A stretch of DNA of 64,000 nucleotides from an uncultured Planctomycetaceae bacterium (GTDB taxonomy: Bacteria > Planctomycetota > Planctomycetia > Planctomycetales > Planctomycetaceae), in NCBI GenBank assembly GCA_963815195.1, contig CAWFGE010000015.1:704001-768000 (forward strand). The letters are read 5' to 3'. Made by a program: the position numbers and the translations under genes. The notes beneath the pieces are model-generated. The model did no database searches. It was not told where the DNA came from and worked only from the letters and a program-made list of their open reading frames with translations. Positions 1 to 64,000 of this stretch are shown in pieces; position 1 is the first letter of the stretch; every line of letters begins with the position of its first letter.

Positions 1-342
1 CCAAGCTGAGATGGGGATCCGAACCGCCGCCGGCCACCGCGAACCGTGCCGGCCTTCGGATTCGCACCACGCTCCACAGACGCAAATCCACCGGGCCAGC
101 GGCAGAACCTCGAAGGCTGTCTGCACCTCTTCTGCCGCATATTCATCCCGCCAAAGCTGGCCGACAATCACCAGGTCGGGAAAAAAGCTTTCCGCCCGAA
201 TGCAGGCGATCAGGTCGGATAAGTCGGGAAACGTGCGAATCTCCCAACCGTCCAATTCGCGGGCCACCGCCTCGCGCACCGACCGCATTTCCGCCGCGTG
301 CATCTCCCCGACCACGGCACCCCGAAAAGACGATTCGTCCAT
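1..342 (-). CDS. Hypothetical protein, possibly a degenerate receiver-like fold; partial, runs off window start
   Basis: Manual translation from ATG at 342: MDESSFRGAVVGEMHAAEMR...FPDLVIVGQLWRDEY...LPLARWICVCGAWCESEGRHG. Open to position 1 and not in the ORF track. Confidence 0.6.
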   Translation of the reverse strand, partial: MDESSFRGAVVGEMHAAEMRSVREAVARELDGWEIRTFPDLSDLIACIRAESFFPDLVIVGQLWRDEYAAEEVQTAFEVLPLARWICVCGAWCESEGRHGSRWPAAVRIPISAW

Positions 343-394
343 GCGAACTCTTCAATGGAAGAAAACCATTCAACGAAATCCCGCGACAGAGACA

Positions 395-916
395 TCACGA
401 CACCCGGGGAGACAACTCCGCGAAGCGGTTGCAGAGATACCCCAAAATGTCCCGAATGGATATGATCCCGTGCGGTTTGCCGTCGCCATGAACGACCGGC
501 AGATGGCGGTAGCCTCCCAAATCCATCGTGTGCATCGCAAAGGCGATGGAATCCCCCAAGGTCACTGTCATGGGCGATTTGGTCATAAATTCCTGAACGG
601 GCCGATCCATCACCGCCGGGTTTTCCGAGATGCGGTTGAGCACGTCCCGCTCGGTGAAAATGCCGACGAGTTCCCCGCCATCTTCCACAAGCACACAGCC
701 GATGCCCCTCGCCACCAGGCCCTGGATGGCATCGCGGACGGTCGTCGCCGGGTTAATCGCGACGGGGACGTGAGGCTTCAGCGATTCAATCGTTTCGCGG
801 GTAATCGCTTGCTCGAGCTCGCTTTCGGAGTAATCCATGTCCACGAGCGGTTGCCCACAGGCCTCGCAGTGATCCATGCCATCGATATTGTCATGACCGC
901 AATCGGGACAGTGCAT
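395..916 (-). CDS. Zinc-ribbon + tandem CBS domain protein
   Basis: CPDC...CEAC zinc ribbon followed by a CBS pair (LVGIFTERDVL, RHLPVV, GIISIRDIL). Start trimmed to MHCPDC because the upstream ORF extension runs through a repeat. Confidence 0.85.
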   Translation of the reverse strand: MHCPDCGHDNIDGMDHCEACGQPLVDMDYSESELEQAITRETIESLKPHVPVAINPATTVRDAIQGLVARGIGCVLVEDGGELVGIFTERDVLNRISENPAVMDRPVQEFMTKSPMTVTLGDSIAFAMHTMDLGGYRHLPVVHGDGKPHGIISIRDILGYLCNRFAELSPRVS

Positions 917-1025
917 TTCCATCTCCCGGATTAAAACAGGACCGGTTCCCATGTCGAAACCACAAGCATTGTAGTTGATTTTCGCCCCGAAGGGGAGTGC
1001 TACAAAAGCCAACCCTGAACGGCGA

Positions 1026-1160
1026 GTGTGTCTCACGAAATTCGGTGGAAAATGACTGGACGTATTTTTCAAGTGGTTCTGGGTGGCACGCCCTGAGGCA
1101 CGAAGGGCGTGGTCTTTGAAATGGCCACGCCCTTCGCTGAGGCTCAGGGACGTGCCACCC
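1026..1160. repeat. Repeat family A copy 1: MITE-like shell with internal long hairpin (right end eroded)
   Basis: GTGTGTCTCACGAAA...GGTGGAAAATGACTGGACGTATTTTTCAAG then hairpin GGGTGGCACGCCCTGAG...CTCAGGGACGTGCCACCC. Near-identical to 61255-61421. Confidence 0.85.
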
Positions 1161-1174
1161 CGCACGGCCTCCCA

Positions 1175-2086
1175 TCAGGTGACGAAGATCCAGCGGCCCA
1201 AAGTTGTGGCCGGGATCAATAAGGCCGCCACCATCACCGCGGGCGTCACCTGTTCGGTTTTGATGAACACGAGCATGGCGTCGAGCATAATCAGCGAGAG
1301 AAGCATCACCCGAATCGCCCCTTGGACACGTTCCGGGCGGGGATCGCGAAGAGCCAGGACGGGCTGGCGATTGATGGCCAGCAGGATCGCCCCGAACCCC
1401 AGGCAAAGAGCGGTCTGATCGGGCCGGCCCGTCGTAAACTTCACCACCCAGCCCAGGAGCAGAAGCAAACCCGCGTTGGCGACGATCAAAGCGCCGAGCA
1501 GATGCCGGCGGTCGCTTTGGCGGGCTTCCTGCCGGGCAAACCAGGTGACGCCGGCGATGTAAATTCCCAACCCCGCCGCGATCCAGAGCTGCGGGCTTTG
1601 GAGCGGGCTCACACCCCACACCTGAAACGCCCGCTCGAGCGAACTGGCTCCCAAGATGACATTCAAAAATCGGCACCCGCCCATCACCACCGGCCCGAGC
1701 ACCGTCTTCTTCGCCCAGCCGTCGTAAGCCAGAATGAAGGCCGACAACAGCAGCGCGACAAAGAGGCTGTTGACGCCCACGGTGCTTGCCGCTCCGATCC
1801 CGGCGAGCATCAACATCGCCCCCAGTGCCGCCGCGGCTTGGACCGAAATCCGCCCCGAAGGAATCGGCCGCTCCGGCCGTTCCTGGGCATCGATCCCGCG
1901 GTCGAACACATCGTTAAATATCATCCCCGCCAAGTACAGGCAGGACGATGCCAGCACCAACAATCCCAAGTCCCACGGGGCTTCCGCGAAGCTCACACGG
2001 TTCAACGTAAACCCCAGAAACACATCCGCCATCGCGGTAAACACCGCCGGAAACCGCATCAATTGCAAATACGCGCGAACAGACAT
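1175..2086 (-). CDS. UbiA prenyltransferase family membrane protein (EboC-like)
   Basis: NDVFDRGIDAQERPERPIPSG Asp-rich UbiA motif, YDGWAK, MGGCRFLNV and multiple TM helices. Confidence 0.85.
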   Translation of the reverse strand: MSVRAYLQLMRFPAVFTAMADVFLGFTLNRVSFAEAPWDLGLLVLASSCLYLAGMIFNDVFDRGIDAQERPERPIPSGRISVQAAAALGAMLMLAGIGAASTVGVNSLFVALLLSAFILAYDGWAKKTVLGPVVMGGCRFLNVILGASSLERAFQVWGVSPLQSPQLWIAAGLGIYIAGVTWFARQEARQSDRRHLLGALIVANAGLLLLLGWVVKFTTGRPDQTALCLGFGAILLAINRQPVLALRDPRPERVQGAIRVMLLSLIMLDAMLVFIKTEQVTPAVMVAALLIPATTLGRWIFVT

Positions 2087-2091
2087 GAGCC

Positions 2092-2349
2092 ACCACGAAA
2101 CACACGAAAAATAGACAAGCGAAGAGGGAGGATCGAAAAAAACCAGCGCTTTTGTTGGGCCACTTTATGATCCGGCGGAGAAAGGCGGGAACCACGAATG
2201 ACACGAATCACACAAATGTGTGGAGGTCGCGAATAAACAGCGTCCCCAGCAACAAGAAGAGGGACCACGAAATACACGAAAAAAAAGATTGAATGACTCC
2301 TTCCGATTGAATCTCCAAACATTCGTGTGATTCGTGTCATTCGTGGTTT
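2092..2349. repeat. Cluster of CCACGAAxxxCACGAA short repeats (family C) with an inverted partner
   Basis: CCACGAAACACACGAAA (2093), ACCACGAATGACACGAATCACAC (2191), CCACGAAATACACGAAA (2265) and inverted GTGTGATTCGTGTCATTCGTGGT (~2325-2348). Confidence 0.75.
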
Positions 2350-2384
2350 CCGACGGGGTGGCTGGGCGCAAAGGAATGTTCCAA

Positions 2385-2447
2385 GGAAAAAGGAGATTTG
2401 AGGCCTGGGGCCGTGTGAGATTTTTCTCGCCGGGCCACAGCCCCAGC
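2385..2447 (+). repeat. Repeat family F; second copy inverted at 33083-33145
   Basis: AAAAAGGAGATTTGAGGCCTGGGGCCGTGTGAG...GGCCACAGCCCCAGC matches the reverse complement of 33083-33145. Confidence 0.75.
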
Positions 2448-2532
2448 TTTCGCAGTTCAAACCTTATTCCAAGGGGGATTTGCGCCCCAGCCACCCAGAC
2501 GCTTACAGTTTGAGAAACATGAAACGTGTAAC

Positions 2533-4356
2533 TCAAAACTGGGCGTCGATCCACGATTGCAGGCCGGCTTTGACGCTCGCCGTCGCCGTGGCGGCTTGCT
2601 GTTTGATCTCGGGGAGTTTTTCCAGCGAGTCCGCGGGCGACTGGGTGAAAAGATAAAACTTGATCTTCGGCTCCGTTCCCGACGGGCGGACGGCGATTTT
2701 GAATCGGCAGCCCGCGGCGGACGCCTCGAAAATCAACAGGTTGCTGACCGGCTCCGGCAGGTCGGCGACCTGTTGATTGGAAGGCAATTCGCGGACTTCG
2801 TTCACGCCCTTTGCATAATCGCGAACCCGCGTGAGCCGGCCTTCGCCCCAGGTCTCCGGCGGCGTCCTGCGGAAGGCGTTCAACAGGGCGAGCATCTGCT
2901 CTTTGCCCGTCGCACCCTTGCAGGCGTGGGAGATCTGCCCTTCCCAATAGTAGGCCCCTTGTTCCACGTAGAGTTCATCGAGCCGATCCAACAGCGTTTT
3001 GCCCTCGGCCTTTAATTCCGCGGCCAACTCGGCGGCATAGAGCGCGGCGACGCCGGCATCTTTGTCCCGGCAATACTCGCCGGCGAGATAGCCCAGCGAC
3101 TCCTCCGCCCCGAACAGAAATCTCTCCGGCCCTTCCCGCTCCATTGTCTGGGCAATGTATTTGAAGCCCACGAGCAAATCGCTGATGACCCGCACGCCGT
3201 GCGACTTCGCGATCGCTTCGATCAACGGCGTGGTCACGAGCGTTTCGACGACATAGCCGCCCGCGGGAATCGTCCCGGCCGCCGATCGCTTGCGGAGCAC
3301 ATAATCCACCAACAGCGCGCCGACCTGGTTGCCTGTCAGCGGGATAAACTCGCCGGCCCCGTTTTTCACAACGACGCCCAAGCGGTCGGCATCGGGGTCC
3401 GAGGCGAGAATGATTTCTTCCCCCGTTTGCTTCGCCTGCTCGATCGCGGGGTTGAAGACCTCCGCGCGTTCGGGGTTGGGCAGATGATCGGGCACGTTGG
3501 GGAAATTGCCGTCGGGCGTTGATTGCGGCTCGAACATGGAAATCCCCGCAAAGCCCGCCCGCCTTAGCACTGGAAACACCGAAGTCCCGCCCACGCCATG
3601 CAGCGGCGTGAACAGGCCTTTGATCTCGCGCTGGCCGGAGAGGCTCTGTGCCAAGATCGCCTCAAAGAAGGGCTCGTCCACGGACGTCCCGACGATCTCG
3701 ATTTGCCCCGCTTGGAGGGCCTCGTCGAGATTCGCGCGGGGGATTTCGCCGGAGTCGTAAACGCATTGGATGATGCCCTCGTCGTGCGGGGGCAGAACCT
3801 GTCCGCCGTGGCTCCAATAGGCTTTGAATCCGTTGTCGGCGGGCGGGTTGTGGGAGGCGGAAACCACCACCCCGATGTCGCAGCCGAGGTGCCGGACGGC
3901 GAACGACAATTCCGGCGTCGAGCGGTGCGCATCGAACAGGTACACCTTGAGGCCCCGCGCGGCGAAAATGCACGCCGCGAGCTCGGCGAACTCGCGGGAG
4001 CGGTTGCGGGTGTCGTGGGCGATGACCGCCGAGCCGCCCCCGCGGCCGCGGGTCTTTTGGAGATAGCGGGCCATGCCGTCGGCGGATTCCGCGATCGTCC
4101 GCTCGTTGATCGTGGCCGACCCGAACTCGGACATCATCCCCCGCCGGCCGCCGGTGCCGAAGGGAATCACCTCCCAAAACAACAGGTCGAGTTCCTCGAA
4201 TGCCCCATCTTTCACCATGTCCGCCAGCCGGCCCTGGTAGGCCTGGTACTGAGGCTCCGTGAGCCAGCGGGTCAGGTTTTCGCCGGCGGATTCGGAAAGC
4301 GTTTTGGCTTGGACGGCGGTTCGGACGAGTTCAACGGCATCGGAGGCGCCGGTCAT
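2533..4356 (-). CDS. pgm: Phosphoglucomutase/phosphomannomutase (alpha-D-phosphohexomutase)
   Basis: FGTGGRRG, catalytic SASHNP, metal-binding DPDADR, GAEES and RPSGTEPKIKFY. Start taken at MTGASDA. Confidence 0.92.
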   Translation of the reverse strand: MTGASDAVELVRTAVQAKTLSESAGENLTRWLTEPQYQAYQGRLADMVKDGAFEELDLLFWEVIPFGTGGRRGMMSEFGSATINERTIAESADGMARYLQKTRGRGGGSAVIAHDTRNRSREFAELAACIFAARGLKVYLFDAHRSTPELSFAVRHLGCDIGVVVSASHNPPADNGFKAYWSHGGQVLPPHDEGIIQCVYDSGEIPRANLDEALQAGQIEIVGTSVDEPFFEAILAQSLSGQREIKGLFTPLHGVGGTSVFPVLRRAGFAGISMFEPQSTPDGNFPNVPDHLPNPERAEVFNPAIEQAKQTGEEIILASDPDADRLGVVVKNGAGEFIPLTGNQVGALLVDYVLRKRSAAGTIPAGGYVVETLVTTPLIEAIAKSHGVRVISDLLVGFKYIAQTMEREGPERFLFGAEESLGYLAGEYCRDKDAGVAALYAAELAAELKAEGKTLLDRLDELYVEQGAYYWEGQISHACKGATGKEQMLALLNAFRRTPPETWGEGRLTRVRDYAKGVNEVRELPSNQQVADLPEPVSNLLIFEASAAGCRFKIAVRPSGTEPKIKFYLFTQSPADSLEKLPEIKQQAATATASVKAGLQSWIDAQF

Positions 4357-4476
4357 CGGAAAAATCCTTGCTGCGTAACGGAGAACTGGGTTTCGATCGA
4401 CTGGGCGCACTATAGCAAATCGAAACGCATTGTTCCCGTCCGGGTTTTCCCCTTCGCGAAGCGGTTGTGATTTTTT

Positions 4477-4533
4477 CCGTCGCGGCGGCTTCCAGCCGCC
4501 GACACGACAACGGCGGCAAGATGCCGCCGTTAC
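4477..4533. repeat. Short REP-like double hairpin
   Basis: GCGGCGGCTTCCAGCCGCC and CGGCGGCAAGATGCCGCCG palindromes at the 3' end of the SGNH gene. Confidence 0.55.
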
Positions 4534-5630
4534 GGGTCCTGCCGTCCTTCTTCCTCGAGCAAAAACGGCAAGATGGCCTGGGCGGCGAGTTCGTGGGCGC
4601 GGGCGTTGGGGTGGGCGTCGAAGAGGCTCACCGTGAGGTTTTCGTCCGCGTGCTCGCTCAATATCGAATGCAAATCGAGCACCGGGATGTTCTGCTCTTC
4701 GCAAAATGTCCGCACAACTTTTCGCGCCTGATCGAACGGCGACGCTTGATCCAGGTTTTGCAGGAACGGAAAAATCACGACCTCGAGCTTGATCTTCCGC
4801 GATTTGCAAAACCCGGCGAAGACTTCAAGCTGTGCCCGCATTTTTTGCCAAGGCGCGCCGCGGTAGTAATCCGCCAGAAACCCGTAATAATCCCGCGCCC
4901 CCGGCACACTCGCCAGCCGGATGCGGTAATAAAGCAGATTGAAAAAATACGTATCCCGAAACAGCGGGAACTGCGGTTTCACATCCGCGAGTTCGTGCAT
5001 CAGCTTCATGAAGTCGGGATGATAGACCTCGATGTCGTTCGGGCAAAACACATACACCAGCGTGTCAATGCGGATCTGCTCGTCGGCCATTTTCCGCACG
5101 AGGGCCTCGTCCCAATCCAGATCGGTCCCCGAGTCGGCCAGATTCGTGACGAGATATTCTCCCGGAAAGTCGGTTTCGAGTTTCGCGCGGATGCGGTTGG
5201 TGAAGCGGTCGGAGACATCCGCGACGCCGTGCCCGAAGGTGAAGCTGTCGCCGATAAAGCAAATATGCCGGCGGTCTTGGGGAACGGGCCGCGGGAACAC
5301 CTGGTCGTCGCGGTACTTGATCCCTTCGCTGCCGAGCCTTAGCGCGTGCTGCTCGGGCTCCACATGCCGGCGGAACCAGACCTTGGAGACGTTCGACATG
5401 TTGAACGAATCCGTTCCATCAAAGAACAAGGCGAAGTACAACTCCACCCCGGTGAGCAGCGACAGAAGCAGCCACACGGACAACAGCAGATTGGCGAGCG
5501 CGGGTTTTCGCCCCAATCGGCGAACCCGTCGCCGCCATTTCAACAATCCCCAAAACGCGATGCACCCCGCCAAGAGCCACAGGCTCATGCCGATGAGATA
5601 CGCATCGGAAAGGGCAAACAACCAGGCCAT
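4530..5630 (-). CDS. Membrane-anchored SGNH/GDSL hydrolase family protein
   Basis: Two N-terminal TM helices, IGDSFTFG (block I), PND and DAHPN (block V). Confidence 0.85.
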   Translation of the reverse strand: MAWLFALSDAYLIGMSLWLLAGCIAFWGLLKWRRRVRRLGRKPALANLLLSVWLLLSLLTGVELYFALFFDGTDSFNMSNVSKVWFRRHVEPEQHALRLGSEGIKYRDDQVFPRPVPQDRRHICFIGDSFTFGHGVADVSDRFTNRIRAKLETDFPGEYLVTNLADSGTDLDWDEALVRKMADEQIRIDTLVYVFCPNDIEVYHPDFMKLMHELADVKPQFPLFRDTYFFNLLYYRIRLASVPGARDYYGFLADYYRGAPWQKMRAQLEVFAGFCKSRKIKLEVVIFPFLQNLDQASPFDQARKVVRTFCEEQNIPVLDLHSILSEHADENLTVSLFDAHPNARAHELAAQAILPFLLEEEGRQDP

Positions 5631-5756
5631 GTTAAAACTTCGACAAACGATCAATCCGCAAAGATCTCCCACCGGATCATAGCAGGTCGATCGCGGCGAA
5701 GGAAAACCGGCACCGGCGGGGGACGTCAAAAAGGGTGCATTCCGACGCGTGGGGTT

Positions 5757-6569
5757 TCAAATGAAGGTTTTTGTTCCGACAAAGATCGCAACCGCCACGA
5801 TGCCGACCGCGAAGACTTTTTGCAATAGGGGGGCCCGTAGCCGTTTGCCGAGCCACGTCCCCAAGAACATGCCGAGCACTCCGCCTGCGACGAACAACCC
5901 GGTGACGACGAGAGGAATCCCCCGGCCCGCCACGAAATGCGAGGAAACGCCGGAGATGCTCACCAGCACAATCACCAACAACGACGTGGCAATGGCCCGG
6001 CGAATCGGCATGCCGCTGAACAGCACCAGCGCGGGCACAATCACAAACCCGCCGCCCACGCCAAACAAGCCCGACAAGACGCCCGTGGCGAGACCCACAA
6101 CGGCTAAAATCGCGGCACAGCGAGAGGTCAAATGCAATTCGCCGGCTTCCGAACGCCGGCAGGCGCGGCCCGGCTCTTCGGTCTCGCAAAGGCCTCCGGG
6201 CAATTCTTGACGGTCCGCTTTCCACCACATTTGCCCCGCCACAACCAGCATCAAGACCGCGAACATCATCAACAACAGGGATTCGGAAATCCAACTCCCC
6301 ATCCAAGTGCCCAACGGAGCGCCGGCCATTCCAGCGACCGCAAACAAGACGCCCGTGCCAAATTCCACTTGCCGCGTTCGCAGTCGCGCGAGAACGCCCG
6401 CCAACGCCATGGCCCCCACCGCCGCCAGCGAAATCCCAAAAGCCTCGCGGGGATCGATCGACAACCCGTAAACCAACAGCGGCACCGCAAGCAGCGACCC
6501 TCCGCCGCCGGTCAGCCCCAGCGCAAATCCGACCGCCGCTCCGAAGAGAATGCTTAAGATGTCCACCAT
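5757..6569 (-). CDS. Sulfite exporter TauE/SafE (TSUP) family protein
   Basis: Duplicated GLTGGGG / GLFGVGGG motifs, AIATSL and about 8 TM helices. Confidence 0.9.
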   Translation of the reverse strand: MVDILSILFGAAVGFALGLTGGGGSLLAVPLLVYGLSIDPREAFGISLAAVGAMALAGVLARLRTRQVEFGTGVLFAVAGMAGAPLGTWMGSWISESLLLMMFAVLMLVVAGQMWWKADRQELPGGLCETEEPGRACRRSEAGELHLTSRCAAILAVVGLATGVLSGLFGVGGGFVIVPALVLFSGMPIRRAIATSLLVIVLVSISGVSSHFVAGRGIPLVVTGLFVAGGVLGMFLGTWLGKRLRAPLLQKVFAVGIVAVAIFVGTKTFI

Positions 6570-6616
6570 GAGCAGAGCCTTGCGGGTTTTCGTTTTGAAC
6601 GTCGTCGGGTGAGTTC

Positions 6617-6658
6617 TTTACAACAATATATCGCAACATCACGAAATGTCAATGTAAA
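6617..6658 (-). promoter_or_regulatory. Putative sigma70-type promoter of the TSUP gene with overlapping imperfect dyad
   Basis: Minus strand TTGACA (6652-6647), 16 nt, TATATT (6630-6625). AT-rich patch flanked by TTTACA/TGTAAA. Confidence 0.55.
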
Positions 6659-6704
6659 TTCCGGGAGAAGTGCGGGTGGTAGCGAAAACGCCCGCGGCCG
6701 AGGC

Positions 6705-8833
6705 TCACCGGCCGTTGCGGTTGAGTTTCGCGGCGTCCGGTTCGGCAAGGGCGCGGTCGAAGATCGCCGCTTCGTCAAGCCGGCCTTCCCAGTTGGCGTG
6801 GTTGTCGCTGCGGCCGCCGAGGAAGACGGTCTCAGACCCCGCGGGAAAATCGGCGGGCGTTTGGGCTTCGATCTCCAATCGGCCGTTGAGATACACCCGC
6901 ACGTTTTCGCCGTCGCGGACGAAGACGACGTGCTGCCAATCCCAGCGGGGGACGACGGTTTTGCCCGCAAGGATGGTTTTCGGATCGTCGCCGTGGAAGA
7001 AAATCAATTGCCCGGCGTGGCCGCTTTTGCCGCCAATGCCCAGATGATCGGACCACAGGCCGAGGCCGTTGTTCGTGCCCCGCGAGAAGAACCAGCCGCT
7101 CTCGTCCCGCCCGTCGTTGGGCATGCCGTTCCAGAGCCAGAGCGAAACGGAATACGCATCGCCCAGCTTCGGCACCCGGCCTTCGACGCGTCCGCCCACG
7201 AACATCGCGGCCCGGTTCGTTTCCTTCCCTTTGCAAAACTGATCGGAGCGCGGGCCTTCCAGAGAATAGGTCACATCGGGTTCGTAGATCCCGTCGCAGT
7301 GCCGGCCGCTGGAATCGATCGCGCGGGGCCGGCGAACTCATCCAGCCGCCACCACGCCGCGGGTTTAAGTGATGCGATCGCGTCGGCGGCGGGGCCTTGG
7401 CTCTGGCGGTATTCGCGGCGGGGTTGGCCTGAGATTTTTTCCAAAAGCTCGATGCATGCCTCGGCGATCTTCGGCTCGGCGGTGACTTCCAAACCGGCCG
7501 ACCGCGCCGCCCAGGTATTGTAGCCGCCGAAGCGGTGCTGCTCGGGCGGCGGGATGTAGCCGTCGCCTCCGTTGGCCAACTCGATGACGACATTGTGTTT
7601 GAGCGGACTGGCGGCTTTAATTTTGAGGCCCGTGATCGCATAGGTTTCCGTGGGCGTGGTGGCGATGCCGATGTCGCCGATCCGCAGCCCCTGCACGACG
7701 ATCTCGGTCTCTTGCCGTTCGTCGAGAAACAACTGCTCGCGGGCGTAAACTTCGGTCTGGGACTTGGGCAGGCGGTCGCCCATTGCCTCGACGATTCGCT
7801 TCGCCCATTCGAGCCGCTGTTGGTCGGGCACGCGGTATTTCAGCGTCATCCGTCTTTCCGCCATCGCGAGGTCCGCGTCTTCGCGGTACTCGATGCCTTG
7901 ATAAATCCGCATCGCCACGTCCAACAGGCCTTCGGTGTATTCCTCAATCGTGAGGTTCGGATTCCAGCTTTCGGGCTTCGTATAATCCCTGCGCCAGATG
8001 TCGCCGCTGCAACCGTGCGAGAGGAGGCCGACGAAGTGGCTGTCCGGGGCGATGCGTTGTTTGAGGCCTTCCGAGAAGCGGCCGAAGTAATCCGCGCTGA
8101 TGTCGCGGTCGCTGAAGTAGTGCATCGAAAAATTCCCCAGCACCGCGATCGGCCGGCCGTCCGCAGATTGAATCGAAACCAGCGACAGGTCCGGATCCTC
8201 GGGGCCGGATTCGCCGGTGACATCGTCCCACACGCGGCCGGCGTGCATCGACGCCCGCACCGTGCGGTTGCCGAAGGGATCTTCGGCGATCCGGTCGGGC
8301 CGGCGAATCCAGCGCTCGAGCGCGGTGAACTCCGCCGCGTTCCCTTTGCCGAAACCGACTCTCGCGGGCTCCAATTTGGAAACCGCCGACGCGATCGCAT
8401 CCACGAGCTTCAGCTTGAGCAGCGGGACGTATTCGGGATCGGCATTCGTGCCGAGCGCTCCCATGCAGGACGGCGCGGAGTGGGCATGGGTCGCCGAGAT
8501 CAAAATGCGATCGGCGGGAATCCCCGTGCGTTTGGAGGCGAGGGCCTTGGCTTCATCGAGCAGCGGCCGGGGCATCATGCAGCTATCGACGACGACGATC
8601 GCCAGTTGCGTCTTGCCGTCGGACAGCGCCAAAGCCCGCGCGTGGACCCGCGTATTGATCTTGCCGATGCTCCGGCTGAGCATCCCGCCGTTGACGAGTA
8701 CCGGGAGCTTGGTCGGCGTGACATCCACGACCGCCGCGCCCGCCTGGAACTCCGCCAACACCGGCCGGCTCGACCCTGCAAGCGCCAAGACCACTCCGAA
8801 CAAAAGTCTTCGCGAAAAAAAGCACGATGTCAC
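6705..8833 (-). CDS. Secreted neutral/alkaline ceramidase-like hydrolase with C-terminal LamG-like domain (one apparent frameshift ~7326)
   Basis: Signal peptide, ISATHAHSAP, HGCSGD and ELANGGDGYIPP. The C-terminal ORF 6705-7274 has WQHVVFVRDG...VYLNG...LDEAAIFDRAL (LamG). The frames join at the GGCCCC run. Confidence 0.75.
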
Positions 8834-8952
8834 GGCTTTCCCTCCAGATTCAAAATGCAAACCAGGCAATGCGGAAATCCCTTCGAGTATAATCCCGAAC
8901 CGCCCGCATGACGATGAACCGCGCACGATCCGCTCAGAGCATGCTTGAAAAT

Positions 8953-8980
8953 CTGAGCGGTCGGCGCTAGCCTCACGTTT
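8953..8980. repeat. Repeat family G partial copy (TGAGCGGTCGGCGCTAGCC)
   Basis: Matches 48623-48712 and the reverse complement of 26032-26112. Confidence 0.5.
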
Positions 8981-9002
8981 CGATGGGCTTCGATGAAAGG
9001 AT

Positions 9003-9497
9003 TTATTCGGACCGCGTGTTGTACTCCACATCAATCGCCACCAAGAGCAACACCGCGAAGGCATAGACCAACAGCGCCACCGTCGCTCCACCGACCAGGA
9101 TCCCAAAGCAGTTGTAAACGACGTACCGCCTCAAGGGGCCGGCTTCGGTTTTCATCACGATTTGCCCCATCTCCGCCAGCATCACGAAAGTTATTAAACC
9201 GATCAGCGCGGAGAAGATTTTCAAGATGAGCGAAAGCGTGCGGAGTTCCTCGTGCCGCCGGCGTTTTACGGGACGCGACGGGGCGGCGGAAACGGGAAGT
9301 CCGGGATCCGATGCCATGCGGTAATCCGCGAACTCCATTTCCGGTTCGGGGGCGGCACGCGTCAGCGGCGGCGGAACCCGCGGCCCGGCGGCCGACTTTT
9401 GACACTGGGGACACAACTTCGGGCGGGGTTTGTCGTCCGGCACCGCAAACTTCCGGCGACATCCCGGACACTCCCATTCCACGCGCTCGACGGCCAT
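9003..9497 (-). CDS. Zinc-ribbon membrane protein (hypothetical)
   Basis: CPGC...CPQC, Pro-rich linker and two C-terminal TM helices. Start MAVERVEW. Confidence 0.75.
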   Translation of the reverse strand: MAVERVEWECPGCRRKFAVPDDKPRPKLCPQCQKSAAGPRVPPPLTRAAPEPEMEFADYRMASDPGLPVSAAPSRPVKRRRHEELRTLSLILKIFSALIGLITFVMLAEMGQIVMKTEAGPLRRYVVYNCFGILVGGATVALLVYAFAVLLLVAIDVEYNTRSE

Positions 9498-9764
9498 AAC
9501 AATTTGCCACTTCCAAAAAGGCGAATAAAAACCGATCACAAACAACTCCCTATTTAACGGAAAGCGATCGCCCATGCCAAGAAAATCGAGCGAATGTTCC
9601 ATCGCCGGCCGCAGCGTTCGCCATGCCGGTGGATTCGCGGCAGCCGGTTTTCTTTGGCTTCCAACATTTGACTGAAAACCTAAGGGACTGAGATAGTATG
9701 GAGTGTACGGTTTCTCTTGTGTTTGCTGCTGTGATCGATGTGCTGACCGAATCCGATCGACTCG

Positions 9765-12700
9765 ATGCCCAACTTTTCTTTTCAGTTCCACACGCTGCTT
9801 AATGAATTGGACGAACAGGACCAACAGGCGATTTTGGCCGGCGTCTTGTTTTACCCGGAAATCTCTGCGATCGGAAAGAACCAGGCGGCGGTGCGGCGTC
9901 AGCTTGTCCGGCAGATCAAACACATCGTCGGGGAAGGCCCGCCCAAGGATCTCTGGCGGCGGCGGGCTTTGGCGGAACCGCCGGTCGTGCGAACGATTTC
10001 GCTGACGCTTGAACCGCCTCGGAAACAAATCGCCTGGCGGTCGCCGGTGGAGTTGACGTTTCAGGTCGTCCCCTGGCGGCATGCGGAATCTTTTTGGCTG
10101 GCTTATGTCCCGGTTCTGGGGATCGAAGTCTTCGCGGACTCGGAAGCGGAACTCTTGGAACTCGTTCCGCGGCACATCGAGTTTGCCCTCAAGCGAAAAG
10201 GCATGACGGAATCGCTGGCTCCCTTGATCGCGCTGGAGCGGGTGGGGGCGCTCAAGTTGCTGACGATTCAAGAACACATCACGCTGCCGACGCCCAAAGA
10301 GATCGAAAAAGCCGAAGGAGAGCAGAAGCCGAAATCCACGCTCAAGGAAGTCGCCACGCGGATGTCTTCTTTGAAGCTTCCGCCGGCTTACGAAATGGAA
10401 TCGACGTTACAGCAGTTGGCGGAGCTTTTGGGCGGATCTCAGCCGCGAAGCATCCTCCTGGTGGGGCCGTCGGGCGTAGGCAAGACCGCGGCGGTTCAGG
10501 AACTCGTGCGCTCCCGGTCCCAGTTCGGATTGGGGGATAAAGAGTTCTGGACCAGCAGCGGAGCCGCGGTTTGTGGGCGGGACCTCGGGGTTCGGCATGT
10601 GGCAGGAGCGCTGCCGATCCCTCTGCGAAGAAACCAAGCGCCGCAAGAACGTGGTGCTGCATCTGGGATCGCTGTTGGAACTGATGGAAGTCGGGCGCGG
10701 CGGGGGGTGCGGGCAAGGCGTCGCGGACTTTCTCCGCATGCCGATGGACCGCGGGGAGATTGTGATCCTCGTCGAATGCACGCCGGAGCAGCGCGTGGTC
10801 GTCGAACGCGAATCGCCGGGCTTGTTGCGTTCGCTCGCCGAGGTCCGCGTGTTGGAGCCGCCCTTGGAAACGGGGCGAAAGATCTTAAAATCGTCCGCCG
10901 ACGCAAGGGCCGCGCGGAAACAAGCCGCGCTCAAGCCCGATGCCTTGGAACGGCTGGATCGGCTGCACCGCCGATATGCCACGTATTCGGTTTATCCGGG
11001 CCGGCCTTTGCGGTTTTTGGGAAACCTGCAAGAAGACACGCCGGCGGACCACACGATCTCGGCTCAAGATGTGATCGCGGCTTTTTCGCGCGAGACGGGT
11101 TTGCCGCGATCGCTGCTCGATGAATCGCAGCCTCTGGATCTGGACGACCTCCGGGCCTGGTTTTCGGGGCGAGTCTTCGGGCAAGGTCACGCGGTGGATT
11201 TGATTGTCGAATTGATCGCGGCCGTCAAAGCGGGGATGACGCAGCCCGACCGCCCGATCGCCTCGCTGCTCTTTATCGGTCCCACGGGCGTGGGCAAGAC
11301 GGAAATGGCCAAGACGATCGCCGAGTTTTTCTTCGGGGACCGAGAGCGATTGATCCGCATCGACATGAGCGAATACGCCGACCCCTTTGCGGTGGATCGA
11401 CTGATCGGCGGGCGGTTTCAGAAAGAAGGCGTGCTCACGTCGCAAGTTCGCGACCAGCCGTTCGGCGTGGTGCTGCTCGATGAATTTGAAAAAGCCGACC
11501 CCAGCCTGTTCGATTTGCTGCTCCAGGTTCTGGGCGAAGGCCGGCTGACGGATGCCTCCGGCCAACTCGCCGACTTTCGCAATTCGGTGGTAATCATGAC
11601 GTCCAACCTGGGCGTCGAGTCCACCGGCAAAGCGGGATTCGGCTTCCGGGACGATTCGGAAAACCCGCTCTTCCTTCGGCAGCATTTCACCGAGGAAGTC
11701 AAAAAGTTTCTCCGCCCGGAGCTTTACAACCGCATCGACCGCATCGTCGATTTCGCCCCGCTCGATCAAAACACGCTCCGCGGCATCACCCGCCGGCAGC
11801 TTGAGCTTCTCCAAGCGCGCGACGGCATCCAATACCGCGGCGTGGCGTTGTGTGTCGAGGACGGCGTGCTCGATGAATTGGCCGCGAAGGGATTTGATCC
11901 GCGCTACGGCGCGCGGCCGCTCAAGCGGGTTATGGAACGCGAACTCTTGAAACCCTTGGCCGTCGGCATCAACCGCTACACGGGGAATCATCCGCTCGCA
12001 GCCCACATCGATTGGGCCGAGGGCGTTCGGGTTCAGGTCAAAGCCGTCCCCGCCGAGCCCGGCACGCGGGTCAATCGGTTGGGCGTGGCCGCGAACGACA
12101 CCGCGGCCCAATTCGCCAAAGACCTGGCCACGCTGCGCCGCAAGGTGCTGCGGTTGGAAGGCTCCGTGACGACGTTGGAGTTCCAGAACGAACTGTTCCG
12201 CCTGGAGCAACAACGCGGCCAGCGCATCAAACGCAGCCTGCGACCCGACGGGGAACTCGAAGCCCGCTGGAAAGAATTGCACGAACACCTCGCCGCGATG
12301 AGCCGGTGCATCCAGGATGTGACGCATCTCGAGGACGATGTGCTGATGGCGATCTATCAAAACCAGGAAGTCGATCTGACGGATTCCCGCGAGATGTTTG
12401 GGGAGTTGGAATCCCTTTGGCAGGAGGTCCTGTGGTCGGCCTATGCCGCGACGCTCGATCGGAAGACGAGAGATCAAATCACGCTCGTGATTTATGCGGA
12501 AGACACCGCCGCGTTGATCGAACTCGCCGCCGCGTATCGCGCCCTGATCGAAAAGCGAGGCGACCTGGTGCGGTGGATGGGGTTAGTTTCGGCCCAAGGC
12601 CATTCCAAGCCGAAACTGGCGGACGGTCAATCCTGGATCGGAAAGATCAAAGTGAGCGAACCCAGCACGCGGTTGATCGGTCAGTCATTCAATCAGGATT

Positions 12701-13071
12701 GGAAGGCGGCTTTCAAAGCGGCTCCGAAGTGCGTGGGTCTCGGCCTGCGAATCACGGGCAAGTTGGCGTTTCCGCTGTATCATCTGGAGCAGGGCGTGCA
12801 TTTGATCTCGGCCGATAGGCACGGGCACCGGTGTTATGTCGATACGGCCCTCGCGGATTACCCCAAGTATCAACCGCCTTACAATGTGGACCGCAAAGGC
12901 TTTGCCGACGATCAAGTCAAACGCCGAACTTACAACAAGAATGCAAACAAAGTGGAAGACCATTGGCTCGACAAGGAACAGTTTTGGGACGGGGTGGTGC
13001 TCGAGGAACCGCTTATCGAACTCGTGGAAGCCCGCCTTCAACTCGACGCCGACGAGCTACTGGCCGAGTGA
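9765..13071 (+). CDS. Atypical ClpA-like double AAA+ ATPase no.1 with C-terminal release-factor-like domain (apparent +1 indel ~10565)
   Basis: D1 Walker A GPSGVGKT. D2 [49 protein letters not shown]. Removing one C at ~10565 gives TSSGARFVGGTSGFGMW and joins ORFs 9765 and 10573. Confidence 0.85.
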
Positions 13072-13098
13072 CGGGCGATAGGATGGGATGATTTGCCA

Positions 13099-16000
13099 AT
13101 GGAAGTTTCGGTTCCGATCTTGGTGCTCTCGACACGAAGGCCCGGGGAGAAAACGCCCACGTACATTTTGCGGCCGGTGTTTTTCCCTGCGCCGGAAACG
13201 CGGGATTACAACCTGGGGCGAGGCACCGCCAAATTGGCCGCCAGCTTGAGGAAGCTGCTCAAGCAGTTGGCGGAGGCCGGCAAGCACGAACGCTTTTCCC
13301 AGTACATCTATGCCCCGCCGTTGGAAGGGCAGCGGCTCAAGCTGACGTTGGAACTGAAGCGCTCGACCGAGAAGCCGGTGTTCTACGCGGTCTCGCTCAG
13401 GGCGCTCGATCGCCAGATTGCGTGTTTCCCGATGCTGCCGGGCGTGTGGTTCGAGATCCCGAAGGACGGGAACGAGAGCCTGCACGACCGGGCGACCGCA
13501 GTGCTCACGGAGTATTTCCGCAAATTGGAGCGGGAAGAAGAGACCGTCGCTCCCATTCTTCGCCGGGCTTCGCTGGACGGCAAAGCCTGGCTGACCACGG
13601 TGGAATTTGACGTGGAAACGGCCCCCGATCTCAAGAAGGCATCGTCGCTGTTGTTCGCCGCGTTGTTCGCGGGCGAGTCGATGGACGGGGCGACCGAATT
13701 GGACAACACCGGCCGCGATTTGGATTTGCTGTATCCGGACGACCTGGCCCGCAGCCTCTGCCGGGAACAAGAAGCCGAGGAGCTCACGCGATTGCTCGCC
13801 GCCCGCGACCGCCGGCCGGTGCTCGTGCTCGGTCCGCGGACGGTGGGCAAGACCGCGCTCGTTCACGAAGCGGTCTATCGAAAAGTCCAGCAGCAAACCT
13901 CCCGGTTTCGGAACCGCCGGCATACGTGGCTGTTGTCGCCGCAGCGTTTGATCTCCGGGATGAGCTACGTCGGCCAATGGGAGAACCGCCTGCTCGCGAT
14001 CCTCAAAGAATGCCGGAAAAAAGACCACATCTTGTACTTCGACGATCTGGTGGGGTTGTTCCGCGCGGGAGTCTCGCGGGATTCGGACCTGGCGGTGGCG
14101 CATGTGCTCAAGCCGATTCTGGAACAGCGGCAGGTGCGGATCGTGGGCGAAGCCACGCCCGCCGGGTTCCGCGTGCTGCGGGAACTCGACCGCGGGTTTG
14201 CGGATTTGTTTCACGTCATCTCGCTCCAGGAGCCCGATCAAGAAACGTCTTTGCGAGTGCTGCTCAGCGTGATTCGCCAGTTGGAACGGCGGTCTCGCTG
14301 CCAATTCGATCTGGAAGTGCTGCCGACGGTGATGGATTTGGCCCGGCGGTTTTCGCGGGAGCGGGCGTTTCCCGGACAGCCGGCGTTGATGCTCACGCGG
14401 CTCGCTTCGAGACATCCCGGCACGACGATTACCCGGCAGATCGTGCTCAAGGACTTCGAATCGCAAAGCGGCTTGAAGATCGCCTTTCTCGATCCCGCCG
14501 AGCGCCTCCGCCGGGAGGACATTCTCGCGGGCATCGAGCAGATGATGGTCGGCCAGAAACCCGCGCTGGAAGCCGCCGCCGATGTGATCTCGATTGCCAA
14601 AGCCCGCATCAACGATCCCGAACGGCCGTGGGGCACATTTTTGTTTCTCGGCCCGACCGGCGTGGGCAAGACGCAGTGCGCGAAGGCCATTGCCAATTAT
14701 CTGCTGGGCAGCCCCGACCGCATGATCCGCTTCGACATGAACGAGTTTCTTTCGCCCGGCGATGTGTCGCGGCTGGTGGGGACGCTCGATCAACCGGAAG
14801 GGCTCTTAACCTCGGCCATTCGCCGGCAGCCGTATTCGGTGGTGCTCTTGGACGAAATCGAGAAAGCCCATCCCGCCGTGTTCGATCTGTTGCTGCAGGT
14901 GCTGGGCGAAGGCCGATTGACCGATGCCCTGGGCCGGACCGCCGACTTCCGCAACGCGGTTTTGATTCTCACCTCCAACCTCGGCAGCCAGCAGGCGGAA
15001 AACTCTGTGGGGTTCCAGCCCAGCGAGATGTCCAAGCATCAAATCTACGTGGCGGCGGCGGAAAGATTTTTCCGCCCGGAGTTTTTGAACCGCTTGGATT
15101 TTCTGATTCCCTTCGATCGGCTGACCAAGCCGGAGATTCGCGAGATTTCCCGCCAGGCGGTGGAAGCACTCGGCGAACGGGAAGGGTTTGTGCGGCGGAA
15201 GTGCATTTTGCATCCGGACGATTCGGTGCTCGATTACGTGATCGCGCGGGGATTCGATCCGCGGTGGGGCGCGCGGGGCGTCCGGCGGATGATCGAGAAG
15301 GATTTGATTCGCCCGGTCGCCGCCGCCCTCGCGAAAACGCCGCCCGCCGGACCGACCGTGGTGAGCCTGTGGGCCTGTGACGATTCCATCCAAGTCGATG
15401 CCAGCACGCTGACGGAAATCGATCCGCTGCCCCGCTGCCGAGGCCAGTTTTCGCCGGACGCCTCCGAGCCGACGTTGGAGCGAATCCGCGCTCTCCTCAA
15501 GCGGCTCTTGGAAACCTGCCAGGCTCATCGGCCTTCCGGTCCCATGACGTCCGGCAACATTCGGCCGGAGCAGTTCCATTACCTCGCGATGGTCGAGGCG
15601 ATCAATCACCTGGAAACCCGCTGCCAGGAACTCAAGGAGCATTTGGGGGCCGGCGCGATCCACAACCGGCTCTCGGCGGACAGGGCGCTGCGCGGGGATT
15701 CAAATCTCCGGCCGGCGGGCGGGGCGGACGCATGTCTGGCGAAGTTGGGACACGCCGAGGCGTCGCATCATGCACGAAATGCTGACCGCCGACGACGTCC
15801 ACGATTATCTCCACGAAGTTTCCAGCGGCTCGGCGACTCCATGATCCCGCCGACGCGTTGGAGCCGCTCATCTCGCAACTGGCATTGCTCGACGTCCTGA
15901 CGCCGGCGGACGAGGGTTGGCGGCACGAGCACGTGCTGGCTGTTGTGCGGGGTTTGCAGTCCTCGCCCGTGGCCAGAAATCGCCTGCTCCGGATGTTGCC

Positions 16001-16538
16001 CGAAGCTTTTCAGTTTTCCCATTTCGGCGAAGACGCCCTCGCGGACTTGGGGTTGGAATCGCACGCCGCGCATTGGGATGTGAAAGATTCTCAAGACGCC
16101 GGCCTCGAGCTCTCGGAAGCGGCCCGGAAGCTTATGGCGGAAGTTCGCTGTGATGTGATCGGCTTCGAAGGACTGAATGCGATGCGATTGTTGTCCGGCG
16201 AAGGGGGCACGCACCTGTGCGTGCTGGCATCGGGGCGGTTGATCCCGTTTCAAGTCGAGCTGCGTATTGTTCCCGAAGACGCGACGGCGGATGATGTGAT
16301 TCGGTCCGTGCTGGCGGAGCATCTGGATTGGCTCAAGTCCCGGCGGTCGCAACCGGCCGCCGACAGCGATCCGCTTTTCTCTTTGAAGCCCGCCGTGCGG
16401 ATTTATGATGAGCGGGGATTGATTCTCGATTTTGCCACCGGACAGGCGTTGGAAGAGGTGAACCTGTCCGCTCCGCGGTTGCTCAAGGATTTGATTCTAG
16501 CCCGCCTGCCTTTGCCCGCGGAACTTGTGACAGGTTGA
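13099..16538 (+). CDS. Atypical ClpA-like double AAA+ ATPase no.2 with C-terminal release-factor-like domain (apparent indels ~15646 and ~15839)
   Basis: D1 GPRTVGKT / ILYFDDL. D2 GPTGVGKT / [38 protein letters not shown] 15858-16538 is the frameshifted C-terminus and has the same RF-like motifs as gene no.1. Confidence 0.8.
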
Positions 16539-16544
16539 ACTGCC

Positions 16545-18836
16545 ATGCCGACGCATCGCGTGCCTATTTTGTTGATCCAGGATTCGGAGGGGTTTTGGTC
16601 GGCCCAGCCGGTGGAACCAGACACGGCTTTGGTGGGAACCGGAGCGACCGCCGCCGATGCCCTCGCCCAGATCAAAACGTATCTGGATTGGTCGTACGAT
16701 CGCGATTCATGCAAGGAGATTCCGGACATCCAGGGGCCTACGCTCGCGCGGTTCAAGATTTCTGTGCGGCCGCATTACGTGGAACCGAATCGCGTTTATC
16801 CCTGTGCCGAGTCGATGGAATTGCCCGTGGACTGCGTCCTGGGCAAGCGGTCGGATGGATTGCTCACTTGCGTGGCTCCGATCGTGGGCGTGCGATTCGA
16901 TTACAACGAAAAGGCCGCGTTGGAATCGCTGCTCACGGATGCCGTGCTCTCGCAGCTCGCGGGGAAGACGCCCAGGCAACTCTCGCGGTATCTGCCGCCC
17001 CGGGCGATGGAGATCCGGGAATTGGCGATCCGCGTGAAGCCCCGCATTTGGCGGGACGGGGGCGAAGTTTATCTCCCCACGCTGGAAGAGATCGCCGACC
17101 CCATTGGGGAGAAATCGGTGCGGAAGCGGTTTTCGCGGGCCTGGCTGCGGGACGCGGAACTCGCGGAGCTTCAAAGCCGCTTGACGGAGGAACGCGCGAG
17201 CGTGCTGCTGCTCGGCGTGCGAGGCGTGGGCAAGACGACCTTGCTCGTGGATGCCGTCCGCGACACCGAGCGGTTGCTCTATCGGGCGGCCAAAGCGGAG
17301 GAACACGAGAACGGCCGGCGTTACCGCCATCGGTTCTGGATGACGAGCGCCGCCCGCATCATCGCCGGGATGCGGTACTTGGGCGAATGGGAAGCCCGCT
17401 GTGAGGAGATTCTGTTCGAGCTCTCCGAAATCCAAGGCGTGTTGTGCATCGAGAATCTGCTCGACTTGCTGCGGATCGGCGGCGGCGAAGCGTCGCAAAG
17501 CATCGCGGCGTTTTTGATGCCCTATTTGCAGCAAGGGGAACTCAGGATCGTGGCCGAAGCCACCTTGGACGAGCTGTCCGCGGCGGATCGGTTGTTGCCG
17601 GGCTTTTCGGATCTGTTTCAGAAGCAGCGTGTCGAAGCCCTTTCGCATCGCAGCATGGTCCAAGTGTTGGAGAAGGTGATCGACGCCGCCCAGCAAACAC
17701 ATCGCCGCCCGGCGGAATGCCGGGTCGATGTTCGATTGCCGGAGATCATTTTGCATCTCCACGAACGCTTCTTGCCTTACCAATCCTTTCCCGGCCCGGC
17801 CGTGCAGTTTTTGCGGGATTTGATCAAGGCCGTCTTCAAAGAGGATCGCCCGCGTCTCGAACCGGCCGATGTTTTTCAGGCCTTTGCCCGGCGGACGGGT
17901 GTGCCGGTGCGGTTTTTGCGGGATGATGTTCCCCTCGATTCCGACGAAGTGTTCGCGGAGCTTTCCCGCCAGGTCATCGGCCAGGAGGAAGCGGTGCGGT
18001 CGGTCGTGGAATTGATCGCCACGTTCAAAGCGGGTCTGAACAATCCACGCCGGCCTTTGGGAGTCGAGCTGTTCTGCGGGCCGACGGGGGTGGGAAAAAC
18101 CGAGCTGGCCAAGAAGCTGGCCGAGTTCTGTTTTGGCGAAGGCGAGGATCCCGACCGCTTGTTTCGCTTGGACATGAGCGAATACCAAGGCTACGGCGCG
18201 GGCCAGCGGATTTTGATGCAGCCCGACCGCTCGCCGAGCCGGCTGATTTCGCACATCCGCGAGAAACCGTTCTCCGTGGTGTTGTTGGACGAGATCGAAA
18301 AAGCCGATGCCGAGGTGTTCGACCTGCTGCTGAATCTCTTCGAGGAAGGCCGGCTCACCGATGCCTATGGCCGCACCACGCATTTTCAATCGACGATCGT
18401 GATTATGACGTCGAACCTGGGAGCCGAAAGCGTCTCGGCGTTGGGCTTCAAGCCGGCTTTTGCGCCGGCGTACGAATCGGCCGCGATGCAGTTTTTCCGG
18501 CCGGAGTTTTTCAACCGCATCGACGAGGTGCTCTCGTTCGCGCCGCTTTCGGAAGAATCCGTGCTCGAAATCACCAAAAAAGAACTGGAGGCTCTGAGCC
18601 GGCGCGAGGGGCTCTCTGGCCGGGCGATTCGCTTGGCTTACGATGAGGGATTTTTGAAGGACGTCGCAAAGCGCGGCTACGATGCCCGGTACGGCGCCCG
18701 GCCGCTCAAACGGTTTTTAGAATCCTCCGTGGTCACGCCGATTTCCGAATACCTCGTTTCCCACCCGAATTCGCAGGGAGAGACTCTTCGCTTGCGTTTC
18801 ACCGAGGCCGGTCGCGTCGCCGTGACGCCGACTTAG
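16545..18836 (+). CDS. Atypical ClpA-like double AAA+ ATPase no.3 (no C-terminal extension)
   Basis: Uninterrupted 763 aa ORF. D1 GVRGVGKT. D2 [42 protein letters not shown]. Confidence 0.9.
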
Positions 18837-18861
18837 TTCGGCCGAAATCGCCGTTTCGATT

Positions 18862-19939
18862 TTAAGCCGCCCCCAGCGACTCCACCACCAGCCGGCCCAT
18901 TTCTTTTGTGCCGATGGACTTTCCACCCGCGGCGATGTCGGGGGTGCGGTGGCCGGCTTTGAGGACCGTTCGAGACCGCGGTTTCGATCGCGGCGGCTTC
19001 TTCTTCCAGGTCCAGCGAATGCCTTAAGAGCATCGCAGTGGCCAGGATCGTCGCAAGCGGGTTGGCGATGCCCTTGCCCGCGATGTCCGGGGCGGAGCCG
19101 TGGATCGGTTCGTAAAGGCCGGGGCCGCTTTCGCCCAGCGACGCTGAGGGCAAAAGCCCCAAGGAACCAGGCAGCATCGAGGCCTCATCGGTGAGGATGT
19201 CGCCGAACATGTTCCCGGTGACGACGACATCGAACGACCTCGGCCGGGAGATCAGGTGCATCGCCATCGCATCCACGAGGACGACTTCGTATTCCAGATC
19301 GGGAAACTCGTCTTTCATCACCCGCGAGGCCACGCTCCGCCACAGCCGCGAGACTTCCAAGACGTTCGCCTTATCGACCGAGGTGACTTTCCCCCGCCGT
19401 TTTCGCGCGGCTTCCGCGGCGAGACGGACCACGCGTTCGATCTCCGGCGTGGAATAGATCATCGTGCTGTAGGCCACTTCGCCTTCCGGGATCGGCCGCC
19501 GGCCCGATTCGCCGAAGTAAATCCCGCCGGTCAGCTCGCGGAAAAACAGAATGTCCACGCCCTCGACGATCTCCCGCTTGAGCGGCGACGCGTCCAGAAG
19601 CTCGGGAAACGGGGCGATCGGCCGCAGGTTGGCGAACAGCTTCAATTCCTTGCGGATGCCCAAGAGTCCCGCTTCCGGGCGGGTCTTGGCGTCGGGGTCG
19701 TCCCACTTCGGCCCGCCGACGGCGCCGAGCAGCACGGCCGCTGAGGATTTGCATTCATCGAGCGTGCGATCGGGCAGCGGGGTGCCGAAGTCGTCGATCG
19801 CATTCCCGCCCATCGGACAGGAAACCGTCTCGAACCGGTGTCCGAACCGGCGGGCGATCGTTTCCAACACCTTTTGAGCCTCGGCCACAATCTCCGGCCC
19901 AATCCCGTCCCCCGGCAACAACGTCAACTTGGCATCCAC
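18862..19939 (-). CDS. leuB: 3-isopropylmalate dehydrogenase (apparent indel ~18968)
   Basis: [47 protein letters not shown] and [12 protein letters not shown]. The corrected C-terminus [11 protein letters not shown]...SLGAA* ends at 18862. Confidence 0.95.
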
Positions 19940-20041
19940 AACTCGGCCTTTCGCGAAAGAGGAAAAGTAGAACGCGAGTGTAACACAGCCGCCCGGGATT
20001 TTCAGGTCCCGCCTGGGAGCGGCTCGGTGTATCGCCCGCGC

Positions 20042-20204
20042 GTGTGTTTCACAGAAGTAAGTACGGACTTGGGTGGCACGCCCTGAGGAACGACGGGCGT
20101 GGTCTTGCGCTTTGCCACGCCCTTCGCTCCGCTCAGGGACGTGCCGCCCAATCCCCTGGAAAACAGGGCGAAAGATTATCCACCGATTTTTATGAAACAC
20201 ATAC
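20042..20204. repeat. Repeat family A copy 2 (complete terminal inverted repeats)
   Basis: GTGTGTTTCA...TGAAACACAT ends with internal hairpin 20071-20149. Confidence 0.85.
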
Positions 20205-20325
20205 CGCCCGCGCAAAACCTTGGCCCTGTGCTTGCATTGGGGCGGAGAATTCACGATGATACCGGGCTCGGATTTTGAATTAGTCTTGGCACATGCGTTG
20301 ATCACCACACGAAGGAATTTGAGTC

Positions 20326-20586
20326 ATGGCTCATAAGAAGGGGCAAGGGTCCAGCCGGAACGGGCGCGACTCCAATGCGCAGCGGCGGGGCATCAAGAAA
20401 TTCGGCGGCGAACACGTGCTGGCCGGAAACATCCTGGCCCGGCAGTGCGGCACGAAATGGCATCCCGGCCGGAACGTCGGCATGGGCAAAGACTACACGC
20501 TGTTCGCCCTCGTGGAAGGCACGGTGTTCTTCGACCGGAAGGGCCGCCGGGTCAACGTCGTCGCCGCCGAGACGGTGCAAAGCTAA
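20326..20586 (+). CDS. rpmA: 50S ribosomal protein bL27
   Basis: [16 protein letters not shown]...[15 protein letters not shown]...DYTLFAL. Confidence 0.98.
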
Positions 20587-20608
20587 CCGGTTCTCGACCG
20601 TTCGCAGA

Positions 20609-22072
20609 TCATCGCGCGGTCAGCCCCAGGCTGCGCCGATAGCTTTCGACGACCTTCGATCTGTCGAGCTTTTGCTCGATTTTCCGCCATTCGTCCGCCA
20701 CGGATTCCAGAATCTTCGCCTCGTTCCCGTCTTCCGCGATGGCCTGCGTTAGGCCTTTCGTGAGCGCCCCCCGGAAAGCGGATTGCCCGATCACCGGCAA
20801 CTCCATGACGAGTTGTTGGTTTCTCAGGGATTCCGCGACCGTGTCGGCGTATTGCTGGCTTTCGACCGTCGTGAGTTGGGGTCCGGTCCACGCGGACGGT
20901 TGCTGGGCCTGCGACTCCCGGCAGAGGCTGACCACGTCGGCGGGATAGCTCGCCGGCAGTTGATCGACGGCCAGGTAGCGGACGAATTCCCACGCGGCCC
21001 GCTCGGTCGCCGGCTCCAAATGGGCCGCGACGCCGAACGCCCATCCGGTAAATCCGGTGTAGGTCACGCGGTGGATGTTGCTCTCGTTCAATTCCACCCA
21101 GTTGTCGATCGACGTGTTATAGACCCGCGTGCTCCCCGGGAGTGGGCGAATCCCGATTTGCAGATCCTCGCCGCGCGGAATGGCGCTGCCGCGGTCTGTT
21201 TCATAAGCAATCGCGAGCGCGGCCCGGCCCTCCAGAATTTCCCGCCGGCAGTCGGCGGGGGTCATGGTTTTGACGTCCTCCGGCATCTTGGCGAGGGCCG
21301 CCTTGGCGATTTTCAGACTTTCCAAGAAGCCCGGATTGGCAATCAGCGGCTCGCCGGTCGAGAGATTGAAGCAGAACGAAAACTGGTCGGGATGCTTCGC
21401 GACCGAGGCGGCCCGGGCCAAAAACAGGCTCGCCCGGAACGATTCGCCCCACGGTTCCACGGCCGAGAGTCCCGGCGCCCAATCGTCGAGTGTCTCCAAA
21501 AGATTTTGATATTCGCTCCAAGTCCCGGGCGGCTTAAGGCCGGCTTTCTCGAACAGATCCTGCCGAAAATACAAGACCAGCGTCGGGCAGGAAACGGGAA
21601 CGAGCATCGGCTTGCGGGACACCGAAGCCGCCCGCGTCCGCAATCCCTGGAGAATATCCAGCCAATCCAACTGCTCCCGCTGCTCAAGTGCCTCCGGAAT
21701 CCCTTGCAATCGGTCCGACGCCGCCAACTCCGGCACGGCGGACCAGGGGATCAAAAACACCTGCGGCCGGCCGTTGGCTGCGGAGGTCGATTTCTTCAGA
21801 ACACCGGGAAACGCGGTCGAATCGTCCGGGAGGGAGTATTCGTCCAGGCGGACGTCGGCCTGCGTCAGGTCGCTCCACTCGTTCACCGGCAGTTCCCAAG
21901 CGGTCGGCAACCCCAAGCCGCGAGGAACCGCCACGCTCAGCGTCTTTCCGGCGAAGGGGATTCTCGAAGCTTCGCCCTCGGCGTTCTCGGACTCTGTTTT
22001 CCCACACCCGCCGCAGCCCGCGAGGCACGTTAACAGGAAGCACAAAACTCCTGCCCGAAGTTGTCTGATCAT
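20609..22072 (-). CDS. Extracellular solute-binding lipoprotein (ABC sugar-binding type)
   Basis: Lipobox LAGC and LYFRQDLFEKAGLKPPGTWSEY (SBP family 1 signature). Confidence 0.8.
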   Translation of the reverse strand: MIRQLRAGVLCFLLTCLAGCGGCGKTESENAEGEASRIPFAGKTLSVAVPRGLGLPTAWELPVNEWSDLTQADVRLDEYSLPDDSTAFPGVLKKSTSAANGRPQVFLIPWSAVPELAASDRLQGIPEALEQREQLDWLDILQGLRTRAASVSRKPMLVPVSCPTLVLYFRQDLFEKAGLKPPGTWSEYQNLLETLDDWAPGLSAVEPWGESFRASLFLARAASVAKHPDQFSFCFNLSTGEPLIANPGFLESLKIAKAALAKMPEDVKTMTPADCRREILEGRAALAIAYETDRGSAIPRGEDLQIGIRPLPGSTRVYNTSIDNWVELNESNIHRVTYTGFTGWAFGVAAHLEPATERAAWEFVRYLAVDQLPASYPADVVSLCRESQAQQPSAWTGPQLTTVESQQYADTVAESLRNQQLVMELPVIGQSAFRGALTKGLTQAIAEDGNEAKILESVADEWRKIEQKLDRSKVVESYRRSLGLTAR

Positions 22073-22302
22073 GGATACTTTTTCTTTGGAGTGGTGATGA
22101 CATCGAAAGTCGCCCTTCGCGGAACGACCGGCGACTTTCCTTGTTCATGGTGATTCGTCTTTTGCGAATCGGCAAGTGATTTGGAGCGGTTCCTCGGAAT
22201 TTCGTGGGGAAACGAGTCGGGGCGGGGGATTGTTCTTCCGCGGGACGCGCGCGTAAGATCTTAAGGCGATCCGTTTCCCTTAAAAAACCCCCCGAGACAC
22301 CG

Positions 22303-23818
22303 ATGACCGCTTCCGCTCTCAAACTGCCTCTGGAAATCCCCGGACCGCCGGTTTGGGGACCGGTGGGGCGATGGCGGCAGATGCTCTGGTTCGCCCGGGA
22401 TTCCATCGGCCTGGGGATTGAACTCTTTCACAAATACGGCCCGGTGGCGGCGATTGCCCAGGGCGGCGGCACGCGGTTGATGTCGCCTTATCCGAATTGT
22501 CCCGGCAGCGTGCTGGCGTATGGCCCCGACTTGACGCAGGAAGTCGCCACCAACCACGAGGTGTATCACAAATTCCACTTGAGCGGCCGAATGCACCCGC
22601 TAGGCGATGACCGACCCAGCCGAGCGGGGCTCAAGCAGTTCGGGGCCGGGTTGTTCGCCGTCAACGAGGACGAACACCGCCGGCACCGGAAACTCATGGC
22701 CCCCGCGTTCTACAATTCCCGCATCGCCGGCTACCGCGATGTGATGGTCAGTATTACCCGGGAAGCCTTAGAGCATTGGCGGCCCGGCGAGGTGTTGGAC
22801 ATCCAAAAGGAAATGCAAGACATCGCCCAGGGCATCGCCAGCAAAGCTTTGTTCGGCGAAGACCTCGCGGCCCAAGGCGACGAGATGACCAGCACGGTCC
22901 AGGACGCCCTGTTGATGATCGCCGCCCCGCTGGTGCGACTCTTGCCCTATAACGTGCCGGGCCTGCCTTACCGCAGACTGCTCCGGGTCGCGCAGAATGT
23001 CTTACGACCGGACAGAGGGCATCATCGCCCGTCGCCGGGCCATCGGCACCGATGGGAACGATGTGCTTTCCATGCTCATCAAAGCCCGGGACGAAGACGG
23101 CGGACTGACCGAAGACGAACTCATCGGGCACGTCGGCGTGCTGTTCGCCGCGGGGCACGAAACGTCCGCGAACGCGCTGACCTGGACGCTGTTTTTGCTC
23201 TCGCAGCATCCAGAGATTCACGCCGACCTCTGCGATGAAATCGCACTTGACCTAGGCGACAGCCTGCCCACGGTGGAGGTCTTGGAGCAGATGCCGTTGT
23301 TGGAGCGGGTCGTCAAAGAGAGCCTGCGAATCTTGCCACCGGTGCCTTGGAACGGGCGGATTTGCTCGCGGGACACCGAACTCGGGGGCTACCATTTGCC
23401 GGCGGGCTGCGAAGTGCTCGCGAGCATCTACCACACGCACCACATGCCGGAACTCTATCCGCTGCCCGAGCGCTTCGATCCCGCGCGGTGGGAAACGATC
23501 ACGCCGACGGGCTACGAATACCAGCCCTTCAGCGCGGGGCCGCGAATTTGCATTGGGGCCGGGTTTGCGATGCTGGAAATCAAAATCGTGCTCTCGATGC
23601 TGCTCTCGCGGTTCCGCGTGGAATATCTGCCGAATCAAACCATCCAGCGCTGCGGCACGATCGTCTCCGCCCCGCGCTACGGAATGAAAATGAAAATCCA
23701 CCCGCCCGACCGCCAATTCTCCCAAGGCGTCGGCGGCGTGAAAGGCAACGTGCGCGAAATGGTCGATCTTGAGGGAAATCCCAATGACCAAATCCCAATG
23801 ACCAATGGGAAACGGTGA
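22303..23818 (+). CDS. Cytochrome P450 (apparent indel ~22995)
   Basis: HRRHRKLMAPAF, I-helix AGHETS, K-helix ESLR, PERFDP and heme motif FSAGPRICIG, split over two ORFs. Confidence 0.9.
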
Positions 23819-23911
23819 AACTTGAACCGCGGCGTTGCCGAGAGCTTGGGGGGCGTGGTATTTTGAGCGCCTGGAGTTTGTTTCGCCAATCACTGACTAT
23901 TGATAGTTTTT

Positions 23912-24376
23912 ATGATTTCCCTCAAAAATATCTTGATGCCGACGGATTTCAGCGACACGTCGCTCTTGGCGGCGGAGTATGCCGTGGAGCTCGCAAAGCG
24001 GTTCTCGGCGACGATTCATCTGTTGCATGTCATTGAAGAACCCATCGCCACGATTCCCCTTCTGGAAACTTACGGGGCCCCCTCGAAAGAGGAATACGAA
24101 GCGGCGGCCCAGGCGATGCTCGACAACTGGCCGCTGCCGGACGGGGCGGAGGAATGCACCATCATTCGCCGGTGGCACCACGGCACGCCGTTTTTACAAA
24201 TCCTGCACGATGCCCGCGACCACGACATCGACCTGATCGTGATGGGCTCGCACGGCCGGGGCATGATGGCCCACATTCTTCTGGGGAACGTCGCGGAAAA
24301 AGTTGTCCGCAAAGCGAGTTGCCCGGTGTTCACGGTGCGGCCGGAAGGTCATCAATTCGTCCATCCCGCCGAGTAA
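23912..24376 (+). CDS. Universal stress protein (UspA family)
   Basis: NILMPTDFS...DLIVMGSHGRG...LLGNVAEKVVRKASCPV. Confidence 0.92.
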   Translation: MISLKNILMPTDFSDTSLLAAEYAVELAKRFSATIHLLHVIEEPIATIPLLETYGAPSKEEYEAAAQAMLDNWPLPDGAEECTIIRRWHHGTPFLQILHDARDHDIDLIVMGSHGRGMMAHILLGNVAEKVVRKASCPVFTVRPEGHQFVHPAE

Positions 24377-24398
24377 CCCCAGACGGAACATCGCCGCC

Positions 24399-26024
<1,626 letters not shown>

Positions 26025-26031
26025 GCATCGA

Positions 26032-26112
26032 CTAAGCGGCCGGGTACCCGCTGGGTGGCGACCCGCCGGTTCTTCGAATTGGAAAACGCCGGCGGCTACG
26101 CCGGACCGCTCA
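26032..26112. repeat. Repeat family G palindromic element
   Basis: TAAGCGGCCGGGTACCCGCTGGGTGG...GCCGGCGGCTACGCCGGACCGCTCA is an inverted homolog of 48623-48712. Confidence 0.65.
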
Positions 26113-26211
26113 GTGTTTTCTTCGTCCTTGTTGCTGGTTGGTTGATTGGGATTGCCGCTCGGCGATGATACAATCGTCTCGGTTTTCGCTTTGCTTTTCT
26201 GGATGTCTTTT

Positions 26212-28156
26212 ATGAAACGCATCTCTTGCTGGCTGCTGTTCTTGGTCCTTTCCGCGTTCCCGGCGCTGGGCATTGCGAAGGATCGGCCGAATGTTGTTTT
26301 GTTTCTCGTCGATGACATGGGCTGGATGGACAGCACGCCCTACGGCTCGAAGTATTACGAGACGCCGAGCATGCAGCGGCTGGCCAAACAGTCGATGCGG
26401 TTCACCGATGCCTACGCGCTGCCGCTCTGCTCGCCGACGCGGGCGTCGATTTTGAGCGGTCAATATTCCTCCCGCCATCGGGTGACCTCCGCGAGCGGCC
26501 ATCGCCCCGCCGCGCCCGCGAATGCGTCGCCTTATCCCGAAAAGGCCCCGCCCAACAAGCGGTTCCTGTATGCCGAGAGCAAGAACTATCTCGATCCAAG
26601 CCTGACGACTCTCGCCGAGGTCTTGCACGAAGCGGGCTACCGCACCGGGCATTTTGGGAAATGGCATCTGGGGTTGAGCCGCGAGCATTGGCCGGACAAG
26701 CACGGCTTCGACGTCGCCTTTCACGCCCAGCCCAGCCCCGGCCCGCCCAGTTATTTTTCGCCTTATGGGGTCTTCAAAGACGGCAACCCCAGCGGCCGGC
26801 ATCACGTCGGCACGATCACCGACGGACCCGACGGGGAATACATCACCGACCGCCTGACGGACGAGGCGATCCAGTTCGTCGAAGCCAACAAGAACCGGCC
26901 GTTCTTTTTGAACTTCTGGCATTACGGAGTTCACGGCCCCTGGGGTCACAAGGAAGAATACACCGCGGAGTTTGCCAAGAAGACCGACCCGCGCGGCCGG
27001 CAGCGGAATCCGATCATGGCGTCGATGCTCAAAAGCGTGGATGAAAGCCTGGGCCGACTGCTCCGCCGGACTCGACCAACTCGGCCTCGCGGAGAACACC
27101 CTGTTCATCTTCTACTCCGACAACGGCGGAAACGTGCACAGCAACACGCCCGACAGCCGGCAGATGCAGAACATCGGACCGAACCATCCGAAATGGGCCT
27201 TCGTGCAGGATTGGAAGAAATGGGCCGGCCCGGAACCGCCCACGAACAACGCTCCGCTCCGCGAAGGCAAGGGCCGGATTTACGAAGGCGGACAGCGCGT
27301 GCCGCTGATGATTCGCTGGCCCGGCAAAATCGAGCCGGGCTCGATCACCAATGCCGTCGCGGGGCCGATCGATCTTTATCCGACGATCCTGGATGCGTTA
27401 GGCATAGCCAAACCCAAGTCGCAGATCATCGATGGGGAATCGCTGCTCCCGGTGCTCACAAACACCGGCGGCCTCAAACGCAAAGCCTACTTCACCTGGT
27501 TTCCGCATTTGATTCCCGCGGTCTCGGTTCGGTGGGGCGATTGGAAACTCATCCGCCGGTTCGAGCCTCATCCCGACTATCCCGAGGTCCGCGAACTCTA
27601 TGATCTCAAAAACGACATCGGCGAAACCCGCAATCTGGCCAAGGAGATGCCGGACAAGGTGAAAGAACTCGACGTTCTCATCGACCAGTTCGTGAAGGAC
27701 ACGGGGGCGCTTTATCCCAAACCGAACCCCGCCTTCGCGGAAACAGACATCACCGCCGGCCTCGTGCCCCGGAAGTGCAAGCTCGCCAAAGCCCGAGGCG
27801 CGATTCGCGTCGTCGGCGAAGGCCGGCTGCCTTTCCTCGGCACCGCGGGCGGGAAACTCAGCGGCCCCGTCACGCTCAAACTCATCGCCCGCAGCACCGC
27901 CGGCGGCGAAGGCCGGCTCCAATGGAAAACCAAGACCCAGGAAAGTTTCCCGAGCACCGGGCAGACCATGCCTTACAAACTCCCCGCCGGCGACGACTGG
28001 CAAGAGATCGAGGTCACGCTCCCGATCCAAGGGGACGCGGGAGTCATCCGCCTTTACCTTCCCGCCGAGGACACCGCCGTGGAGCTTCGGTCGATTCGCT
28101 ACACGGATAAAACCGGCCGCAGCAAAACCTGGGATTTCTCGGGAATCGCGCCCTGA
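26212..28156 (+). CDS. Secreted formylglycine-dependent sulfatase (apparent indel ~27063)
   Basis: Signal peptide, PNVVLFLVDDMG, CSPTRASIL, GYRTGHFGKWHLG, SDNGG and YEGGQRVP. Confidence 0.92.
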
Positions 28157-28415
28157 GATTCCGAATCCACGCCGTCGCAGCCGTCGCGGAAAGCCAGCCC
28201 TTTCTCGTGCATGCCGCTTTGATACATTGAAGGGCATTGATGCGTTTCCACGGTATGTGACTTGAAGTGCGCGAAAATCTTCTTTTGACCAAAACTGGAC
28301 CTTGACATCTTATTTCCCGCCGGGTTATGCTCGTGGAAATTGGATGCGTTGGTCCTGTTAAGCGGCCGCGCGTGGTCTTGGTTGGGTGTGCCCCTCTCTT
28401 TCGAAAGGATGAGCC

Positions 28416-28965
28416 ATGATGAGAAGTTTTTCGCTGCGCCGGATTGACGGCGGTGGTGTGCTTGACGCTGTTGACGACCGGTTGGATTGTGTCCGCGGAG
28501 CCGGCGAAGAAAAAGGAAAAAACTCAGCCTCCCAAAGCCGCGGTGGAGCGGACCCGCAAGACGGTGAAGATGCTCGACGACGTTTACAAGTCCGCGATCG
28601 TGCTGATCACCGACAAATATGTGAATAGTGAAAAGGACTATCCCGCGGGAAGCGCGGCCATCGATTTGTTCGCCGCGATCCAGAAGAAAGGCTGGCACGA
28701 AGTCCGGCTGCTCGATGTCACGGGCGAGCCTTACGATCCCGAAAACGTCGCCAAGGACACCTTCGAAAAAGCCGGCGTGAAGCAGATGAAAGCCGGCAAG
28801 GATTATTACGAAGAAATCATCCAGAAAGACGGCAAGCCCTACTTGCGGGCGATGACCCCGGTTCCGGTGGTGATGCAGAAGTGCGTCATGTGCCACCCGC
28901 ACTACGCCGATGCCAAAAAAGGCGAAGCCATCGGTGCCGTCAGCTATACGCTGCCGATCGAGTAG
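28416..28965 (+). CDS. DUF3365-type c-heme-binding exported protein (apparent extra T ~28430)
   Basis: Signal peptide, DTFEK, YLRAMTPV and the CxxCH motif CVMCH. Confidence 0.8.
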
Positions 28966-28972
28966 CCGGCGT

Positions 28973-30436
28973 TCAATCCGCTGTTTGCAACCGCCCGGCG
29001 ACGGCGTCCATCGTCGGGCGGTCGGCGGCTTCGCTGGCGAGCATTTCGGCGAGCAGCGGCCGGAACGGGGCGGGCGCTTGGGCGGACAATTCCTCCGCGA
29101 GCGCCTCGCTTTGCAAGTGCACTAAGAGTTGGATGACATTGTTTTCCACAAGCGCCCGCCGCCCGGTGAGCATTTCAAACACAATCAGGCCCAGGGAGAA
29201 CACGTCGCTTTCCGGCGATGCGGCTCCGCCCGTGGCTTGTTCGGGGGACATATAGGCCGGCGTTCCGGTGAGTCCCAAGGCGTTCGGGTCGTTCTCCAAT
29301 AATGTGTCTTCCACATTGAAGGGATATTGATCAATCGTGGTGGTGCGGTTGTCCTCGTACGCGAGTTCGCTTGTTTCAGGCATGGCGGGACCGGTCGCGG
29401 CGCGGTAGGTGCGGGCCAGGCCGAAATCCAGAATCTTGACAAGATCGTTGGGCAGGACGATCACATTGGCCGGCTTCAAATCGCCGTGCACGATATTTTG
29501 CTGATGGGCCGCCGCCATTCCAGAAGCGATCTGGCCCGCGAGCGAACCCACCCGTTTGGCCGGGAGAGGCTGTTTTAGAACTTCGGTCAAATGCTGGCCG
29601 GAGAGCAATTCCATCGCGATGGAGGGCACGCCGTCTTCCTCGTCGACCGAATACACGGTGCAGATGTTGGGATGCGACAGGCGGGCCGCGGACCGGGCTT
29701 CGGCAAGCACGGCTTCGCGGGAGGTGGCGAGTTGGCGTTTGAGGATCTTGATCGCCACGTCGCGTTCGAGCCGCAGGTCCCACGCCGCGAACACGCTCCC
29801 GAACGTGCCGTCGCCGATCCGCCGGCGAATCCGGTAATGCCCCAGCACCTGGCCGGGTTTGAGGACGGCTTCGGGGTCGAGCGTGCCGTCGGCATTGGTC
29901 CACGAAGCCGGGCATAGCCCGCCGGTTTGGAGGGCATCGAGCACGCGGAGCACTTCGGAAGGACTGCGGCCCACGTTCAAGTTGTGGATCACCGCATATT
30001 GCAACACGCCGGCCGGGTCGATCACGAACAGGCCCCGCAGCGCCACCTGTTTGTCGCCGTCCCAAACGCCGAACGCCCGCGCCGCCTGGCCTTTGGGGTC
30101 CGACGCCAACGGGAATTGCAGCGGTCCCAACCCGCCTTCGTCGCGAGGCGTCTCCAGCCATTCCCGGTGCAGGGAAAGCGAATCCACGCTCACGCCCAGA
30201 ATCTGGCAGCCGCGTTTTTGAAAGTCCACGTATTGAGCGCTGAAGGCCACGAGTTCGGTCGGGCACACGAAGGAGAAATCGCGGGGATAAAACAGGAGGA
30301 TCACCCAGTCCCCGGCGAAATCGGACAGCCGGACCGTGCGCGGGCTGGGACTTTTCCAATCGACGCATTCCAGCCCAAAATCCGGTGCCTGATGATTGAC
30401 CACTCCCGCCACCGCCTGTCTCCCCGTGTCCGCCAA
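28973..30436 (-). CDS. 2-Cys peroxiredoxin (AhpC/Prx1)-Ser/Thr protein kinase fusion
   Basis: FYPRDFSFVCPTE, LRGLFVIDP, GRS and LCPASW, then IGDGTFGSV, VAIK, HGDLKPAN, DFGLA and GTPAYMSPEQ, all in one uninterrupted ORF. Confidence 0.88.
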   Translation of the reverse strand: MADTGRQAVAGVVNHQAPDFGLECVDWKSPSPRTVRLSDFAGDWVILLFYPRDFSFVCPTELVAFSAQYVDFQKRGCQILGVSVDSLSLHREWLETPRDEGGLGPLQFPLASDPKGQAARAFGVWDGDKQVALRGLFVIDPAGVLQYAVIHNLNVGRSPSEVLRVLDALQTGGLCPASWTNADGTLDPEAVLKPGQVLGHYRIRRRIGDGTFGSVFAAWDLRLERDVAIKILKRQLATSREAVLAEARSAARLSHPNICTVYSVDEEDGVPSIAMELLSGQHLTEVLKQPLPAKRVGSLAGQIASGMAAAHQQNIVHGDLKPANVIVLPNDLVKILDFGLARTYRAATGPAMPETSELAYEDNRTTTIDQYPFNVEDTLLENDPNALGLTGTPAYMSPEQATGGAASPESDVFSLGLIVFEMLTGRRALVENNVIQLLVHLQSEALAEELSAQAPAPFRPLLAEMLASEAADRPTMDAVAGRLQTAD

Positions 30437-30650
30437 ATGTTAAAAAGGTCCGGCTCCCGGATTTTTCCGTCACTCGATTTTAGCGAGTTTCCGGCCGCGG
30501 TACAGATGTTGGGATCGCAGAATCAGGGCAGAATCTTGAAAGCCAGGGTAAACCGTATCATTCCTTCGCCCGAAGCGCAAATTTAGAAGTTGCGACTTTT
30601 AGCTGCGAAGCGGCGGCTGCAGATCGCCTTGGGCAGTAAGCCCAAGGATC

Positions 30651-31089
30651 TCAACCGAAGCGGATCGACCACAGGGTAAGGAGCACCAAAGGCACGTGCA
30701 GCGAGACGATGAGCCAGAACACGATCTGAAATTTGAGCTTTTGCGTCTTGTGCCGAAATGTCCGCTGGCCGATGAGTCCGCCCGGCCACCCGCCGAGAAA
30801 CGCGAGCCATTGCAGCGTGGCTTCGGAAATCCGCCAGCGGTCCAGGGCGGCCCGGCGTTTGTCCAATCCGTACGCCGTAAAACACAGCACGCTTCCCAAT
30901 ACCGTCGCTCCCAAATACAACCCGACCAGCCAAGGGCAACTCAGCGAATCCCAGCCGACGAGCCACACAAAAGAGCAGCGTCGCTACCGTCAGCCAGCCC
31001 GCGCTCCCCCACAAAACCCAGCGGCCGATCTTCCGCCGCCAGGCCTTCGGCAACGCCGCGTCTTTCGAGATCACAATATCCTGCGCCAT
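30651..31089 (-). CDS. DUF1294 membrane protein (apparent indel ~30970)
   Basis: YGLDKRRA...WRISEATL...GGWPG...FRHKTQK. The N-terminus lies in another frame and joins at an A run. Confidence 0.8.
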
Positions 31090-31192
31090 CAGCGGAGCCC
31101 CGTCTCCGAAGCGTAAGTGTCAATTGCTTAAACATCCCATTGTCGGGATTTTTCCCCGAAAGTCGAGTGCGTTTCGGATTCTGAAACGATTT

Positions 31193-31309
31193 AGAGCCGC
31201 GCACGAAGTCAGCGGATTGAATCGTGGATCCCGCTTACTGCGTGCGCGGCTCTTTTCTTCGTTTCGGATCCCGCTTACTGCGTGCGCGGCTCTTTTCTTC
31301 GTTTCGGAT
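31193..31309. repeat. Repeat family B (GAGCCGCGCACGAAGTAAGCGG) inverted pair plus exact 40-bp tandem duplication
   Basis: Forward copy at 31195 and inverted copies at 31231 and 31271. The 40-mer at 31226-31265 is repeated at 31266-31305. Confidence 0.85.
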
Positions 31310-31318
31310 TTCGGGTTT

Positions 31319-33021
31319 TCACGACCGGCGGTTGTTCAAGCGTTGGCGGTAATACTTCAGTCCGGGCAGGAAGAAGCACAGCGCGGAGACGATGCCGAAC
31401 AGCGTCAGGCTCAAATTGGGGATGCCGTATTTTCGCGAGAGCATCGGAAACAGCGCCATCGGCAGCGCGGTGAGGAACAACGCAACGGCCTGAAAATAAA
31501 ACATGCCCGAGAGGATGCCCGCTTTCACCAGGAACACCATCCCGGAAATCAACCCCAGGACAGGCGAGAGTTCGAGCACCGGGAGGCCGAGGATCCATTC
31601 CACGAAATAAAGCCCGGTGTCCGCAACCATGCTCGCCGCCCAGACGTGGGCGATTTGGCGTTCGACAAAGGTAATTGGGCCGGACCGCCGGCGGAGGTTC
31701 CAGAAGATCGCCGCCCAAATCCCCAACCCGACGCACCACAGGCCCATGTAAGGCAGCCGCGATTCGATGTCCCGCAGTTCCATCCAATTCGTCACGATGG
31801 AGAGCCCCAACAGCACGAGGGCGTGCCACATCCATAATAGGCCCCAATTTTCGAGGACGCCCGCGTGATGCGTCTCGCGAAAGGCCCGGCTGAGAATTTG
31901 CGAAAACTGCGACGACCGCACCGAAGGCGTTTCGTGATTCTGCACCGCCCGCAGGTCCGCTTCCAAATCCGCCGCCGACGCGTACCGCAAGTCCGCCGGC
32001 TTTTGCAGGCACTTGAGTGCGATCATTTCCAGATCGGGATCGGCGGTCTGGTTGAGCCAACGCGGCGGCAACGGATCCTGCTCGAGAACCAAGAGCACCG
32101 TATCCAAAGGCGAAGCCGCCTGAAACGGCGCCCGCCCGGTGAGCATCGCGTACAAGACCGCCCCCAGGCTGTAAACGTCGGTGCGGGCGCTGAGTTCGCC
32201 CCGCTGGCCCGCGGCTTGCTCGGGGGCCATGTAGCCCGGCGTTCCCAGGATCGCCCCGCTTTGGGTCAGGCTCTGGGCGAACAGCGATTCCCCCGGCTCG
32301 CCGCCGTCCGAGGCCACCCGCTTGGCCAGGCCGAAATCCGTCACATAAGGCCGGCCCTGGTGGTCGATCAACACGTTGGAAGGCTTCAAGTCCCGGTGCA
32401 ACACGCCCTGGCGATGGGCCTCGGCGATCGCGTTGCAGATGGGGATCAAGAGTTCGATCGCCTCTTTCGTCGATAAGGGGCCGTCCACCAACCGCCGGGC
32501 GAGCGTCGTGCCTTCGACGAGCTTCATGCTGAAAAACGGATGGCCGTTCTGCTCGCCGACTTCGTAAACCGGGACGATGTTGGGATGATTGAGCCTCGCG
32601 GCGGACTCGGCTTCCGCGCGGAACCGCCGGACATCCGTGGGCGTCGCCAAATCGGACCGCAGAATCATTTTGACGGCGACGATCCGGCCCAAGCTGATCT
32701 GCCGGGCGCGAAACACCACGCCCATCCCGCCGCGGCCGATTTCCTCCAGGAGTTCGTAATCGCCGAACCGTTCGCCGACGGGATTTTGAACGGAAGCCCG
32801 CGCCGCGGACGAAGCGGGCAGCATCTCCGGCGAGCAGATTTGCGTGGGGGCGCTCCGCCCGCGAAACTGCCGAAGCCCTCGGCGATCCTCGCGGTCGCGT
32901 ACAACTCCCGCAGTTCGCCCGCGAGTTCGGGATGCTCCGCGCTCACCGCGGCCCAATCCGGCTCCTTCGAACCGGCCAAGAGTTCCTCCAGCACATTCGC
33001 CAATCGCTCTTCATGCTCCAT
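31319..33021 (-). CDS. Ser/Thr protein kinase with C-terminal multi-TM domain (apparent indel ~32850)
   Basis: IGRGGMGVV, VAVK, HRDLKPSN, DFGLAK, GTPGYMAPEQ and about 6 C-terminal TM helices. The N-terminal HPELAGEL helical segment is in the adjacent frame. Confidence 0.9.
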
Positions 33022-33082
33022 GTCGAACGTCCACCCGCAAACCCCTCTTCGTTCGTCCGCGATCGTAACAATTTCGGCGAAT

Positions 33083-33145
33083 GCTGGGGGCTGTGGCCGA
33101 GAGAGAAAAAACTCACACGGCCCCAGGCCTCGAATCTCCTTTTTT
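33083..33145 (-). repeat. Repeat family F copy 2
   Basis: Reverse complement matches 2385-2447. Confidence 0.75.
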
Positions 33146-33180
33146 AATCTCCAAGAAACACACCATGCCAGGCACACAGC

Positions 33181-33216
33181 AAAAAAGCCCTCTGGGACGC
33201 ACCAGAGGGCTTTTTT
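33181..33216 (-). terminator. Intrinsic terminator downstream of rpsU (bidirectional form)
   Basis: AAAAAA-GCCCTCTGG-GACGCA-CCAGAGGGC-TTTTTT. Confidence 0.85.
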
Positions 33217-33240
33217 ATTACCTATCAATGCCGGTTATGG

Positions 33241-33441
33241 TCAGCCGTTGATTCCTTGGAGTTGAGAAATCCGGGCGCGGCGTTCGGCCCGGCGGCGGGA
33301 GCGGCGTTTCGTGTCGCTCGGCTTTTCATAATATTCGCGCCGCCGCATTTCTTTTTTGATTCCTGCGTGTTCCACCAACTTCCGAAACCGCTTCACCGCA
33401 TCTTGGACCGATTCGTTCTCTCGCAGACGCAACTTAACCAC
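33241..33441 (-). CDS. rpsU: 30S ribosomal protein bS21
   Basis: [14 protein letters not shown]...[16 protein letters not shown]. Confidence 0.95.
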
Positions 33442-33656
33442 AAACGGCTCCTTAACTTAAAATCACTTTGAATCGTCACGAAAAACCTCCCACCAATCGA
33501 GCCAGTTGACGAAAATGCAGGCCTCGTCAAAACTGCCAAGGCGCACACAACATGCGCCAGACGGGAATCGTCTCCGCCAACTATAGCAAATGGAGGGGAG
33601 ATTGCAAATCTCCCGCAGCGAAGTTGTCCGCGTTGTTTTCGAGTTGGCCGGATGGC

Positions 33657-35003
33657 CTATCGTCTGTCTGAACTCGCCGGCGGCTGGGACTTCGAGCTGT
33701 CGCGGGAAAGGCGGGCGGCCGGCCAATAGATGATCAGCACCGTCGCGATCGCGGCGGCGGCGATGGAGAAAAAGCCCCTGTAGTCGGCCCGCGAGGGGTC
33801 GTCCAGATGAAAATGCTGCCCCAACTTCCCCGCCAGCAGAAAGCCGATGGGCATCGCGACCCCCATCGTCACGAACGCGAACAGGTTCTGCGCGCTCGCC
33901 CGCAAGTCGGGCCGGCATTGGCGGTCGACGTACAACTGGATCACGATCACCAGATACACGTGGCACACCCCATGCAGCCCAATCCCGCAAAGCACAAGCC
34001 ACATCGGAGTATCAATCGCGAACAACGTGTACCGCACGACCCAGGCGAGCATGCCCAGCGCAAACGTGGCTTTGAGCTTCAACTTTCTGAGGCACAAAGG
34101 CAAGAGGATCAACGCGGGAAATTCGGAAATCTGGCCGACGGTCATCACGGCCGGCACCCAATGCCCGCTGATCCCCGCATTCTCCAGCAGCAGGGGCACC
34201 GCATAGCTGTAGGCAGGCACGATCACCGCCAGGGCGAAACTCACGGAAATCATCAACGTGAACTGCGGGTTTTTGAACATCGACAACGTTTCGAGCGGGG
34301 CCACTTTGCCTTTCGACTTGCCGGTCCGTAAAGGCGGCGTCGCGGGCAGCAGGATGCAAAAGCTGCTCAGCATAAACGACAAAATCGCCGCGATCCGGAA
34401 CGAGTCGGCACTCGTGGGCCGGCCGAACCGGCTCAGAAAGGCTTGGTATTCGTCGATGATCGCCCGCTGGTTCGGAAAGTTTGCATACAGCCACTTGAGC
34501 GCATCGTCCTGTCCCAGCCACAAGGACAACACGACCCCCGAAAGCACCCAGCCCACCGTGCCCCAGATGCGGACTTTGCTGAATTGCGAATCGGGATCGG
34601 GCAGATGCCGAAACGAGAGCGAACTCGCCAAGGGGATCGTGGGGAAATAGGCGACGGCGTAAATCGACACCAACAGCAACAAGACGGCGAAGTTGTCCTG
34701 CGTCTCGCGGTGGATTTCCGCGGCCAAAGGGACGCATAAAAGCGTCAAGCCCCCGACCAGATGGGCCATCGCCAGGTATTTGTTGCTGGACAGCCAGCGG
34801 TCGCAGATCTGCCCGACAATGAGCGGAGCGGCAAGCAGGCCGACGGCGGAGACGGCCATCAGTTGCCCGAGCTGCTCCGAGCTGACCTGGTGTTCGGTGA
34901 AGTACAAGGGCAGATAGGTGAGGATGGCCCCGGTAATCCCCCATTCGAGCGCCCACAGCACCGAAAGCCGCCATCTCAAATGCCAGGGCAGGGCTTCAGA
35001 CAT
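33657..35003 (-). CDS. MFS transporter, nucleoside:H+ symporter-like
   Basis: VRIWGTVGW, GQISE, GIGLHGVCH and QLYVD...RASAQ, with about 12 TM helices. Confidence 0.85.
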   Translation of the reverse strand: MSEALPWHLRWRLSVLWALEWGITGAILTYLPLYFTEHQVSSEQLGQLMAVSAVGLLAAPLIVGQICDRWLSSNKYLAMAHLVGGLTLLCVPLAAEIHRETQDNFAVLLLLVSIYAVAYFPTIPLASSLSFRHLPDPDSQFSKVRIWGTVGWVLSGVVLSLWLGQDDALKWLYANFPNQRAIIDEYQAFLSRFGRPTSADSFRIAAILSFMLSSFCILLPATPPLRTGKSKGKVAPLETLSMFKNPQFTLMISVSFALAVIVPAYSYAVPLLLENAGISGHWVPAVMTVGQISEFPALILLPLCLRKLKLKATFALGMLAWVVRYTLFAIDTPMWLVLCGIGLHGVCHVYLVIVIQLYVDRQCRPDLRASAQNLFAFVTMGVAMPIGFLLAGKLGQHFHLDDPSRADYRGFFSIAAAAIATVLIIYWPAARLSRDSSKSQPPASSDRR

Positions 35004-35083
35004 CACGCGCGAAATCTCCCGAGGCCGAGTTGTCCCACCTTATCGAACGCACAATCTGGGACTTGGGATCACGAGAAACCGCC

Positions 35084-36477
35084 TCACCCGTCCAAGGCCC
35101 CGCTGTGCCGCTCTTTGGGATCTTCGGGAACGTTCTCCGCATACGCATCCGCGACCTCGCCCTCGCTGACCGCGGCGATTTTGGCGTCGTCATGGAAGAG
35201 CACCAAAAACAGGACCATAATCACCCCCGCAAAAATGGCGCAGAACTGCCAAATCGCGTCCCAGTTGTAGGTGTGGAGCAGTATTTCGCTATCCTGTTTG
35301 TTGGCGTTGACGACGCGCTGCATGATTTGCGCCCCCAAACCGAGCCCGATGCCTTGCGTCATCAGCACCAAAAAGCCCTGGGCCTGTCCGCGAATGTGCC
35401 GGGGGGCCTTCTTATCCACGTAAATCTGTCCCGTCACGAAGAAGAAGTCGTAGCAGATCCCGTGCAGAATAATGCCGAACAGAATCATCCACTTCACGCC
35501 ATCGTCAGCCGCAAGGGAAAACAGACCGTACCGCACTACCCAGGCCAGCATGCCCGCGAACAGCATCCATTTCACGCCCAGCCGGGCAAAAAACAGCGGC
35601 ATCACGAGCATGAAAAAGATTTCGGACATCTGCCCGAAGGACATGTTGAACGCCGGGTCCTGAAAACCCGCATGATTCACGAACACCTGGGCAAAAGCAT
35701 AATACGCGGCGAGCGGAATGCAGATCAAAAGCGAACTCATCATGAACATGAAGAACGACCAGTTCTTCATCAACGCCAGCGAGTCCAGTCCGAGAATATC
35801 GCCAACGGTGGCCTTCTGACCCGCGGACGGTGGCGGCGTGTGGGGCAGGGTGAAGCTGTATACTCCCAACGCGATCGCTGCGCCCCCGGCAATCTAGCAG
35901 CGTGATGGGCCTGTTCGTCCGCGTGCAAAACCCGGCTCACAAGAACATTGGCCACGATCCAGCCGATCGTCCCGAACACGCGAATCAGCGGGAACTGTTT
36001 TTCCGGATCGGTAATGTTGTGAAAGGCCAGCGTGTTCGTCAGCCCCAGCGTCGGAATGAAGCAGAGCATGTGAGCGAGCAAAATGCCAACGAACGGCAAA
36101 TGCGCGGGATTGATCCAGTACTCAAGAGCCTGCTTTTGCGGATCGATGCCTTGGGCTTCCAAGTCCTTCGCGATCGCGGCCCAATTCTCCACAGAGAGGT
36201 CGGCCATCATCGGGGCGAGCAGCAATGCGATGCCGCCCAGCAAGTGCATCGCCCCCAACACGCGTTCGGTGGCGAAATAGCGGTCCGCAATCATCCCTAA
36301 AAAAAACGGCGAGATGATGGCAGCGATCGGTCCCACGGTATAGACCCAGCCGATCGATTCCGCCATGCCCAGGGCGGTCATGTAATTTCCCACGGTCACA
36401 TACCAAGAGCCCCAGATGAAGAACTGCAGGAACATCATCACGGACAGGCGCGGGCCGACGGCGGCGGGTTGGGACAT
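35084..36477 (-). CDS. MFS nucleoside:H+ symporter (NupG/YegT-like; apparent indels ~35895-35912)
   Basis: RLSVMMFLQFFIWGSW, IRVFGTIGW, GQMSE and LHGICYDFFFVTGQIYVD, split over two ORFs. Confidence 0.88.
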
Positions 36478-36754
36478 GGCAGCTTCCTTCGGTTCAATGG
36501 CGGTCGTTCAACGGGTGCAACAGCCGAATTCCCGGTTCGGAAAAACAAGGATTCGCTGCCGTGATGATGCCGATTCCCCGGCCATTGGGCAACCGTACCG
36601 CACCGGAACTCCCGAAAAACCCCGGCGTTTCTGCGATTTCGCCCGACCCGCAGCCGCAACACCCGCCCAACCCCGCGCCGGATTGCATTTGCCTCCGCAG
36701 CCTGCCATCATTTCCCGTGACATTGATAGTTAAACCACGACAACGGAACCGACG

Positions 36755-38728
36755 ATGATGAGTCTGGCAGAGCCTTCCACTTGGAACGACGCCGATGCGG
36801 AGTTTCTCAAGCAAATCCCCTGGACCGCCGAGGCGGAGCCGGCTTTGACCAAGGCCGCGGCGAAAGGCGATCTCAAAGGCTTCTGGTCCGAGTTGACACA
36901 AACCGGGTTCGGCCTGGGGCCGCGGGCCTCCCGCAAAAAGGTTCACGATCGCCGGTACGCGGCTGCGATGTCCTTGTGGTCGCAAGCCTCCTTCGAGCAA
37001 ACGCCGACCGAAGCCCGGCTCGCGGGCGTTTGGACCGAGATTGCCCAGCGGTTGGACGCGGCCCGGTTGGCGGCGGCTTCGCATCAAACTTCCAAGAAAA
37101 ACAAAACCTCGCTCCAGAGCAAAAACGGCCAGGCCGGGAAGTCCGCGATCAAACTCCCGCGAAAGCTCGTCTCGGCACTCGGAAACTGGCTGGAATCGGC
37201 CGCGGGCCAGGCCCCGTCCGCTTGGGAACTTTTGATGCTCGCCGACCTGTTGCGGCAGGCGGGCGATTCGCTCCCGGCCAAGGTCGGCGTTCCGCTCTGG
37301 CGGCGCGGCTTGACTGCCTTTGGCTCGTGGGCCGACCTCGCGGAGCACGAAGAACCGGCGGAGTTCCAGGCGATCGACGCTGGCGAATTGCCGTGGGTTT
37401 TGGGCGTGCTGTTTTCCCACATCCAAGGGGCCGAGTCGCTTCGCGACCGCGGCCGGCAGACGCTGCGAAAGCTGCTCGACGACGACACCGACACCGATGG
37501 CACTCTGCGAGCCGAGGAGATGCAGCGCGTGAGCTTGTGGCTGCCGCCCTGGGTCCGGGCCGCGGAGTGGGCGTATGCGGCGGAACGTTCCCTGTGGGGC
37601 GAAACGATGGGCGAGCGTTTTCGGTCATTGATCGAACGCGTGGCGGCGTGTTATGCCGGGGACGGGCATTGGGCGCTCGATCAAACCGCCGGCCCGCACG
37701 CGCTTCCGATGTTATTGACCGCTGCCCGGCTCGCGGGCGTCTCCAAAAAAGAATGGCCGCTCAAGTTCCTGTTGGACGTGGCGGAGGCTTCGCCGGAACT
37801 CTTGGCGGGGGCGGAATCGCGCATCAAACATTCCGCGAAGCTCAAGACCTCCCGCCGGCGGGCCGCGGAAACGGACGCGGACGCGATCGTGCAGCAGTCC
37901 GACTGGGCCCGCGTCGCCTGTTTGCGAAACCACGCCGGCCGCGATGCGGACGTGTTCGCGATCGCGCATCACCGCCCGCTGCCGAACATCGATCTGTCGA
38001 TCCTGGGCCACGGCGTCATGAAGGGCCCGTGGGAGTTGGAGGTTTCGATCGACGAAGCGCCGGTCAAACTGCCGGGCGAATGGACCTGCGTGTGCTGGCA
38101 CAGCGATGCCGACGGCGATTATCTGGAACTGCAACACACGATCGATGAGAACCGCCGGATCGAACGCCAGGTGTTCTTGTCGCGGCCTGAGCATTTTTTG
38201 GTGATGGCCGACTGCATCTCCGGCGCGGCCGAAGGCGTGATCGATTACACCGCCCGCTGGCCGCTCGTGGAAAACGCCCAAGTCGCCCGGCACGAATCCA
38301 CCCGCGAACGCGTGGTCAGCGTCGGCGATGTTTCCCTGCGCACCTTCCCGCTCGCTCTGCCCGACGACGTTTACCAGAGCACCTCGGGAAGTTGGGACCT
38401 GGCGGAAAAGGGTGAAACGACTTTAGAACTTCGGCAACAAAGCGTGGGCGGATTGTATGCTCCGGTCGTCTTCGATTGGACGCCCGCCCGCCAAAGGAGC
38501 TACGCCGACTGGAAAACCCTCACGGTCACCGAAAACGGCCCCAAGGTCAAAACCGACCGGGCCTCGGGGCACCGCCTTCGCATCGGCAACCATCAACTCC
38601 TCATCTACCGCAGCCTGGCCCCCAGCGAAGAACTCCGCACCGTCCTGGGCCACCACACCGGCCACGAAACCATCCTCGCCCGCTTCGACAAATCCGGCGA
38701 CGCGAAACCGCTGTTGATCGTGGAGTGA
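36755..38728 (+). CDS. Hypothetical protein (helical N-terminus, beta-rich C-terminus; possibly heparinase II/III-like fold)
   Basis: 657 aa ORF with plausible composition. C-terminal WTCVCWHSDADGDYLELQ and ERQVFLSRPEHFLVMAD. The fold call is tentative. Confidence 0.6.
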   Translation: MMSLAEPSTWNDADAEFLKQIPWTAEAEPALTKAAAKGDLKGFWSELTQTGFGLGPRASRKKVHDRRYAAAMSLWSQASFEQTPTEARLAGVWTEIAQRLDAARLAAASHQTSKKNKTSLQSKNGQAGKSAIKLPRKLVSALGNWLESAAGQAPSAWELLMLADLLRQAGDSLPAKVGVPLWRRGLTAFGSWADLAEHEEPAEFQAIDAGELPWVLGVLFSHIQGAESLRDRGRQTLRKLLDDDTDTDGTLRAEEMQRVSLWLPPWVRAAEWAYAAERSLWGETMGERFRSLIERVAACYAGDGHWALDQTAGPHALPMLLTAARLAGVSKKEWPLKFLLDVAEASPELLAGAESRIKHSAKLKTSRRRAAETDADAIVQQSDWARVACLRNHAGRDADVFAIAHHRPLPNIDLSILGHGVMKGPWELEVSIDEAPVKLPGEWTCVCWHSDADGDYLELQHTIDENRRIERQVFLSRPEHFLVMADCISGAAEGVIDYTARWPLVENAQVARHESTRERVVSVGDVSLRTFPLALPDDVYQSTSGSWDLAEKGETTLELRQQSVGGLYAPVVFDWTPARQRSYADWKTLTVTENGPKVKTDRASGHRLRIGNHQLLIYRSLAPSEELRTVLGHHTGHETILARFDKSGDAKPLLIVE

Positions 38729-38839
38729 GAACGCTTGGCTGCGATGGAACGGACAGTGAGGGATTTCAACATTTCCCTCGTTTGCGCTTCGGGCGAATGA
38801 ATGATGCGGTGGAGCGCGTTCGGGCTGATAAACCGTGAA

Positions 38840-41099
38840 TCATTCGGGTTGCTTGCTGGCCGGGGCGAGCGGGCTTGGGATCGGGAATTGCTGCAGTTGG
38901 GCGCCGATGGTGCGGGGGGTGGGTTTGAGCGAACCGATCACCGAAGCCAAAGCCGAGGCGAGCTGCGGGTTGCCGGCATTGGGGACGGCGGCTTGAATTT
39001 CGCGGACCTGGTCGGTTGTCAACAGCAAACTATGCCGCTGAATGTGGAACGCCAATTGGATCGCGGCCAACTCGCGAAGCGGAATCGGATAGACCGCATT
39101 GACGGCCACAGCTTCCAAGCGGCGTTGGGCGGTCTTCGTGGGGATCGCCGCGAGGGCTTGGAGGGCGTTGACGGCGATGTCGGGGTTTTCGATCGATTGG
39201 CTCAGCGCTTCTTCCGCCGAGGCGATGTCGAAAATGTCCGTGCGGTGGCTGCTGGTGATGTGCGCGAGCCAATACGCCGCCGCCGAGGCCTGGGCCGCCC
39301 GCTCTTCGGGCGAGAGCGGTTCCGACTGGAGCCCGTTCAAAAACGGCTCGACCTGCTCGCGAAAATAATCGAGCGTCAGCGATTCGCGGAAAAATCCCGT
39401 CAAAGGCGTTCGCTTTAAGACTCCCTGGACGCCGGCCTCGGCCCACTCGGGACCGAAGATCAAAATCGGCAGGCTGGCGGTGCGGGCGTCTGCACGGAAA
39501 TTCGCGATCGTCTGCGAGAGATCCCAATTGGTGACGTTGGCCTGGATCGCGACGACTTCCACATCGTTCCGCTGAACCGCGGCTTTGAATCCCTCTTGCC
39601 CGGTGAGCCGCGTGATGGGCTGGCCGCGAAATCCCAACTGCTGGAACAAGCCGGCCACGTTGTTGGCCCGCTGGCTGTTGGGATCGATCACCAACACCGC
39701 CGGTCCGCCGCTGTCGCCCAGGGCCCGCGTGAGCGTTTCCACGACCCGGCCGGACCCGGAGAACTCGCGGTCGGGGTCGAGTTGGAGCACCGTCACCGCC
39801 GCGGCAAATTGCACGCGCGGGTCGGGATAATTCGAGCGCGGCCAAGATCGGCGAGCGCTCCGCATTGGTGCCGAAGAGCTGAGTGCGGGTGGCGATTTGG
39901 CCCAGTGCCTGGAGGCTTCCCACCGCGGCGAGCACGTTGCCGTTCTGCAGAGCCAGATTCAGCGTATCCGACACCAGGCCGGCTCCGCTTTGGAGGGCCA
40001 ATTGAAACGCGGTTCCCGGTCCGGTGGGCAGCGGGGCGTTCCAGCCCGCGCGGTCGAGCGCATTGGCGAGGGCGAAGCCCAGGAACAGGGCCTGCGTTTC
40101 CTCATCCTCCGGCGACAAAGCCAACGCGTCGCGGGCCAACTCCGCCCCGCGGTACAGCGAAGCCGCCTTGGGCGTCATCTCCACGGGGACGACGCTCTGA
40201 TTTTGCGGGTCCCAGGTCCAGATCGTGACGGCCTCTTGGCCGTCTTTCATGGTCCACGGGTAAGCGTAGCAAAAATGCTCCAAAGCGGACTGCTTGAGTT
40301 TCGCCGGGGCTCCGTACGGCGTGACTTGCAGCGGCCGCCCGCGCTCGGGCTTGAGCAGCCGCGTCAAAGCGTTCCGGGCGGTCTCGCGCAGTCCCGGAGG
40401 TTCGTTCGGACCAAACGCGGGCCGCCAGAGATAAGGCACAACGTCTTTGCCGCCCACGTAGCCCAAGACGTCCGCAGCCGCGCCGCGAATTTCGTTGTTC
40501 GGGCTTTCCAAGGCCCCCAACAGCGGCGGGATCGCCTGTTGGCCCATCTGCGCCATGCCCAGGATGATCGCGCTCTGTTCGCCGCCGGTGGACGTCGCCG
40601 CCTGTTTGAGCATTTCCGGCACCACGACCGGTCCCGCACTTCGCAGCGAGGCGATCGCGACCGCCCGGTCCCGCGGAGTGCCGGCGAGGTCTTTGATGAG
40701 CTTGTTGATCCGCGCTGGATCGGCGGCCCGCTTGCGGAAAGCCGCTGTGATCTTTTCGTAAAGCGTTTTCGACTCCGGCTGCAAATCGCGGTCGGCGGCC
40801 ATCTTCAAAAAGACCGCCGGTCCGTATTTGTCGCGAACCTTGAGGAGCGTGGCTTCGTCGGGGTTCGCGTTCAGAAATTGGCTGATATATCGTTTGGCCA
40901 GACCGGGCCGAGCGAGACGCTGCATCAGCACCGCCGCCTCCATGGCTTCCTCGGGGCTCTGCGGCTCGATCAACAGCGGAGATTCTTCGGGCAGTGGCAT
41001 CGGGGCGGCGGGCGGTTGGGCCGGAACCCGCTCCACCCGGCCGAACACGCCCCAGAGGGCGAGAGCCATGAAAGAGATTCTCCCCGACATTTTCAGCAT
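38840..41099 (-). CDS. Exported HEAT-repeat protein with pseudo-receiver-like domain (apparent indel ~39830)
   Basis: Signal peptide and HEAT units (IRGAAADVLGYVG). Removing one base gives ALDYPDPRVQFAAA. A REC-like segment AVLVIDPN...EVVAIQA...LPILIF follows. Confidence 0.75.
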
Positions 41100-41239
41100 T
41101 CGTTCAACTCCCGCATCTCGATTTCCCCCCTCGCCGACGCCGTGGGGAGCGAGGACTGAGGCAGCCCGGCCATTTTATGGTAGAGTCCCGGCCCGCCTTT
41201 GTACAATGAGTTTTTGCTGTTTTCTCTATTTTGGCTGTT

Positions 41240-41827
41240 TTAACATGTGGACATGCCGTTTGAATAGACGGCAGTCTCCGTAACGACCGTATCCAAAGGC
41301 ACATCATGGGGTTCGGTCGGAACGCGGGGGACGATTTGACACTCGAATCCCAGCCCGATTTTAGCAATTTCGGGCCGAATTTGGCACAATAAGCGGTCGT
41401 AAAACCCGAACCCATGCCCCATCCGCCCTCCGCAGCGATCGAACGCCACGCCTGGCACGATGAGCAGATCCAGTTCGGCTGGCAAGATCCGCCGATCCGG
41501 CAGATTTCGGAGATCGGGCGCGGGTTCCTGAATCCCAAACCGCCCGCAGCCCAGTTCGTTCAAATCCCGCAGCCAAAACAGTTCCAACTCCCGCCCCGCG
41601 CAAAAAGGCACCGCCAACCGTTTCCCGGCCTCGAGCGCTTCGGACAGCCCCGACCTGGTGCGGACTTCGCTGCGGACATCCACATAAAACAGCACGGTCC
41701 GGGCCGCTTGATACGCCGGCAGCGAAAACACCCGTTCCAAGATCCGCCGCGAAACGGCGTCCTTGTCGGCCTGGGCGTCCCGCCGCGACAGCATCTCCGC
41801 CCGCAATCGGCGTTTCTGGTCTTGCAA
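41240..41827 (-). CDS. 5-formyltetrahydrofolate cyclo-ligase
   Basis: KRRLRAEM, FGIQEP, LIVPGVAFD, RMGHGFGFYDR and EPHDVPLD. Confidence 0.92.
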   Translation of the reverse strand: MQDQKRRLRAEMLSRRDAQADKDAVSRRILERVFSLPAYQAARTVLFYVDVRSEVRTRSGLSEALEAGKRLAVPFCAGRELELFWLRDLNELGCGRFGIQEPAPDLRNLPDRRILPAELDLLIVPGVAFDRCGGRMGHGFGFYDRLLCQIRPEIAKIGLGFECQIVPRVPTEPHDVPLDTVVTETAVYSNGMSTC

Positions 41828-41837
41828 GCGGAGGTTC

Positions 41838-42926
41838 CTATTCGGCAGTGCCTTTGAGGATTTTCAGCGTTTGGGCGGCGTCGGTGCGGATGCGGATTTC
41901 GGGGTGGCTTTCCGCGATCGGCTCCACCAGCTTCTTCAGTTCGTCTTTCTGAGCGTCGGACCATTCGCCGTTGAGCTTTTGCACGGCTTTGAGGGAGTTC
42001 TGCAGGCTCACCAACTCCATCCCGCTTTGCCGGGGTTTGTCGGCCGCTTCCTTGAGGACGCTCCGAAACACCGGCCAACCCGCGGTCGACGACTGCCGCG
42101 CGAGGCCGATCGCCGCGTTCACCTCGACGTTGCGGTCGCTGTCGCTGAGCATGACCTCCAAACGTTGCCGGCTTTCCTCGGAGGGCAACAGTCCGAGCAC
42201 AAACGCCCCCATCTGCCGGAACACGGGCTCCGATTCCTTGGAGACCGCGACGACATCGTCCAACAGCGAAGGAATCGTCACCAAATCTTCCATCAACAGC
42301 GGGCGGTTTTCCGCTTCGGACCGCTCGGCGGTGCGATGGGCGATGAGCGAGATCGACCGCAGCGCCTCCAACCGCACGCCGCGGTCTTTGTCGTTCGTGG
42401 CCAACATCAATTTCTGGAGGGCGGGGATGACCAACTCCGGCTGATCCATCAAGCCGAGCGCCGTCACGAGGTATTGTTGCTGGTTGAGCGATTTTTCCCG
42501 CGGGATGTCGGCCTTTTGTTGCTCTTCGAGAACATCCAGCAAGGCCTTGGCGATTTCGGGATTTTGGGCGAGGTGTTGGCCGTCCGGGCCGCGGTCCTGA
42601 TCGACTTTGAGCAACTGGGCCAACCCAATCGCCGCCCGCCAGCGGCGATGTTCGTTGGAGTTCCGCAGCTCCATCACGAGCGTTCGCCAATCCTGCTCGC
42701 CGGAGGCCATCCGCCCGAACAAGGCATACACGCCGATGATGGCCCCCACGATCAACATGGGGATCAAAAACAACTGCACGATGAACCCCGCCGAGGGCGG
42801 CTCGACGGGCGGCAGGTCTTCGATGCTCCGCGGGCGAGACGGTCCGCTCGGCTTTGTTTCGGCAAACAAATCGTGGCCGCCGGTTTGGGACGCGGGGTTT
42901 TGGGCGTGGGGATCAAATTCAGACAT
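41838..42926 (-). CDS. Membrane-anchored HEAT-repeat protein
   Basis: LPPVEPPSAGFIVQLFLIP TM segment, with RWRAAIGLA and VEVNAAIGLAR HEAT-like units. Confidence 0.8.
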   Translation of the reverse strand: MSEFDPHAQNPASQTGGHDLFAETKPSGPSRPRSIEDLPPVEPPSAGFIVQLFLIPMLIVGAIIGVYALFGRMASGEQDWRTLVMELRNSNEHRRWRAAIGLAQLLKVDQDRGPDGQHLAQNPEIAKALLDVLEEQQKADIPREKSLNQQQYLVTALGLMDQPELVIPALQKLMLATNDKDRGVRLEALRSISLIAHRTAERSEAENRPLLMEDLVTIPSLLDDVVAVSKESEPVFRQMGAFVLGLLPSEESRQRLEVMLSDSDRNVEVNAAIGLARQSSTAGWPVFRSVLKEAADKPRQSGMELVSLQNSLKAVQKLNGEWSDAQKDELKKLVEPIAESHPEIRIRTDAAQTLKILKGTAE

Positions 42927-43066
42927 TGGGAAACCGTGGGGTTATGGAGTTTTCAATTGTCAGCCGGAACGCGCGAGCGTCCGGTTGTTGCAATGAACCG
43001 GGGGGGACCACCCTGCGGGTGGTGCCCCCCGGCGGCTCATCAAGTCTAGACGCGGTATTGCGAGGG

Positions 43067-43690
43067 TCAACTCTGGGTGCGGAAGGCCTGCCGCAACGCC
43101 TCGTAATCGGCGGGCGTGTCCAGATCGGTCAAAACGGCCGGATCGTCGATGGACACCTCCTCAATCGTAGCCCCTGCGCTATGAATCAGCCAGTTCAACC
43201 CGCGATCTTTCGGGATGCCCGGCAACTGATCCGCGAGTTTCCACGAAAAGATCGTGGGATGCCCGCGCCGGCCTTGGCATGTCGGGATGAGAATCTCCGC
43301 CCGCGTGGTTTGCCAGGCGGCGAGCATCTGGTCGATCACCGCGACCGAAAGCACGGGATGATCCGCCGGCACGAGCAACCAGCCGGCGTCGTCTTTCGGA
43401 TCAAACCGCTCGGCGATCGCGGAAATGGCGTATTGCACGCTGTCCCGCATTTCCGGCGGGTCGATTTCCGGCTGGATGGCCCAGGCCCCGGACGGATCGA
43501 CTTCCGCGCGCAATTCGTCGTCCGACCGCCTGAGCACCACGGCCCGGCAGCGGACCTGCGGCCGATCCAGCGCTTCGAGCAGCCGGGCGAGCACGGTTTT
43601 TTCGCCCAGCGGCAAAAGCAACTTCGGCCGCCCCATCCGCCGGCTCAGGCCCGCCGCCGGGACCACGGCATAAATCTCTCGTTCGCTCAT
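43067..43690 (-). CDS. Nucleotidyltransferase family protein (MocA/MobA-like)
   Basis: PAAGLSRRMGRPKLLL, PADHP, GHPTIF and DLDTPADY. Confidence 0.88.
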   Translation of the reverse strand: MSEREIYAVVPAAGLSRRMGRPKLLLPLGEKTVLARLLEALDRPQVRCRAVVLRRSDDELRAEVDPSGAWAIQPEIDPPEMRDSVQYAISAIAERFDPKDDAGWLLVPADHPVLSVAVIDQMLAAWQTTRAEILIPTCQGRRGHPTIFSWKLADQLPGIPKDRGLNWLIHSAGATIEEVSIDDPAVLTDLDTPADYEALRQAFRTQS

Positions 43691-43720
43691 TTTCGATCGG
43701 GGATTAGAGGAATGAAAGCA

Positions 43721-43891
43721 TGTATGTTTCAGAAAAGTCGGTAGGACTTGGGTGGCACGCCCCCGAGCCCCAGCGAAGCGCGTGGCCATTACAAAGACCA
43801 CGCCCTTCGTGCCTCAGGGCGTGCCACCCATCCCACTCACCCCCTTGAAAAATAGACCAAATATTTTCCACCTGCTTTCGTGAAACACACA
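43721..43891. repeat. Repeat family A copy 3 (reverse orientation, complete TIRs)
   Basis: TGTATGTTTCA...TGAAACACACA ends with internal hairpin ~43749-43829. Confidence 0.85.
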
Positions 43892-43992
43892 CAATTCAAG
43901 CAGCACGCGCCCGGCTGCTTGCAGCGTTTCACCACGGCGGCTACGCTCTAACCGGCGCTCTTGAACTTTGACTCAACACACGGACGCGGACG

Positions 43993-44757
43993 GTGCGAAT
44001 TTTACTGACCAATGACGACGGGATCCACGCCCCCGGTTTGCGGGCGTTTGGTGATGCGCTCGCAAACGCCGGCCACCAAGTGCAGGTCGTGGCTCCCGCG
44101 CTCGAACAGAGCGGCGTGGGGCTGTCGATCACCTACTTGCATCCCTTGATGGTGGATGAGGAATTTCGCGACGGAAAACATTTCGGCTGGGCCGTGCATG
44201 GCAGCCCCGCCGACTGCGTGAAGCTCGGCATGCTCGAATACTGCAAGCAGCCGCCCGATCTCGTCTTGAGCGGGATCAACTCGGGATCGAACGTGGGCAT
44301 CAATGTGCTTTATTCCGGGACCGTGGCGGGGGCGATCGAGGGGGCGTTTTACGGGGTCACCTCCATCGCCGTCTCCCAGGCCACGCGCACGCCGCCCGAC
44401 TATCACCGCACGGCGGAAATCGCCGTGGACCTGATCGATCAAATCCTCAGGGCCGCACCGAAAGCCGGGTCCCTGTGGAACCTCAACTTTCCCGAAAGCG
44501 AGCCCGGCCCGCCCCGGGGCGTAAAAGTCGTGAAGATGGGCGTCAAACGCCATTCCGACGTGATGGAAAAACGCGAAGACCCCAGGGGCCGGCCGTATTT
44601 CTGGAGCGGCCTCGACCCCATCAAAAACCACGCCATGGAACCGGGCACCGACCTTAAGGAACTCTCGGAAGGTTATATCACCCTCACCCCACTCCACTTC
44701 GACCTGACCGAACCGCGGACCGTCAATCACCTGCAACAACACCCTTGGCGGCTATAA
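43993..44757 (+). CDS. surE: 5'/3'-nucleotidase SurE
   Basis: RILLTNDDGI, GSPADCV and SGINSGSNVG..YSGTVAGAIEG. Confidence 0.96.
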   Translation: MRILLTNDDGIHAPGLRAFGDALANAGHQVQVVAPALEQSGVGLSITYLHPLMVDEEFRDGKHFGWAVHGSPADCVKLGMLEYCKQPPDLVLSGINSGSNVGINVLYSGTVAGAIEGAFYGVTSIAVSQATRTPPDYHRTAEIAVDLIDQILRAAPKAGSLWNLNFPESEPGPPRGVKVVKMGVKRHSDVMEKREDPRGRPYFWSGLDPIKNHAMEPGTDLKELSEGYITLTPLHFDLTEPRTVNHLQQHPWRL

Positions 44758-44779
44758 AAATCGAATCGGCGAAAAAGCG

Positions 44780-45739
44780 ATGACGTTGAGTAACAGTCTT
44801 ACGCGTGCAAGACAACGACCGATCCAGGGGGTTTTGCCCGTCGTGCAGACTCCCTTTTTGGATTCTGATGAGATCGACTTCGCGTCGCTTCGCCGGCAGG
44901 TGGAGTGGGCGTTCGATCTGGGGGCGGACGGCGTCGGGACGGGGATGGTCTCCGAGGTGTCCAGATTCACGGCGAAGGAACGCTCGGAACTGACACACAA
45001 ACTCCCGGAGTTCGCGGCCGGCCGCGGGGCGGTGTTTGTCAGCGTCGGCGCGGAAAGCAGCCGGCAAGCGGTGCTCTTTGCCCAAGAAGCCGAGGCCGCC
45101 GGCTGCGACGCGGTGATGGCCGTGCCGCCGATGACAGCCGCCGTTTCATCGGGTCAACTCAAAGATTATTTCCGGGCGATCGCGGACAGCGTGAATCTCC
45201 CGCTGATCGTGCAAGACGCCTCCGGCTATGTGGGGCAGGCGATTCCGCTTTCGGTGTGCGTGGAATTGCTTGGGGAATATGGGGCGGAGAAGATCTTGTT
45301 CAAACCCGAAGCCGCCCCGATCGGTTCGAACCTTTCGGACCTGCGAGACGCCGCCCAGACCGGCGGCTTCTGCGCAAAGATTCTGGAAGGCTCCGGCGGG
45401 ATTTTTTTGGTGGACAGTTTTCGGCGGGGGATCGTGGGCACGATTCCGGGGATGGATCTTTTGGACGGCATCGTCGCCCTCTGGCGGGCCCTCGAAGCCG
45501 GCGATGAAGAAACGATTTACCGGCTGGCGTTTCCGATCAGCGCGATCGTCGCCCTCCAGATGCAAGCCGGGCTCGACGGGTTTCTCGCGATCGAAAAGCA
45601 CCTGCTGGTGAAGCGCGGCGTCATGCCGACGGCCCGCCGCCGCCAGCCCAGTCGTTGGGAACTCGATCCCGAAACCGCCCAAGAGACGGACCGCTTATTC
45701 GCCCGCCTGGAAGATGCTTTGCGTACCTCCGGCCGTTGA
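44780..45739 (+). CDS. Dihydrodipicolinate synthase (DapA)-family aldolase
   Basis: GVLPVVQTPF, MAVPP, IVQD and FKPE (Schiff-base Lys position). Confidence 0.85.
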   Translation: MTLSNSLTRARQRPIQGVLPVVQTPFLDSDEIDFASLRRQVEWAFDLGADGVGTGMVSEVSRFTAKERSELTHKLPEFAAGRGAVFVSVGAESSRQAVLFAQEAEAAGCDAVMAVPPMTAAVSSGQLKDYFRAIADSVNLPLIVQDASGYVGQAIPLSVCVELLGEYGAEKILFKPEAAPIGSNLSDLRDAAQTGGFCAKILEGSGGIFLVDSFRRGIVGTIPGMDLLDGIVALWRALEAGDEETIYRLAFPISAIVALQMQAGLDGFLAIEKHLLVKRGVMPTARRRQPSRWELDPETAQETDRLFARLEDALRTSGR

Positions 45740-45799
45740 TATTCTCCGTGTCGTCCGTGCCTGCGTGGTGTCCCTTTTTCCTGAAAAGGCTTGCATAAA

Positions 45800-46606
45800 A
45801 TGCGTTTCCTGTTTTGCGCTTTGACCTTCTTCGTTCTGATTCACGATGCCATTGCGGAAACGCCGAGTCTGCGAACGCAGGTGGTTTTGGCGACGTATCG
45901 GCTCGAGCATCCGAAAACCAGCGGCACCGCGTTTGTGATCCATCGTTTCGACCCCGCCGACCAGGAACAGAAGGAATGGCTGCTGGTCACGGCGGCTCAT
46001 GCCTTTGAAAAGATGAACGGCGACAAGGCGACTCTCGTGCTTCGAAAACGCGAAACCGACGGCGAATGGGCCGCGGCACCCTTTGAACTGAAGATTCGCG
46101 ACGGCGAAAAGAAACTCTGGCATCGGCACCCGAAACACGATGTGGCGATTCTGCGTCTCCCGAAATCGATCCCGGCGGAGACGGCTTCGCTGCCGTTGGA
46201 TGTCCTGGCGGATACCGAGGATTGGCAAGCCCATCCGCCCGATCCGGGTTCGTTCGTCCGCTCTGTGGGCTTTCCGCATGCCGCCCACTTCAAGCCCAGT
46301 TCGGCTGGGTTTCCGCTGACCCGCCTGGGCTGCCTCGCCAGCTATCCGCTCAAGCCTTTCGAAAAACACCCGACGTTTCTGGTGGATTACAACGTGTTCG
46401 AAGGCGACAGCGGCGGCCCCGTCTATTGGGAACCGCCGGCGGACGGTTCGACGGGGCTCAAAATCATCGGCCTCGTCCACGGCCAGCATTTCCTCGACGA
46501 GAAGTACGACCTTATTTACCAAAAGGGCCAGATCCGCAAACGCCTGGGGATGGCGATCATCACGAATTCAGAGGCCATCTTGGAAACGATCAAAACTCTG
46601 CCGTGA
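45800..46606 (+). CDS. Secreted trypsin-like serine protease
   Basis: Signal peptide and triad motifs SGTAF, VTAAH, DVAIL, GDSGGP. Confidence 0.88.
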   Translation: MRFLFCALTFFVLIHDAIAETPSLRTQVVLATYRLEHPKTSGTAFVIHRFDPADQEQKEWLLVTAAHAFEKMNGDKATLVLRKRETDGEWAAAPFELKIRDGEKKLWHRHPKHDVAILRLPKSIPAETASLPLDVLADTEDWQAHPPDPGSFVRSVGFPHAAHFKPSSAGFPLTRLGCLASYPLKPFEKHPTFLVDYNVFEGDSGGPVYWEPPADGSTGLKIIGLVHGQHFLDEKYDLIYQKGQIRKRLGMAIITNSEAILETIKTLP

Positions 46607-46912
46607 AGCGGGAAACGGCAACTTTTCGCATCATTGAAAAATGCCGCAAGGAATTCTCCGCGAATCGCCCCCGTGCTGCCCTTATCGACCGGCAAGGGCT
46701 GCCCTGCCCCGTTTTGGAAACCTCTTAACACCGCGGGCGAAAGATACGGTCGCGGATTCGTCGAATCGTCCGATACCGCCCATCCGCCGGAACACTTCTA
46801 ATTCTCTGTATCACGCTCATCCAGGTGCGTCCTAAATTCCGTGCGAGATTTTGCCCCGGGCCGGCACGCCGATTGAGCGGAACCGATTTAGTTTTACGGA
46901 ACGGGCAAGATC

Positions 46913-47722
46913 ATGCGAATGAAGTTTTGGAAATCCTGGGCGATCCAATGCTTTATCAAGTGCTTGAAAGAAATGTCGCTCGGGTCCGCGGTGCGGTTTG
47001 TCCGGCTTCAACAGGGGGGCCTCTTCGGCGATGTCTTGGAAATGAAATTGAATGGAAAGATCCAGGGCGTCGTCGCCATCCGGACGTTCGGTTCCGACGC
47101 CGACACGATGCGAGAAATCTGCCTGCTGGGCGTCTATGACCAAATCTGCAGCCGCGTTCCTTCGGCCAAGTCGATTGTCGACCTGGGCGCGAACATCGGC
47201 CTCGCGACCCGGTTGTTTGCCGCGCGGTATCCCGCGGCGTCCATTGTCGCCGTCGAACCCGATCCGCAAAACTTTGCAATGCTAAATCGCAACACGCATC
47301 GCCAGATCGAACAAGGAAGGTGCCGGCTGATTCACGCGGCGATCTGGGATAAAGACGGCGATGTGAGTCTCCAACCGTCGGAAGGCGAAGGACAATTCGA
47401 CTCTGTCCGAACGACCGAAGCCCAGGAATCGGGATCCCGGGTCCGCGCCATCACGATGGAAACGCTGCTCAATGAAACCGGGTTGGAGCAAATCGACATT
47501 CTGAAAATCGACATCGAGGGGGCGGAGGTCGAGCTTCTGCGGTCCGCCCCCAAATGGCTGAATCGCGTGCAATCGATCGCCGCGGAGTTTCACGGCGCGA
47601 GCCGGAGGGAATCCGGGTTTGATGACCTGATGCAAAAGAACGGTTTCCATATTGTCGAGGGTTCGGTTCACACCGTCATGGCTTTAAGAAATCGGCTTCT
47701 CCCAGATCAAGCCGCCGCCTGA
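46913..47722 (+). CDS. FkbM family methyltransferase
   Basis: VDLGANIG, VEPDP and ILKIDIEGAE. Confidence 0.9.
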   Translation: MRMKFWKSWAIQCFIKCLKEMSLGSAVRFVRLQQGGLFGDVLEMKLNGKIQGVVAIRTFGSDADTMREICLLGVYDQICSRVPSAKSIVDLGANIGLATRLFAARYPAASIVAVEPDPQNFAMLNRNTHRQIEQGRCRLIHAAIWDKDGDVSLQPSEGEGQFDSVRTTEAQESGSRVRAITMETLLNETGLEQIDILKIDIEGAEVELLRSAPKWLNRVQSIAAEFHGASRRESGFDDLMQKNGFHIVEGSVHTVMALRNRLLPDQAAA

Positions 47723-47745
47723 GATTTTTTCATTGAGGCTCCGCG

Positions 47746-48639
47746 ATGCTCGTCAGCGCCGTGATTCCAACGTTTAACCATGCCCGTTATGTGTGCGAAG
47801 CCGTGGAGAGTGCGCTCGCTCAACGCGATGTCGCTATGGAAGTGATCGTCGTGGATGACGGGAGCACCGACGACACGGCCTTGCGCCTGTCCGCCTATCA
47901 GAATCGGATCCAGTCCATCCGCCAGGAAAACCAAGGCCTGTCCGCCGCTCGGAATGCGGGAATCCAAGCCTCCCGCGGCGATTGGATCGCCTTTCTGGAT
48001 GCCGACGACCTTTGGCACCCCCTTAAAACCTTCGTGCAAATTCATGCGGCCGTGCGCGCTAGGAGCGGCGTGTGCGTCATCGGGTCGCTTTCCGCGCGGG
48101 AACTCCCAGCCGTGCTCGATCCGCAACCGGCCGTCGAGCCCTTGGACGTGAGAACCTTGCTCTTAAAGACGCGGTTCGGACCTTCGGGAGCGATTGTCAA
48201 GCGCGAATGTCTGGAAAAAATCGGCGGCTTCGACGTGCAACTGGGCCCTGCATCGGATCGAGATCTGTGGCTGCGATTGGCGGCCGAGTTTCCCACCGTC
48301 CGCGTGCTCAGCCCCTGCTGGTGGTACCGCGAGCATGCGGGGCAAATGAGTAAAAATGCCTCGAAAATGGAAGCCGACTATGACAAAGTCTTGGAGAAAT
48401 TCTTTCGCAATCATCCGGAATACAGCGAATTTCGCGACATGGCCTGGAGCTACTCGTTGATGGATTCCGCCATTTGCCACCGCGAATGTGGAAAAACACA
48501 AAAGGCGCTCGTCTTAGCCGCCCGGTCGATGTGGCGTTATCCCAAATCCCTTTCGCGCGGCCCTTTGTTTCGGTTGAAATTCCTCGCTCGAACTCTTGTT
48601 CCTAAGAACGTGTTGGGAAACCTGAGCGGTAGGCGCTAG
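47746..48639 (+). CDS. Glycosyltransferase family 2
   Basis: VIPTFN, VVDDGSTD, GLSAARNAG and FLDADD. Confidence 0.92.
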   Translation: MLVSAVIPTFNHARYVCEAVESALAQRDVAMEVIVVDDGSTDDTALRLSAYQNRIQSIRQENQGLSAARNAGIQASRGDWIAFLDADDLWHPLKTFVQIHAAVRARSGVCVIGSLSARELPAVLDPQPAVEPLDVRTLLLKTRFGPSGAIVKRECLEKIGGFDVQLGPASDRDLWLRLAAEFPTVRVLSPCWWYREHAGQMSKNASKMEADYDKVLEKFFRNHPEYSEFRDMAWSYSLMDSAICHRECGKTQKALVLAARSMWRYPKSLSRGPLFRLKFLARTLVPKNVLGNLSGRR

Positions 48640-48712
48640 CCTCCGGCTTTGATGAAATCCTATTCACTAAATCAACGCCGGCGGCTAGCCACCCAGAGGG
48701 TACCCGGCCGCT
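48623..48712. repeat. Repeat family G palindromic element
   Basis: TGAGCGG...CCGCTCA termini; homolog at 26032-26112. Confidence 0.65.
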
Positions 48713-48872
48713 CACGATTTTGATCGAATTCAAAACCTTGGCGCTGCAACGGTTGCTTGCCAAGCGACGGCAGAGCTGTGGGCTTTGGAAGATCGACGCC
48801 CGATCAGAACCTCCCATCGCTTCGCAACCCAGGTTGACAAGCAACCTGGGCCACCCTGCACCAAAAGAATTT

Positions 48873-49067
48873 AGGGCCGAAGGCCCGGCCCTATGTCAGC
48901 CCGGGGCAAGCGCAGCGCCGCCCTGGGTTACGAATGATGAATGAAACACAAGCCCCAACGGGGCGGCCCTATGTGGCAACCTTCTCCGGTTGAGGACCGC
49001 CCGGTTGAGGACCGCCCCGTTGGGGCTTTTGCACTTTGTTAGTTCCCGTTCCCCAGGGCTGCGCCCT
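48873..49067. repeat. REP-like palindrome, left part (interrupted by IS110)
   Basis: AGGGCCGAAGGCCCGGCCCTATGTCAGCCC is the inverted partner of 50728-50757. Internal AAGCCCCAACGGGGCGG / CCGCCCCGTTGGGGCTT. Confidence 0.85.
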
Positions 49068-49081
49068 TATAGGATTTGCTG

Positions 49082-49378
49082 AGGGATGGATCGGCCGCGG
49101 GAGAGGGCGGGGGGACGCAAGTCTCTCCCCACGGACTCTTCCGCGCCGGAGCCGATCCAGCGCCGTTTTTTTCCTGTTTTTCCAGCCCCAACTTTGAGAG
49201 GATCAAAATCAGGCACGCGTCGCCCCGCTACGAATCGTGCGCCCCATCGCTTCAACGATTGAGCCCAGACTTTCGAGCGGGACGATGCTCTTGGGAACCA
49301 ACGAATCACTCCAGATGATGACGCCAAAACGTCTCGGACTATAAGGTTTTCGCCCGCTCCCAAGATCGCGTGCCCTTT
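49082..49378 (+). ncRNA. IS110 bridge RNA (5' stem-loop, target-binding loop, donor-binding loop)
   Basis: Target guides TGCGCCC (49238-44) and AGCCCAG (49262-68). Donor guides CAGATG (49312-17) and CTATAAG (49339-45). Each pair flanks a small hairpin within closing stems. RNA ends are approximate. Confidence 0.85.
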
Positions 49379-49414
49379 TTGATTGTGTTTCACTTTAACA
49401 GGAGACGATCCCCC

Positions 49415-50699
49415 ATGCACTCGAATTTGCTCGACCCCAATGCCTGTGTGCTGATCGGCCTCGATTGGGCCGACCGCGAACATGCCGTCTGCCGGCTGCT
49501 TCCCGACGGCGGAACCGAACACCGGCAACTCGAACACACGCCCGAAGCGATTGCCGACTGGCTCGCCGGCCTGCGGAAGCAATTCCCCGGTCGCCCGATT
49601 CGGATCGCGTTGGAGCAAAGCCGCGGCGCGCTGATGAACGCGCTCCGCCGTTTCGCCGACCTGGAACTCGAACTGTATCCCATCAATCCCAAGCAGCTGG
49701 CCCGCTATCGGGACGCGATTCATCCTTCGGGAGCGAAATCCGATCCAGACGATGCGCAGCTCTTGGCCCGCTTTCTGCAAAACCATCAGGAGCAACTCCT
49801 CCCGTTCGTGGCGGACGATCCCGAAACCCGCCGCCTGGCCGAGTTGTCCGAACTTCGCCGCAAGCTGGTCGATGACCGCAAAACCCTTGTGCAGAAGCTC
49901 GAAGGCACGCTCAAGCTGTATTTTCCGCAACTGCTCGAATGGTGTGCCGGCAAGAGTCGCCAACCCCTGTTGCTCGCCGTGCTTCGCCGCTGGCCGAGCT
50001 TGGGCGATCTTAAGCGGGCTCATCCCAAAACGCTGCGCACGTTCCTCGCCGAGCATGGCCTGCGGAACCCCGACCAGCAAACCGAGTGGATCGACAACGT
50101 CCGCCCCGCCACCCCGTTGACCGAGGATGCCAGTTTGATCGAACCCCGCGCGATGTACGCCCAAAGTCTCGGCCGGCAAATCGAGGAACTGAACGAGGCC
50201 ATTGCCAAATTCGAGAAGCAACTGGACGAGGCGACCACCGCGCATCCCGACCACGAACTGTTCCGCTCGCTGCCCGGTGCCGGCGACGTCCTCACGCCGC
50301 GACTCATCGTGGCGATGGGCTCCGACCGGGACCGCTACCAAGACGCCGGGGACGTGCAATCCAAAAGCGGCATCGCCCCGATCACCAAGCAAAGCGGGAA
50401 GACCCGGCTCGTGTTGTCGCGAATCGCCTGCCCCAAATTTCTCCGGCAGACATTCCACGAGTTCGCCGACCAGGCCCGCCGCTGGAGCGATTGGTCCCGA
50501 GCGTTCTATCAAATGAAACGCGCAGGCCGGCATGAGCCACCACGCCGCGGTCCGCGCCTTGGCCTTCAAATGGATTCGCATCATCTTTCGGATGTGGCAA
50601 ACCGGCACCCCTTACTCGGAAATGAAGTACCAGGAACAACTCACAATCAGAAACAGCCCCGTCTGGAATTTATTGGAAACAACAACAGAAACCACCTGA
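49415..50699 (+). CDS. IS110 family transposase/recombinase (apparent indel ~50525)
   Basis: RBS AGGAGA, DEDD residues (GLDW, ALEQ, KSDPDDA), SLPGAG and APITKQSGK (catalytic Ser region). Corrected C-terminus HHAAVRALAFKWIRIIFRMW. Confidence 0.92.
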
Positions 50700-50727
50700 A
50701 ACCCACTTGAAAAAACCTCAGATGTCT

Positions 50728-50757
50728 GGGCTGACATAGCGCCGGACCTTCGGTCCT
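50728..50757. repeat. REP-like palindrome, right part
   Basis: GGGCTGACATAGCGCCGGACCTTCGGTCCT is complementary to 48873-48902. Confidence 0.85.
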
Positions 50758-50790
50758 TTTTCCGTAATTTGGAACGACTGAAATTCCAAG

Positions 50791-50813
50791 ACCGCTTACT
50801 TCGTGCGCGGCTC
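50791..50813 (-). repeat. Repeat family B solo copy
   Basis: ACCGCTTACTTCGTGCGCGGCTC. Confidence 0.75.
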
Positions 50814-50938
50814 AGTCGCTTTTTGTCATGTCCGGGTTTTCAAGAAACCGGGCGGGGTGGCTGGGGTCGGTTTGTCGAAAGGTGCGTGGCTTCAAGAATA
50901 CGCTGGATCGACAAACTGCCCCCAGTCGTGCCGCTTCT

Positions 50939-52217
50939 TCAACCGTTCCCCATCCGTTCCCGCACCAACGCCAGGGCTTCCTCGTGTGTGTGGATTTCGC
51001 CGTTGAGTTGGGCGTCGCGGACGGTTTCCAGAAGGTCTTTGAACTCGGGGCCCGGCTCGAGGCCCAGGTCGATCAAGTCCTTGCCGGTGATGAGCGGCGG
51101 GGGGTTCAGTTCCTCGGGCGGGGTGTTTCGAAGGTATTCTTCGCAGAAGATCACCGGCCCCAGATCGAGGTCTTTGGTGATGCGCTCGACCCGCATGAGC
51201 TTCAAGAGGTCCACGGTCAACCGCTGGGCCAGGAGCCTCTTGAGTCGGCAGAGCGGAAGCTGCGGCGCATCGTCCAACGCCCGCTGATGATCCAACAGCC
51301 AGGCGATATCGTCGGTTTCCTGATTGGACAGCCGCCAACGCTGGCCCAGTTCGGCGGCGGTTTCCGCGAACTTGACTTGATTCGGCAGCGCATGCCAGAG
51401 CACGGCGGCCGCGAGTTCAAAACTCGGGGCCTGAAGGAGATGCAACATGTGCAGCGTCCGCTGCCATTCCTCCGCGGGAGCTTCGTCCGCCGATTTGGGC
51501 AAGATGGGCCTTAGTTCCGGGAGGATGATCTCCAAGAGGCCCGCCTGCTGGGTCAACTGCATGCCCCGGGCGCGGTGCTCGTTGGTGAGCATCTTTCGCA
51601 GGCTCTTGCGTGATCCGCTCGGCACTCACGACGGTGAGTTGATCCGCCATCTCGCGGACGGCCGACGCGGTGATGGGGTCCAGTTCGAAATCGAGATTGG
51701 CGGCGAAGCGGACGGCCCGGAGCATTCGCAGCTTGTCTTCGCGGACGCGGTCGTGCGGATCGCCGATGGCGCGGACGATGCCCGCCCCCAGGTCGCGCTC
51801 GCCGCCGACGTAATCGAGCACCTGCTGAGCCAGGGGATCGAAGAACATGCCGTTGATGGTGAAGTCCCGCCGTTTGGCGTCTTCCTCGGGGGTGGCGAAG
51901 GTGACGGACTCGGGCCGCCGGCCGTCGAGGTACGGACCTTCGGTGCGGAAGGTGGCGACTTCCACATCCGCCACGCCCCGCGGACCGCGGACGACGATTA
52001 CCCCGAAGCTCGCTCCGACGGCGAGAGTCCGGCGGTGGCCGAAGATTTGACGGACTTCCTCGGGCCGGGCGTCGGTGGCGACGTCATAATCCTTGGGGAC
52101 CCGGCCCAAGAGATAGTCCCGCACGCACCCGCCCGCCCACAGCGCCTGATGTCCCGCCTGCTTCAGGCGGCTCACCACTTCGCCGGCAAACTCGCGATTG
52201 CGGTCGGTTGGGGGCAT
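50939..52217 (-). CDS. CCA tRNA nucleotidyltransferase / poly(A) polymerase family (apparent indel ~51601)
   Basis: GGCVRD..LG..PKDYDVAT, EVATFR, RRDFTING, EDKLRMLRAVRF, SAERI and ITGKDL. Confidence 0.92.
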
Positions 52218-52245
52218 CGCGGCAACTCCTCCAAAATCTCACATT

Positions 52246-52323
52246 GAGGCCACAGAGGAGCAAAGGCAAGACAGGCGGAACATTTCGCCGACTCTCGGCG
52301 GCCAAACACTTTGTGGCCTTTGC
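52246..52323. repeat. Repeat family E (GCAAAGGCCACA type); inverted homolog of 63700-63780
   Basis: GGCCACAGAGGAGCAAAGG...TTCGCCGACTCTCGGCGGCCAAACACTTTGTGGCCTTTGC. Confidence 0.8.
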
Positions 52324-52482
52324 ACCTCAAAAACAGCCTCATTTCCGAATGAGCGACATATCGATGAGAACGCGCCCTTTACCGTTTGACTGTATTCCAA
52401 CACCGCCGGGCTCACAATGATGAGACACCGCCCCCGGCGGTGCGTTCGCTCGCTCCGTCACCGCTTTGGAGCCGGGCGAGGT

Positions 52483-54429
52483 TCACAACTCAATCTGCAC
52501 GCCGATTTCGACGATGTTTTCCGGCGGGAGGTTGAAGTAGGCCGTCGCGGTTTGGGCGTTGTCGGACATCCACAAAAACAGGCGTTTTCGCCAACTGGCC
52601 ATTTCGGGGTGGTCGCCGATGACGAGGGTCTCCCGGCCGAGGAAAAAGCTGATGTCCTTGGCGGCGAGGGCGTCGCGCAGCGTCGGCTGGGCGATTCTCG
52701 CGAGATCGCGGGGCACGTCGGGGCCTTCCATGAATCCGTAAGTCAGTTCGATCCGCCAGCAGCCTTCGCCGATTTCCTCGATGACGACGCGGTCTTTCGG
52801 GCGGACGTGCGGAACTTCCGCCGTGGCGACGCACAAGAGCACCACGGTTTCGTGCATGATCCGGTTGTGCTTGATATTGTGCCGGAGCGCCGGCGGCGTG
52901 CCGATGGGATTGCCCGACATAAAAATCGCCGTCCCCGGCACGCGCATGGGCGGATCGGACAACTGCTCGGCGAGAAACAAATCGATGGGAACGAGGCGTT
53001 CGCGGAGCCGGCCCGCGAGGATTTGCCGCCCGCGCCGCCAGGTGGACATCAGCGTGAAGACGGTCCCCGCCACCAGGAGCGGAAACCAGCCGCCGTCGTG
53101 GATCTTGAGCAGATTCGCCCCCAGAAACGAGAGGTCGATCACAAAAAACACACCCGACACCAGGATCGCCACGGGCAGGCTCCAGTTCCAACGCGACGTG
53201 ACCAACAGGAAAAACAGCACCGTGGTAATCACCATGGTGATCGTGATCGCGACCCCGTACGCCGCGGCCAATCGGCTCGACGATCCAAATCCGATCACGA
53301 GCGCAATGCAAGCGACCATCAAGGCCCAGTTGATCGAGGGAATGTAGATTTGCCCCATCTGCTCGTGGGAGGTGTGGCAGATCAGCACGCGGGGGCTGTA
53401 GCCGAGCTGGACGGCTTGCAGCGTCAGCGAGAACGCCCCCGTGATCACGGCCTGCGAAGCGATCACCGTCGCGACCGTGGCCATCAACACCAATGGGTAG
53501 AGCGCCCAATCCGGCGCCATGCGGTAGAACGGGTTGACCGCGGCTTCGGCGGGATGGGGATGGTTGATCAGAAACGCCCCCTGGCCGAAATAATTCAAGA
53601 GAAGCGCGGGCAGCACGATCGAAAACCACGTGAGGCGGATCGGCGGGGCTCCGAAGTGGCCGATGTCGGCATAAAGCGCTTCCCCGCCCGTGACGACCAG
53701 AAACACCGTCCCCAAAATCACAAACCCCGCAAACCCGTTCATCAGAAAGAAGTCGAAGGCATGCACCGGATTGATTGCCCGAAATACGCTGGGGTTGTCG
53801 AGGATATGCGACACGCCCAGCACCGCCATCGTGATGAACCACACAAAAATAATCGGACCGAACACCGTGCCCACGCCCGCCGTCCCGCGGGACTGGAACA
53901 GAAACAGGCCGACCAGAATCCCAATCGTGATCGGGATGACAAACGGCTCGAACACGTGCGGGGCCGCGACGTTCAAACCCTCGATGGCGCTCAGCACCGA
54001 AATCGCCGGCGTGATCATGCCGTCGGCATACAAGAGGGCCGCGCCGAACAAACCCAAGAGCACGATGGCTCCGCGCTGCTTGGCTTCGGTGCCGCGGATT
54101 TGCGAGGCCCCCTGGATCGGCGTCACCAACGCCGCGAGCGAAAGGATCCCGCCTTCGCCGTTGTTATCGGCCCGCAAAATGAAGATCAGGTACTTGATCG
54201 AAATCACGATCAACAGCGACCAGAATATCAGCGAGAGCACGCCCAGGATGTTCGCCGGCTCGAGCGGGGAAATGGCGTGTTCCCCGTGAAAGCATTCCCG
54301 GATCGCATACAACGGGCTGGTGCCGATGTCGCCGTAGACGACTCCCAGCGAAGTGACGGCCAACAGGAATAATTGGCGCCCCGTGAGAGCCTGAGAGGAT
54401 TGGGACTCGGATTCAGGCCGATCAGTCAT
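52483..54429 (-). CDS. kup: KUP/HAK/KT potassium transporter
   Basis: GVVYGDIGTSPLY, ADNNGEGG, TGGEALYADIGHFG, GQIYIP and SFFLGRE. Confidence 0.95.
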   Translation of the reverse strand: MTDRPESESQSSQALTGRQLFLLAVTSLGVVYGDIGTSPLYAIRECFHGEHAISPLEPANILGVLSLIFWSLLIVISIKYLIFILRADNNGEGGILSLAALVTPIQGASQIRGTEAKQRGAIVLLGLFGAALLYADGMITPAISVLSAIEGLNVAAPHVFEPFVIPITIGILVGLFLFQSRGTAGVGTVFGPIIFVWFITMAVLGVSHILDNPSVFRAINPVHAFDFFLMNGFAGFVILGTVFLVVTGGEALYADIGHFGAPPIRLTWFSIVLPALLLNYFGQGAFLINHPHPAEAAVNPFYRMAPDWALYPLVLMATVATVIASQAVITGAFSLTLQAVQLGYSPRVLICHTSHEQMGQIYIPSINWALMVACIALVIGFGSSSRLAAAYGVAITITMVITTVLFFLLVTSRWNWSLPVAILVSGVFFVIDLSFLGANLLKIHDGGWFPLLVAGTVFTLMSTWRRGRQILAGRLRERLVPIDLFLAEQLSDPPMRVPGTAIFMSGNPIGTPPALRHNIKHNRIMHETVVLLCVATAEVPHVRPKDRVVIEEIGEGCWRIELTYGFMEGPDVPRDLARIAQPTLRDALAAKDISFFLGRETLVIGDHPEMASWRKRLFLWMSDNAQTATAYFNLPPENIVEIGVQIEL

Positions 54430-54528
54430 CTGCTGGGAATTCTGAACTGAAGGAGAACCGGTTCCACGCCTCGCGCGGAACGTCCTGGCAAAACGGGCAA
54501 AAAACAAGGAACTCCAGGAAGCCGCACT

Positions 54529-56145
54529 CTAGGGGTTTTTCACCCCGGAGACAAGGTTGTCCTCGTGGACCGCATGGGCCGATTTCTCGGCGAGGGCGGC
54601 CAGGTTCTCCATCAAAGTGTGAATCTGAATCCGTTCGTCAGGCGAAATGATCTTGTCGGCGCTCGGGTAGCCGAAGCAGGCGGTTGCGGTCTGGCTTTGG
54701 AAGTGATGGTCGAGGATTTCAAAGTGGTCGGTGGTCATCAAGTTCGGGTGCGGCACGCCGCAGGCCCGGCAGAGTTGCAGAAGCTCCTTGCGAAGGGTCA
54801 CGATGTAATTCGCGAGCCGGGCCGACTTGTGGGTGGGATCGAGGCCGCGCATCAGCCAGCGGTTTTGGGTGGCAATCCCGGTGGGGCAGTGGCCGGTGTG
54901 GCAGCGCTGGGCCTGGATGCAGCCGATGGCGAGCATCGCCTCGCGGCCGACGTTGATCATGTCGCAGCCCAACCCGAAGGCGAGCAGCGACGTTTCCGGA
55001 AAGCCGAGCTTCCCCGACCCGATGAAGACCACCTTGCGGTGCAGCCCCGCTTCGACAAACATTTGAAACACCGCGCTCATCGCGCGTTTGAAGGGCATGG
55101 CCACGTGGTCGGAGAACACCAAAGGTGCCGCCCCCGTCCCGCCTTCGCCGCCGTCGATCGTGATGAAATCCACCCCGCGGTCGCCGGCGGACATCTTGTC
55201 GATCAACTCCGACCAGAAATCCATCTGGCCCACCGCGGCTTTGATGCCCACGGGCAGCCCGCTGGCGTCGGCGATCCGCTCCACGAAATCCAAGAGCCCG
55301 TCCACATCGTGAAATTCCCGGTGGGCCGCCGGGCTGATGCAGTCCCTCCCCAGCGGGATGCCGCGAATTTTGGCGATCTCGGGAGTGACCTTCGCCGCGG
55401 GCAGCACGCCGCCCCGCCCCGGCTTCGCACCCTGGCTGAGCTTGATTTCAATCGCCCGGATCGGATTGGCGCGGGCGACTTCCAAAAACCGAGGCAGCGA
55501 AAATCGCCCGTTCTCGTCCCGGCAGCCGAAGTAGCCCGTGCCGATCTGCCAGATGAGCTGCCCGCCTTTTTGATGATAAGGCGAGACGCCGCCTTCGCCG
55601 GTGTTGTGCAGGCAGTCGGCGATCCGACTGCCGCGATTGATGGCTTCGATCGCCGGGCCGCTCAGCGAACCGAAGCTCATCCCGGAAATGTTGACCACGG
55701 AATGGGGCCGAAACGCCTTGGCCCGCCCGCGATGTTCGCCCACAACTTTCGCGCACGGGATGCGGTACAGCGGATCGTAATTGGATTCGCCCGGCATCGG
55801 ATCGGACAGCGGGAACATCGATTGGCGGATGATGAGATAGTTCGGCTCGGTCTCCAGGTCGTTGTCCGTCCCGAACCCGAAGTAGTTGTTTTCCTTTTTC
55901 GACGAGGCATAGATCCAGGTCCGCTCGTCCCGGCTGAAGGGCCGCTCTTCGTTGTTGCTCGTGACGATGTACTGCCGAAGCTCCGGGCCGATGCTTTCGA
56001 GCAGATAGCGAAAGTGCCCGATGAGCGGAAAGTTGTGTAAGATGGCGTGCTTCCGCTGGATCACATCGTACAGAAATACCAAGATCACCACCGCCGCCAC
56101 GAAACTGATCAATCCATTCATGCCCATGAACGCCACACTCGCCAA
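54529..56145 (-). CDS. FMN-binding glutamate synthase family protein (stand-alone, membrane anchored)
   Basis: SGMSFGSLS, NTGEGG, EIKLSQGAKPG, DGGEGGTGAAP and 3Fe-4S motif CIQAQRCHTGHCP. Confidence 0.9.
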   Translation of the reverse strand: MASVAFMGMNGLISFVAAVVILVFLYDVIQRKHAILHNFPLIGHFRYLLESIGPELRQYIVTSNNEERPFSRDERTWIYASSKKENNYFGFGTDNDLETEPNYLIIRQSMFPLSDPMPGESNYDPLYRIPCAKVVGEHRGRAKAFRPHSVVNISGMSFGSLSGPAIEAINRGSRIADCLHNTGEGGVSPYHQKGGQLIWQIGTGYFGCRDENGRFSLPRFLEVARANPIRAIEIKLSQGAKPGRGGVLPAAKVTPEIAKIRGIPLGRDCISPAAHREFHDVDGLLDFVERIADASGLPVGIKAAVGQMDFWSELIDKMSAGDRGVDFITIDGGEGGTGAAPLVFSDHVAMPFKRAMSAVFQMFVEAGLHRKVVFIGSGKLGFPETSLLAFGLGCDMINVGREAMLAIGCIQAQRCHTGHCPTGIATQNRWLMRGLDPTHKSARLANYIVTLRKELLQLCRACGVPHPNLMTTDHFEILDHHFQSQTATACFGYPSADKIISPDERIQIHTLMENLAALAEKSAHAVHEDNLVSGVKNP

Positions 56146-56253
56146 AGAGTCAAACCGGAGGGGTTTCTGGCAATTATCGCGATTTTCCCGGCGATTTGAC
56201 AGGCCACCGCGGCAATTCGGCCGGCGGCGCGCGGCGAACGTTCTGGCACAATT

Positions 56254-56311
56254 GACCGCTTACTTCGTGCGCGGCTCATTTCGCAATAAGAGCCGCGCAC
56301 GTAGTAAGCGG
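56254..56311. repeat. Repeat family B inverted doublet
   Basis: CCGCTTACTTCGTGCGCGGCTC-spacer-GAGCCGCGCACGTAGTAAGCGG. Confidence 0.85.
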
Positions 56312-56337
56312 AAACGTGGCGGAAACGTGGCCCATCT

Positions 56338-57342
56338 TCAAAACCAGCGGCGTTTGTCGACGAGCGTGATCGGGTCTTCGCCTTGGACGAATTGGCGGAT
56401 GTTCGCCAGCAGCGTTTCCAAATGCCGCTGGGCAACCCGCGGCGAAGCGGCGGCGACGTGGGGCGTGATGATCACGTTCGCCATGTCCCACAGCGGATGA
56501 TCGGCAGGCAGCGGCTCTTCCTCGAACACGTCCAAAGCCGCCCCCGCGATCTCGCCGTTCTGTAAAGCCGCGGTAAGATCCGCCAGATCGACAATCACCC
56601 CGCGGCCGATGTTGATCAGCCGGGCCGACGGCTTCATTTGCTGGAACTCTCTCGCCCGAAACAGCTTCTCCGTCTCGGGCGTATGCGGGGCGGCGATGAC
56701 CACGAAGTCGCTTCGCTCCAGAAGCTCGGGCAAGCGGTCGGTCGTCCACACGTCGAGCATCAAATCATCCACAGATCGGCACACGGGATCGACGCCCAGG
56801 AGCTGCATCCCGAACGCCGACGCCCGCCGGCAGATTTCCTTGCCGATATGCCCCACGCCCACGACGCCCATTGTGCAATCGCTCAAATGCAGATGGGCCC
56901 GGTCGATCGAAGTCACATGTCCGGGCCCGGCGGCGAAGGTGCTGCGGGCCGACTCCCCGCCCACGGGTTCCCAGCGGTGCTCCTGCTGCTGCCGGAGATA
57001 GAAGCACAGATTCCGCGCGAAGCACAACACATAGCCCATCACATGGTCGGCGATCACATCGGAAAACAAACCCCGCATGTTGCTCAATCGGCAGGGATGC
57101 TCGATGAGGTCGGGAAACAGGTAATGCTCCAAACTGGCCGTCGGCGATTGCACCCATTCGAGTTTGGTCGATGCCCGAAGCAATGCCGGCGTCAGCTTTC
57201 CAAAAAACGCCTCGGCGTCCGCGATTTCCTTAAGCGCCTCGGCTTCGTCCCAGGCATTGACGACATGCATCGGCCCGGCGGCTTCCTCGATCTTTTGCAA
57301 CCGCTCCTCATCCACGGCGGGAAACAAGACCATCTTCGTCAC
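56338..57342 (-). CDS. D-2-hydroxyacid dehydrogenase family protein
   Basis: GVGHIG, PHTPET, NIGRG, LDVFEEEP and TPHVA. Confidence 0.92.
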   Translation of the reverse strand: MTKMVLFPAVDEERLQKIEEAAGPMHVVNAWDEAEALKEIADAEAFFGKLTPALLRASTKLEWVQSPTASLEHYLFPDLIEHPCRLSNMRGLFSDVIADHVMGYVLCFARNLCFYLRQQQEHRWEPVGGESARSTFAAGPGHVTSIDRAHLHLSDCTMGVVGVGHIGKEICRRASAFGMQLLGVDPVCRSVDDLMLDVWTTDRLPELLERSDFVVIAAPHTPETEKLFRAREFQQMKPSARLINIGRGVIVDLADLTAALQNGEIAGAALDVFEEEPLPADHPLWDMANVIITPHVAAASPRVAQRHLETLLANIRQFVQGEDPITLVDKRRWF

Positions 57343-57494
57343 AGCGGCTCTTTTCTGGTTGATTTGCAAAAGTGAACGGAAAGGAACATGCCGCCGATTA
57401 AGAAATCGCGAGGACCTCAAAAACCACCGGCCGCTTGCGTCTTGCCGCTCATTTTTGAAAGACAAAGAGTTGGACTTGGGGAACGATCTCTAAA

Positions 57495-59210
57495 CTAAAA
57501 CGGCGGTTGGGCTTCGTTTAAGGCGCGGACGGTTTTGGCGATGCCTTGCATTTGAGGGAGCGGGATCACGGTTTTCGCGTGGAGGCCGTGGTTTTCGACT
57601 TTTAACGCGCAGCCCGCAAACGACGGCTTGCCGCGGATGTCTTCGATCGTCTTGGCTTCGAGCGGGACGGGCTGGCCGGCTTGGATCGCCAAACCGAACC
57701 CGTTCGCGATCACGCCGGGAATGTCCACCAGGCCGATCAGATTGGCTTCGTCCAGCAATTGCTTCCGCGCGGCTTGGAAGGCTTCCTGACCGCCGATGTT
57801 GTTTTTTCCGTTCGCGGCGTCGAGCGCGGCCTGCATGTCCGCCTTCGTGCCGCCCATCGTTTGCACCATGCGGTCCTTGAGATAAATCGCGCGGGTCGCC
57901 ATGCCGTCGGGACCGTACATCGCCTTGATCATTTCCCCCTGCATTTGGGCCGCGGGATTGTTCGGGTCGAATTTGTAATTGATCCGCGTGACGTCGGCCT
58001 TCTGATTGCCGAAGGTTTCGGCGTTCGGTTCGTATTTCATCTCCATCGTCATCCCGTTGTAGGTCGTGTTGGACATGAGTTCGCCGCTTTTTTTCGCGAG
58101 TTTGCGGACGGATTCGGGATCTTTCATATCGAGAACCGCCGACATTCGCAGCACCCCTTCCTTGAGATCGCCCAAGCCCAGCGACATCGCCATCGATCCG
58201 AATTTGAGCTTTTCATACTCGGCCACGAGGTCTTTGACCTGCTTTTCCTTCACCGTGTCGCCTTGGGCGTAAGCGTTCAACGACATCTTCAGGCTCCATT
58301 GGACGAGCGAATTCGTATCCATTTGGACCGCTCCGTAACCCAACTTGTCGGCGGGCAACTGATCTAAAAGGGCCAAGGCGGACGGTTTGTGTTTGGCGAT
58401 TGCCTGGGCCGTCTCGGACTTTTCGCCGAAGTCCGCGTATTCGCTGATCGAGATTTGCGAATCGGTCACGCCTAGCCCGCAGGTCCAGCCCTGGGAATCT
58501 TTCACGCCTTGAACCAGACCCTTGAACGCGCTGGCGTACATGTCGGCGATGGTTTTCATATCGACGCCGCTTTGCTGGGGCGGCACGAGGTTGGGCATCT
58601 GCTCGATGAAACCATTGACTTGCTGGACGCCCTGATCGAACGGGCCTTGGTAGATTTTCAGAATCTCCGGCACGTTGACGAACAGCGACAAATCGCCTTC
58701 GTCCCACACCGCCTTCCCGGTGGCGTTGAGGAGCATGGAAACGCCCGCCCCTTGATTGCCGAGCTGAGTCTTGATCTTTCCGGCCGACGGGGCGTGGTCG
58801 GTGTAGATCACCCACTTCTCGAACGTCTGGAAGGTTTGATCGCCCATGACGGCGCTCTTCATGGCGTCGGCATCGGTGGCGGGAATGGCGAACACCACGC
58901 CCGGATCGCCCTCCGCGTTCGGAAACACGCCCACCCACCAATCGCTGTTGAGATCGACCCCTTTGAGCGAAGGATTCGAGATCAGCGTGCCCAGCAAAGG
59001 CGTCGCGAGCTGCACCTTGACGCCTTCTTTGCGGTCCACCTTCACCGCCAAGGCCCCGGCGGTTTGCAGAGTTTTCTGAGGCGACTTCAACCGGAGCAGC
59101 ACGCCCGTGTCCTTGGGAAACGCTGAGATCGGACTATCCGCCGCCGTTAAGGGAAGCGTACCGAGAAAACTCAAAACCAGCGCGATCGAAAGGCTTCGGA
59201 ACATCAACAT
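57495..59210 (-). CDS. Exported hypothetical protein
   Basis: Signal peptide MLMFRSLSIALVLSFLGTLPLTA and a long ORF with plausible composition. Confidence 0.7.
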   Translation of the reverse strand: MLMFRSLSIALVLSFLGTLPLTAADSPISAFPKDTGVLLRLKSPQKTLQTAGALAVKVDRKEGVKVQLATPLLGTLISNPSLKGVDLNSDWWVGVFPNAEGDPGVVFAIPATDADAMKSAVMGDQTFQTFEKWVIYTDHAPSAGKIKTQLGNQGAGVSMLLNATGKAVWDEGDLSLFVNVPEILKIYQGPFDQGVQQVNGFIEQMPNLVPPQQSGVDMKTIADMYASAFKGLVQGVKDSQGWTCGLGVTDSQISISEYADFGEKSETAQAIAKHKPSALALLDQLPADKLGYGAVQMDTNSLVQWSLKMSLNAYAQGDTVKEKQVKDLVAEYEKLKFGSMAMSLGLGDLKEGVLRMSAVLDMKDPESVRKLAKKSGELMSNTTYNGMTMEMKYEPNAETFGNQKADVTRINYKFDPNNPAAQMQGEMIKAMYGPDGMATRAIYLKDRMVQTMGGTKADMQAALDAANGKNNIGGQEAFQAARKQLLDEANLIGLVDIPGVIANGFGLAIQAGQPVPLEAKTIEDIRGKPSFAGCALKVENHGLHAKTVIPLPQMQGIAKTVRALNEAQPPF

Positions 59211-59338
59211 GGGGAATCCTCGCAGGATGAGTGGATTGTGATTCGTCCGTACCGTCGAGTGTAACGAAACCCGACCTGCTGCGGATCGGAGAATTCCCGA
59301 AGAATTCCCCCGTTTCCGTGAAATTCCCGAAGAAAAGG

Positions 59339-59738
59339 GACCACGAAAGACACGAAACACACGAAAAAAAGAGTGGAGGGAACACTGATCTTCGCTCATC
59401 AGCACGAATCATGCGAAGCCTTACTCCTTCCCTCGTTCCCAAGCTCCAGCTCAGGAATGCACTGATCGCCAGACTCTGCCTGGCTACGTGTGGAGCGTCG
59501 GGCGGCTCGCATTTGTGACGACGGAGCTTCAATGGGGTTGATCGGATAATGAACGCGGTGCGAAGCGGAGCTTCGCGAGAGTGCGTGCCCAAGCTGGAGC
59601 TTGGGCACGAGGAGTGGATCAACCAGGGATTTTACCGCCGCAAGGGGAGGTCAAAGAGCGCGGACAAGATATTCTTTAACACCGTGGCCGTTCCCCCTGA
59701 CTATCCGGAAGAACCTTGTTCCGTGTGTTTCGTGGTCC
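59339..59738. repeat. Nested repeats: family C inverted pair enclosing a family D (CTCGTTCCCAAGCTCCAGCT) inverted pair
   Basis: Outer GACCACGAAAGACACGAAA / TTCCGTGTGTTTCGTGGTC. Inner 59432 CTCGTTCCCAAGCTCCAGCT / AGCTGGAGCTTGGGCACGAG 59611. Confidence 0.8.
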
Positions 59739-59751
59739 CATTCCAGAAAAG

Positions 59752-61143
59752 TTAAACGGTGGGATTGAGTTCGCGGATGGGTTTGCCGCGTTCGACGAGG
59801 TACCGCGGGCGGCCGGCGTTGTCGGCGAGGGCGGTTTCGCGGCCGTCGATGCCCAGGTGTTGATAAATCGTCGCCGCGACGTCTTCGGGATGCAGCGGCC
59901 GATCGGCCACGTAAGCCCCCTTGTCATCCGAAGCCCCGATGACCTGGCCCATCTTCAAGCCGCCTCCGCCCATGAGCACGCTGAAGGTGTGCCCCCAATG
60001 ATCGCGGCCCGCGGCGGAGTTCATTTTGGGAGTCCGCCCGAACTCGCCCATCGCCACGACCAAAGTTTTTTCATAAAGCCCCCGGTCGATGAGGTCGCGA
60101 ATCAATGCCGCGATCGCGCGGTCGGTCGGGGGTATCAGCAGCTTCGCGCCCTTTTCGGTGGCATAGCGGTTGGCGGTGCCGTGGTGGTCCCAGGGCTGGG
60201 TGTTGACGGTCACGAACGTCACGCCCCGTTCCACGAGCCGGCGGGCCAACAAAGCCGACTGACCGAACGTGTGCCGGCCGTAGGCGTCCCTGAGCGCCGC
60301 GGGTTCTTTGGAAATGTCGAACGCGTCCCGCACGGCCTGGCTGCTGAGCAAATTGAACGCCGCCTGTTGGTGCGCGCTCATGTTGTGCAATTTCTCATCG
60401 GCCCGCTGCCGGTAGTCATCGATCGTCTGCAAAAGTTCCCGCCGGTGCTCCAAGCGGGAGAAGGTCAAACCCGACGCCAAGGACAGATCGCGGACGCGGA
60501 AGTCGGCTTCGTTGGGATCGGAGTTGACGACGAAGGGATTCGCCGCCCCGCCCAGATAGGCCGCGTAGTGAAAGATATTGTCCGTCCCGCCCCGCAGATG
60601 GGGGACCGCGGCGTAGGCGGGCATGCCGGGAACATTCGGCCCGCGAAGATGGGCGGTCGCGGAACCCAGCGCGGGCCGGCGTTGGATTTTGTTGTCGGGC
60701 TTGTTGAAGTCCGGGCCTTCAAAGCCGGTGAGCATCCAATGGTTGCCCTTGGTATGGTCGCCCGTGCCGTGGTTGACGCTGCGAAGCACGGCCAACCGGT
60801 CGGCGATCTTCGCTTGCTCGGGGAGCATCTCGCTGAACTGGATGCCCGGCACGTTCGTGGAGATCGCTCCGAACGGCCCGCGAAACTGCGAGACCGCATC
60901 GGGTTTGGGATCCCAGGTTTCGTGATGCCCCGGTCCGCCGCTCATCCACACGAGGATCACGCAGGTGTCCGCGGTGGGATTCGCGGAAATGTGGGACAGG
61001 TCCTTCCGAGAAGCCGCCTCGGATCTCAGCCGCAGGAAATCCGCCAAGGTCAACCCGCCCAACCCCAGCAGCCCGGCTTCGACGAAGCTGCGGCGTGTCA
61101 GGCCTTCGCAATCAATCGCGGCGTCTCCGGTGACTCGGAACAT
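59752..61143 (-). CDS. DUF1501 domain protein (Tat-like leader)
   Basis: TRRSF, WMSGGPGHHETWDPKP, ARRLVERGVTFV, GEFGRTP and GRDHW. Confidence 0.92.
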   Translation of the reverse strand: MFRVTGDAAIDCEGLTRRSFVEAGLLGLGGLTLADFLRLRSEAASRKDLSHISANPTADTCVILVWMSGGPGHHETWDPKPDAVSQFRGPFGAISTNVPGIQFSEMLPEQAKIADRLAVLRSVNHGTGDHTKGNHWMLTGFEGPDFNKPDNKIQRRPALGSATAHLRGPNVPGMPAYAAVPHLRGGTDNIFHYAAYLGGAANPFVVNSDPNEADFRVRDLSLASGLTFSRLEHRRELLQTIDDYRQRADEKLHNMSAHQQAAFNLLSSQAVRDAFDISKEPAALRDAYGRHTFGQSALLARRLVERGVTFVTVNTQPWDHHGTANRYATEKGAKLLIPPTDRAIAALIRDLIDRGLYEKTLVVAMGEFGRTPKMNSAAGRDHWGHTFSVLMGGGGLKMGQVIGASDDKGAYVADRPLHPEDVAATIYQHLGIDGRETALADNAGRPRYLVERGKPIRELNPTV

Positions 61144-61254
61144 AACCGTTCATCCCTTGAAAATGACAACGGAAACCGGCATCAAAAAACCTGCCTGAGT
61201 ATATCCATAAATATCGGCCGATGAAAGCCGAGAGGCCTTCTCAGCGAACTTCGA

Positions 61255-61421
61255 GCGTGTCTCACGAAAGAAGGTGGAAAATGACTGGACGTATTTTTCA
61301 AGTGGATCTGGGTGGCACGCCCTCAGGCACGAAGGGCGTGGTCTTGGCAATGGCCACGCCCTTCGCTGAGGCTCAGGGACGTGCCACCCAAATTGGCCCA
61401 TGACCTGCTTTCGCGATACGC
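61255..61421. repeat. Repeat family A copy 4
   Basis: Near-identical to 1026-1160, with degenerate right TIR CTTTCGCGATACGC. Confidence 0.85.
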
Positions 61422-61698
61422 CCGCGCGAACTTCACTCGAACCATTCGGTCCGCAGAATCGCGACTTTTTGGGCTTTTGGATTTCAATAAGTGCATAAAC
61501 TTCAGTCACTTCTTGCGATCTCGCGGTTTCCCAAACCGGCTTGTGGCGCAAATAACCCGGGTCATATCGAGGGACCGAACTTTTGGGGCCTTCGGCCGCA
61601 GGCCGTTGGGGAGTTTTCAAACGCTTTTGCCCCCACTATGATTGAACTCGCGCCGCTTCCAGGTTCCTCCCCTTCTTTTTCAAACAGGATGATTGAGC

Positions 61699-62295
61699 AT
61701 GGGCACTCTTCCCAATGCCTTGGAGCATCGGCAGGCCGACCATCCGATCGATGCGCTGTTCCTCCGCCGCTGGTCGCCGCGGGCGATGACGGGCGAGCCG
61801 ATTTCGCAGGATGAGCTGAATTGCCTGTTCGAGGCCGCTCGCTGGGCCCCGTCCACTTACAACGAGCAGGAATGGCGGTTTTTGTATGCGCACCGAGGCA
61901 CCCCGCATTGGCAGACGTTTTTCGATCTGCTGGTGGAAGGCAATCAAGCCTGGTGCAAAAACGCCGGGGTCTTGTGCGTGGTGGCGTCGCATCAGGTGTT
62001 CGAGCGCAACGGCAAACCCAATCCCGTGCACACGTTCGATTCCGGGGCGGCGTTTGAAAACCTCGCCCTCCAGGGAACGACGATGGACCTTGTCGTGCAT
62101 GGGATGGCGGGCTTCGACCGCGGCAAGGCCCGCACCGATTTGCAGATTCCCGACGATTACGAAGTCGAAGCCATGTTCGCCCTCGGCCGGCCCGGCGACA
62201 TTGACAGCCTGCCCGAGGAACTCCAAGAACGCGAAGTTCCCAGCGGCCGAAAACCCATCGCGGAAATCACCTGTGAAGGCCCCTTCCGTTTCTAA
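61699..62295 (+). CDS. Nitroreductase family protein
   Basis: RRWSPRAM, AARWAPSTYNEQEWRF, FDSGAA and HGMAGFD. Confidence 0.92.
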   Translation: MGTLPNALEHRQADHPIDALFLRRWSPRAMTGEPISQDELNCLFEAARWAPSTYNEQEWRFLYAHRGTPHWQTFFDLLVEGNQAWCKNAGVLCVVASHQVFERNGKPNPVHTFDSGAAFENLALQGTTMDLVVHGMAGFDRGKARTDLQIPDDYEVEAMFALGRPGDIDSLPEELQEREVPSGRKPIAEITCEGPFRF

Positions 62296-63499
62296 CCGAT
62301 TGTTCGTCGGGAATTTTGCTTTCGAGCACGAACTGTCGGCTCGCCAATCGACGCGACATTCCGACCGCATCGCCTTGGAACTGGGTTCGGTGTGGTTGAG
62401 CATCGCCCGCGAAAACGATGGGCTGTGGATGCCCGAACCCCCGGACGCCGAGTTCTCCGAACACTCGTCGGCCCAAGGGTTTCCGGCGGTTCATTTTCTG
62501 GGAAAGGAAGCGGAACTCGCGGAGATTTTGAAACACCGGCGGCTCGCGTGTTGTCCCTGGGGCTGGTCGGCGGGAATGAGGCATTGGGCGGAGAAACATC
62601 GGCTGGAAGTCGATGCCCCGCCGGTTTCGGCCGTCGCCGCCGCCAACTCCCGGCGGTTTTCGTTTGGACTGGAATCGGAGCTGGGCATGGGTCTTCAGTC
62701 GGCGGCTCAAATCGGGACTGCCGCCGAATGCGAAACCGCCCTCGCACAGTTTTCAGCGGATCGGCCGTGGGTTCTCAAAAGCGAGTTCGGCATGTCAGCC
62801 CGCGAACGCCTGTTGGGAATGGGACCGAGCCTTTCCGCGGCTCACGCGGCCTGGGCCGGGAAACGTTTCGCAGCGGGAGAAGTTTTGATTTTGGAGCCTT
62901 GGGTGGAGATATTTCGAGAAGCCGGGCTGCAGTTTGACGTGCCTCGCTTGAAAGAAGGGGAACCGCGACTTTTGGGCGTCACGCCGCTGTTCACGGATCG
63001 GTCCGGAGTGTATCGCGGCAGCCGATTTGATCCCGCGGCCGAGTCGGAATCCGACTGGTCCGAAGCGGTTCAAATCGGCCACATCGCGGCCGAACGCATC
63101 CAGAGTTTGGGATACTTTGGACCCTTGGGCCTCGATGCGGCTTGGTATCGCGATGAGAACGAAGTCGCCAAACTGCGGCCGCTCCAGGACATTAACGCCC
63201 GCTGGACCATGGGTCGGTTGAGTCTGGGGTTTCGCTCGCGATTGGCGGAAAACGAAGCCGGGGCCTGGCTGCATCTCCGCTGCCCCGCGAAAACACCCGC
63301 CGACGCCCGCGATTGGTGGACCGCCTTGGCGAAGGACCTGCCGACACAAACGCGGCTCGTCCGCACATCGCCGATCACCACGGGGCATCAAGTCACCCGG
63401 CACGGAACGGCTTTGGTGATCGCCAGCGATCCCTCGATTCTGCAATCAGCCGTTCGCCAACTGCACTCGGCGGAAGCGACCCGCGGATCACTCGACTGA
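62273..63499 (+). CDS. ATP-grasp-like hypothetical protein (start uncertain)
   Basis: WVLKSEFGMSAR, ILEPWV, GYFGPLGLDA and DINARWTMG match the ATP-grasp pattern (K, ExW, GxD, xNxR). Confidence 0.65.
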   Translation: MKAPSVSNRLFVGNFAFEHELSARQSTRHSDRIALELGSVWLSIARENDGLWMPEPPDAEFSEHSSAQGFPAVHFLGKEAELAEILKHRRLACCPWGWSAGMRHWAEKHRLEVDAPPVSAVAAANSRRFSFGLESELGMGLQSAAQIGTAAECETALAQFSADRPWVLKSEFGMSARERLLGMGPSLSAAHAAWAGKRFAAGEVLILEPWVEIFREAGLQFDVPRLKEGEPRLLGVTPLFTDRSGVYRGSRFDPAAESESDWSEAVQIGHIAAERIQSLGYFGPLGLDAAWYRDENEVAKLRPLQDINARWTMGRLSLGFRSRLAENEAGAWLHLRCPAKTPADARDWWTALAKDLPTQTRLVRTSPITTGHQVTRHGTALVIASDPSILQSAVRQLHSAEATRGSLD

Positions 63500-63513
63500 T
63501 ACGAGTTTTTTCA

Positions 63514-63917
63514 ACCACGAAGACACGAAGAACAAAGAGCCGCGCACGAAGTAAGCGGTCGCGCACGAAGTAAGCGGTCGCGCACGAAGTAAGCGGTCGT
63601 GCAACGTTGCGACTTTACTCAAACTGTGAGCGATGTTTGCATTTTTCTGAAAGGCCTTGCGGATAATAGGCTTTTTTTAGGAGCAAAGGCCACATAGAAG
63701 CAAAGGCCACAAAGTGTTTCGCGGCCGAGAGTCAGCGAAGCCCGCCGCCTGCCCTTCCCTTTGCTCCTCTGTGGCCTTTGTGGCCTTTGCCCCTTAAAAC
63801 CGACTCATTTTGATAGAAGCCTCATTAAAAGAGAACACATCGCTTACAGTTTGAGGACTTTATGAAACCGCTGACTTCGTGCGCGGCTCCTCTGTGGCCT
63901 TCGTGCCTTCGTGGTCA
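63514..63917. repeat. Four concentric inverted-repeat pairs (families C, B, H, E) including a 3x19-bp tandem
   Basis: See the corresponding finding. Tandem CGCGCACGAAGTAAGCGGT x3 at 63541-63597. Confidence 0.85.
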
Positions 63918-63946
63918 AATCTTTTCCTATCACCAAGAGACATGAA

Positions 63947-64000
63947 ATGCTGTTTGGTTTGTTTATTGTCGGCACGGATACGGATGTCGGGAAGACGTTT
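63947..64000 (+). CDS. bioD: Dethiobiotin synthase, 5' end only
   Basis: MLFGLFIVGTDTDVGKTF is the BioD N-terminal P-loop signature. Confidence 0.8.
   Translation, partial: MLFGLFIVGTDTDVGKTF

Follow-up and report, generated by a model that had tools for sequence, protein, structure and literature searches.

The window analysed here, a 64,000-nt stretch of DNA from an uncultured Planctomycetaceae bacterium, carries a tightly packed cassette of three paralogous two-ring ATPase genes, which we call A, B, and C, with gene A at its head (Table 1). Gene A is read in two frames in this assembly (9765..~10570, then 10573..13071), and its intact homologues are 1099-1129 aa long. The second frame is an 832-aa ORF on the forward strand, for which Pfam returns AAA_2 (residues 227-390, 1e-42) and ClpB_D2-small (residues 397-465, 6.8e-15) and in which the D2 Walker A and Walker B motifs (GPTGVGKT and VVLLDEFEKA) and sensor-1 are all present. 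Genes A and B carry C-terminal extensions resembling peptide release factors (RFs), referred to below as tail A and tail B; gene C stops after D2-small and has no RF-like tail. The neighbouring genes that were read are ordinary ones, for example leuB-like, IMPDH, and a KdpD kinase, and across the loci compared no conserved neighbour was found beyond the cassette, translation-related genes included.

Table 1. Coordinates of the cassette genes, the frame breaks, and the release-factor-like domains in the window.
Feature	Position	Strand	Description
Gene A	9765..13071	+	ClpA/C-like two-ring AAA+ ATPase, ~1100 aa, with RF-like C-terminal module
Gene A frame break	10567..10577	+	Falls within the D1 pore-loop region; sequence context GCGGTTTGTGGGCGG
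Sensor-1 TSNLG, then KAGFGF loop	11599..11646	+	LGF-type motif where ClpC/ClpA have their ClpP-docking loop
RF-like domain 1	12100..12459	+	Helical bundle, model residues 1-120
RF-like domain 2	12460..12849	+	Model residues 121-250; invariant E-x-G-x-H kept
Conserved linker Y-x-P-P-x-G-I-x-R-R-G-A-I...	12850..12918	+	~20 residues in place of GGQ domain 3
RF-like domain 4, C-terminal helix, and stop codon	12919..13071	+	RRTYN...VEDH, corresponding to the RF region IRTYN...TDHR
Gene B	13093..16538	+	Paralogous two-ring ATPase, ~1100 aa if intact; RF-like extension from ~15350
Gene B frame breaks	15723-15728 and 15816-15820	+	Two breaks, approximate positions
Gene C	16545..18836	+	Paralogous two-ring ATPase, 763 aa, intact

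Gene A ends in 323 residues (window 12100-13068) that are homologous to RF1 and RF2, the class I release factors. A sequence-only reading of this DNA had proposed an RF-like tail with domains 1, 2, and 4 fused to a Clp ATPase, quoting the strings RDQITLVIYAEDTAALIELAAAYRALIEKRG, LRITGKLAFPLYHLEQGVHLI, ISADRHG, and VKRRTYNKNANKVEDHWL, all of which are indeed present in the 832-aa ORF past AAA_2 and ClpB_D2-small, and sequence profile and predicted fold now agree on this arrangement. The A-B-C triplet, tail B, the ClpP-docking motif of the three paralogs, the degenerate D2 pore loop, and the broken frame of gene A were not part of that reading. A tail-A profile built from 30 family members and searched against all PDB sequences produced 11 matches with E < 1e-3, 11/11 of them RF2 or RF1, with the best match at 6.2e-6 and running along three collinear stretches. 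The AF2 model of tail A (pLDDT 88.4, pTM 0.84) retrieved 47 Foldseek matches with E <= 1e-3, the best at 6e-9, and among the matches listed all are RF1, RF2, or mtRF1. When aligned by VIA, model residues 2..316 correspond to residues 4..364 of RF2 (8p16_6) with Z 17.0 over 263 residues, and the beta-sheet 'codon-recognition' superdomain formed by domains 2 and 4, aligned to ribosome-bound RF1 and RF2, gives Z 14.1-14.4 and an rmsd of 2.9-3.1 Å over 142-147 residues, at 18-22% sequence identity. The resemblance well exceeds what chance would give. Tail A is therefore like RF1 and RF2 in profile, in fold, and in the order of domains 1, 2, and 4, and has the MY-helix, E-x-G-V-H, and R-T-Y-N...D-H motifs in common with them. 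Unlike RF1 and RF2, which are free-standing and have GGQ domain 3, the alpha5 tip, and PxT/SPF, it lacks these elements and is fused to a two-ring AAA+ ATPase.

The proposed RF match thus held up in the profile, Foldseek, and RF-structure comparisons, but Pfam PCRF and RF-1 return nothing on the window's tail. This tail has no match in Pfam (E <= 1), NCBIfam, or PADLOC, and when 30 family members were searched singly in Pfam, 0/30 matched PCRF or RF-1, the latter being the model for GGQ domain 3. The PCRF cut-off of 24 bits is reached by one of seven full-length homologues, a distant member (24.2 bits) that also matches prfB TIGR00020 at 1.4e-4. As a lead only, the closest ESM-Atlas clusters to tail A are PCRF proteins, with a score of 0.89. 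When run on same-phylum genomes, the tail-A profile also picked up two 370-aa open frames through its domain-4 part at E ~1e-3, which, judged from length alone, are taken to be those genomes' own RFs. Using a single tail as the query for related loci yielded 54 pattern matches and 0 relatives.

The domain-by-domain comparison indicates which parts of a release factor have been kept and which have been lost. The model places the helices of domain 1 at residues 2-20, 23-44, 51-86, and 93-117, and this domain matches RF2 residues 4-~110 by structure and 5-161 by profile. Domain 2 contains a variable insertion at 12592-12687, modelled by AF2 with low confidence, and its alpha5-tip loop is gone, with a 5-residue gap facing PGAGG of RF2 in the profile alignment. 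At the PxT/SPF position there is a tight, variable 8-residue hairpin without a conserved tripeptide (ISADRHG in the window), in line with the earlier description of a shortened codon-reading loop; both the PxT/SPF and the alpha5-tip loops have roles in stop-codon reading (PMC3418547). Domain 4 was matched to that of RF1 and RF2 by profile as well as by structural alignment, and the column frequencies of its R, Y, and D are 100%, 85%, and 90%.

The absence of the GGQ domain, also part of the sequence-only reading, is borne out by the spacing between the motifs that flank it. E-x-G-x-H and RR-x-Y lie 41-52 residues apart (median 45) in 151/151 members measured; the two corresponding stretches of T. 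thermophilus RF2 are ~139 residues apart. The linker that takes the place of the domain is basic and shows conservation of its own (Y 86%, P 85%, P 94%, and R 82% by column) and, as we assume from RF structures, sits where the RF switch loop meets rRNA. A vestigial GGQ in this linker was ruled out because the string occurs in only 5/151 members and the Gln column reaches 43%. A different linker, flexible and ~20 residues long, joins tail A to D2-small. Going by its sequence, tail A cannot hydrolyse peptidyl-tRNA and probably cannot read stop codons.

For tail B, we used a model of the C-terminal extension of a gene B ortholog (pLDDT 81.5). The best 39 Foldseek matches listed for this model are RF1, RF2, or mtRF1, and VIA gives Z 13.9 for the whole tail and Z 13 for domains 2 and 4 alone, with an rmsd of 2.5-2.9 Å. 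Tail B is also without GGQ and is more diverged than tail A. The hhalign comparison of the window's broken tail B (15858-16535) with the tail-A profile, A1, gave a probability of 1%, and the tail-B profile, A2, found nothing among PDB sequences, its best E being 0.71. When A1 and A2 are compared with each other, they match with a probability of 64% and E 6.6e-5, over 51 columns only. The predicted RF nature of tail B is hence a matter of modelled fold and not of sequence profiles.

The ATPase portions of the three proteins are like ClpA and ClpC in having two AAA+ rings, AAA_2 with D2-small, and an LGF-type loop after sensor-1, and like ClpA in lacking a long M-domain. They are unlike ClpA and ClpC in lacking Clp_N, with a different ~200-aa N-terminal region in its place, and in being three obligatorily co-encoded paralogs, two of them with RF-like C-terminal modules. 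The complete Pfam lists for the N-terminal part of the window's gene A and for gene B contain no Clp_N, and a profile of the N-terminal ~200 aa gave only a weak PDB match, 2yzt, at E 0.045. An x-G-[F/L/M] motif is found within 24 aa after sensor-1 in 88/88 A, 55/57 B, and 48/51 C proteins, and LGF loops are a mark of ClpP-binding unfoldases (PMC10149685). All three paralogs therefore keep a ClpP-docking motif of the LGF/IGL type, from which docking itself is predicted. In contrast to ClpA and ClpC, the D2 GYVG is deleted: the canonical D2 pore loop G[YFW][VIL]G occurs in 0/88 A, 0/57 B, and 0/51 C proteins versus 5/5 canonical Clp controls, and a 5-residue gap faces GYVGY of ClpB, so that the pore-loop tyrosine is gone. 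The D1 Walker B of gene A departs from hhhhDE and is degenerate, reading hhHLG[NS]; the same site reads hhFDD in gene B and hC[IV][ED][NS] in gene C. Walker A and an aromatic D1 pore loop are retained despite the altered D1 Walker B. With the D2 pore loop missing and the D1 Walker B of gene A degenerate, processive threading into ClpP is not assured.

The family comprises ~270 clusters at 50% identity, from metagenome-assembled genomes of Planctomycetota, Acidobacteriota, and Verrucomicrobiota, with divergence down to 25% identity. The A-B-C order is found in 13/16 loci from same-phylum genomes and in 37/50 named loci having at least 6.5 kb downstream, the triplet being incomplete within the flank at the other 13/50, and 4-nt overlaps between the cassette genes are common. 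In a quick tree, A, B, and C each form one clade, and together they stand apart from 6 canonical Clp ATPases. The cassette is single-copy and near-universal in one bacterial family (19/23 genomes, including 6/6 high-quality ones) and patchy elsewhere, being present in 2/41 close relatives, 0/3 genomes of the same genus, and 30/401 in the phylum. The number of clusters together with the presence in 19/23 genomes of one family indicates that the family is under selection. In public databases its members are named ClpA or ClpC only, names that miss the RF-like feature, and a full-text literature search returned no description of the architecture. Among 157 retrieved proteins, 55 are shorter than 450 aa and are candidates for free-standing RF-like proteins; several of these start inside D2-small and so look like gene fragments.

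We consider ribosome docking by a ClpP-coupled hetero-hexamer to be the best-supported mechanism that we can infer for the cassette, and the suggestion of the sequence-only reading that A-site docking would let an unfoldase rescue ribosomes, extract nascent chains, or shut off translation is plausible. In such a mechanism, the A, B, and C paralogs would assemble as one hetero-hexamer, the LGF-type loops would dock this hexamer on ClpP, and the tethered RF mimics would act as targeting devices rather than enzymes, bringing the motor, with no stop codon required, to the A site or the decoding centre of the ribosome. The target ribosomes might, for example, be stalled, have a vacant A site, or be idle. 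The ATPase would then extract a ribosome-bound polypeptide or factor, which ClpP would degrade; alternatively, the motor might remodel the ribosome. The explanation taken as a whole, i.e., an RF-tailed, ClpP-coupled A/B/C motor on the ribosome with the frame breaks of genes A and B being assembly errors, has in our estimation a little under an even chance of being right. We regard as tentative, and on balance unlikely, the more specific scheme in which the A/B/C hetero-hexamer and ClpP are brought by two kinds of stop-codon-blind RF mimics to stalled, collided, or idle ribosomes and pull the nascent chain or a stuck A-site factor into the protease. If true, no earlier bacterial AAA+ protease would be known to recognize the decoding centre of the ribosome directly, and the complex would be a bacterial equivalent, in fused form, of eukaryotic Cdc48-Vms1.

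The comparison with Cdc48-Vms1 is a functional analogy only, in that Cdc48/p97 and the eRF1-like Vms1/ANKZF1 likewise bring an AAA+ unfoldase and a protein of release-factor fold together on nascent chains bound to the ribosome; the link between Vms1 and Cdc48 is described in PMC6514570. The fold of Vms1 is unrelated, belonging to the aeRF1 superfamily as opposed to the bacterial RF fold of tails A and B, and Vms1 is a separate, catalytically active protein with Cdc48 as its motor, whereas here the RF-like module is fused to a Clp ATPase. A closer precedent for the docking of an RF homologue is PrfH, which, going by PDB titles, has been solved on the damaged 70S ribosome. PrfH, a paralog of the RFs, binds the A site through its domain 2/4 head without reading stop codons in the ordinary way, and these structures match tail B at Z 7-8 by VIA. 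PrfH has no domain 1 but still has the catalytic glutamine (PMC6514570), the opposite of tail A, which has retained domain 1 and lost the catalytic domain. PrfH is also linked to RtcB, whereas the A-B-C cassette has no conserved neighbour and is not of the PrfH type.

ArfB, ICT1, and C12orf65 are reduced members of the RF superfamily used in ribosome rescue (PMC6514570), and their reduction is the reciprocal one: they consist of the GGQ domain and a tail only, and the present family keeps all but the GGQ domain. The known bacterial RF paralogs RF1, RF2, ArfB, and PrfH all retain that domain, and a 2019 GGQ-based survey names no other kind (PMC6514570). The present family, large and conserved, keeps everything except the GGQ domain and has what is left wired twice onto a three-paralog Clp motor bearing ClpP-docking motifs. 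If the modules reach the A site, Acidobacteriota and bacteria of the PVC group would be able to act on ribosomes by a route that is driven by ATP and coupled to a protease and that present models of rescue and quality control do not include. If they do not, the family would be a clear example of how a translation-factor fold was recruited as an accessory domain of an unfoldase.

This second outcome, in which exaptation has given the RF fold a non-ribosomal role and A-site binding is gone, with the tails binding a substrate or adaptor or folding back on the ring or on ClpP gating, is possible but doubtful. Several of the observations that count against A-site docking speak for it. Every known element on which the A-site specificity of RFs depends has been lost (domain 3, the alpha5 tip, and the PxT/SPF loop), and the residues that are invariant (E-x-G-x-H, RR-x-Y, and D) lie in core strands, where they may only hold the fold. 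The tails are placed at the D2, ClpP-proximal end of the ring rather than at the substrate-entry end, so that it is not obvious how a module docked in the A site would be oriented towards the pore, and the lack of a translation-related gene conserved beside the cassette counts against a role in translation. Nevertheless, the full three-domain RF shape, domain 1 included, is kept down to 25% identity and persists in both tails, A as well as B, and the linker replacing domain 3 is likewise conserved and has a basic character, all of which speaks against exaptation. PrfH and mtRF1, moreover, still bind the A site with altered reading heads (PDB titles; PMC3418547).

A further candidate role for the cassette is in conflict or defence, where the RF mimics would be a decoy or sensor for effectors attacking RFs or the A site, or, once activated, would occupy the A site to shut off translation. 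The patchy presence outside the one family and the occurrence across distant phyla would suit such a module, as would the resemblance of the AAA+ D2 domains to ClpB-like parts of the PADLOC candidate systems DolB and PDC-M37B, and conflict-linked rescue pathways of the RF family are discussed in PMC6514570. However, the PADLOC matches do not extend beyond the generic AAA domain, with none to the tails, the cassette occurs as a single copy and nearly universally in one bacterial family, and its neighbours as read here are ordinary and none is shared across loci. We therefore judge a defence function improbable.

The preferred reading of a ribosome-directed motor includes the frame breaks in genes A and B, which are most likely assembly indels rather than gene decay. 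In gene A, the ortholog L032 aligns through residues 1-272 up to 10577 and through residues 265-1077 from 10567 in the other frame. One soil-metagenome DNA run contains 40% of the sampled window words, and the contigs from this run match the window exactly wherever they overlap it and leave out 10393-10623 and 15475-15903, i.e., all three break sites; no RNA sequencing runs carrying window sequence are listed. That the two genes are a pseudogene pair decaying in this genome, truly frame-shifted and with the tail not made, would agree with three breaks in the 6.8 kb of A and B next to an intact gene C, with the rarity of the cassette in the host family and its absence from the 3 same-genus genomes, and with identical public contigs ending before all three sites, but it is very improbable, as every break lies in a short homopolymer or GC-run context and the frames of both genes are clean and conserved elsewhere. 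The essential rpoC gene of the same assembly is likewise in five or more frame pieces, from which the three breaks are probably assembly indel errors, and other Clp paralogs of this assembly are fragmented in the same way.

The C-terminal tail of gene A (tail A) is a homologue of RF1 and RF2, two peptide release factors (RFs), that lacks both the catalytic domain and the codon readers and is tethered to a Clp-type motor. A sequence-only reading had proposed such a GGQ-less domain, and the strings that it quoted all lie, in the order claimed, within an 832-aa open reading frame (ORF) of gene A, where they are preceded by AAA_2 (residues 227-390, E 1e-42) and ClpB_D2-small (397-465). The last 323 residues taken alone matched no Pfam, NCBIfam or PADLOC model, so the resemblance needed profile and fold tests. 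Among 1.84 billion representatives searched exhaustively, 270 clusters matched at E <= 1e-3 and 82 at E <= 1e-10, the majority of the 270 being ~1100 aa long with the matched part C-terminal, and a word-based search retrieved five homologues that are intact, 1099-1129 aa long and 59-62% identical. When A1, a 30-member profile of tail A, was compared with all PDB chain sequences, 11 of the 11 matches below E 1e-3 were RF2 or RF1, led by T. thermophilus RF2 (E 6.2e-6), with the first non-RF at 1.7e-3; the alignment of A1 to RF2 consists of three collinear stretches. The distant family member P0007 scores 24.2 bits against Pfam PCRF, for which the cut-off is 24, and matches prfB TIGR00020 at 1.4e-4. 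The domain-4 part of A1 also matches (E ~1e-3) two 370-aa open frames in same-phylum genomes, which, judged by length alone, are taken to be the own RFs of those genomes. As a lead only, the nearest ESM-Atlas clusters to tail A are PCRF proteins (score 0.89).

RFs headed the Foldseek search as well as the PDB profile search, bearing out the proposed likeness. The AlphaFold2 model generated from A1 (pLDDT 88.4, pTM 0.84) gave 47 Foldseek matches at E <= 1e-3, the best at 6e-9, and those listed are all RF1, RF2 or mtRF1(a). With VIA-align, model residues 2-316 superpose on RF2 4-364 (Z 17.0, with an rmsd of 6.9 A over 263 residues), and the fit to chains holding only domains 2-4 has Z 14.1-14.4 and rmsd 2.9-3.1 A over 142-147 residues at 18-22% identity. 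Not until rank 42 does a non-RF appear, a helical bundle that covers model residues 1-117 only.

Features of the cassette region, in window coordinates unless RF2 residues are stated
Feature	Position	Strand	Remark
Small divergent protein	~9003-9560	-	upstream of gene A
Gene A	9765..13071	+	
N-terminal region, gene A	9765-10364	+	
Frame break, gene A	near 10570		
ORF of gene A	10573..13071	+	832 aa
D2 pore-loop region, gene A	11400-11470	+	GYVG missing, 5-residue deletion vs ClpB
Tail A	12100-13068	+	
Linker replacing domain 3	12850-12918	+	equivalent of G-I-G-G-Q members
Gene B	13093..16538	+	
D2 pore-loop region, gene B	14780-14840	+	GYVG missing, 5-residue deletion vs ClpB
Frame breaks, gene B	near 15723-15728 and 15816-15820		
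Gene C	16545..18836	+	763 aa
N-terminal region, gene C	16545-17114	+	
D2 pore-loop region, gene C	18200-18275	+	GYVG missing, 5-residue deletion vs ClpB
A1 match, first stretch	RF2 5-161		domain 1 into early domain 2
A1 match, second stretch	RF2 171-192		G-V-H strand
A1 match, third stretch	RF2 310-328		I-R-S-Y...D-H-R strand

What tail A has lost agrees with the missing GGQ domain and the shortened codon-reading loop that had been read from the sequence. From E-x-G-x-H to RR-x-Y, 151 members measured span only 41-52 residues (median 45), which means that domain 3 with its GGQ is missing throughout the family; correspondingly, the domain-2 and domain-4 stretches lie ~139 residues apart in RF2 versus 56 positions in A1. 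The linker that replaces domain 3 is conserved, with Y 86%, P 85%, P 94% and R 82%, followed by R 84%, R 100%, x and Y 85%. A literal GGQ occurs in the linker of 5/151 members, and we rejected it as a retained catalytic motif on account of its poorly conserved columns (Gln 43%, the glycines 31% and 16%). These five members (P0010, P0030, P0037, P0048 and P0051) read G-I-G-G-Q there, which, the columns not being conserved, is probably chance rather than a vestigial catalytic loop. At the PxT/SPF position lies an 8-residue hairpin, basic and variable, which in the window reads ISADRHG, and a 5-residue gap in the profile alignment falls opposite RF2 PGAGG, the N-terminus of helix alpha5. Passages of PMC3418547 assign catalysis to domain 3, codon reading to PxT and the alpha5 tip along with domains 2 and 4, and activation to the switch loop. 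With domain 3 and the codon readers missing, tail A is an RF module without catalysis and, we infer, without stop-codon reading.

Gene B, a paralogous two-ring ATPase, has a tail of its own (tail B) that is weakly similar in sequence to tail A (64% probability in hhalign, E 6.6e-5), and a tail B profile found nothing among PDB sequences. The AlphaFold2 model of tail B from an intact ortholog (pLDDT 81.5, pTM 0.80) has as its best 39 listed Foldseek matches only RF1, RF2 or mtRF1, the top one at 2.2e-6. VIA scores against RF2 are Z 13.9 and 13.8, with domains 2/4 at Z ~13 and rmsd 2.5-2.9 A over ~130 residues; PrfH on damaged 70S comes next at Z 7-8. Domain 3 is missing from tail B too, which retains a helix of 23 residues between the last strand of domain 2 and domain 4. 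Two of the three paralogs thus bear a GGQ-less RF module, and the two modules differ in kind. The bacterial forms named in a 2019 survey of RF diversity, its supplementary lists aside, are RF1, RF2, ArfB and PrfH, and the two extra forms, ArfB and PrfH, are described in part of that text as both keeping the catalytic glutamine (PMC6514570). A full-text literature search turned up no AAA+ ATPase described as carrying a fused GGQ-less RF module.

The three genes travel as a cassette. At same-phylum loci, A (~1100 aa, RF-like tail), B (~1100 aa, own C-extension) and C (~760 aa) occur in this order in 13/16, the three exceptions being two loci cut at contig ends and one A alone, and 4-nt stop-start overlaps are common. 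The named records that match over the full length come from MAGs without exception, chiefly of Planctomycetota, Acidobacteriota (Blastocatellia, Pyrinomonadaceae) and Verrucomicrobiota and allied groups, with a few more of uncertain binning; sources call the cassette proteins only ClpA or ClpC. Of 80 loci taken from named MAGs, the 50 whose flank downstream of A reaches 6.5 kb or more divide into 37 A-B-C, 6 A-B, 5 A alone and 2 with C upstream. The triplet is incomplete in 13/50 (e.g., L078, L084, L093, L094, L121 and L143), with C ~6 kb upstream in two; six downstream genes, taken from three of the exceptional loci, are unrelated housekeeping genes. The family is present in 2/41 genomes of close relatives (0/3 within the same genus), in 30/401 phylum-wide (13/244 high-quality) and, in one family, in 19/23 (6/6 high-quality). 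In a quick, midpoint-rooted maximum-likelihood tree built from the D2 domains, A, B and C each form one clade (SH-aLRT 75, 99 and 95), A and B are sisters (84), and all three stand jointly apart (100) from six canonical Clp ATPases taken from two genomes that have the cassette.

Comparison of neighbours across loci found no further gene conserved beside the cassette. The small divergent protein upstream of gene A, which starts with a CxxC...CxxC zinc ribbon and has hydrophobic C-terminal segments, is not conserved there elsewhere. In three genomes belonging to one family, short ORFs immediately upstream of gene A (L035, 16960-17328; L036, 2210-2812; L037, 2299-3099) BLAST-cluster with Clp paralogs and may represent a longer A N-terminus or a small fourth gene.

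The closest PDB relatives of the cassette motor are ClpB, ClpC and ClpA, and its NCBIfam matches to ClpA and ClpB fall far under their cut-offs. Unlike ClpB, it has no counterpart of the M-domain (ClpB 395-527 unaligned), and Pfam found no Clp_N. The D1 ring retains Walker A and its pore loop is aromatic, but its Walker B site reads hhHLG[NS] (A), FDD (B) or [ED][NS] (C); the D2 ring has canonical Walker A and B. In motif counts that include a few genomes fetched, and hence counted, twice, the D2 G-Ar-h-G pore loop is present in 0/88 A, 0/57 B and 0/51 C, in contrast to 5/5 canonical controls, and x-G-[F/L/M], as a motif only, follows sensor-1 in 88/88 A, 55/57 B and 48/51 C. An aromatic D1 pore loop with a degenerate D1 Walker B and a missing D2 loop is an unusual mix for a threading motor. 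A loop containing LGF follows sensor-1 in two of four canonical Clp genes parsed and is absent from the other two; passages of PMC10149685 treat LGF loops as an accepted marker of ClpP-binding unfoldases. The triplet and its LGF-type motifs are conserved, B carries a second RF-like tail, and the D2 pore loop is degenerate, as are portions of D1. The N-terminal ~200 residues, compared between A and C only, are alignable and are not Clp_N, and their sole match, a weak profile hit to the 67-aa HicB-like protein 2yzt (E 0.045), is a lead only. The region resembles two tandem beta-beta-beta-alpha modules.

The proposed reading is that A, B and C would assemble into one hetero-hexamer that docks on ClpP, that the RF-like tails, attached at the ring's ClpP-proximal end, would bring it to the A site of the ribosome without need of a stop codon, and that the motor would there extract or degrade a ribosome-bound polypeptide or factor. 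We hold this reading tentatively, at slightly less than an even chance; it does not account for the position of the tails on the ring, the missing D2 pore loop or the existence of two kinds of tail. That the RF fold has instead been exapted for a non-ribosomal role is unlikely, if still a serious alternative, and a role of the cassette in conflict or defence is improbable.

Gene A must be longer than its 832-aa ORF, with one frame break, since residues 1-272 of an ortholog (L032) align in the frame that opens gene A and 265-1077 in that of the ORF; gene B has two breaks. Each of the three falls within a short homopolymer or a GC run. Elsewhere in this assembly, rpoB is unbroken but the adjoining rpoC is split into at least five frame pieces (G000:C19:19264-23363), and further Clp paralogs are also fragmented. 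The assembly carries many local indel errors, and the fragmentation of rpoC and Clp genes together with the break contexts makes assembly indels the likelier cause of the breaks in A and B. Genuine decay of the cassette in the source genome is very unlikely; this reading is independent of the other three, and the weights of the four are not meant to sum to one. Public contigs identical to the window stop short of all three break sites. Gene C is intact and ends after D2-small.

Follow-up and report, generated by a model that had tools for sequence, protein, structure and literature searches.

Gene B (13099–16538, + strand) of an uncultured Planctomycetaceae bacterium sits in the middle of a conserved three-gene Clp/Hsp100 operon, A-B-C, in which a module derived from a release factor (RF) ends both A and B. 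In the window, a 64,000-nucleotide stretch of contig CAWFGE010000015.1, it follows gene A (ATPase no. 1; 9765–13071, + strand, with one frame break at ~10555–10560) and precedes gene C (ATPase no. 3; 16545–18836, + strand), which is intact and tail-less. Read through two frame breaks, gene B (ATPase no. 2) encodes a ~1145-aa Clp/Hsp100-type double-AAA+ protein composed of an N-domain, D1, D2 and the RF-derived tail. Judging from the sequences, we propose, at a probability of roughly 45%, that the operon encodes a heteromeric motor that partners with ClpP and is directed at stalled ribosomes, with the RF body as its targeting module.

The end of the tail lies in an open reading frame at 15858–16538 (226 aa, TTG start) that lacks GGQ. 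The initial annotation had picked out RF-like motifs there, and we located each of them: HVLAVVRG at 15930–15953, accompanied by RNRLLRML; VIGFEGLNAMRLLSGEGGTHLCV, whose E-x-G-x-H occupies 16200–16214; and PAVRIYDERGLILDFATG, with RIY at 16398 and DFATG at 16428–16442. This frame encodes the C terminus of the ATPase whose start is at 13099. Searches with four homologues (tblastn) recovered three collinear pieces in frames 1, 2 and 3 (13099–15696/15723, 15683–15838 and 15807/15843–16532), and the homologues P0002–P0004, 52–59% identical, are single proteins of 1141–1145 aa. Their identity to gene B is 72–79% over the ATPase and 52–56% over the last piece, and the tail is in frame in 70 of the 71 complete GTDB orthologues. 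The proposal that two frame changes join this frame to the upstream ATPase thus holds, and comparison with full-length homologues reveals no separate unrelated protein. We rejected a separate unrelated gene at 15858–16538, since homologues and orthologues carry the tail fused. Programmed frameshifting is likewise unsupported, as the frame is uninterrupted in the closest homologues and in 70 of 71 complete orthologues.

Two single-base insertions had been suggested. Two net +1 frame changes are indeed present, but the first lies ~40–50 nt downstream of the proposed ~15646. Frameshift-aware alignment to four homologues placed it at 15682, 15691, 15691 and 15697; because homologues align in frame 1 through ...GAIHNRLSADRAL, we assign this break (+1) to 15683–15697 (+ strand), at or beside a GGGG run. 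The second, predicted near ~15839, was found by homologue alignment at 15836–15842 (+ strand; net +1, scored as +1 in two alignments and −2 in two). A frame-2 piece of the tail, ~48 codons long (15695–15838, + strand), encodes a helical region that is 60–73% identical to P0001–P0003 and was aligned to RF2 domain 1 by hmmsearch.

Each of the two breaks is probably an assembly error, and we hold with good confidence that gene B is intact in this genome. Positions 15533–15839 have no read coverage in any of the three DNA runs. An improbable alternative, concerning the window and not the family, is that the A-B-C locus is decaying in this organism, with real breaks in A and B and the tail frame a remnant. 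Three breaks in 9 kb, where a genome-wide rate of 0.09 per kb would predict ~0.85, point toward decay, as do the lack of read coverage at the breaks and the failure of a single-protein query to find the trio tail in three same-genus genomes. However, unrelated genes in the window are split likewise, among them a sulfatase (profile 1–222 / 224–301), a nucleoside symporter, a poly(A)-polymerase/CCA family gene and a P450; leuB in the window ends at profile position 321 of 348, and the ClpB-like and ClpC-like frames of the genome are truncated too. Genome-wide, 6 of 62 genes are frameshifted here versus 1 of 82 in other genomes. Further against decay, the homology path of gene B contains zero in-frame nonsense codons, and the invariant core residues of the tail are all kept except R199, here an A.

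The tail is a true RF derivative, related to RFs by four routes: hmmsearch of the PDB, HHalign, Foldseek and VIA. A 114-sequence profile of the B-tail family returned RF1/RF2 as the top 14 of its 17 PDB matches (E 3e-7), while a shallow 9-sequence profile had no RF among its PDB matches. HHalign against RFs minus domain 3 gave a probability of 93.6%, compared with ≤2.6% for reversed and block-shuffled controls. The AlphaFold model (pLDDT 91.7) matched RFs in Foldseek (E 3e-7) and in VIA (Z 11.5, rmsd 3.5, 141 aligned; best non-RF Z 5.8). RF homology despite the missing GGQ, as first surmised from the motifs, is therefore confirmed, and it speaks for a ribosome-directed motor. So too was it correctly foreseen that automatic annotation would overlook the tail: a Pfam/NCBIfam scan of the window's tail as a single sequence gave no match, and PCRF was matched by just 2 of 114 family members (E 0.012).

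With RF2/RF1 (PrfB/PrfA; PCRF PF03462 and RF-1 PF00472) the B tail shares the domain 2/4 fold, E-x-G-x-H, R-x-Y and D-x-R-T-G, preceded by putative domain-1 helices, and its profile favors RF2 (16–26 bits) over RF1 (0–12 bits). The domain 2/4 superdomain spans 15918–16532 (+ strand) and is present by both fold and homology; the tail probably also retains part of domain 1, its profile aligning to RF2 domain 1 at the distal helices, although coiled-coil matches are weak on their own. Unlike RF2/RF1, the tail scores below Pfam and NCBIfam cut-offs, sits behind a double-AAA+ ATPase and has neither the GGQ domain 3 nor the SPF/PxT loop, a helix at 16287–16349 bridging the deletion. The previously described loss of GGQ was therefore correct but incomplete, since domain 3 is missing as a whole, and so is the loop that reads stop codons. 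HHalign of the B tail with isolated domain 3 gives 0.2%, the motif spacing around the missing domain is 60 aa against 129, and the four chance GGQ among 82 tails sit elsewhere. PxT occurs in 0 and an SPF-like motif in 1 of 82 B tails, the codon-reading loop is ~8 residues shorter than in RFs, and the alpha5 GG tip of RFs is not kept in the alignment. As domain 3 is deleted, the module of A and B is incapable of hydrolysing peptidyl-tRNA, and as the SPF/PxT loop is deleted, it is likewise incapable of reading stop codons in RF1/RF2 style. With both lost, a 'functional' tail cannot mean termination; the genome also encodes a normal RF1, RF2 and ArfB-like GGQ gene.

The sister tail of gene A (12034–13068) tells the same story. 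RF1/RF2 are the top 28 PDB matches of its profile (best E 1.1e-4), and in the HHalign comparison that the initial annotation had recommended, it matches RFs minus domain 3 at 98.0% and the B tail at 96.5%. In a FastTree phylogeny, ATPases 1 and 2 form sister clades (support 0.99). Homologous tails on sister ATPases indicate one RF fusion that was duplicated and then diverged; the tail of B is thus a diverged paralogue, as had been claimed, but not an independent acquisition. Modelling of tails A and B as a complex gave a score of 0.00 and no verdict. RF modules occupy the equivalent position in single-gene Clp-RF2 fusions (Pfam ClpB_D2-small plus PCRF), whose ATPases form one clade with those of A, B and C (support 0.85). 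Unlike the tails of A and B, these fusions still have a domain 3 (HHalign 95.3%), though one without GGQ, and a basic loop of full length takes the position that SPF has in RFs. One is encoded in this genome (G000:C23; PCRF E 1.8e-15, prfB model 4–353 of 353), and no HicB-like N-domain was seen in it. A cluster of 62 in the ESM Atlas shares the fusion architecture (score 0.81), which is a lead only.

The spacing from E-x-G-x-H to R-x-Y shrinks from 128–133 in RFs through 117–122 in the single-gene fusion to medians of 60 in B tails and 46 in A tails, a progression that favors the ribosome-directed motor. Across 114 B tails of ~25% identity, G111, E121, G123, H125, R187, D197 and R199 are near-invariant, and the A tail holds matching Y, E, G, H, R, R, Y and D; these residues argue for selection on the tails. 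The earlier suggestion of retention under selection is further borne out by the in-frame tail in 48/48 complete gene A orthologues, alongside the 70/71 of gene B. Both observations fit ribosome targeting, but the residues that survive may do no more than maintain the fold. Indeed, the RF module might instead have been exapted off the ribosome as a structural or regulatory domain, in heteromer assembly, auto-inhibition or recognition of an unrelated substrate or adaptor, which we consider unlikely. Deletion of all known RF functional loops with retention of core residues would suit such a role, as would the great divergence between A and B tails and the acidity of the B body (median charge −8, window −11; RFs stripped of domain 3 range from −9 to +1). 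The same acidity, the missing mRNA-contact loops and the lost alpha5 tip count against the ribosome. On the other hand, two paralogues appear to preserve the whole domain 1-2-4 arrangement, the third, single-gene fusion keeps it with a degenerate domain 3, and tail A retains basic RRG/RRxYD motifs, all of which speak against a purely structural module.

Gene B has the tandem AAA modules and D2-small domain of class-1 Clp/Hsp100 proteins (Pfam AAA_2 E 5e-45, ClpB_D2-small E 2e-9). D1 (13681–14420, + strand) keeps Walker A and the aromatic pore loop GMSYVGQW, but its Walker B is YFDD in place of FIDE and the arginine finger is lost. D2 with D2-small (14430–15330, + strand) has intact Walker A/B, NR finger and GAR sensor and a VGF ClpP-docking-type loop, and its GYVG loop is deleted. 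The two AAA modules, intact D2, xGF loop, Walker A spacing of ~270 aa and lack of a long ClpB-type middle domain resemble ClpA/ClpC. Gene B nevertheless lacks the catalytic D1 (Walker B DE, arginine finger) of ClpA/ClpC, and the trio departs from them further in its HicB-like N-domain, the deleted GYVG, three distinct paralogues per operon and C-terminal tails of 330–430 aa. Nor is gene B a ClpB, which has a long coiled-coil middle domain and no ClpP loop; scores against the ClpA/ClpB equivalogs fall far under their cut-offs (314 vs 993; 334 vs 1232 bits). By regular expression, an (I/L/V)GF docking loop occurs in D2 of 60/67 B, 28/46 A and 32/34 C sequences; in aligned columns GF is 87–100% conserved across A, B and C, the values for C reaching at most 97 as the window's C row (1/36) is out of frame in that alignment. 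ClpC-like controls have the GF and ClpB-like controls lack it, consistent with a ClpP-partnered motor. GYVG is absent from D2 of all three subunits, so that ordinary threading may be weak, a point against this reading.

In place of the Clp repeat domain, for which Pfam gave no Clp_N match in gene B, an N-domain of another kind spans 13099–13680 (+ strand). The trio's N-domains have no Pfam or PDB sequence match. HHalign gave 85.6% for A versus B, 96.9% for A versus C and only 6% for B versus C, and the HicB-like call for B, made via A and C, rests on profile transitivity. The model of the gene C N-domain (16545–17060; pLDDT 93.2) had HicB antitoxins or HicB-like proteins as its top seven VIA rows (best Z 8.7, rmsd 2.4, 80 aligned), and Foldseek found nothing at E≤0.001 (E only 0.26). 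On this model the likeness to HicB appears to be one of fold only. The same VIA search lists PrfH domain 3 at Z 4.9. That the HicB-like domain substitutes for the lost domain 3, both being dsRBD-like, has no sequence support (HHalign ≤0.3%). All 40 of 40 gene C orthologues examined end 21–45 aa past the core.

The trio family comprises 454 clusters at 50% identity, spans several phyla and includes the cultured strains Gemmata algarum and Zavarzinella formosa; databases name its members 'ClpA/ClpC' or 'AAA family ATPase'. Across phyla, each subunit keeps invariant motifs of its own and the order of the genes is preserved, which fits a heteromer and thereby the proposed motor, although gene B stands without a neighboring A in 12 of 65 informative loci and without a neighboring C in 15 of 65. 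Clustering of 632 neighboring ORFs revealed no conserved fourth gene and, with a Pfam scan of the 80 nearest, no recurring translation, rtcB, clpP or hicA gene; the missing translation genes weigh against the ribosome and suit a structural role. A more doubtful possibility still is that the RF module serves as bait or decoy for RF3, PrmC, ArfA/BrfA-type factors, RF-directed toxins or phage inhibitors, feeding or switching on the ATPase-ClpP machine as a stress or defense sensor, while HicB-like N-domains might catch HicA-type RNases. Such a sensor would fit the variable flanking genes, the antitoxin-like N-domain fold, an RF module that is a non-catalytic copy of a conflict target, and the family's patchy spread over several phyla (a 6-row profile detected it in 8 of 401 genomes of the phylum). 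Yet the operon has no effector gene, and the HicB match is at fold level, with Pfam silent. PADLOC matched only 6 of 150 nearest neighbors, two on generic domains, and the trio itself through its AAA domain only, with no known anti-phage system matched beyond that. Plasmids yielded no copy (72,556 records, E 1e-20), nor did 60 candidate IMG/VR stretches, and a mobile-element or defense-island location is unsupported by these searches.

Under the favored reading of a ribosome-directed motor, A, B and C would assemble into a heteromeric ring in which D1 binds nucleotide without hydrolysis, D2 hydrolyses ATP and the conserved xGF loop docks on ClpP. The RF body would enter the factor-binding or A site of ribosomes that are stalled or have an empty A site, whatever the codon, contacting rRNA rather than mRNA in a PrfH-like re-use, with the coiled coil keeping the ring outside. 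The motor might then remodel or degrade a nascent chain, jammed factor or ribosomal protein on the stalled complex. PrfH/RFH of the RtcB2-PrfH rescue system offers a precedent: its re-purposed domain 2/4 (VIA Z 8.9 and 8.3 versus the B tail) is described as shifted off the mRNA and bound to rRNA and S12 (PMC9304027). PrfH is a mirror-image deletion, reported to lack domain 1 and retain GGQ (PMC6514570, PMC9304027), whereas the B tail lost domain 3, apparently kept domain-1 helices and has no adjacent rtcB; gene B is thus not a PrfH/RFH. Dom34/Pelota and inactive baeRF-1, dead RF paralogues for which PMC6514570 describes a proposed or demonstrated action on stalled ribosomes, have the unrelated archaeo-eukaryotic RF fold and no Clp fusion, and serve as analogy only.

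Myxococcus xanthus MXAN_4823-4825, listed in the PMC11423568 supplement as a single operon encoding three Clp ATPases (1149/1127/836 aa), are candidate orthologues of A-B-C by size, order and annotation only. Chloramphenicol is reported to induce them (log2FC 3.57/2.67/2.61 at 8 h and, in adapted cells, 1.47/2.17/1.92), and more strongly than ClpC MXAN_4832 (1.19; PMC6617876). This induction favors the ribosome and disfavors a purely structural module, but the basis of the orthology and the 625 genes raised by chloramphenicol at 8 h temper it. Rather tentatively, the sequences could describe a three-subunit Clp/Hsp100 motor, induced by stalling antibiotics and present in the genetically tractable M. 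xanthus (MXAN_4823-4825), that uses a gutted RF2 body as a ribosome-docking arm for ATP-driven remodeling and ClpP proteolysis at stalled ribosomes, a bacterial quality-control branch parallel to eukaryotic Cdc48/p97.

To our knowledge, characterized Clp/Hsp100 rings are homo-hexamers that find substrates through N-domains and adaptors. The literature searched contained no conserved three-paralogue Clp set that combines antitoxin-like N-domains with a silenced D1 and an RF-derived arm. The size of the family, its cultured strains and its probable M. xanthus members make the question directly testable. If the arm docks on ribosomes, the RF decoding domain would have found a new use, and translation arrest and proteolysis would be linked in bacteria in a new way.

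Genes A, B and C, three Clp-type double-AAA+ ATPases, lie head to tail on the + strand at 9765-13071, 13099-16538 and 16545-18836, in an assembly of 8.87 Mb in 25 contigs. The initial annotation had proposed that the open reading frame at 15858-16538 carries release factor (RF)-like motifs without GGQ and continues the ATPase starting at 13099, interrupted by frameshifts at ~15646 and ~15839. Inspection of the sequence confirmed the motifs and the absence of GGQ; taken alone, the frame has no match in Pfam or NCBIfam. Looking among 8000 candidates for longer relatives yielded four proteins (53-59% identity to the frame), three of which have 1141-1145 aa and an ATPase N-terminal to the tail, and in a genome of the same family the tail sits inside a 1170-aa frame with the C homologue next. 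Full-length homologues, which are single proteins, aligned to the window by tblastn in three collinear segments, one in each of frames 1, 2 and 3, bearing out the fusion and identifying the frame, by sequence comparison, as the C-terminal end of gene B. A frameshift-aware alignment placed the breaks at 15682-15697 and 15836-15842, in agreement with the second proposed position; the first had been set too early.

Such breaks could reflect real decay, making the operon a local pseudogene in this organism, and three breaks in 9 kb are indeed more than the roughly 0.85 expected at the genome-wide rate; read coverage is absent at these positions. However, frame switches are commoner across this genome (6 of the 62 genes alignable to outside proteins, against 1 of 82 in other genomes' loci), and unrelated genes of the window are likewise split over two frames, namely a sulfatase (26146-28153), a nucleoside symporter (35087-36507), a poly(A)-polymerase/CCA family gene (50942-52238) and a cytochrome P450 (22180-23815). 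leuB ends early at ~18974, and ClpB-like and ClpC-like frames elsewhere in the genome are also truncated. We consider decay quite improbable; the operon's breaks are probably assembly errors. As the assembly is indel-prone, other apparent frameshifts in this genome call for caution. The window also holds one frame joining an AhpC/TSA redoxin domain to a Ser/Thr protein kinase domain by Pfam (28976-30439, - strand) and an IS110-family transposase (DEDD_Tnp_IS110 and Transposase_20; 49322-50707).

Searched against all PDB chains with hmmsearch, a profile of 114 B-tail sequences returned 17 rows, the first 14 of them RF2 and RF1 (best E 2.8e-7); for the A-tail profile, RFs filled the first 28 of 37. 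HHalign upheld the likeness first drawn from motifs (B-RF 91.5%, A-RF 96.5%, B-A 96.5%), giving 93.6% for B and 98.0% for A against RFs stripped of domain 3, the GGQ domain, and no match to isolated domain 3 (0.2% and 0.3%); four reversed and eight block-shuffled controls all scored at most 2.6%. With the AlphaFold model of 15840-16535 (pLDDT 91.7), the Foldseek matches listed were release-factor entries only (best E 3.1e-7), and VIA returned RF1/RF2 at Z 11.5, 11.2, 11.2 and 11.1, PrfH at 8.9 and 8.3, and the next entry at 5.8. We conclude that the tail is a derivative of a class-I release factor, with profile scores favouring RF2 over RF1. E-x-G-x-H and R-x-Y lie 128-133 residues apart in RFs, against a median of 60 in the B tails and 46 in the A tails: domain 3 is deleted from both tails, and one helix (model residues 150-170) takes its place in B. 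Among 82 tails, a set that includes two sequences twice, the loop bearing the stop-codon-reading motif SPF/PxT is ~8 residues shorter in B and lacks both motifs, apart from an SPF-like match in one tail. Having lost domain 3 and this loop, the module is incapable of peptide release or RF-type stop-codon reading. Ordinary RF1 and RF2 and an ArfB-like gene are all present in the genome.

A separate single-gene Clp-RF fusion occurs in the window's genome (G000) and in two of five other genomes searched (G383 and G194). At L010:7754-10835 (contig G000:C23, - strand), it is a ClpA-like ATPase fused to an entire RF2-like module, which scores above the PCRF cut-off (E 1.8e-15) and matches the prfB model across its length (4-353 of 353). 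It keeps a GGQ-less domain 3, whereas the A and B tails have none. This gene, too, is frameshift-split. In a FastTree tree of 42 D2 sequences, A, B, C and the single-gene type group together to the exclusion of ClpB and ClpC (support 0.85), and within this group A and B are sisters (0.99). The single-gene type is likely nearer the ancestral fusion than A or B. The simplest history would be one RF2 fusion, then duplication, with domain 3 lost from A and B and the whole tail from C, which makes the two tails paralogous; their sister placement and the B-A HHalign score of 96.5% speak against independent gains. The genome encodes two more AAA_2-family ATPases, in 629-aa and 321-aa frames (L150, G000:C15:322977-323495, and G000:C11:81698-82078).

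Walker A is invariant in both AAA modules, D1 and D2, of all three ATPases. The D1 Walker B reads LHLGNL in A, YFDDL in B and CVENL in C, and the D1 arginine finger is absent throughout; D2 retains DE together with the NR finger and GAR and has lost its GYVG pore loop. The D1 pore loop has kept an aromatic residue and gained an invariant Trp. Unlike ClpB, the trio has no ClpB-type middle domain, and the GF of a ClpP-docking-type loop is 87-100% conserved. HicB-antitoxin-like domains that Pfam does not recognize replace the Clp repeat N-domain (+ strand; A, 9765-10330; B, 13099-13680; C, 16545-17060): the model for C (pLDDT 93) matched HicB antitoxins at fold level (top seven rows, Z 8.7), and profile comparison tied the A and B domains to that of C. 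That each subunit has invariant motifs of its own, and that the gene order is fixed, suggests that A, B and C form a heteromeric ring.

Scanning GTDB with the D1 region specific to B gave 281 relatives among 304 stretches; 80 loci were kept, whose titles name mainly Planctomycetota and Acidobacteriota (Blastocatellia), along with some MAGs labelled Clostridia. An in-frame tail of 328-409 aa ends 70 of the 71 countable B frames, the other nine loci being cut at contig ends or split ahead of the anchor motif. Tails of 348-436 aa end all 48 countable A, and the ends of all 40 C are 21-45 aa long. A lies upstream of B at 53 of the 80 loci (missing from 12 despite >3 kb of flank, 15 too short to score) and C downstream at 50 (missing from 15, 15 too short). 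The tail profile matches 454 clusters (50% identity). No conserved fourth gene emerged from 632 ORFs neighbouring the trio, PADLOC matched 6 of the 150 nearest neighbours, and searches of plasmids and viral contigs found no copy on either. Metabolic genes predominate among the 80 nearest neighbours, and small insertions occasionally separate the ATPase genes. Small genes are inserted between A and B at loci L070 and L097 and inside the operon at L120, L070, L051 and L058; in some genomes they encode the four-helix 23S_rRNA_IVP family (two loci), a DUF433-DUF5615 pair, a CopG-type antitoxin, a Uma2 nuclease or a DNA methylase. At five Acidobacteriota loci (L060, L087, L093, L102, L122) a large opposite-strand gene of ~1670 aa directly 3' of B parts it from C.

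Databases name the relatives ClpA, ClpC or AAA family ATPase. Full-text literature searching, with subscription journals and bioRxiv supplements outside its scope, returned no description of a Clp-RF fusion, and a prior mention is possible. The term 'clp' is absent from the accessible text of the Burroughs and Aravind release-factor survey, which centred on the catalytic domain, the one missing from the A and B tails (PMC6514570). We regard the trio as Clp/Hsp100 ATPases of undescribed architecture. Myxococcus xanthus MXAN_4823-4825 is described as three Clp ATPase genes in a single operon, their products being 1149, 1127 and 836 aa long (PMC11423568), a size pattern that makes it a lead as the candidate counterpart of A, B and C. 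Chloramphenicol induces it more strongly than ClpC, a response that the authors took as general proteotoxic stress (PMC6617876) and that may reflect just that.

We favour, at a probability of about 0.45, a predicted role for the tail as a ribosome-docking arm. Against it stand the loss of the RF contact loops, the acidic RF body of the B tail and the absence of any pointer to translation among the neighbouring genes. The RF module might instead have been exapted as a structural or regulatory domain, which we find doubtful, or act as bait for RF-binding proteins or toxins, which seems unlikelier still. RF domain 1 points outward from the ribosome at the factor-binding site. A docking arm so oriented would leave space for a ring joined to the N-terminus of domain 1, and domain 2/4 of the tail would be re-used for ribosome docking, with a precedent in PrfH, whose domain 2/4 is described as re-aimed at rRNA without mRNA contact (PMC9304027).

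What the first reader, a model, noticed from the sequence alone, without database searches (positions are those of the whole stretch)
49082..49378. Fully readable IS110 bridge RNA with guides matching its own target and donor
Seen: the reconstructed target is GGCTGCGCC-CT-GGGCTG and the reconstructed circular donor is CAGATGT-CT-TATAGG. Target loop: TGCGCCC (49238-44, identical to left target plus core C), hairpin ATCG-cttcaa-CGAT, then AGCCCAG (49262-68, reverse complement of CTGGGCT), closed by CCCGCT.CGAA/TTCGAGCGGG. Donor loop: CAGATG (49312-17, left donor), hairpin GACG-ccaaaa-CGTC, then CTATAAG (49339-45, reverse complement of CTTATAG), closed by TCTTGGGA/TCCCAAGA. An outer stem GGCACGCG/CGCGTGCC and a large 5' stem-loop (~49085-49163) complete the fold. 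Known: IS110 elements such as IS621 use a bispecific bridge RNA with this loop topology. Inference: the mechanism is described, but this looks like a divergent ortholog with 7-nt right guides and is a candidate programmable recombinase.
Basis: partly seen in the sequence, partly recalled or inferred. Interest (0 to 1): 0.85.

Follow-up and report, generated by a model that had tools for sequence, protein, structure and literature searches.

The report
Genuine IS110 bridge RNA, known kind
The stretch in front of this jumping gene's recombinase very probably encodes the folded guide ("bridge") RNA that reads both the insertion site and the element's own ends, a mechanism described in 2024, so it is a well-supported but ordinary new member of a known family.

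Summary
Observation confirmed.

The element (window 49066-50727, CT core at both ends) is an IS110-group insertion sequence:
- It has DEDD and Transposase_20 domains.
- Its left end is 349 nt and its right end 28 nt.
- The genome holds five near-identical copies, all in the same 13-nt site of a REP-like repeat.

Evidence that the left end encodes a bridge RNA:
- A covariance model of window 49205-49382 found the same fold just upstream of the recombinase gene in 31 of 36 related loci that have upstream DNA.
- 96.8% of cells are paired and 34 of 41 pairs change on both sides.
- Donor guides are nearly invariant. Target guides vary and match each element's own flanks: 5.09 of 6 positions on the left and 4.58 of 5 on the right, against about 2 and 1.6 for mismatched pairings, with 0 of 10,000 permutations as good.
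- Handshake guides behave as published for IS621.

Seven-nucleotide right guides lie within the published range. The window copy's recombinase is frameshifted; two copies elsewhere are intact. No transcript data could be found.

Verdict: new member of a known kind. The scan had already noted planctomycete IS110 bridge RNAs on other DNA.

The parts
49060..49065 (+). Left target half-site TGCGCC, the six bases 5' of the core, read by the left target guide
   Evidence: The same left flank is found at all 5 copies.
49066..49067 (+). Left copy of the CT core dinucleotide
   Evidence: CT is present at both junctions of all 5 copies.
49068..49073 (+). Left-end terminus TATAGG: the right donor half-site, and the -10-like half of a promoter that would form only across the RE-LE junction of a circle
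   Evidence: All 15 elements with a mapped left end begin TATAG, or TACAG in L010, and a TTGACA-like hexamer lies 15-17 nt before it in the right end of all 18 elements listed. That this is a promoter is inferred.
49087..49159 (+). Long 5' stem-loop of the left end
   Evidence: fold. One search found a long hairpin at the same place, with diverged sequence, in the left ends of most of the 22 homologs folded.
49212..49374 (+). Bridge RNA core: outer stem (49212-49218 / 49368-49374) enclosing the target-binding arm (49219-49286) and the donor-binding arm (49289-49365)
   Evidence: 31 homologs match the model, 96.8% of cells are paired, and 34 of 41 pairs change on both sides.
49238..49244 (+). 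Left target guide TGCGCCC, identical to the target top strand 49060-49066
   Evidence: Covaries with the left flank in homologs (5.09 of 6, n=23).
49262..49268 (+). Right target guide AGCCCAG, complementary to CT+GGGCT at 50726-50732
   Evidence: Covaries with the right flank (4.58 of 5, n=24; 20 of 24 match 7 of 7).
49269..49270 (+). Target-loop handshake guide AC, complementary to donor positions 7 and 6 (T, G) and not to the target's own CC
   Evidence: Definition; 22 of 24 and 20 of 24 pair with the donor; 1 of 24 pairs with the cognate target.
49312..49317 (+). Left donor guide CAGATG, identical to the right-end terminus 50719-50724
   Evidence: Nearly invariant in 32 aligned RNAs.
49339..49345 (+). 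Right donor guide CTATAAG, complementary to CT+TATAG at 49066-49072
   Evidence: Nearly invariant in homologs.
49346..49347 (+). Donor-loop handshake guide GU. The G is complementary to target position 7 (C at 49065).
   Evidence: 22 of 24 elements pair here, with covariation (G:C 16, C:G 4, A:T 2).
49375..49382 (+). U-rich tract (CTTTTTGA) right after the outer stem; possible 3' end of the RNA
   Evidence: Inferred only; the terminator scan did not call it.
49415..50699 (+). IS110 recombinase gene, broken in this copy by one extra base near 50524. The intact form is 427 aa (P0001).
   Evidence: AGGAG lies at 49400-49404. D17, E67, D110, D113 and S327 are conserved.
50707..50712 (+). TTGAAA in the right end: -35-like half of the putative junction promoter
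   Evidence: a TTGACA-like hexamer at a fixed distance from the right terminus in 18 of 18 elements listed. Function is inferred.
50719..50725 (+). Right-end terminus CAGATGT (left donor half-site)
50726..50727 (+). Right copy of the CT core
50728..50732 (+). Right target half-site GGGCT

Best explanation
Window 49066-50727 is one of five copies of an IS110-group insertion sequence. Its 349-nt left end encodes a bridge RNA. The RNA consists of a long 5' hairpin and then a stem that encloses two arms, each arm carrying an internal loop.

The first loop reads the insertion site. Its 5' side, UGCGCCC, has the sequence of the target top strand and so pairs with the bottom strand left of the CT core. 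Its 3' side, AGCCCAG, pairs with the top strand CT-GGGCT. The second loop reads the joined ends of the excised circle in the same way (CAGAUG and CUAUAAG). Two bases 3' of each right guide (AC and GU) are handshake guides that pair with the other DNA after top-strand exchange.

A DEDD/Ser recombinase tetramer would hold the RNA, cut next to CT and exchange strands. This places the element into a 13-nt site (TGCGCC-CT-GGGCT) in the 3' arm of a REP-like hairpin.

Shown here: sequence anatomy, fold conservation, guide-flank and handshake covariation, catalytic residues, and site choice in the genome. Inferred: that the RNA is made, probably from a promoter rebuilt across the RE-LE junction; its ends; and catalysis. 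The window copy has an intact RNA gene but a frameshifted recombinase, so it would depend on the two intact copies.
For: - Family: Pfam DEDD_Tnp_IS110 at 2.8e-25 and Transposase_20 at 7.1e-14. IS621 and ISCro4 are the only PDB matches, with D17, E67, D110, D113 and S327 aligned to their catalytic D, E, D, D and S (residue numbers).
- Fold: z -3.7 against shuffles.
- Model hits: model R1 hit 31 of 50 related loci. That is 31 of the 36 with the gene start and upstream DNA, all on the gene's strand just upstream, with E from 8e-31 to 7e-6.
- Pairing: 96.8% of cells paired against 31-40% when partners are slid. 34 of 41 pairs change on both sides, and 0 of 500 shuffles are as good.
- Independent alignment: a MAFFT/RNAalifold run on 12 sequences recovers the outer stem, the target arm and the inner donor stem, with 17 of 30 pairs compensatory.
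- Left guide: junctions were located by the conserved donor words. The left target guide then matches its own left flank at 5.09 of 6 non-core positions, against 1.96 for mismatched pairings (n=23, 21 distinct guides).
- Right guide: it matches its own right flank at 4.58 of 5, against 1.62 (n=24, 17 distinct guides). For both guides 0 of 10,000 permutations are as good.
- Handshake guides: the first base pairs with position 7 of the non-cognate DNA in 22 of 24 elements for each loop, and with the cognate DNA in only 1 and 2 of 24. This is the rule set out for IS621.
- Site choice: all 5 copies lie in the exact 13-nt site and in one orientation. Only 1 exact site in the repeat family is empty, and all 15 one-mismatch repeat copies are empty.
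Against: - No transcript evidence: no RNA run was listed, so expression, RNA ends and strand are unknown.
- The strict sigma-70 scan found no promoter in 48950-49450. In this copy the putative junction promoter has a 15-nt spacer and a weak -10 (TATAGG).
- A T-run after the 5' hairpin (49166-49185) could stop transcripts before the loops.
- No Rfam family matched: 10 matches at E up to 10, none near its gathering score.
- 5 of 36 related loci with upstream DNA gave no model hit (L041, L044, L055, L056, L057).
- Some homologs match their flanks poorly (left: L014 1 of 7, L025 4 of 7; right: L020 3 of 7, L023 4 of 7).
- The alignment used for one search was fitted to the model's structure, and related elements are not independent.
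- The copy in the sister genome G001 has the same guides but sits in a non-matching site.
Confidence: 0.93

Rival explanations
1. The RNA is real but shorter. It would run only over the enclosed three-way junction (about 49212-49380, roughly 170 nt), made from a promoter in 49165-49211. The long 5' hairpin plus T-run (49087-49185) would be a separate terminator or insulator that blocks read-through from outside or from the junction promoter.
For: - The hairpin is followed by GCGCCG and T7..T5.
- The outer stem begins at 49212 and closes at 49374, directly before a U-tract. That gives a self-contained unit close in size to the 177-nt IS621 RNA.
- The stretch 49173-49187 is the most variable part of the left end between this element and its 94.7%-identical relative in G001.
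Against: - The long 5' hairpin is kept in most of the 22 homolog left ends folded, but the T-run is not.
- IS621's RNA also starts with a 5' stem-loop and is made from a junction promoter.
- The -35-like and -10-like halves across the junction are conserved in all 18 elements listed.
- No sigma-70-like site was called in 48950-49450.
Confidence: 0.2
2. The structured left end is only a leader of the recombinase mRNA (attenuator, translation control or antisense target). The matches to target and donor would be by-products of the ends being recombinase binding sites.
For: The structure lies directly upstream of the ribosome-binding site (AGGAG at 49400-49404) and start codon. Small RNAs that modulate recombinase expression were earlier proposed for ISPpu9, as mentioned in Durrant 2024 (passage).
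Against: - Target-loop guides differ between homologs and follow each element's own flanking host DNA on both sides. A leader function does not predict this.
- Handshake positions covary with the non-cognate DNA.
- The same architecture has been shown biochemically and structurally to guide recombination in IS621.
Confidence: 0.03
3. The family is a fossil in this genome. The RNA gene is intact by recent descent only, and the element no longer moves.
For: - 3 of 5 copies carry frameshifts or a 301-nt deletion.
- One perfect target site is still empty.
- No RE-LE circle junction is present in the assembly (0 matches).
Against: - Two copies encode the full 427-aa protein with all catalytic residues.
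- The copies are 99-100% identical.
- 5 of 6 perfect sites are filled.
- An assembly would not be expected to show a rare circle.
Confidence: 0.2

Closest known systems
IS621 of Escherichia coli: bridge recombinase and 177-nt bridge RNA (Durrant et al. 2024, PMC11208160, passages read; Hiraizumi et al. 2024, PMC11208158, passages read; PDB 8wt6-8wt9)
   Same: - Recombinase with a DEDD RuvC-like domain plus a Tnp domain with catalytic Ser.
- CT core.
- Long left end encoding the RNA.
- 5' stem-loop followed by a variable target loop and a conserved donor loop.
- 5' sides of the loops read the bottom strand and 3' sides read the top strand.
- Two-base handshake guides; the donor-loop one is GU in both.
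- Target lies in a REP-like repeat.
- -35 and -10 halves split across the RE-LE junction.
   Different: - The protein is 427 aa against 326, and only distantly alike (phmmer E 1.4e-7).
- The left end is 349 nt against 191.
- The 5' hairpin spans about 73 nt.
- The two arms are enclosed by an outer stem, giving a three-way junction. The IS621 text does not describe this; I could not see its figures.
- Guide lengths differ: the left target guide reads 6 bases plus 1 core base (IS621 has nine bases), the right target guide reads 2 core bases plus 5 (IS621 has four bases), and the left donor guide reads 6 bases without the core.
ISCro4 / IS622 bridge recombinase (PDB 9t56; Perry et al. preprint 10.1101/2025.05.14.653916, search listing only)
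   Same: Best PDB sequence match (E 1.3e-9), with the same catalytic residues aligned.
   Different: Distant in sequence. Its RNA was not compared here.
ISPpu9 / ISPpu10 of Pseudomonas putida, IS110 elements that insert into REP sequences (PMC12288879 and 10.64898/2026.03.19.712850; abstracts in the listing only)
   Same: IS110-family elements whose copies all lie in copies of one repeated extragenic palindrome.
   Different: Different host phylum. No sequence comparison was made here. The 'sequence-structure dual-match' idea for hairpin targets was not tested on this element.
seekRNA of IS1111-group and IS110-group elements
   Same: The same principle under another name: an element-encoded RNA with short segments that spell out target and ends.
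   Different: IS1111-group elements carry the RNA in the right end and have longer subterminal inverted repeats (Durrant 2024, passage). This element has the IS110-group layout.

Membership tests
IS110 family, IS110 group (bridge recombinase with bridge RNA) | N-terminal DEDD RuvC-like domain with the four acidic residues | tested here: met
   PF01548 at 2.8e-25 over residues 14-171. D17, E67, D110 and D113 align with the D, E, D, D of IS621 and ISCro4, though these N-terminal stretches are weak on their own (i-E 0.26 and 490).
IS110 family, IS110 group (bridge recombinase with bridge RNA) | C-terminal Tnp domain with the catalytic serine followed by glycine | tested here: met
   PF02371 at 7.1e-14 over residues 281-366. 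S327-G328 (KQSGK) aligns with the ESG of IS621 and ISCro4. In the window copy the frame breaks after codon 371.
IS110 family, IS110 group (bridge recombinase with bridge RNA) | Left non-coding end much longer than the right; no long terminal or subterminal inverted repeats; a core dinucleotide at both junctions | tested here: met
   The left end is 49066-49414 (349 nt) and the right end 50700-50727 (28 nt), with CT at both junctions of 5 of 5 copies.
IS110 family, IS110 group (bridge recombinase with bridge RNA) | [quoted passage not shown] | tested here: met
   The extra enclosing stem is an addition, not a failure.
IS110 family, IS110 group (bridge recombinase with bridge RNA) | First loop matches the target and second loop matches the donor, with 5' sides reading the bottom strand and 3' sides the top strand | tested here: met
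   (7, 7, 6 and 7 nt). The chance estimate is 1.4e-7.
IS110 family, IS110 group (bridge recombinase with bridge RNA) | Target guides covary with target DNA across orthologues; the donor loop is more conserved | tested here: met
   (0 of 10,000 permutations for each side).
IS110 family, IS110 group (bridge recombinase with bridge RNA) | Handshake guides pair with positions 6-7 of the non-cognate DNA and not with the cognate DNA | tested here: met
   22 of 24 for each loop at position 7, against cognate pairing in 1 of 24 and 2 of 24. The second donor-loop handshake base pairs in only 8 of 24.
IS110 family, IS110 group (bridge recombinase with bridge RNA) | Promoter rebuilt across the RE-LE junction of the circular form | tested here: inconclusive
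   A conserved TTGACA-like hexamer lies 15-17 nt before TATAG in 18 of 18 elements listed. In this element the spacer is 15 nt and the -10 is weak, and host promoter rules are unknown.
IS110 family, IS110 group (bridge recombinase with bridge RNA) | The RNA is made and binds the recombinase; recombination depends on it and can be reprogrammed | not testable with these tools
   No RNA run was listed.
Rfam families (release 15) | Match at or above a family's gathering score | tested here: not met
   10 matches at E up to 10 in 48800-51000, all far below their gathering scores. No bridge RNA family appeared among them.

The most novel reading that the evidence does not exclude
This element and its 31 relatives could form a structurally distinct branch of bridge systems. 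Their shared features would be a roughly 300-nt RNA with a very long 5' hairpin, a closed three-way junction enclosing both binding arms, identical CGAA/UUCG clamps on both loops, and a recombinase about 100 residues longer than IS621. That build may give unusually strict site choice: here all 5 insertions are in the exact 13-nt site and none in the 15 one-mismatch repeat copies. By my own arithmetic the chance is 6/20349, about 3e-4, if the 21 sites were equally usable.
Probability: 0.2. Interest if true: 0.45.

Novelty: new member of a known kind. Interest (0 to 1): 0.3.

Why it matters
It adds a cleanly readable, internally consistent natural example of bridge RNA guidance from a planctomycete lineage. 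RNA, target, donor, handshake bases, filled sites and an empty site can all be read from one genome.

A set of 31 relatives comes with it, and their guides and flanks can serve as a small test set for bridge RNA rules. As a candidate programmable recombinase it is one of thousands. Its practical value would depend on activity and fidelity, which only experiments can show.

It does not change the understanding of the mechanism.

Tried and rejected
- RNA evidence: the look-up of sequencing runs listed no RNA holder.
- Rfam scan: only chance-level matches (RAGATH-31, mir-645 and others).
- Sigma-70 and terminator scan of 48950-49450: no promoter. The single terminator-like site is on the minus strand and within chance expectation.
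- Covariation within the genome: impossible, because the RNA region is identical in all 5 copies.
- Other paralogous IS110 elements or bridge RNAs in the genome: none beyond the 5 copies.
It was replaced by an analytic estimate.
- Earlier notes: nothing near this place and no look-alike of the protein.
- Literature: a full-text search for 'bridge RNA' with 'Planctomycet' found 0 papers. However, Durrant's Supplementary Table 1 lists 31 occurrences of 'Planctomyc' and a protein of the same subfamily. Supplementary file 2 could not be read, and file 3 was cut when stored.
- Leader or attenuator reading: considered and rejected (see rivals).
- An IS1111-type layout: considered and rejected, because the RNA lies in the left end and the right end is only 28 nt.

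Full report
**Observation**

- Left junction: TGCGCC|CT|TATAGG (49060-49073).
- Right junction: CAGATGT|CT|GGGCTG (50719-50733).
- Inside the left end: TGCGCCC (49238-49244) and AGCCCAG (49262-49268) flank the hairpin ATCG-cttcaa-CGAT.
- Also inside the left end: CAGATG (49312-49317) and CTATAAG (49339-49345) flank the hairpin GACG-ccaaaa-CGTC.

The minimum-free-energy fold of 49066-49415 gives the long 5' hairpin (49087-49159), the outer stem GGCACGC/GCGTGCC and both arms. Its energy is -132.1 kcal/mol against -113.7 +/- 5.0 for shuffles (z -3.7). None of the 100 shuffles folds as well.

Under a first-order model of the left end itself, the four guide words are expected together about 1.4e-7 times. 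One detail needs correcting. Both internal loops are closed by the same inner CGAA/UUCG stem, and TCTTGGGA/TCCCAAGA is the base of the donor arm.

**What the element is**

The reading frame 49415 onward matches Pfam DEDD_Tnp_IS110 (2.8e-25) and Transposase_20 (7.1e-14). The only solved structures matched are ISCro4 (1.3e-9) and IS621 (1.4e-7). D17, E67, D110, D113 and S327 align to their catalytic residues (residue numbers).

The left end is 349 nt and the right end 28 nt, which is the IS110-group layout described by Durrant et al. (passage).

The genome holds five copies:
- The window copy has one extra base near 50524 that breaks the frame after codon 371.
- The copies on contigs C13 (about 491 kb) and C18 are intact and encode 427 aa (P0001).
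- The C19 copy has small deletions and substitutions.
- The second C13 copy has a 301-nt deletion.

The RNA region is identical in all five copies.

**Target**

All five copies lie in the same orientation in the same site...CCCAGGGCTGCGCC|CT|GGGCTGACAT.... The site sits in the 3' arm of a small palindrome (CCCAGGGC-TGC-GCCCTGGG) at the head of a REP-like repeat.

The right half of that repeat occurs 90 times at up to 4 substitutions. Among those 90:
- 5 carry the element.
- 1 is an empty exact 13-nt site.
- 15 differ from the 13-nt site at one position, and all 15 are empty.
- The rest differ more.

**Conservation of the fold**

A protein-based scan found 50 related loci at 31-61% identity, mostly planctomycete, acidobacterial and gemmatimonadote assemblies.

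I built a covariance model from window 49205-49382 with the structure I derived. It hit 31 loci with E from 8e-31 to 7e-6, always on the gene's strand just upstream of the recombinase gene. That is 31 of the 36 loci that hold the gene start and upstream DNA. L041, L044, L055, L056 and L057 gave nothing.

On the model-fitted alignment:
- 96.8% of cells are standard pairs, against 31-40% when partners are slid by one to three columns.
- 34 of 41 pairs change on both sides.
- No shuffle out of 500 reaches the observed values.

That alignment leans towards the model. I therefore also ran MAFFT plus RNAalifold on 12 sequences. It recovered the outer stem, the whole target arm and the inner donor stem, with 17 of 30 pairs compensatory. 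A long 5' hairpin at the same place, with diverged sequence, appears in the left ends of most of the 22 homologs folded.

**Guides follow flanks**

The donor guides are nearly invariant across the 32 aligned RNAs (CAGATG and CTATAAG). Each element's ends could therefore be located by its donor words alone, independently of the target loop.

This gave a unique left junction in 23 of 32 rows and a unique right junction in 24 of 32. The remaining rows were dropped because the word was absent or the contig ended.

| Guide | Match to own flank | Mismatched pairings | Rows | Distinct guides | Perfect 7 of 7 |
|---|---|---|---|---|---|
| Left target guide | 5.09 of 6 non-core positions | 1.96 | 23 | 21 | 12 of 23 |
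| Right target guide | 4.58 of 5 non-core positions | 1.62 | 24 | 17 | 20 of 24 |

No permutation out of 10,000 was as good for either side. Poor fits exist: L014 and L011 look shifted by one register, and L020 and L023 fit badly on the right. Related elements are not independent.

**Handshake guides**

Hiraizumi et al. define these as the two bases 3' of each right guide. They pair with positions 6-7 of the other DNA after strand exchange and must not pair with the cognate DNA (passages).

In this element:
- The target loop has AC, complementary to donor T7 and G6 and not to the target's C7 and C6.
- The donor loop has GU, the same as IS621, and its G is complementary to target C7.

Across the relatives:
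- The first handshake base pairs with the non-cognate position 7 in 22 of 24 elements for each loop.
- In the donor loop this comes with covariation (G:C 16, C:G 4, A:T 2).
- Cognate pairing occurs in only 1 and 2 of 24.
- The second donor-loop handshake base pairs in only 8 of 24.

**Expression**

Expression is not shown. No RNA run was listed. The strict sigma-70 scan found nothing in 48950-49450.

The right ends of all 18 elements listed carry a TTGACA-like hexamer 15-17 nt before the left-end TATAG. This would form a promoter only in the circle, as reported for IS621 (passage). In this element the promoter would be TTGAAA-15 nt-TATAGG, which is weak on paper.

A T-run follows the 5' hairpin in this element and in its G001 relative, but not in most homologs. 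Whether the RNA starts before the hairpin (about 300 nt) or at the outer stem (about 170 nt) is open.

**Comparison with what is known**

This is the IS621-type mechanism in every respect I could test. Differences are of degree:
- a larger and very distant recombinase;
- a longer left end;
- a much longer 5' hairpin;
- an outer stem that encloses both arms;
- guide lengths of 6+1, 2+5, 6 and 2+5.

The published range for the 3' sides is four to seven nucleotides, and longer right target guides than IS621's are mentioned.

Durrant's Supplementary Table 1 already lists planctomycete IS110 proteins and a protein of this subfamily. A full-text search for 'bridge RNA' with 'Planctomycet' found no paper. 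This scan has noted planctomycete IS110 bridge RNAs in other genomes before, but none with a look-alike protein.

**Distribution**

The model hit 3 of 60 related genomes searched: G001 in the same genus, and G020 and G027 in the same family. It hit 0 of 24 genomes in other families. This fits a sporadically spread mobile element.

**Verdict**

This is a new member of a known kind, of modest interest.

Noticed in passing
L072 (G001, same genus); element about 160-1818 on the minus strand of the locus: The single copy in the sister genome is 94.7% identical and has the same four guides. Its flanks are ...GCGCAAGC|CT and CT|TATGGTC..., which do not fit the target loop. The right flank resembles the element's own right donor half (TATGG against TATAG). 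The same genome has two empty perfect target sites (L075, L076). This could be a natural donor-like, half-matched off-target insertion of the kind described in preprint 10.64898/2026.08.31.748434 (abstract read).
   Followed up: partly
window 48877-48930 (minus strand) and 48948-49065 with 50726-50780; genome-wide: The target belongs to a repeat module with about 90 copies of the end GGGCTGACATAGGGCCGGACCTTCGG. The module has two head types: a short hairpin CCCAGGGC-TGC-GCCCTGGG and a longer CCCAGGGCGGCGCTGCGCTTGCCCTGGG. These often occur as inverted pairs about 200 bp apart, with a conserved inner part (CCCCGTTGGGGCTTTTGCATTTTGTTCGTTCCCGTT). It looks like a MITE- or BIME-like module. The mir-645 and Acido-Lenti-1 chance matches fall on it.
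   Followed up: partly
L014, L017, L022, L029, L031, L033, L036, L045: A clade of relatives, mostly from Vicinamibacterales and other Acidobacteriota assemblies, has CC instead of CT at both junctions. All of its guides changed accordingly: the right donor guide is CTATAGG and the right target guide ends in GG.
   Followed up: partly
window 49166-49185: A T-rich run (T7 CC TG T5) lies 7 nt after the long 5' hairpin and looks terminator-like. It is kept in the G001 relative but not in most homologs, so its role is unclear.
   Followed up: partly
L007 (G000 contig C15, 246467-246544): An isolated 78-nt stretch is 77% identical to the right end of the element (query 1583-1662). It is possibly a remnant or a related repeat.
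   Followed up: no
window 49231-49234/49272-49275 and 49302-49305/49349-49352: Both binding loops are clamped by the same four pairs, CGAA/UUCG (CGGA/UCCG in many relatives). The third pair changes in step in both arms of the same RNA in most relatives, which hints at a shared protein contact or an origin by duplication.
   Followed up: no
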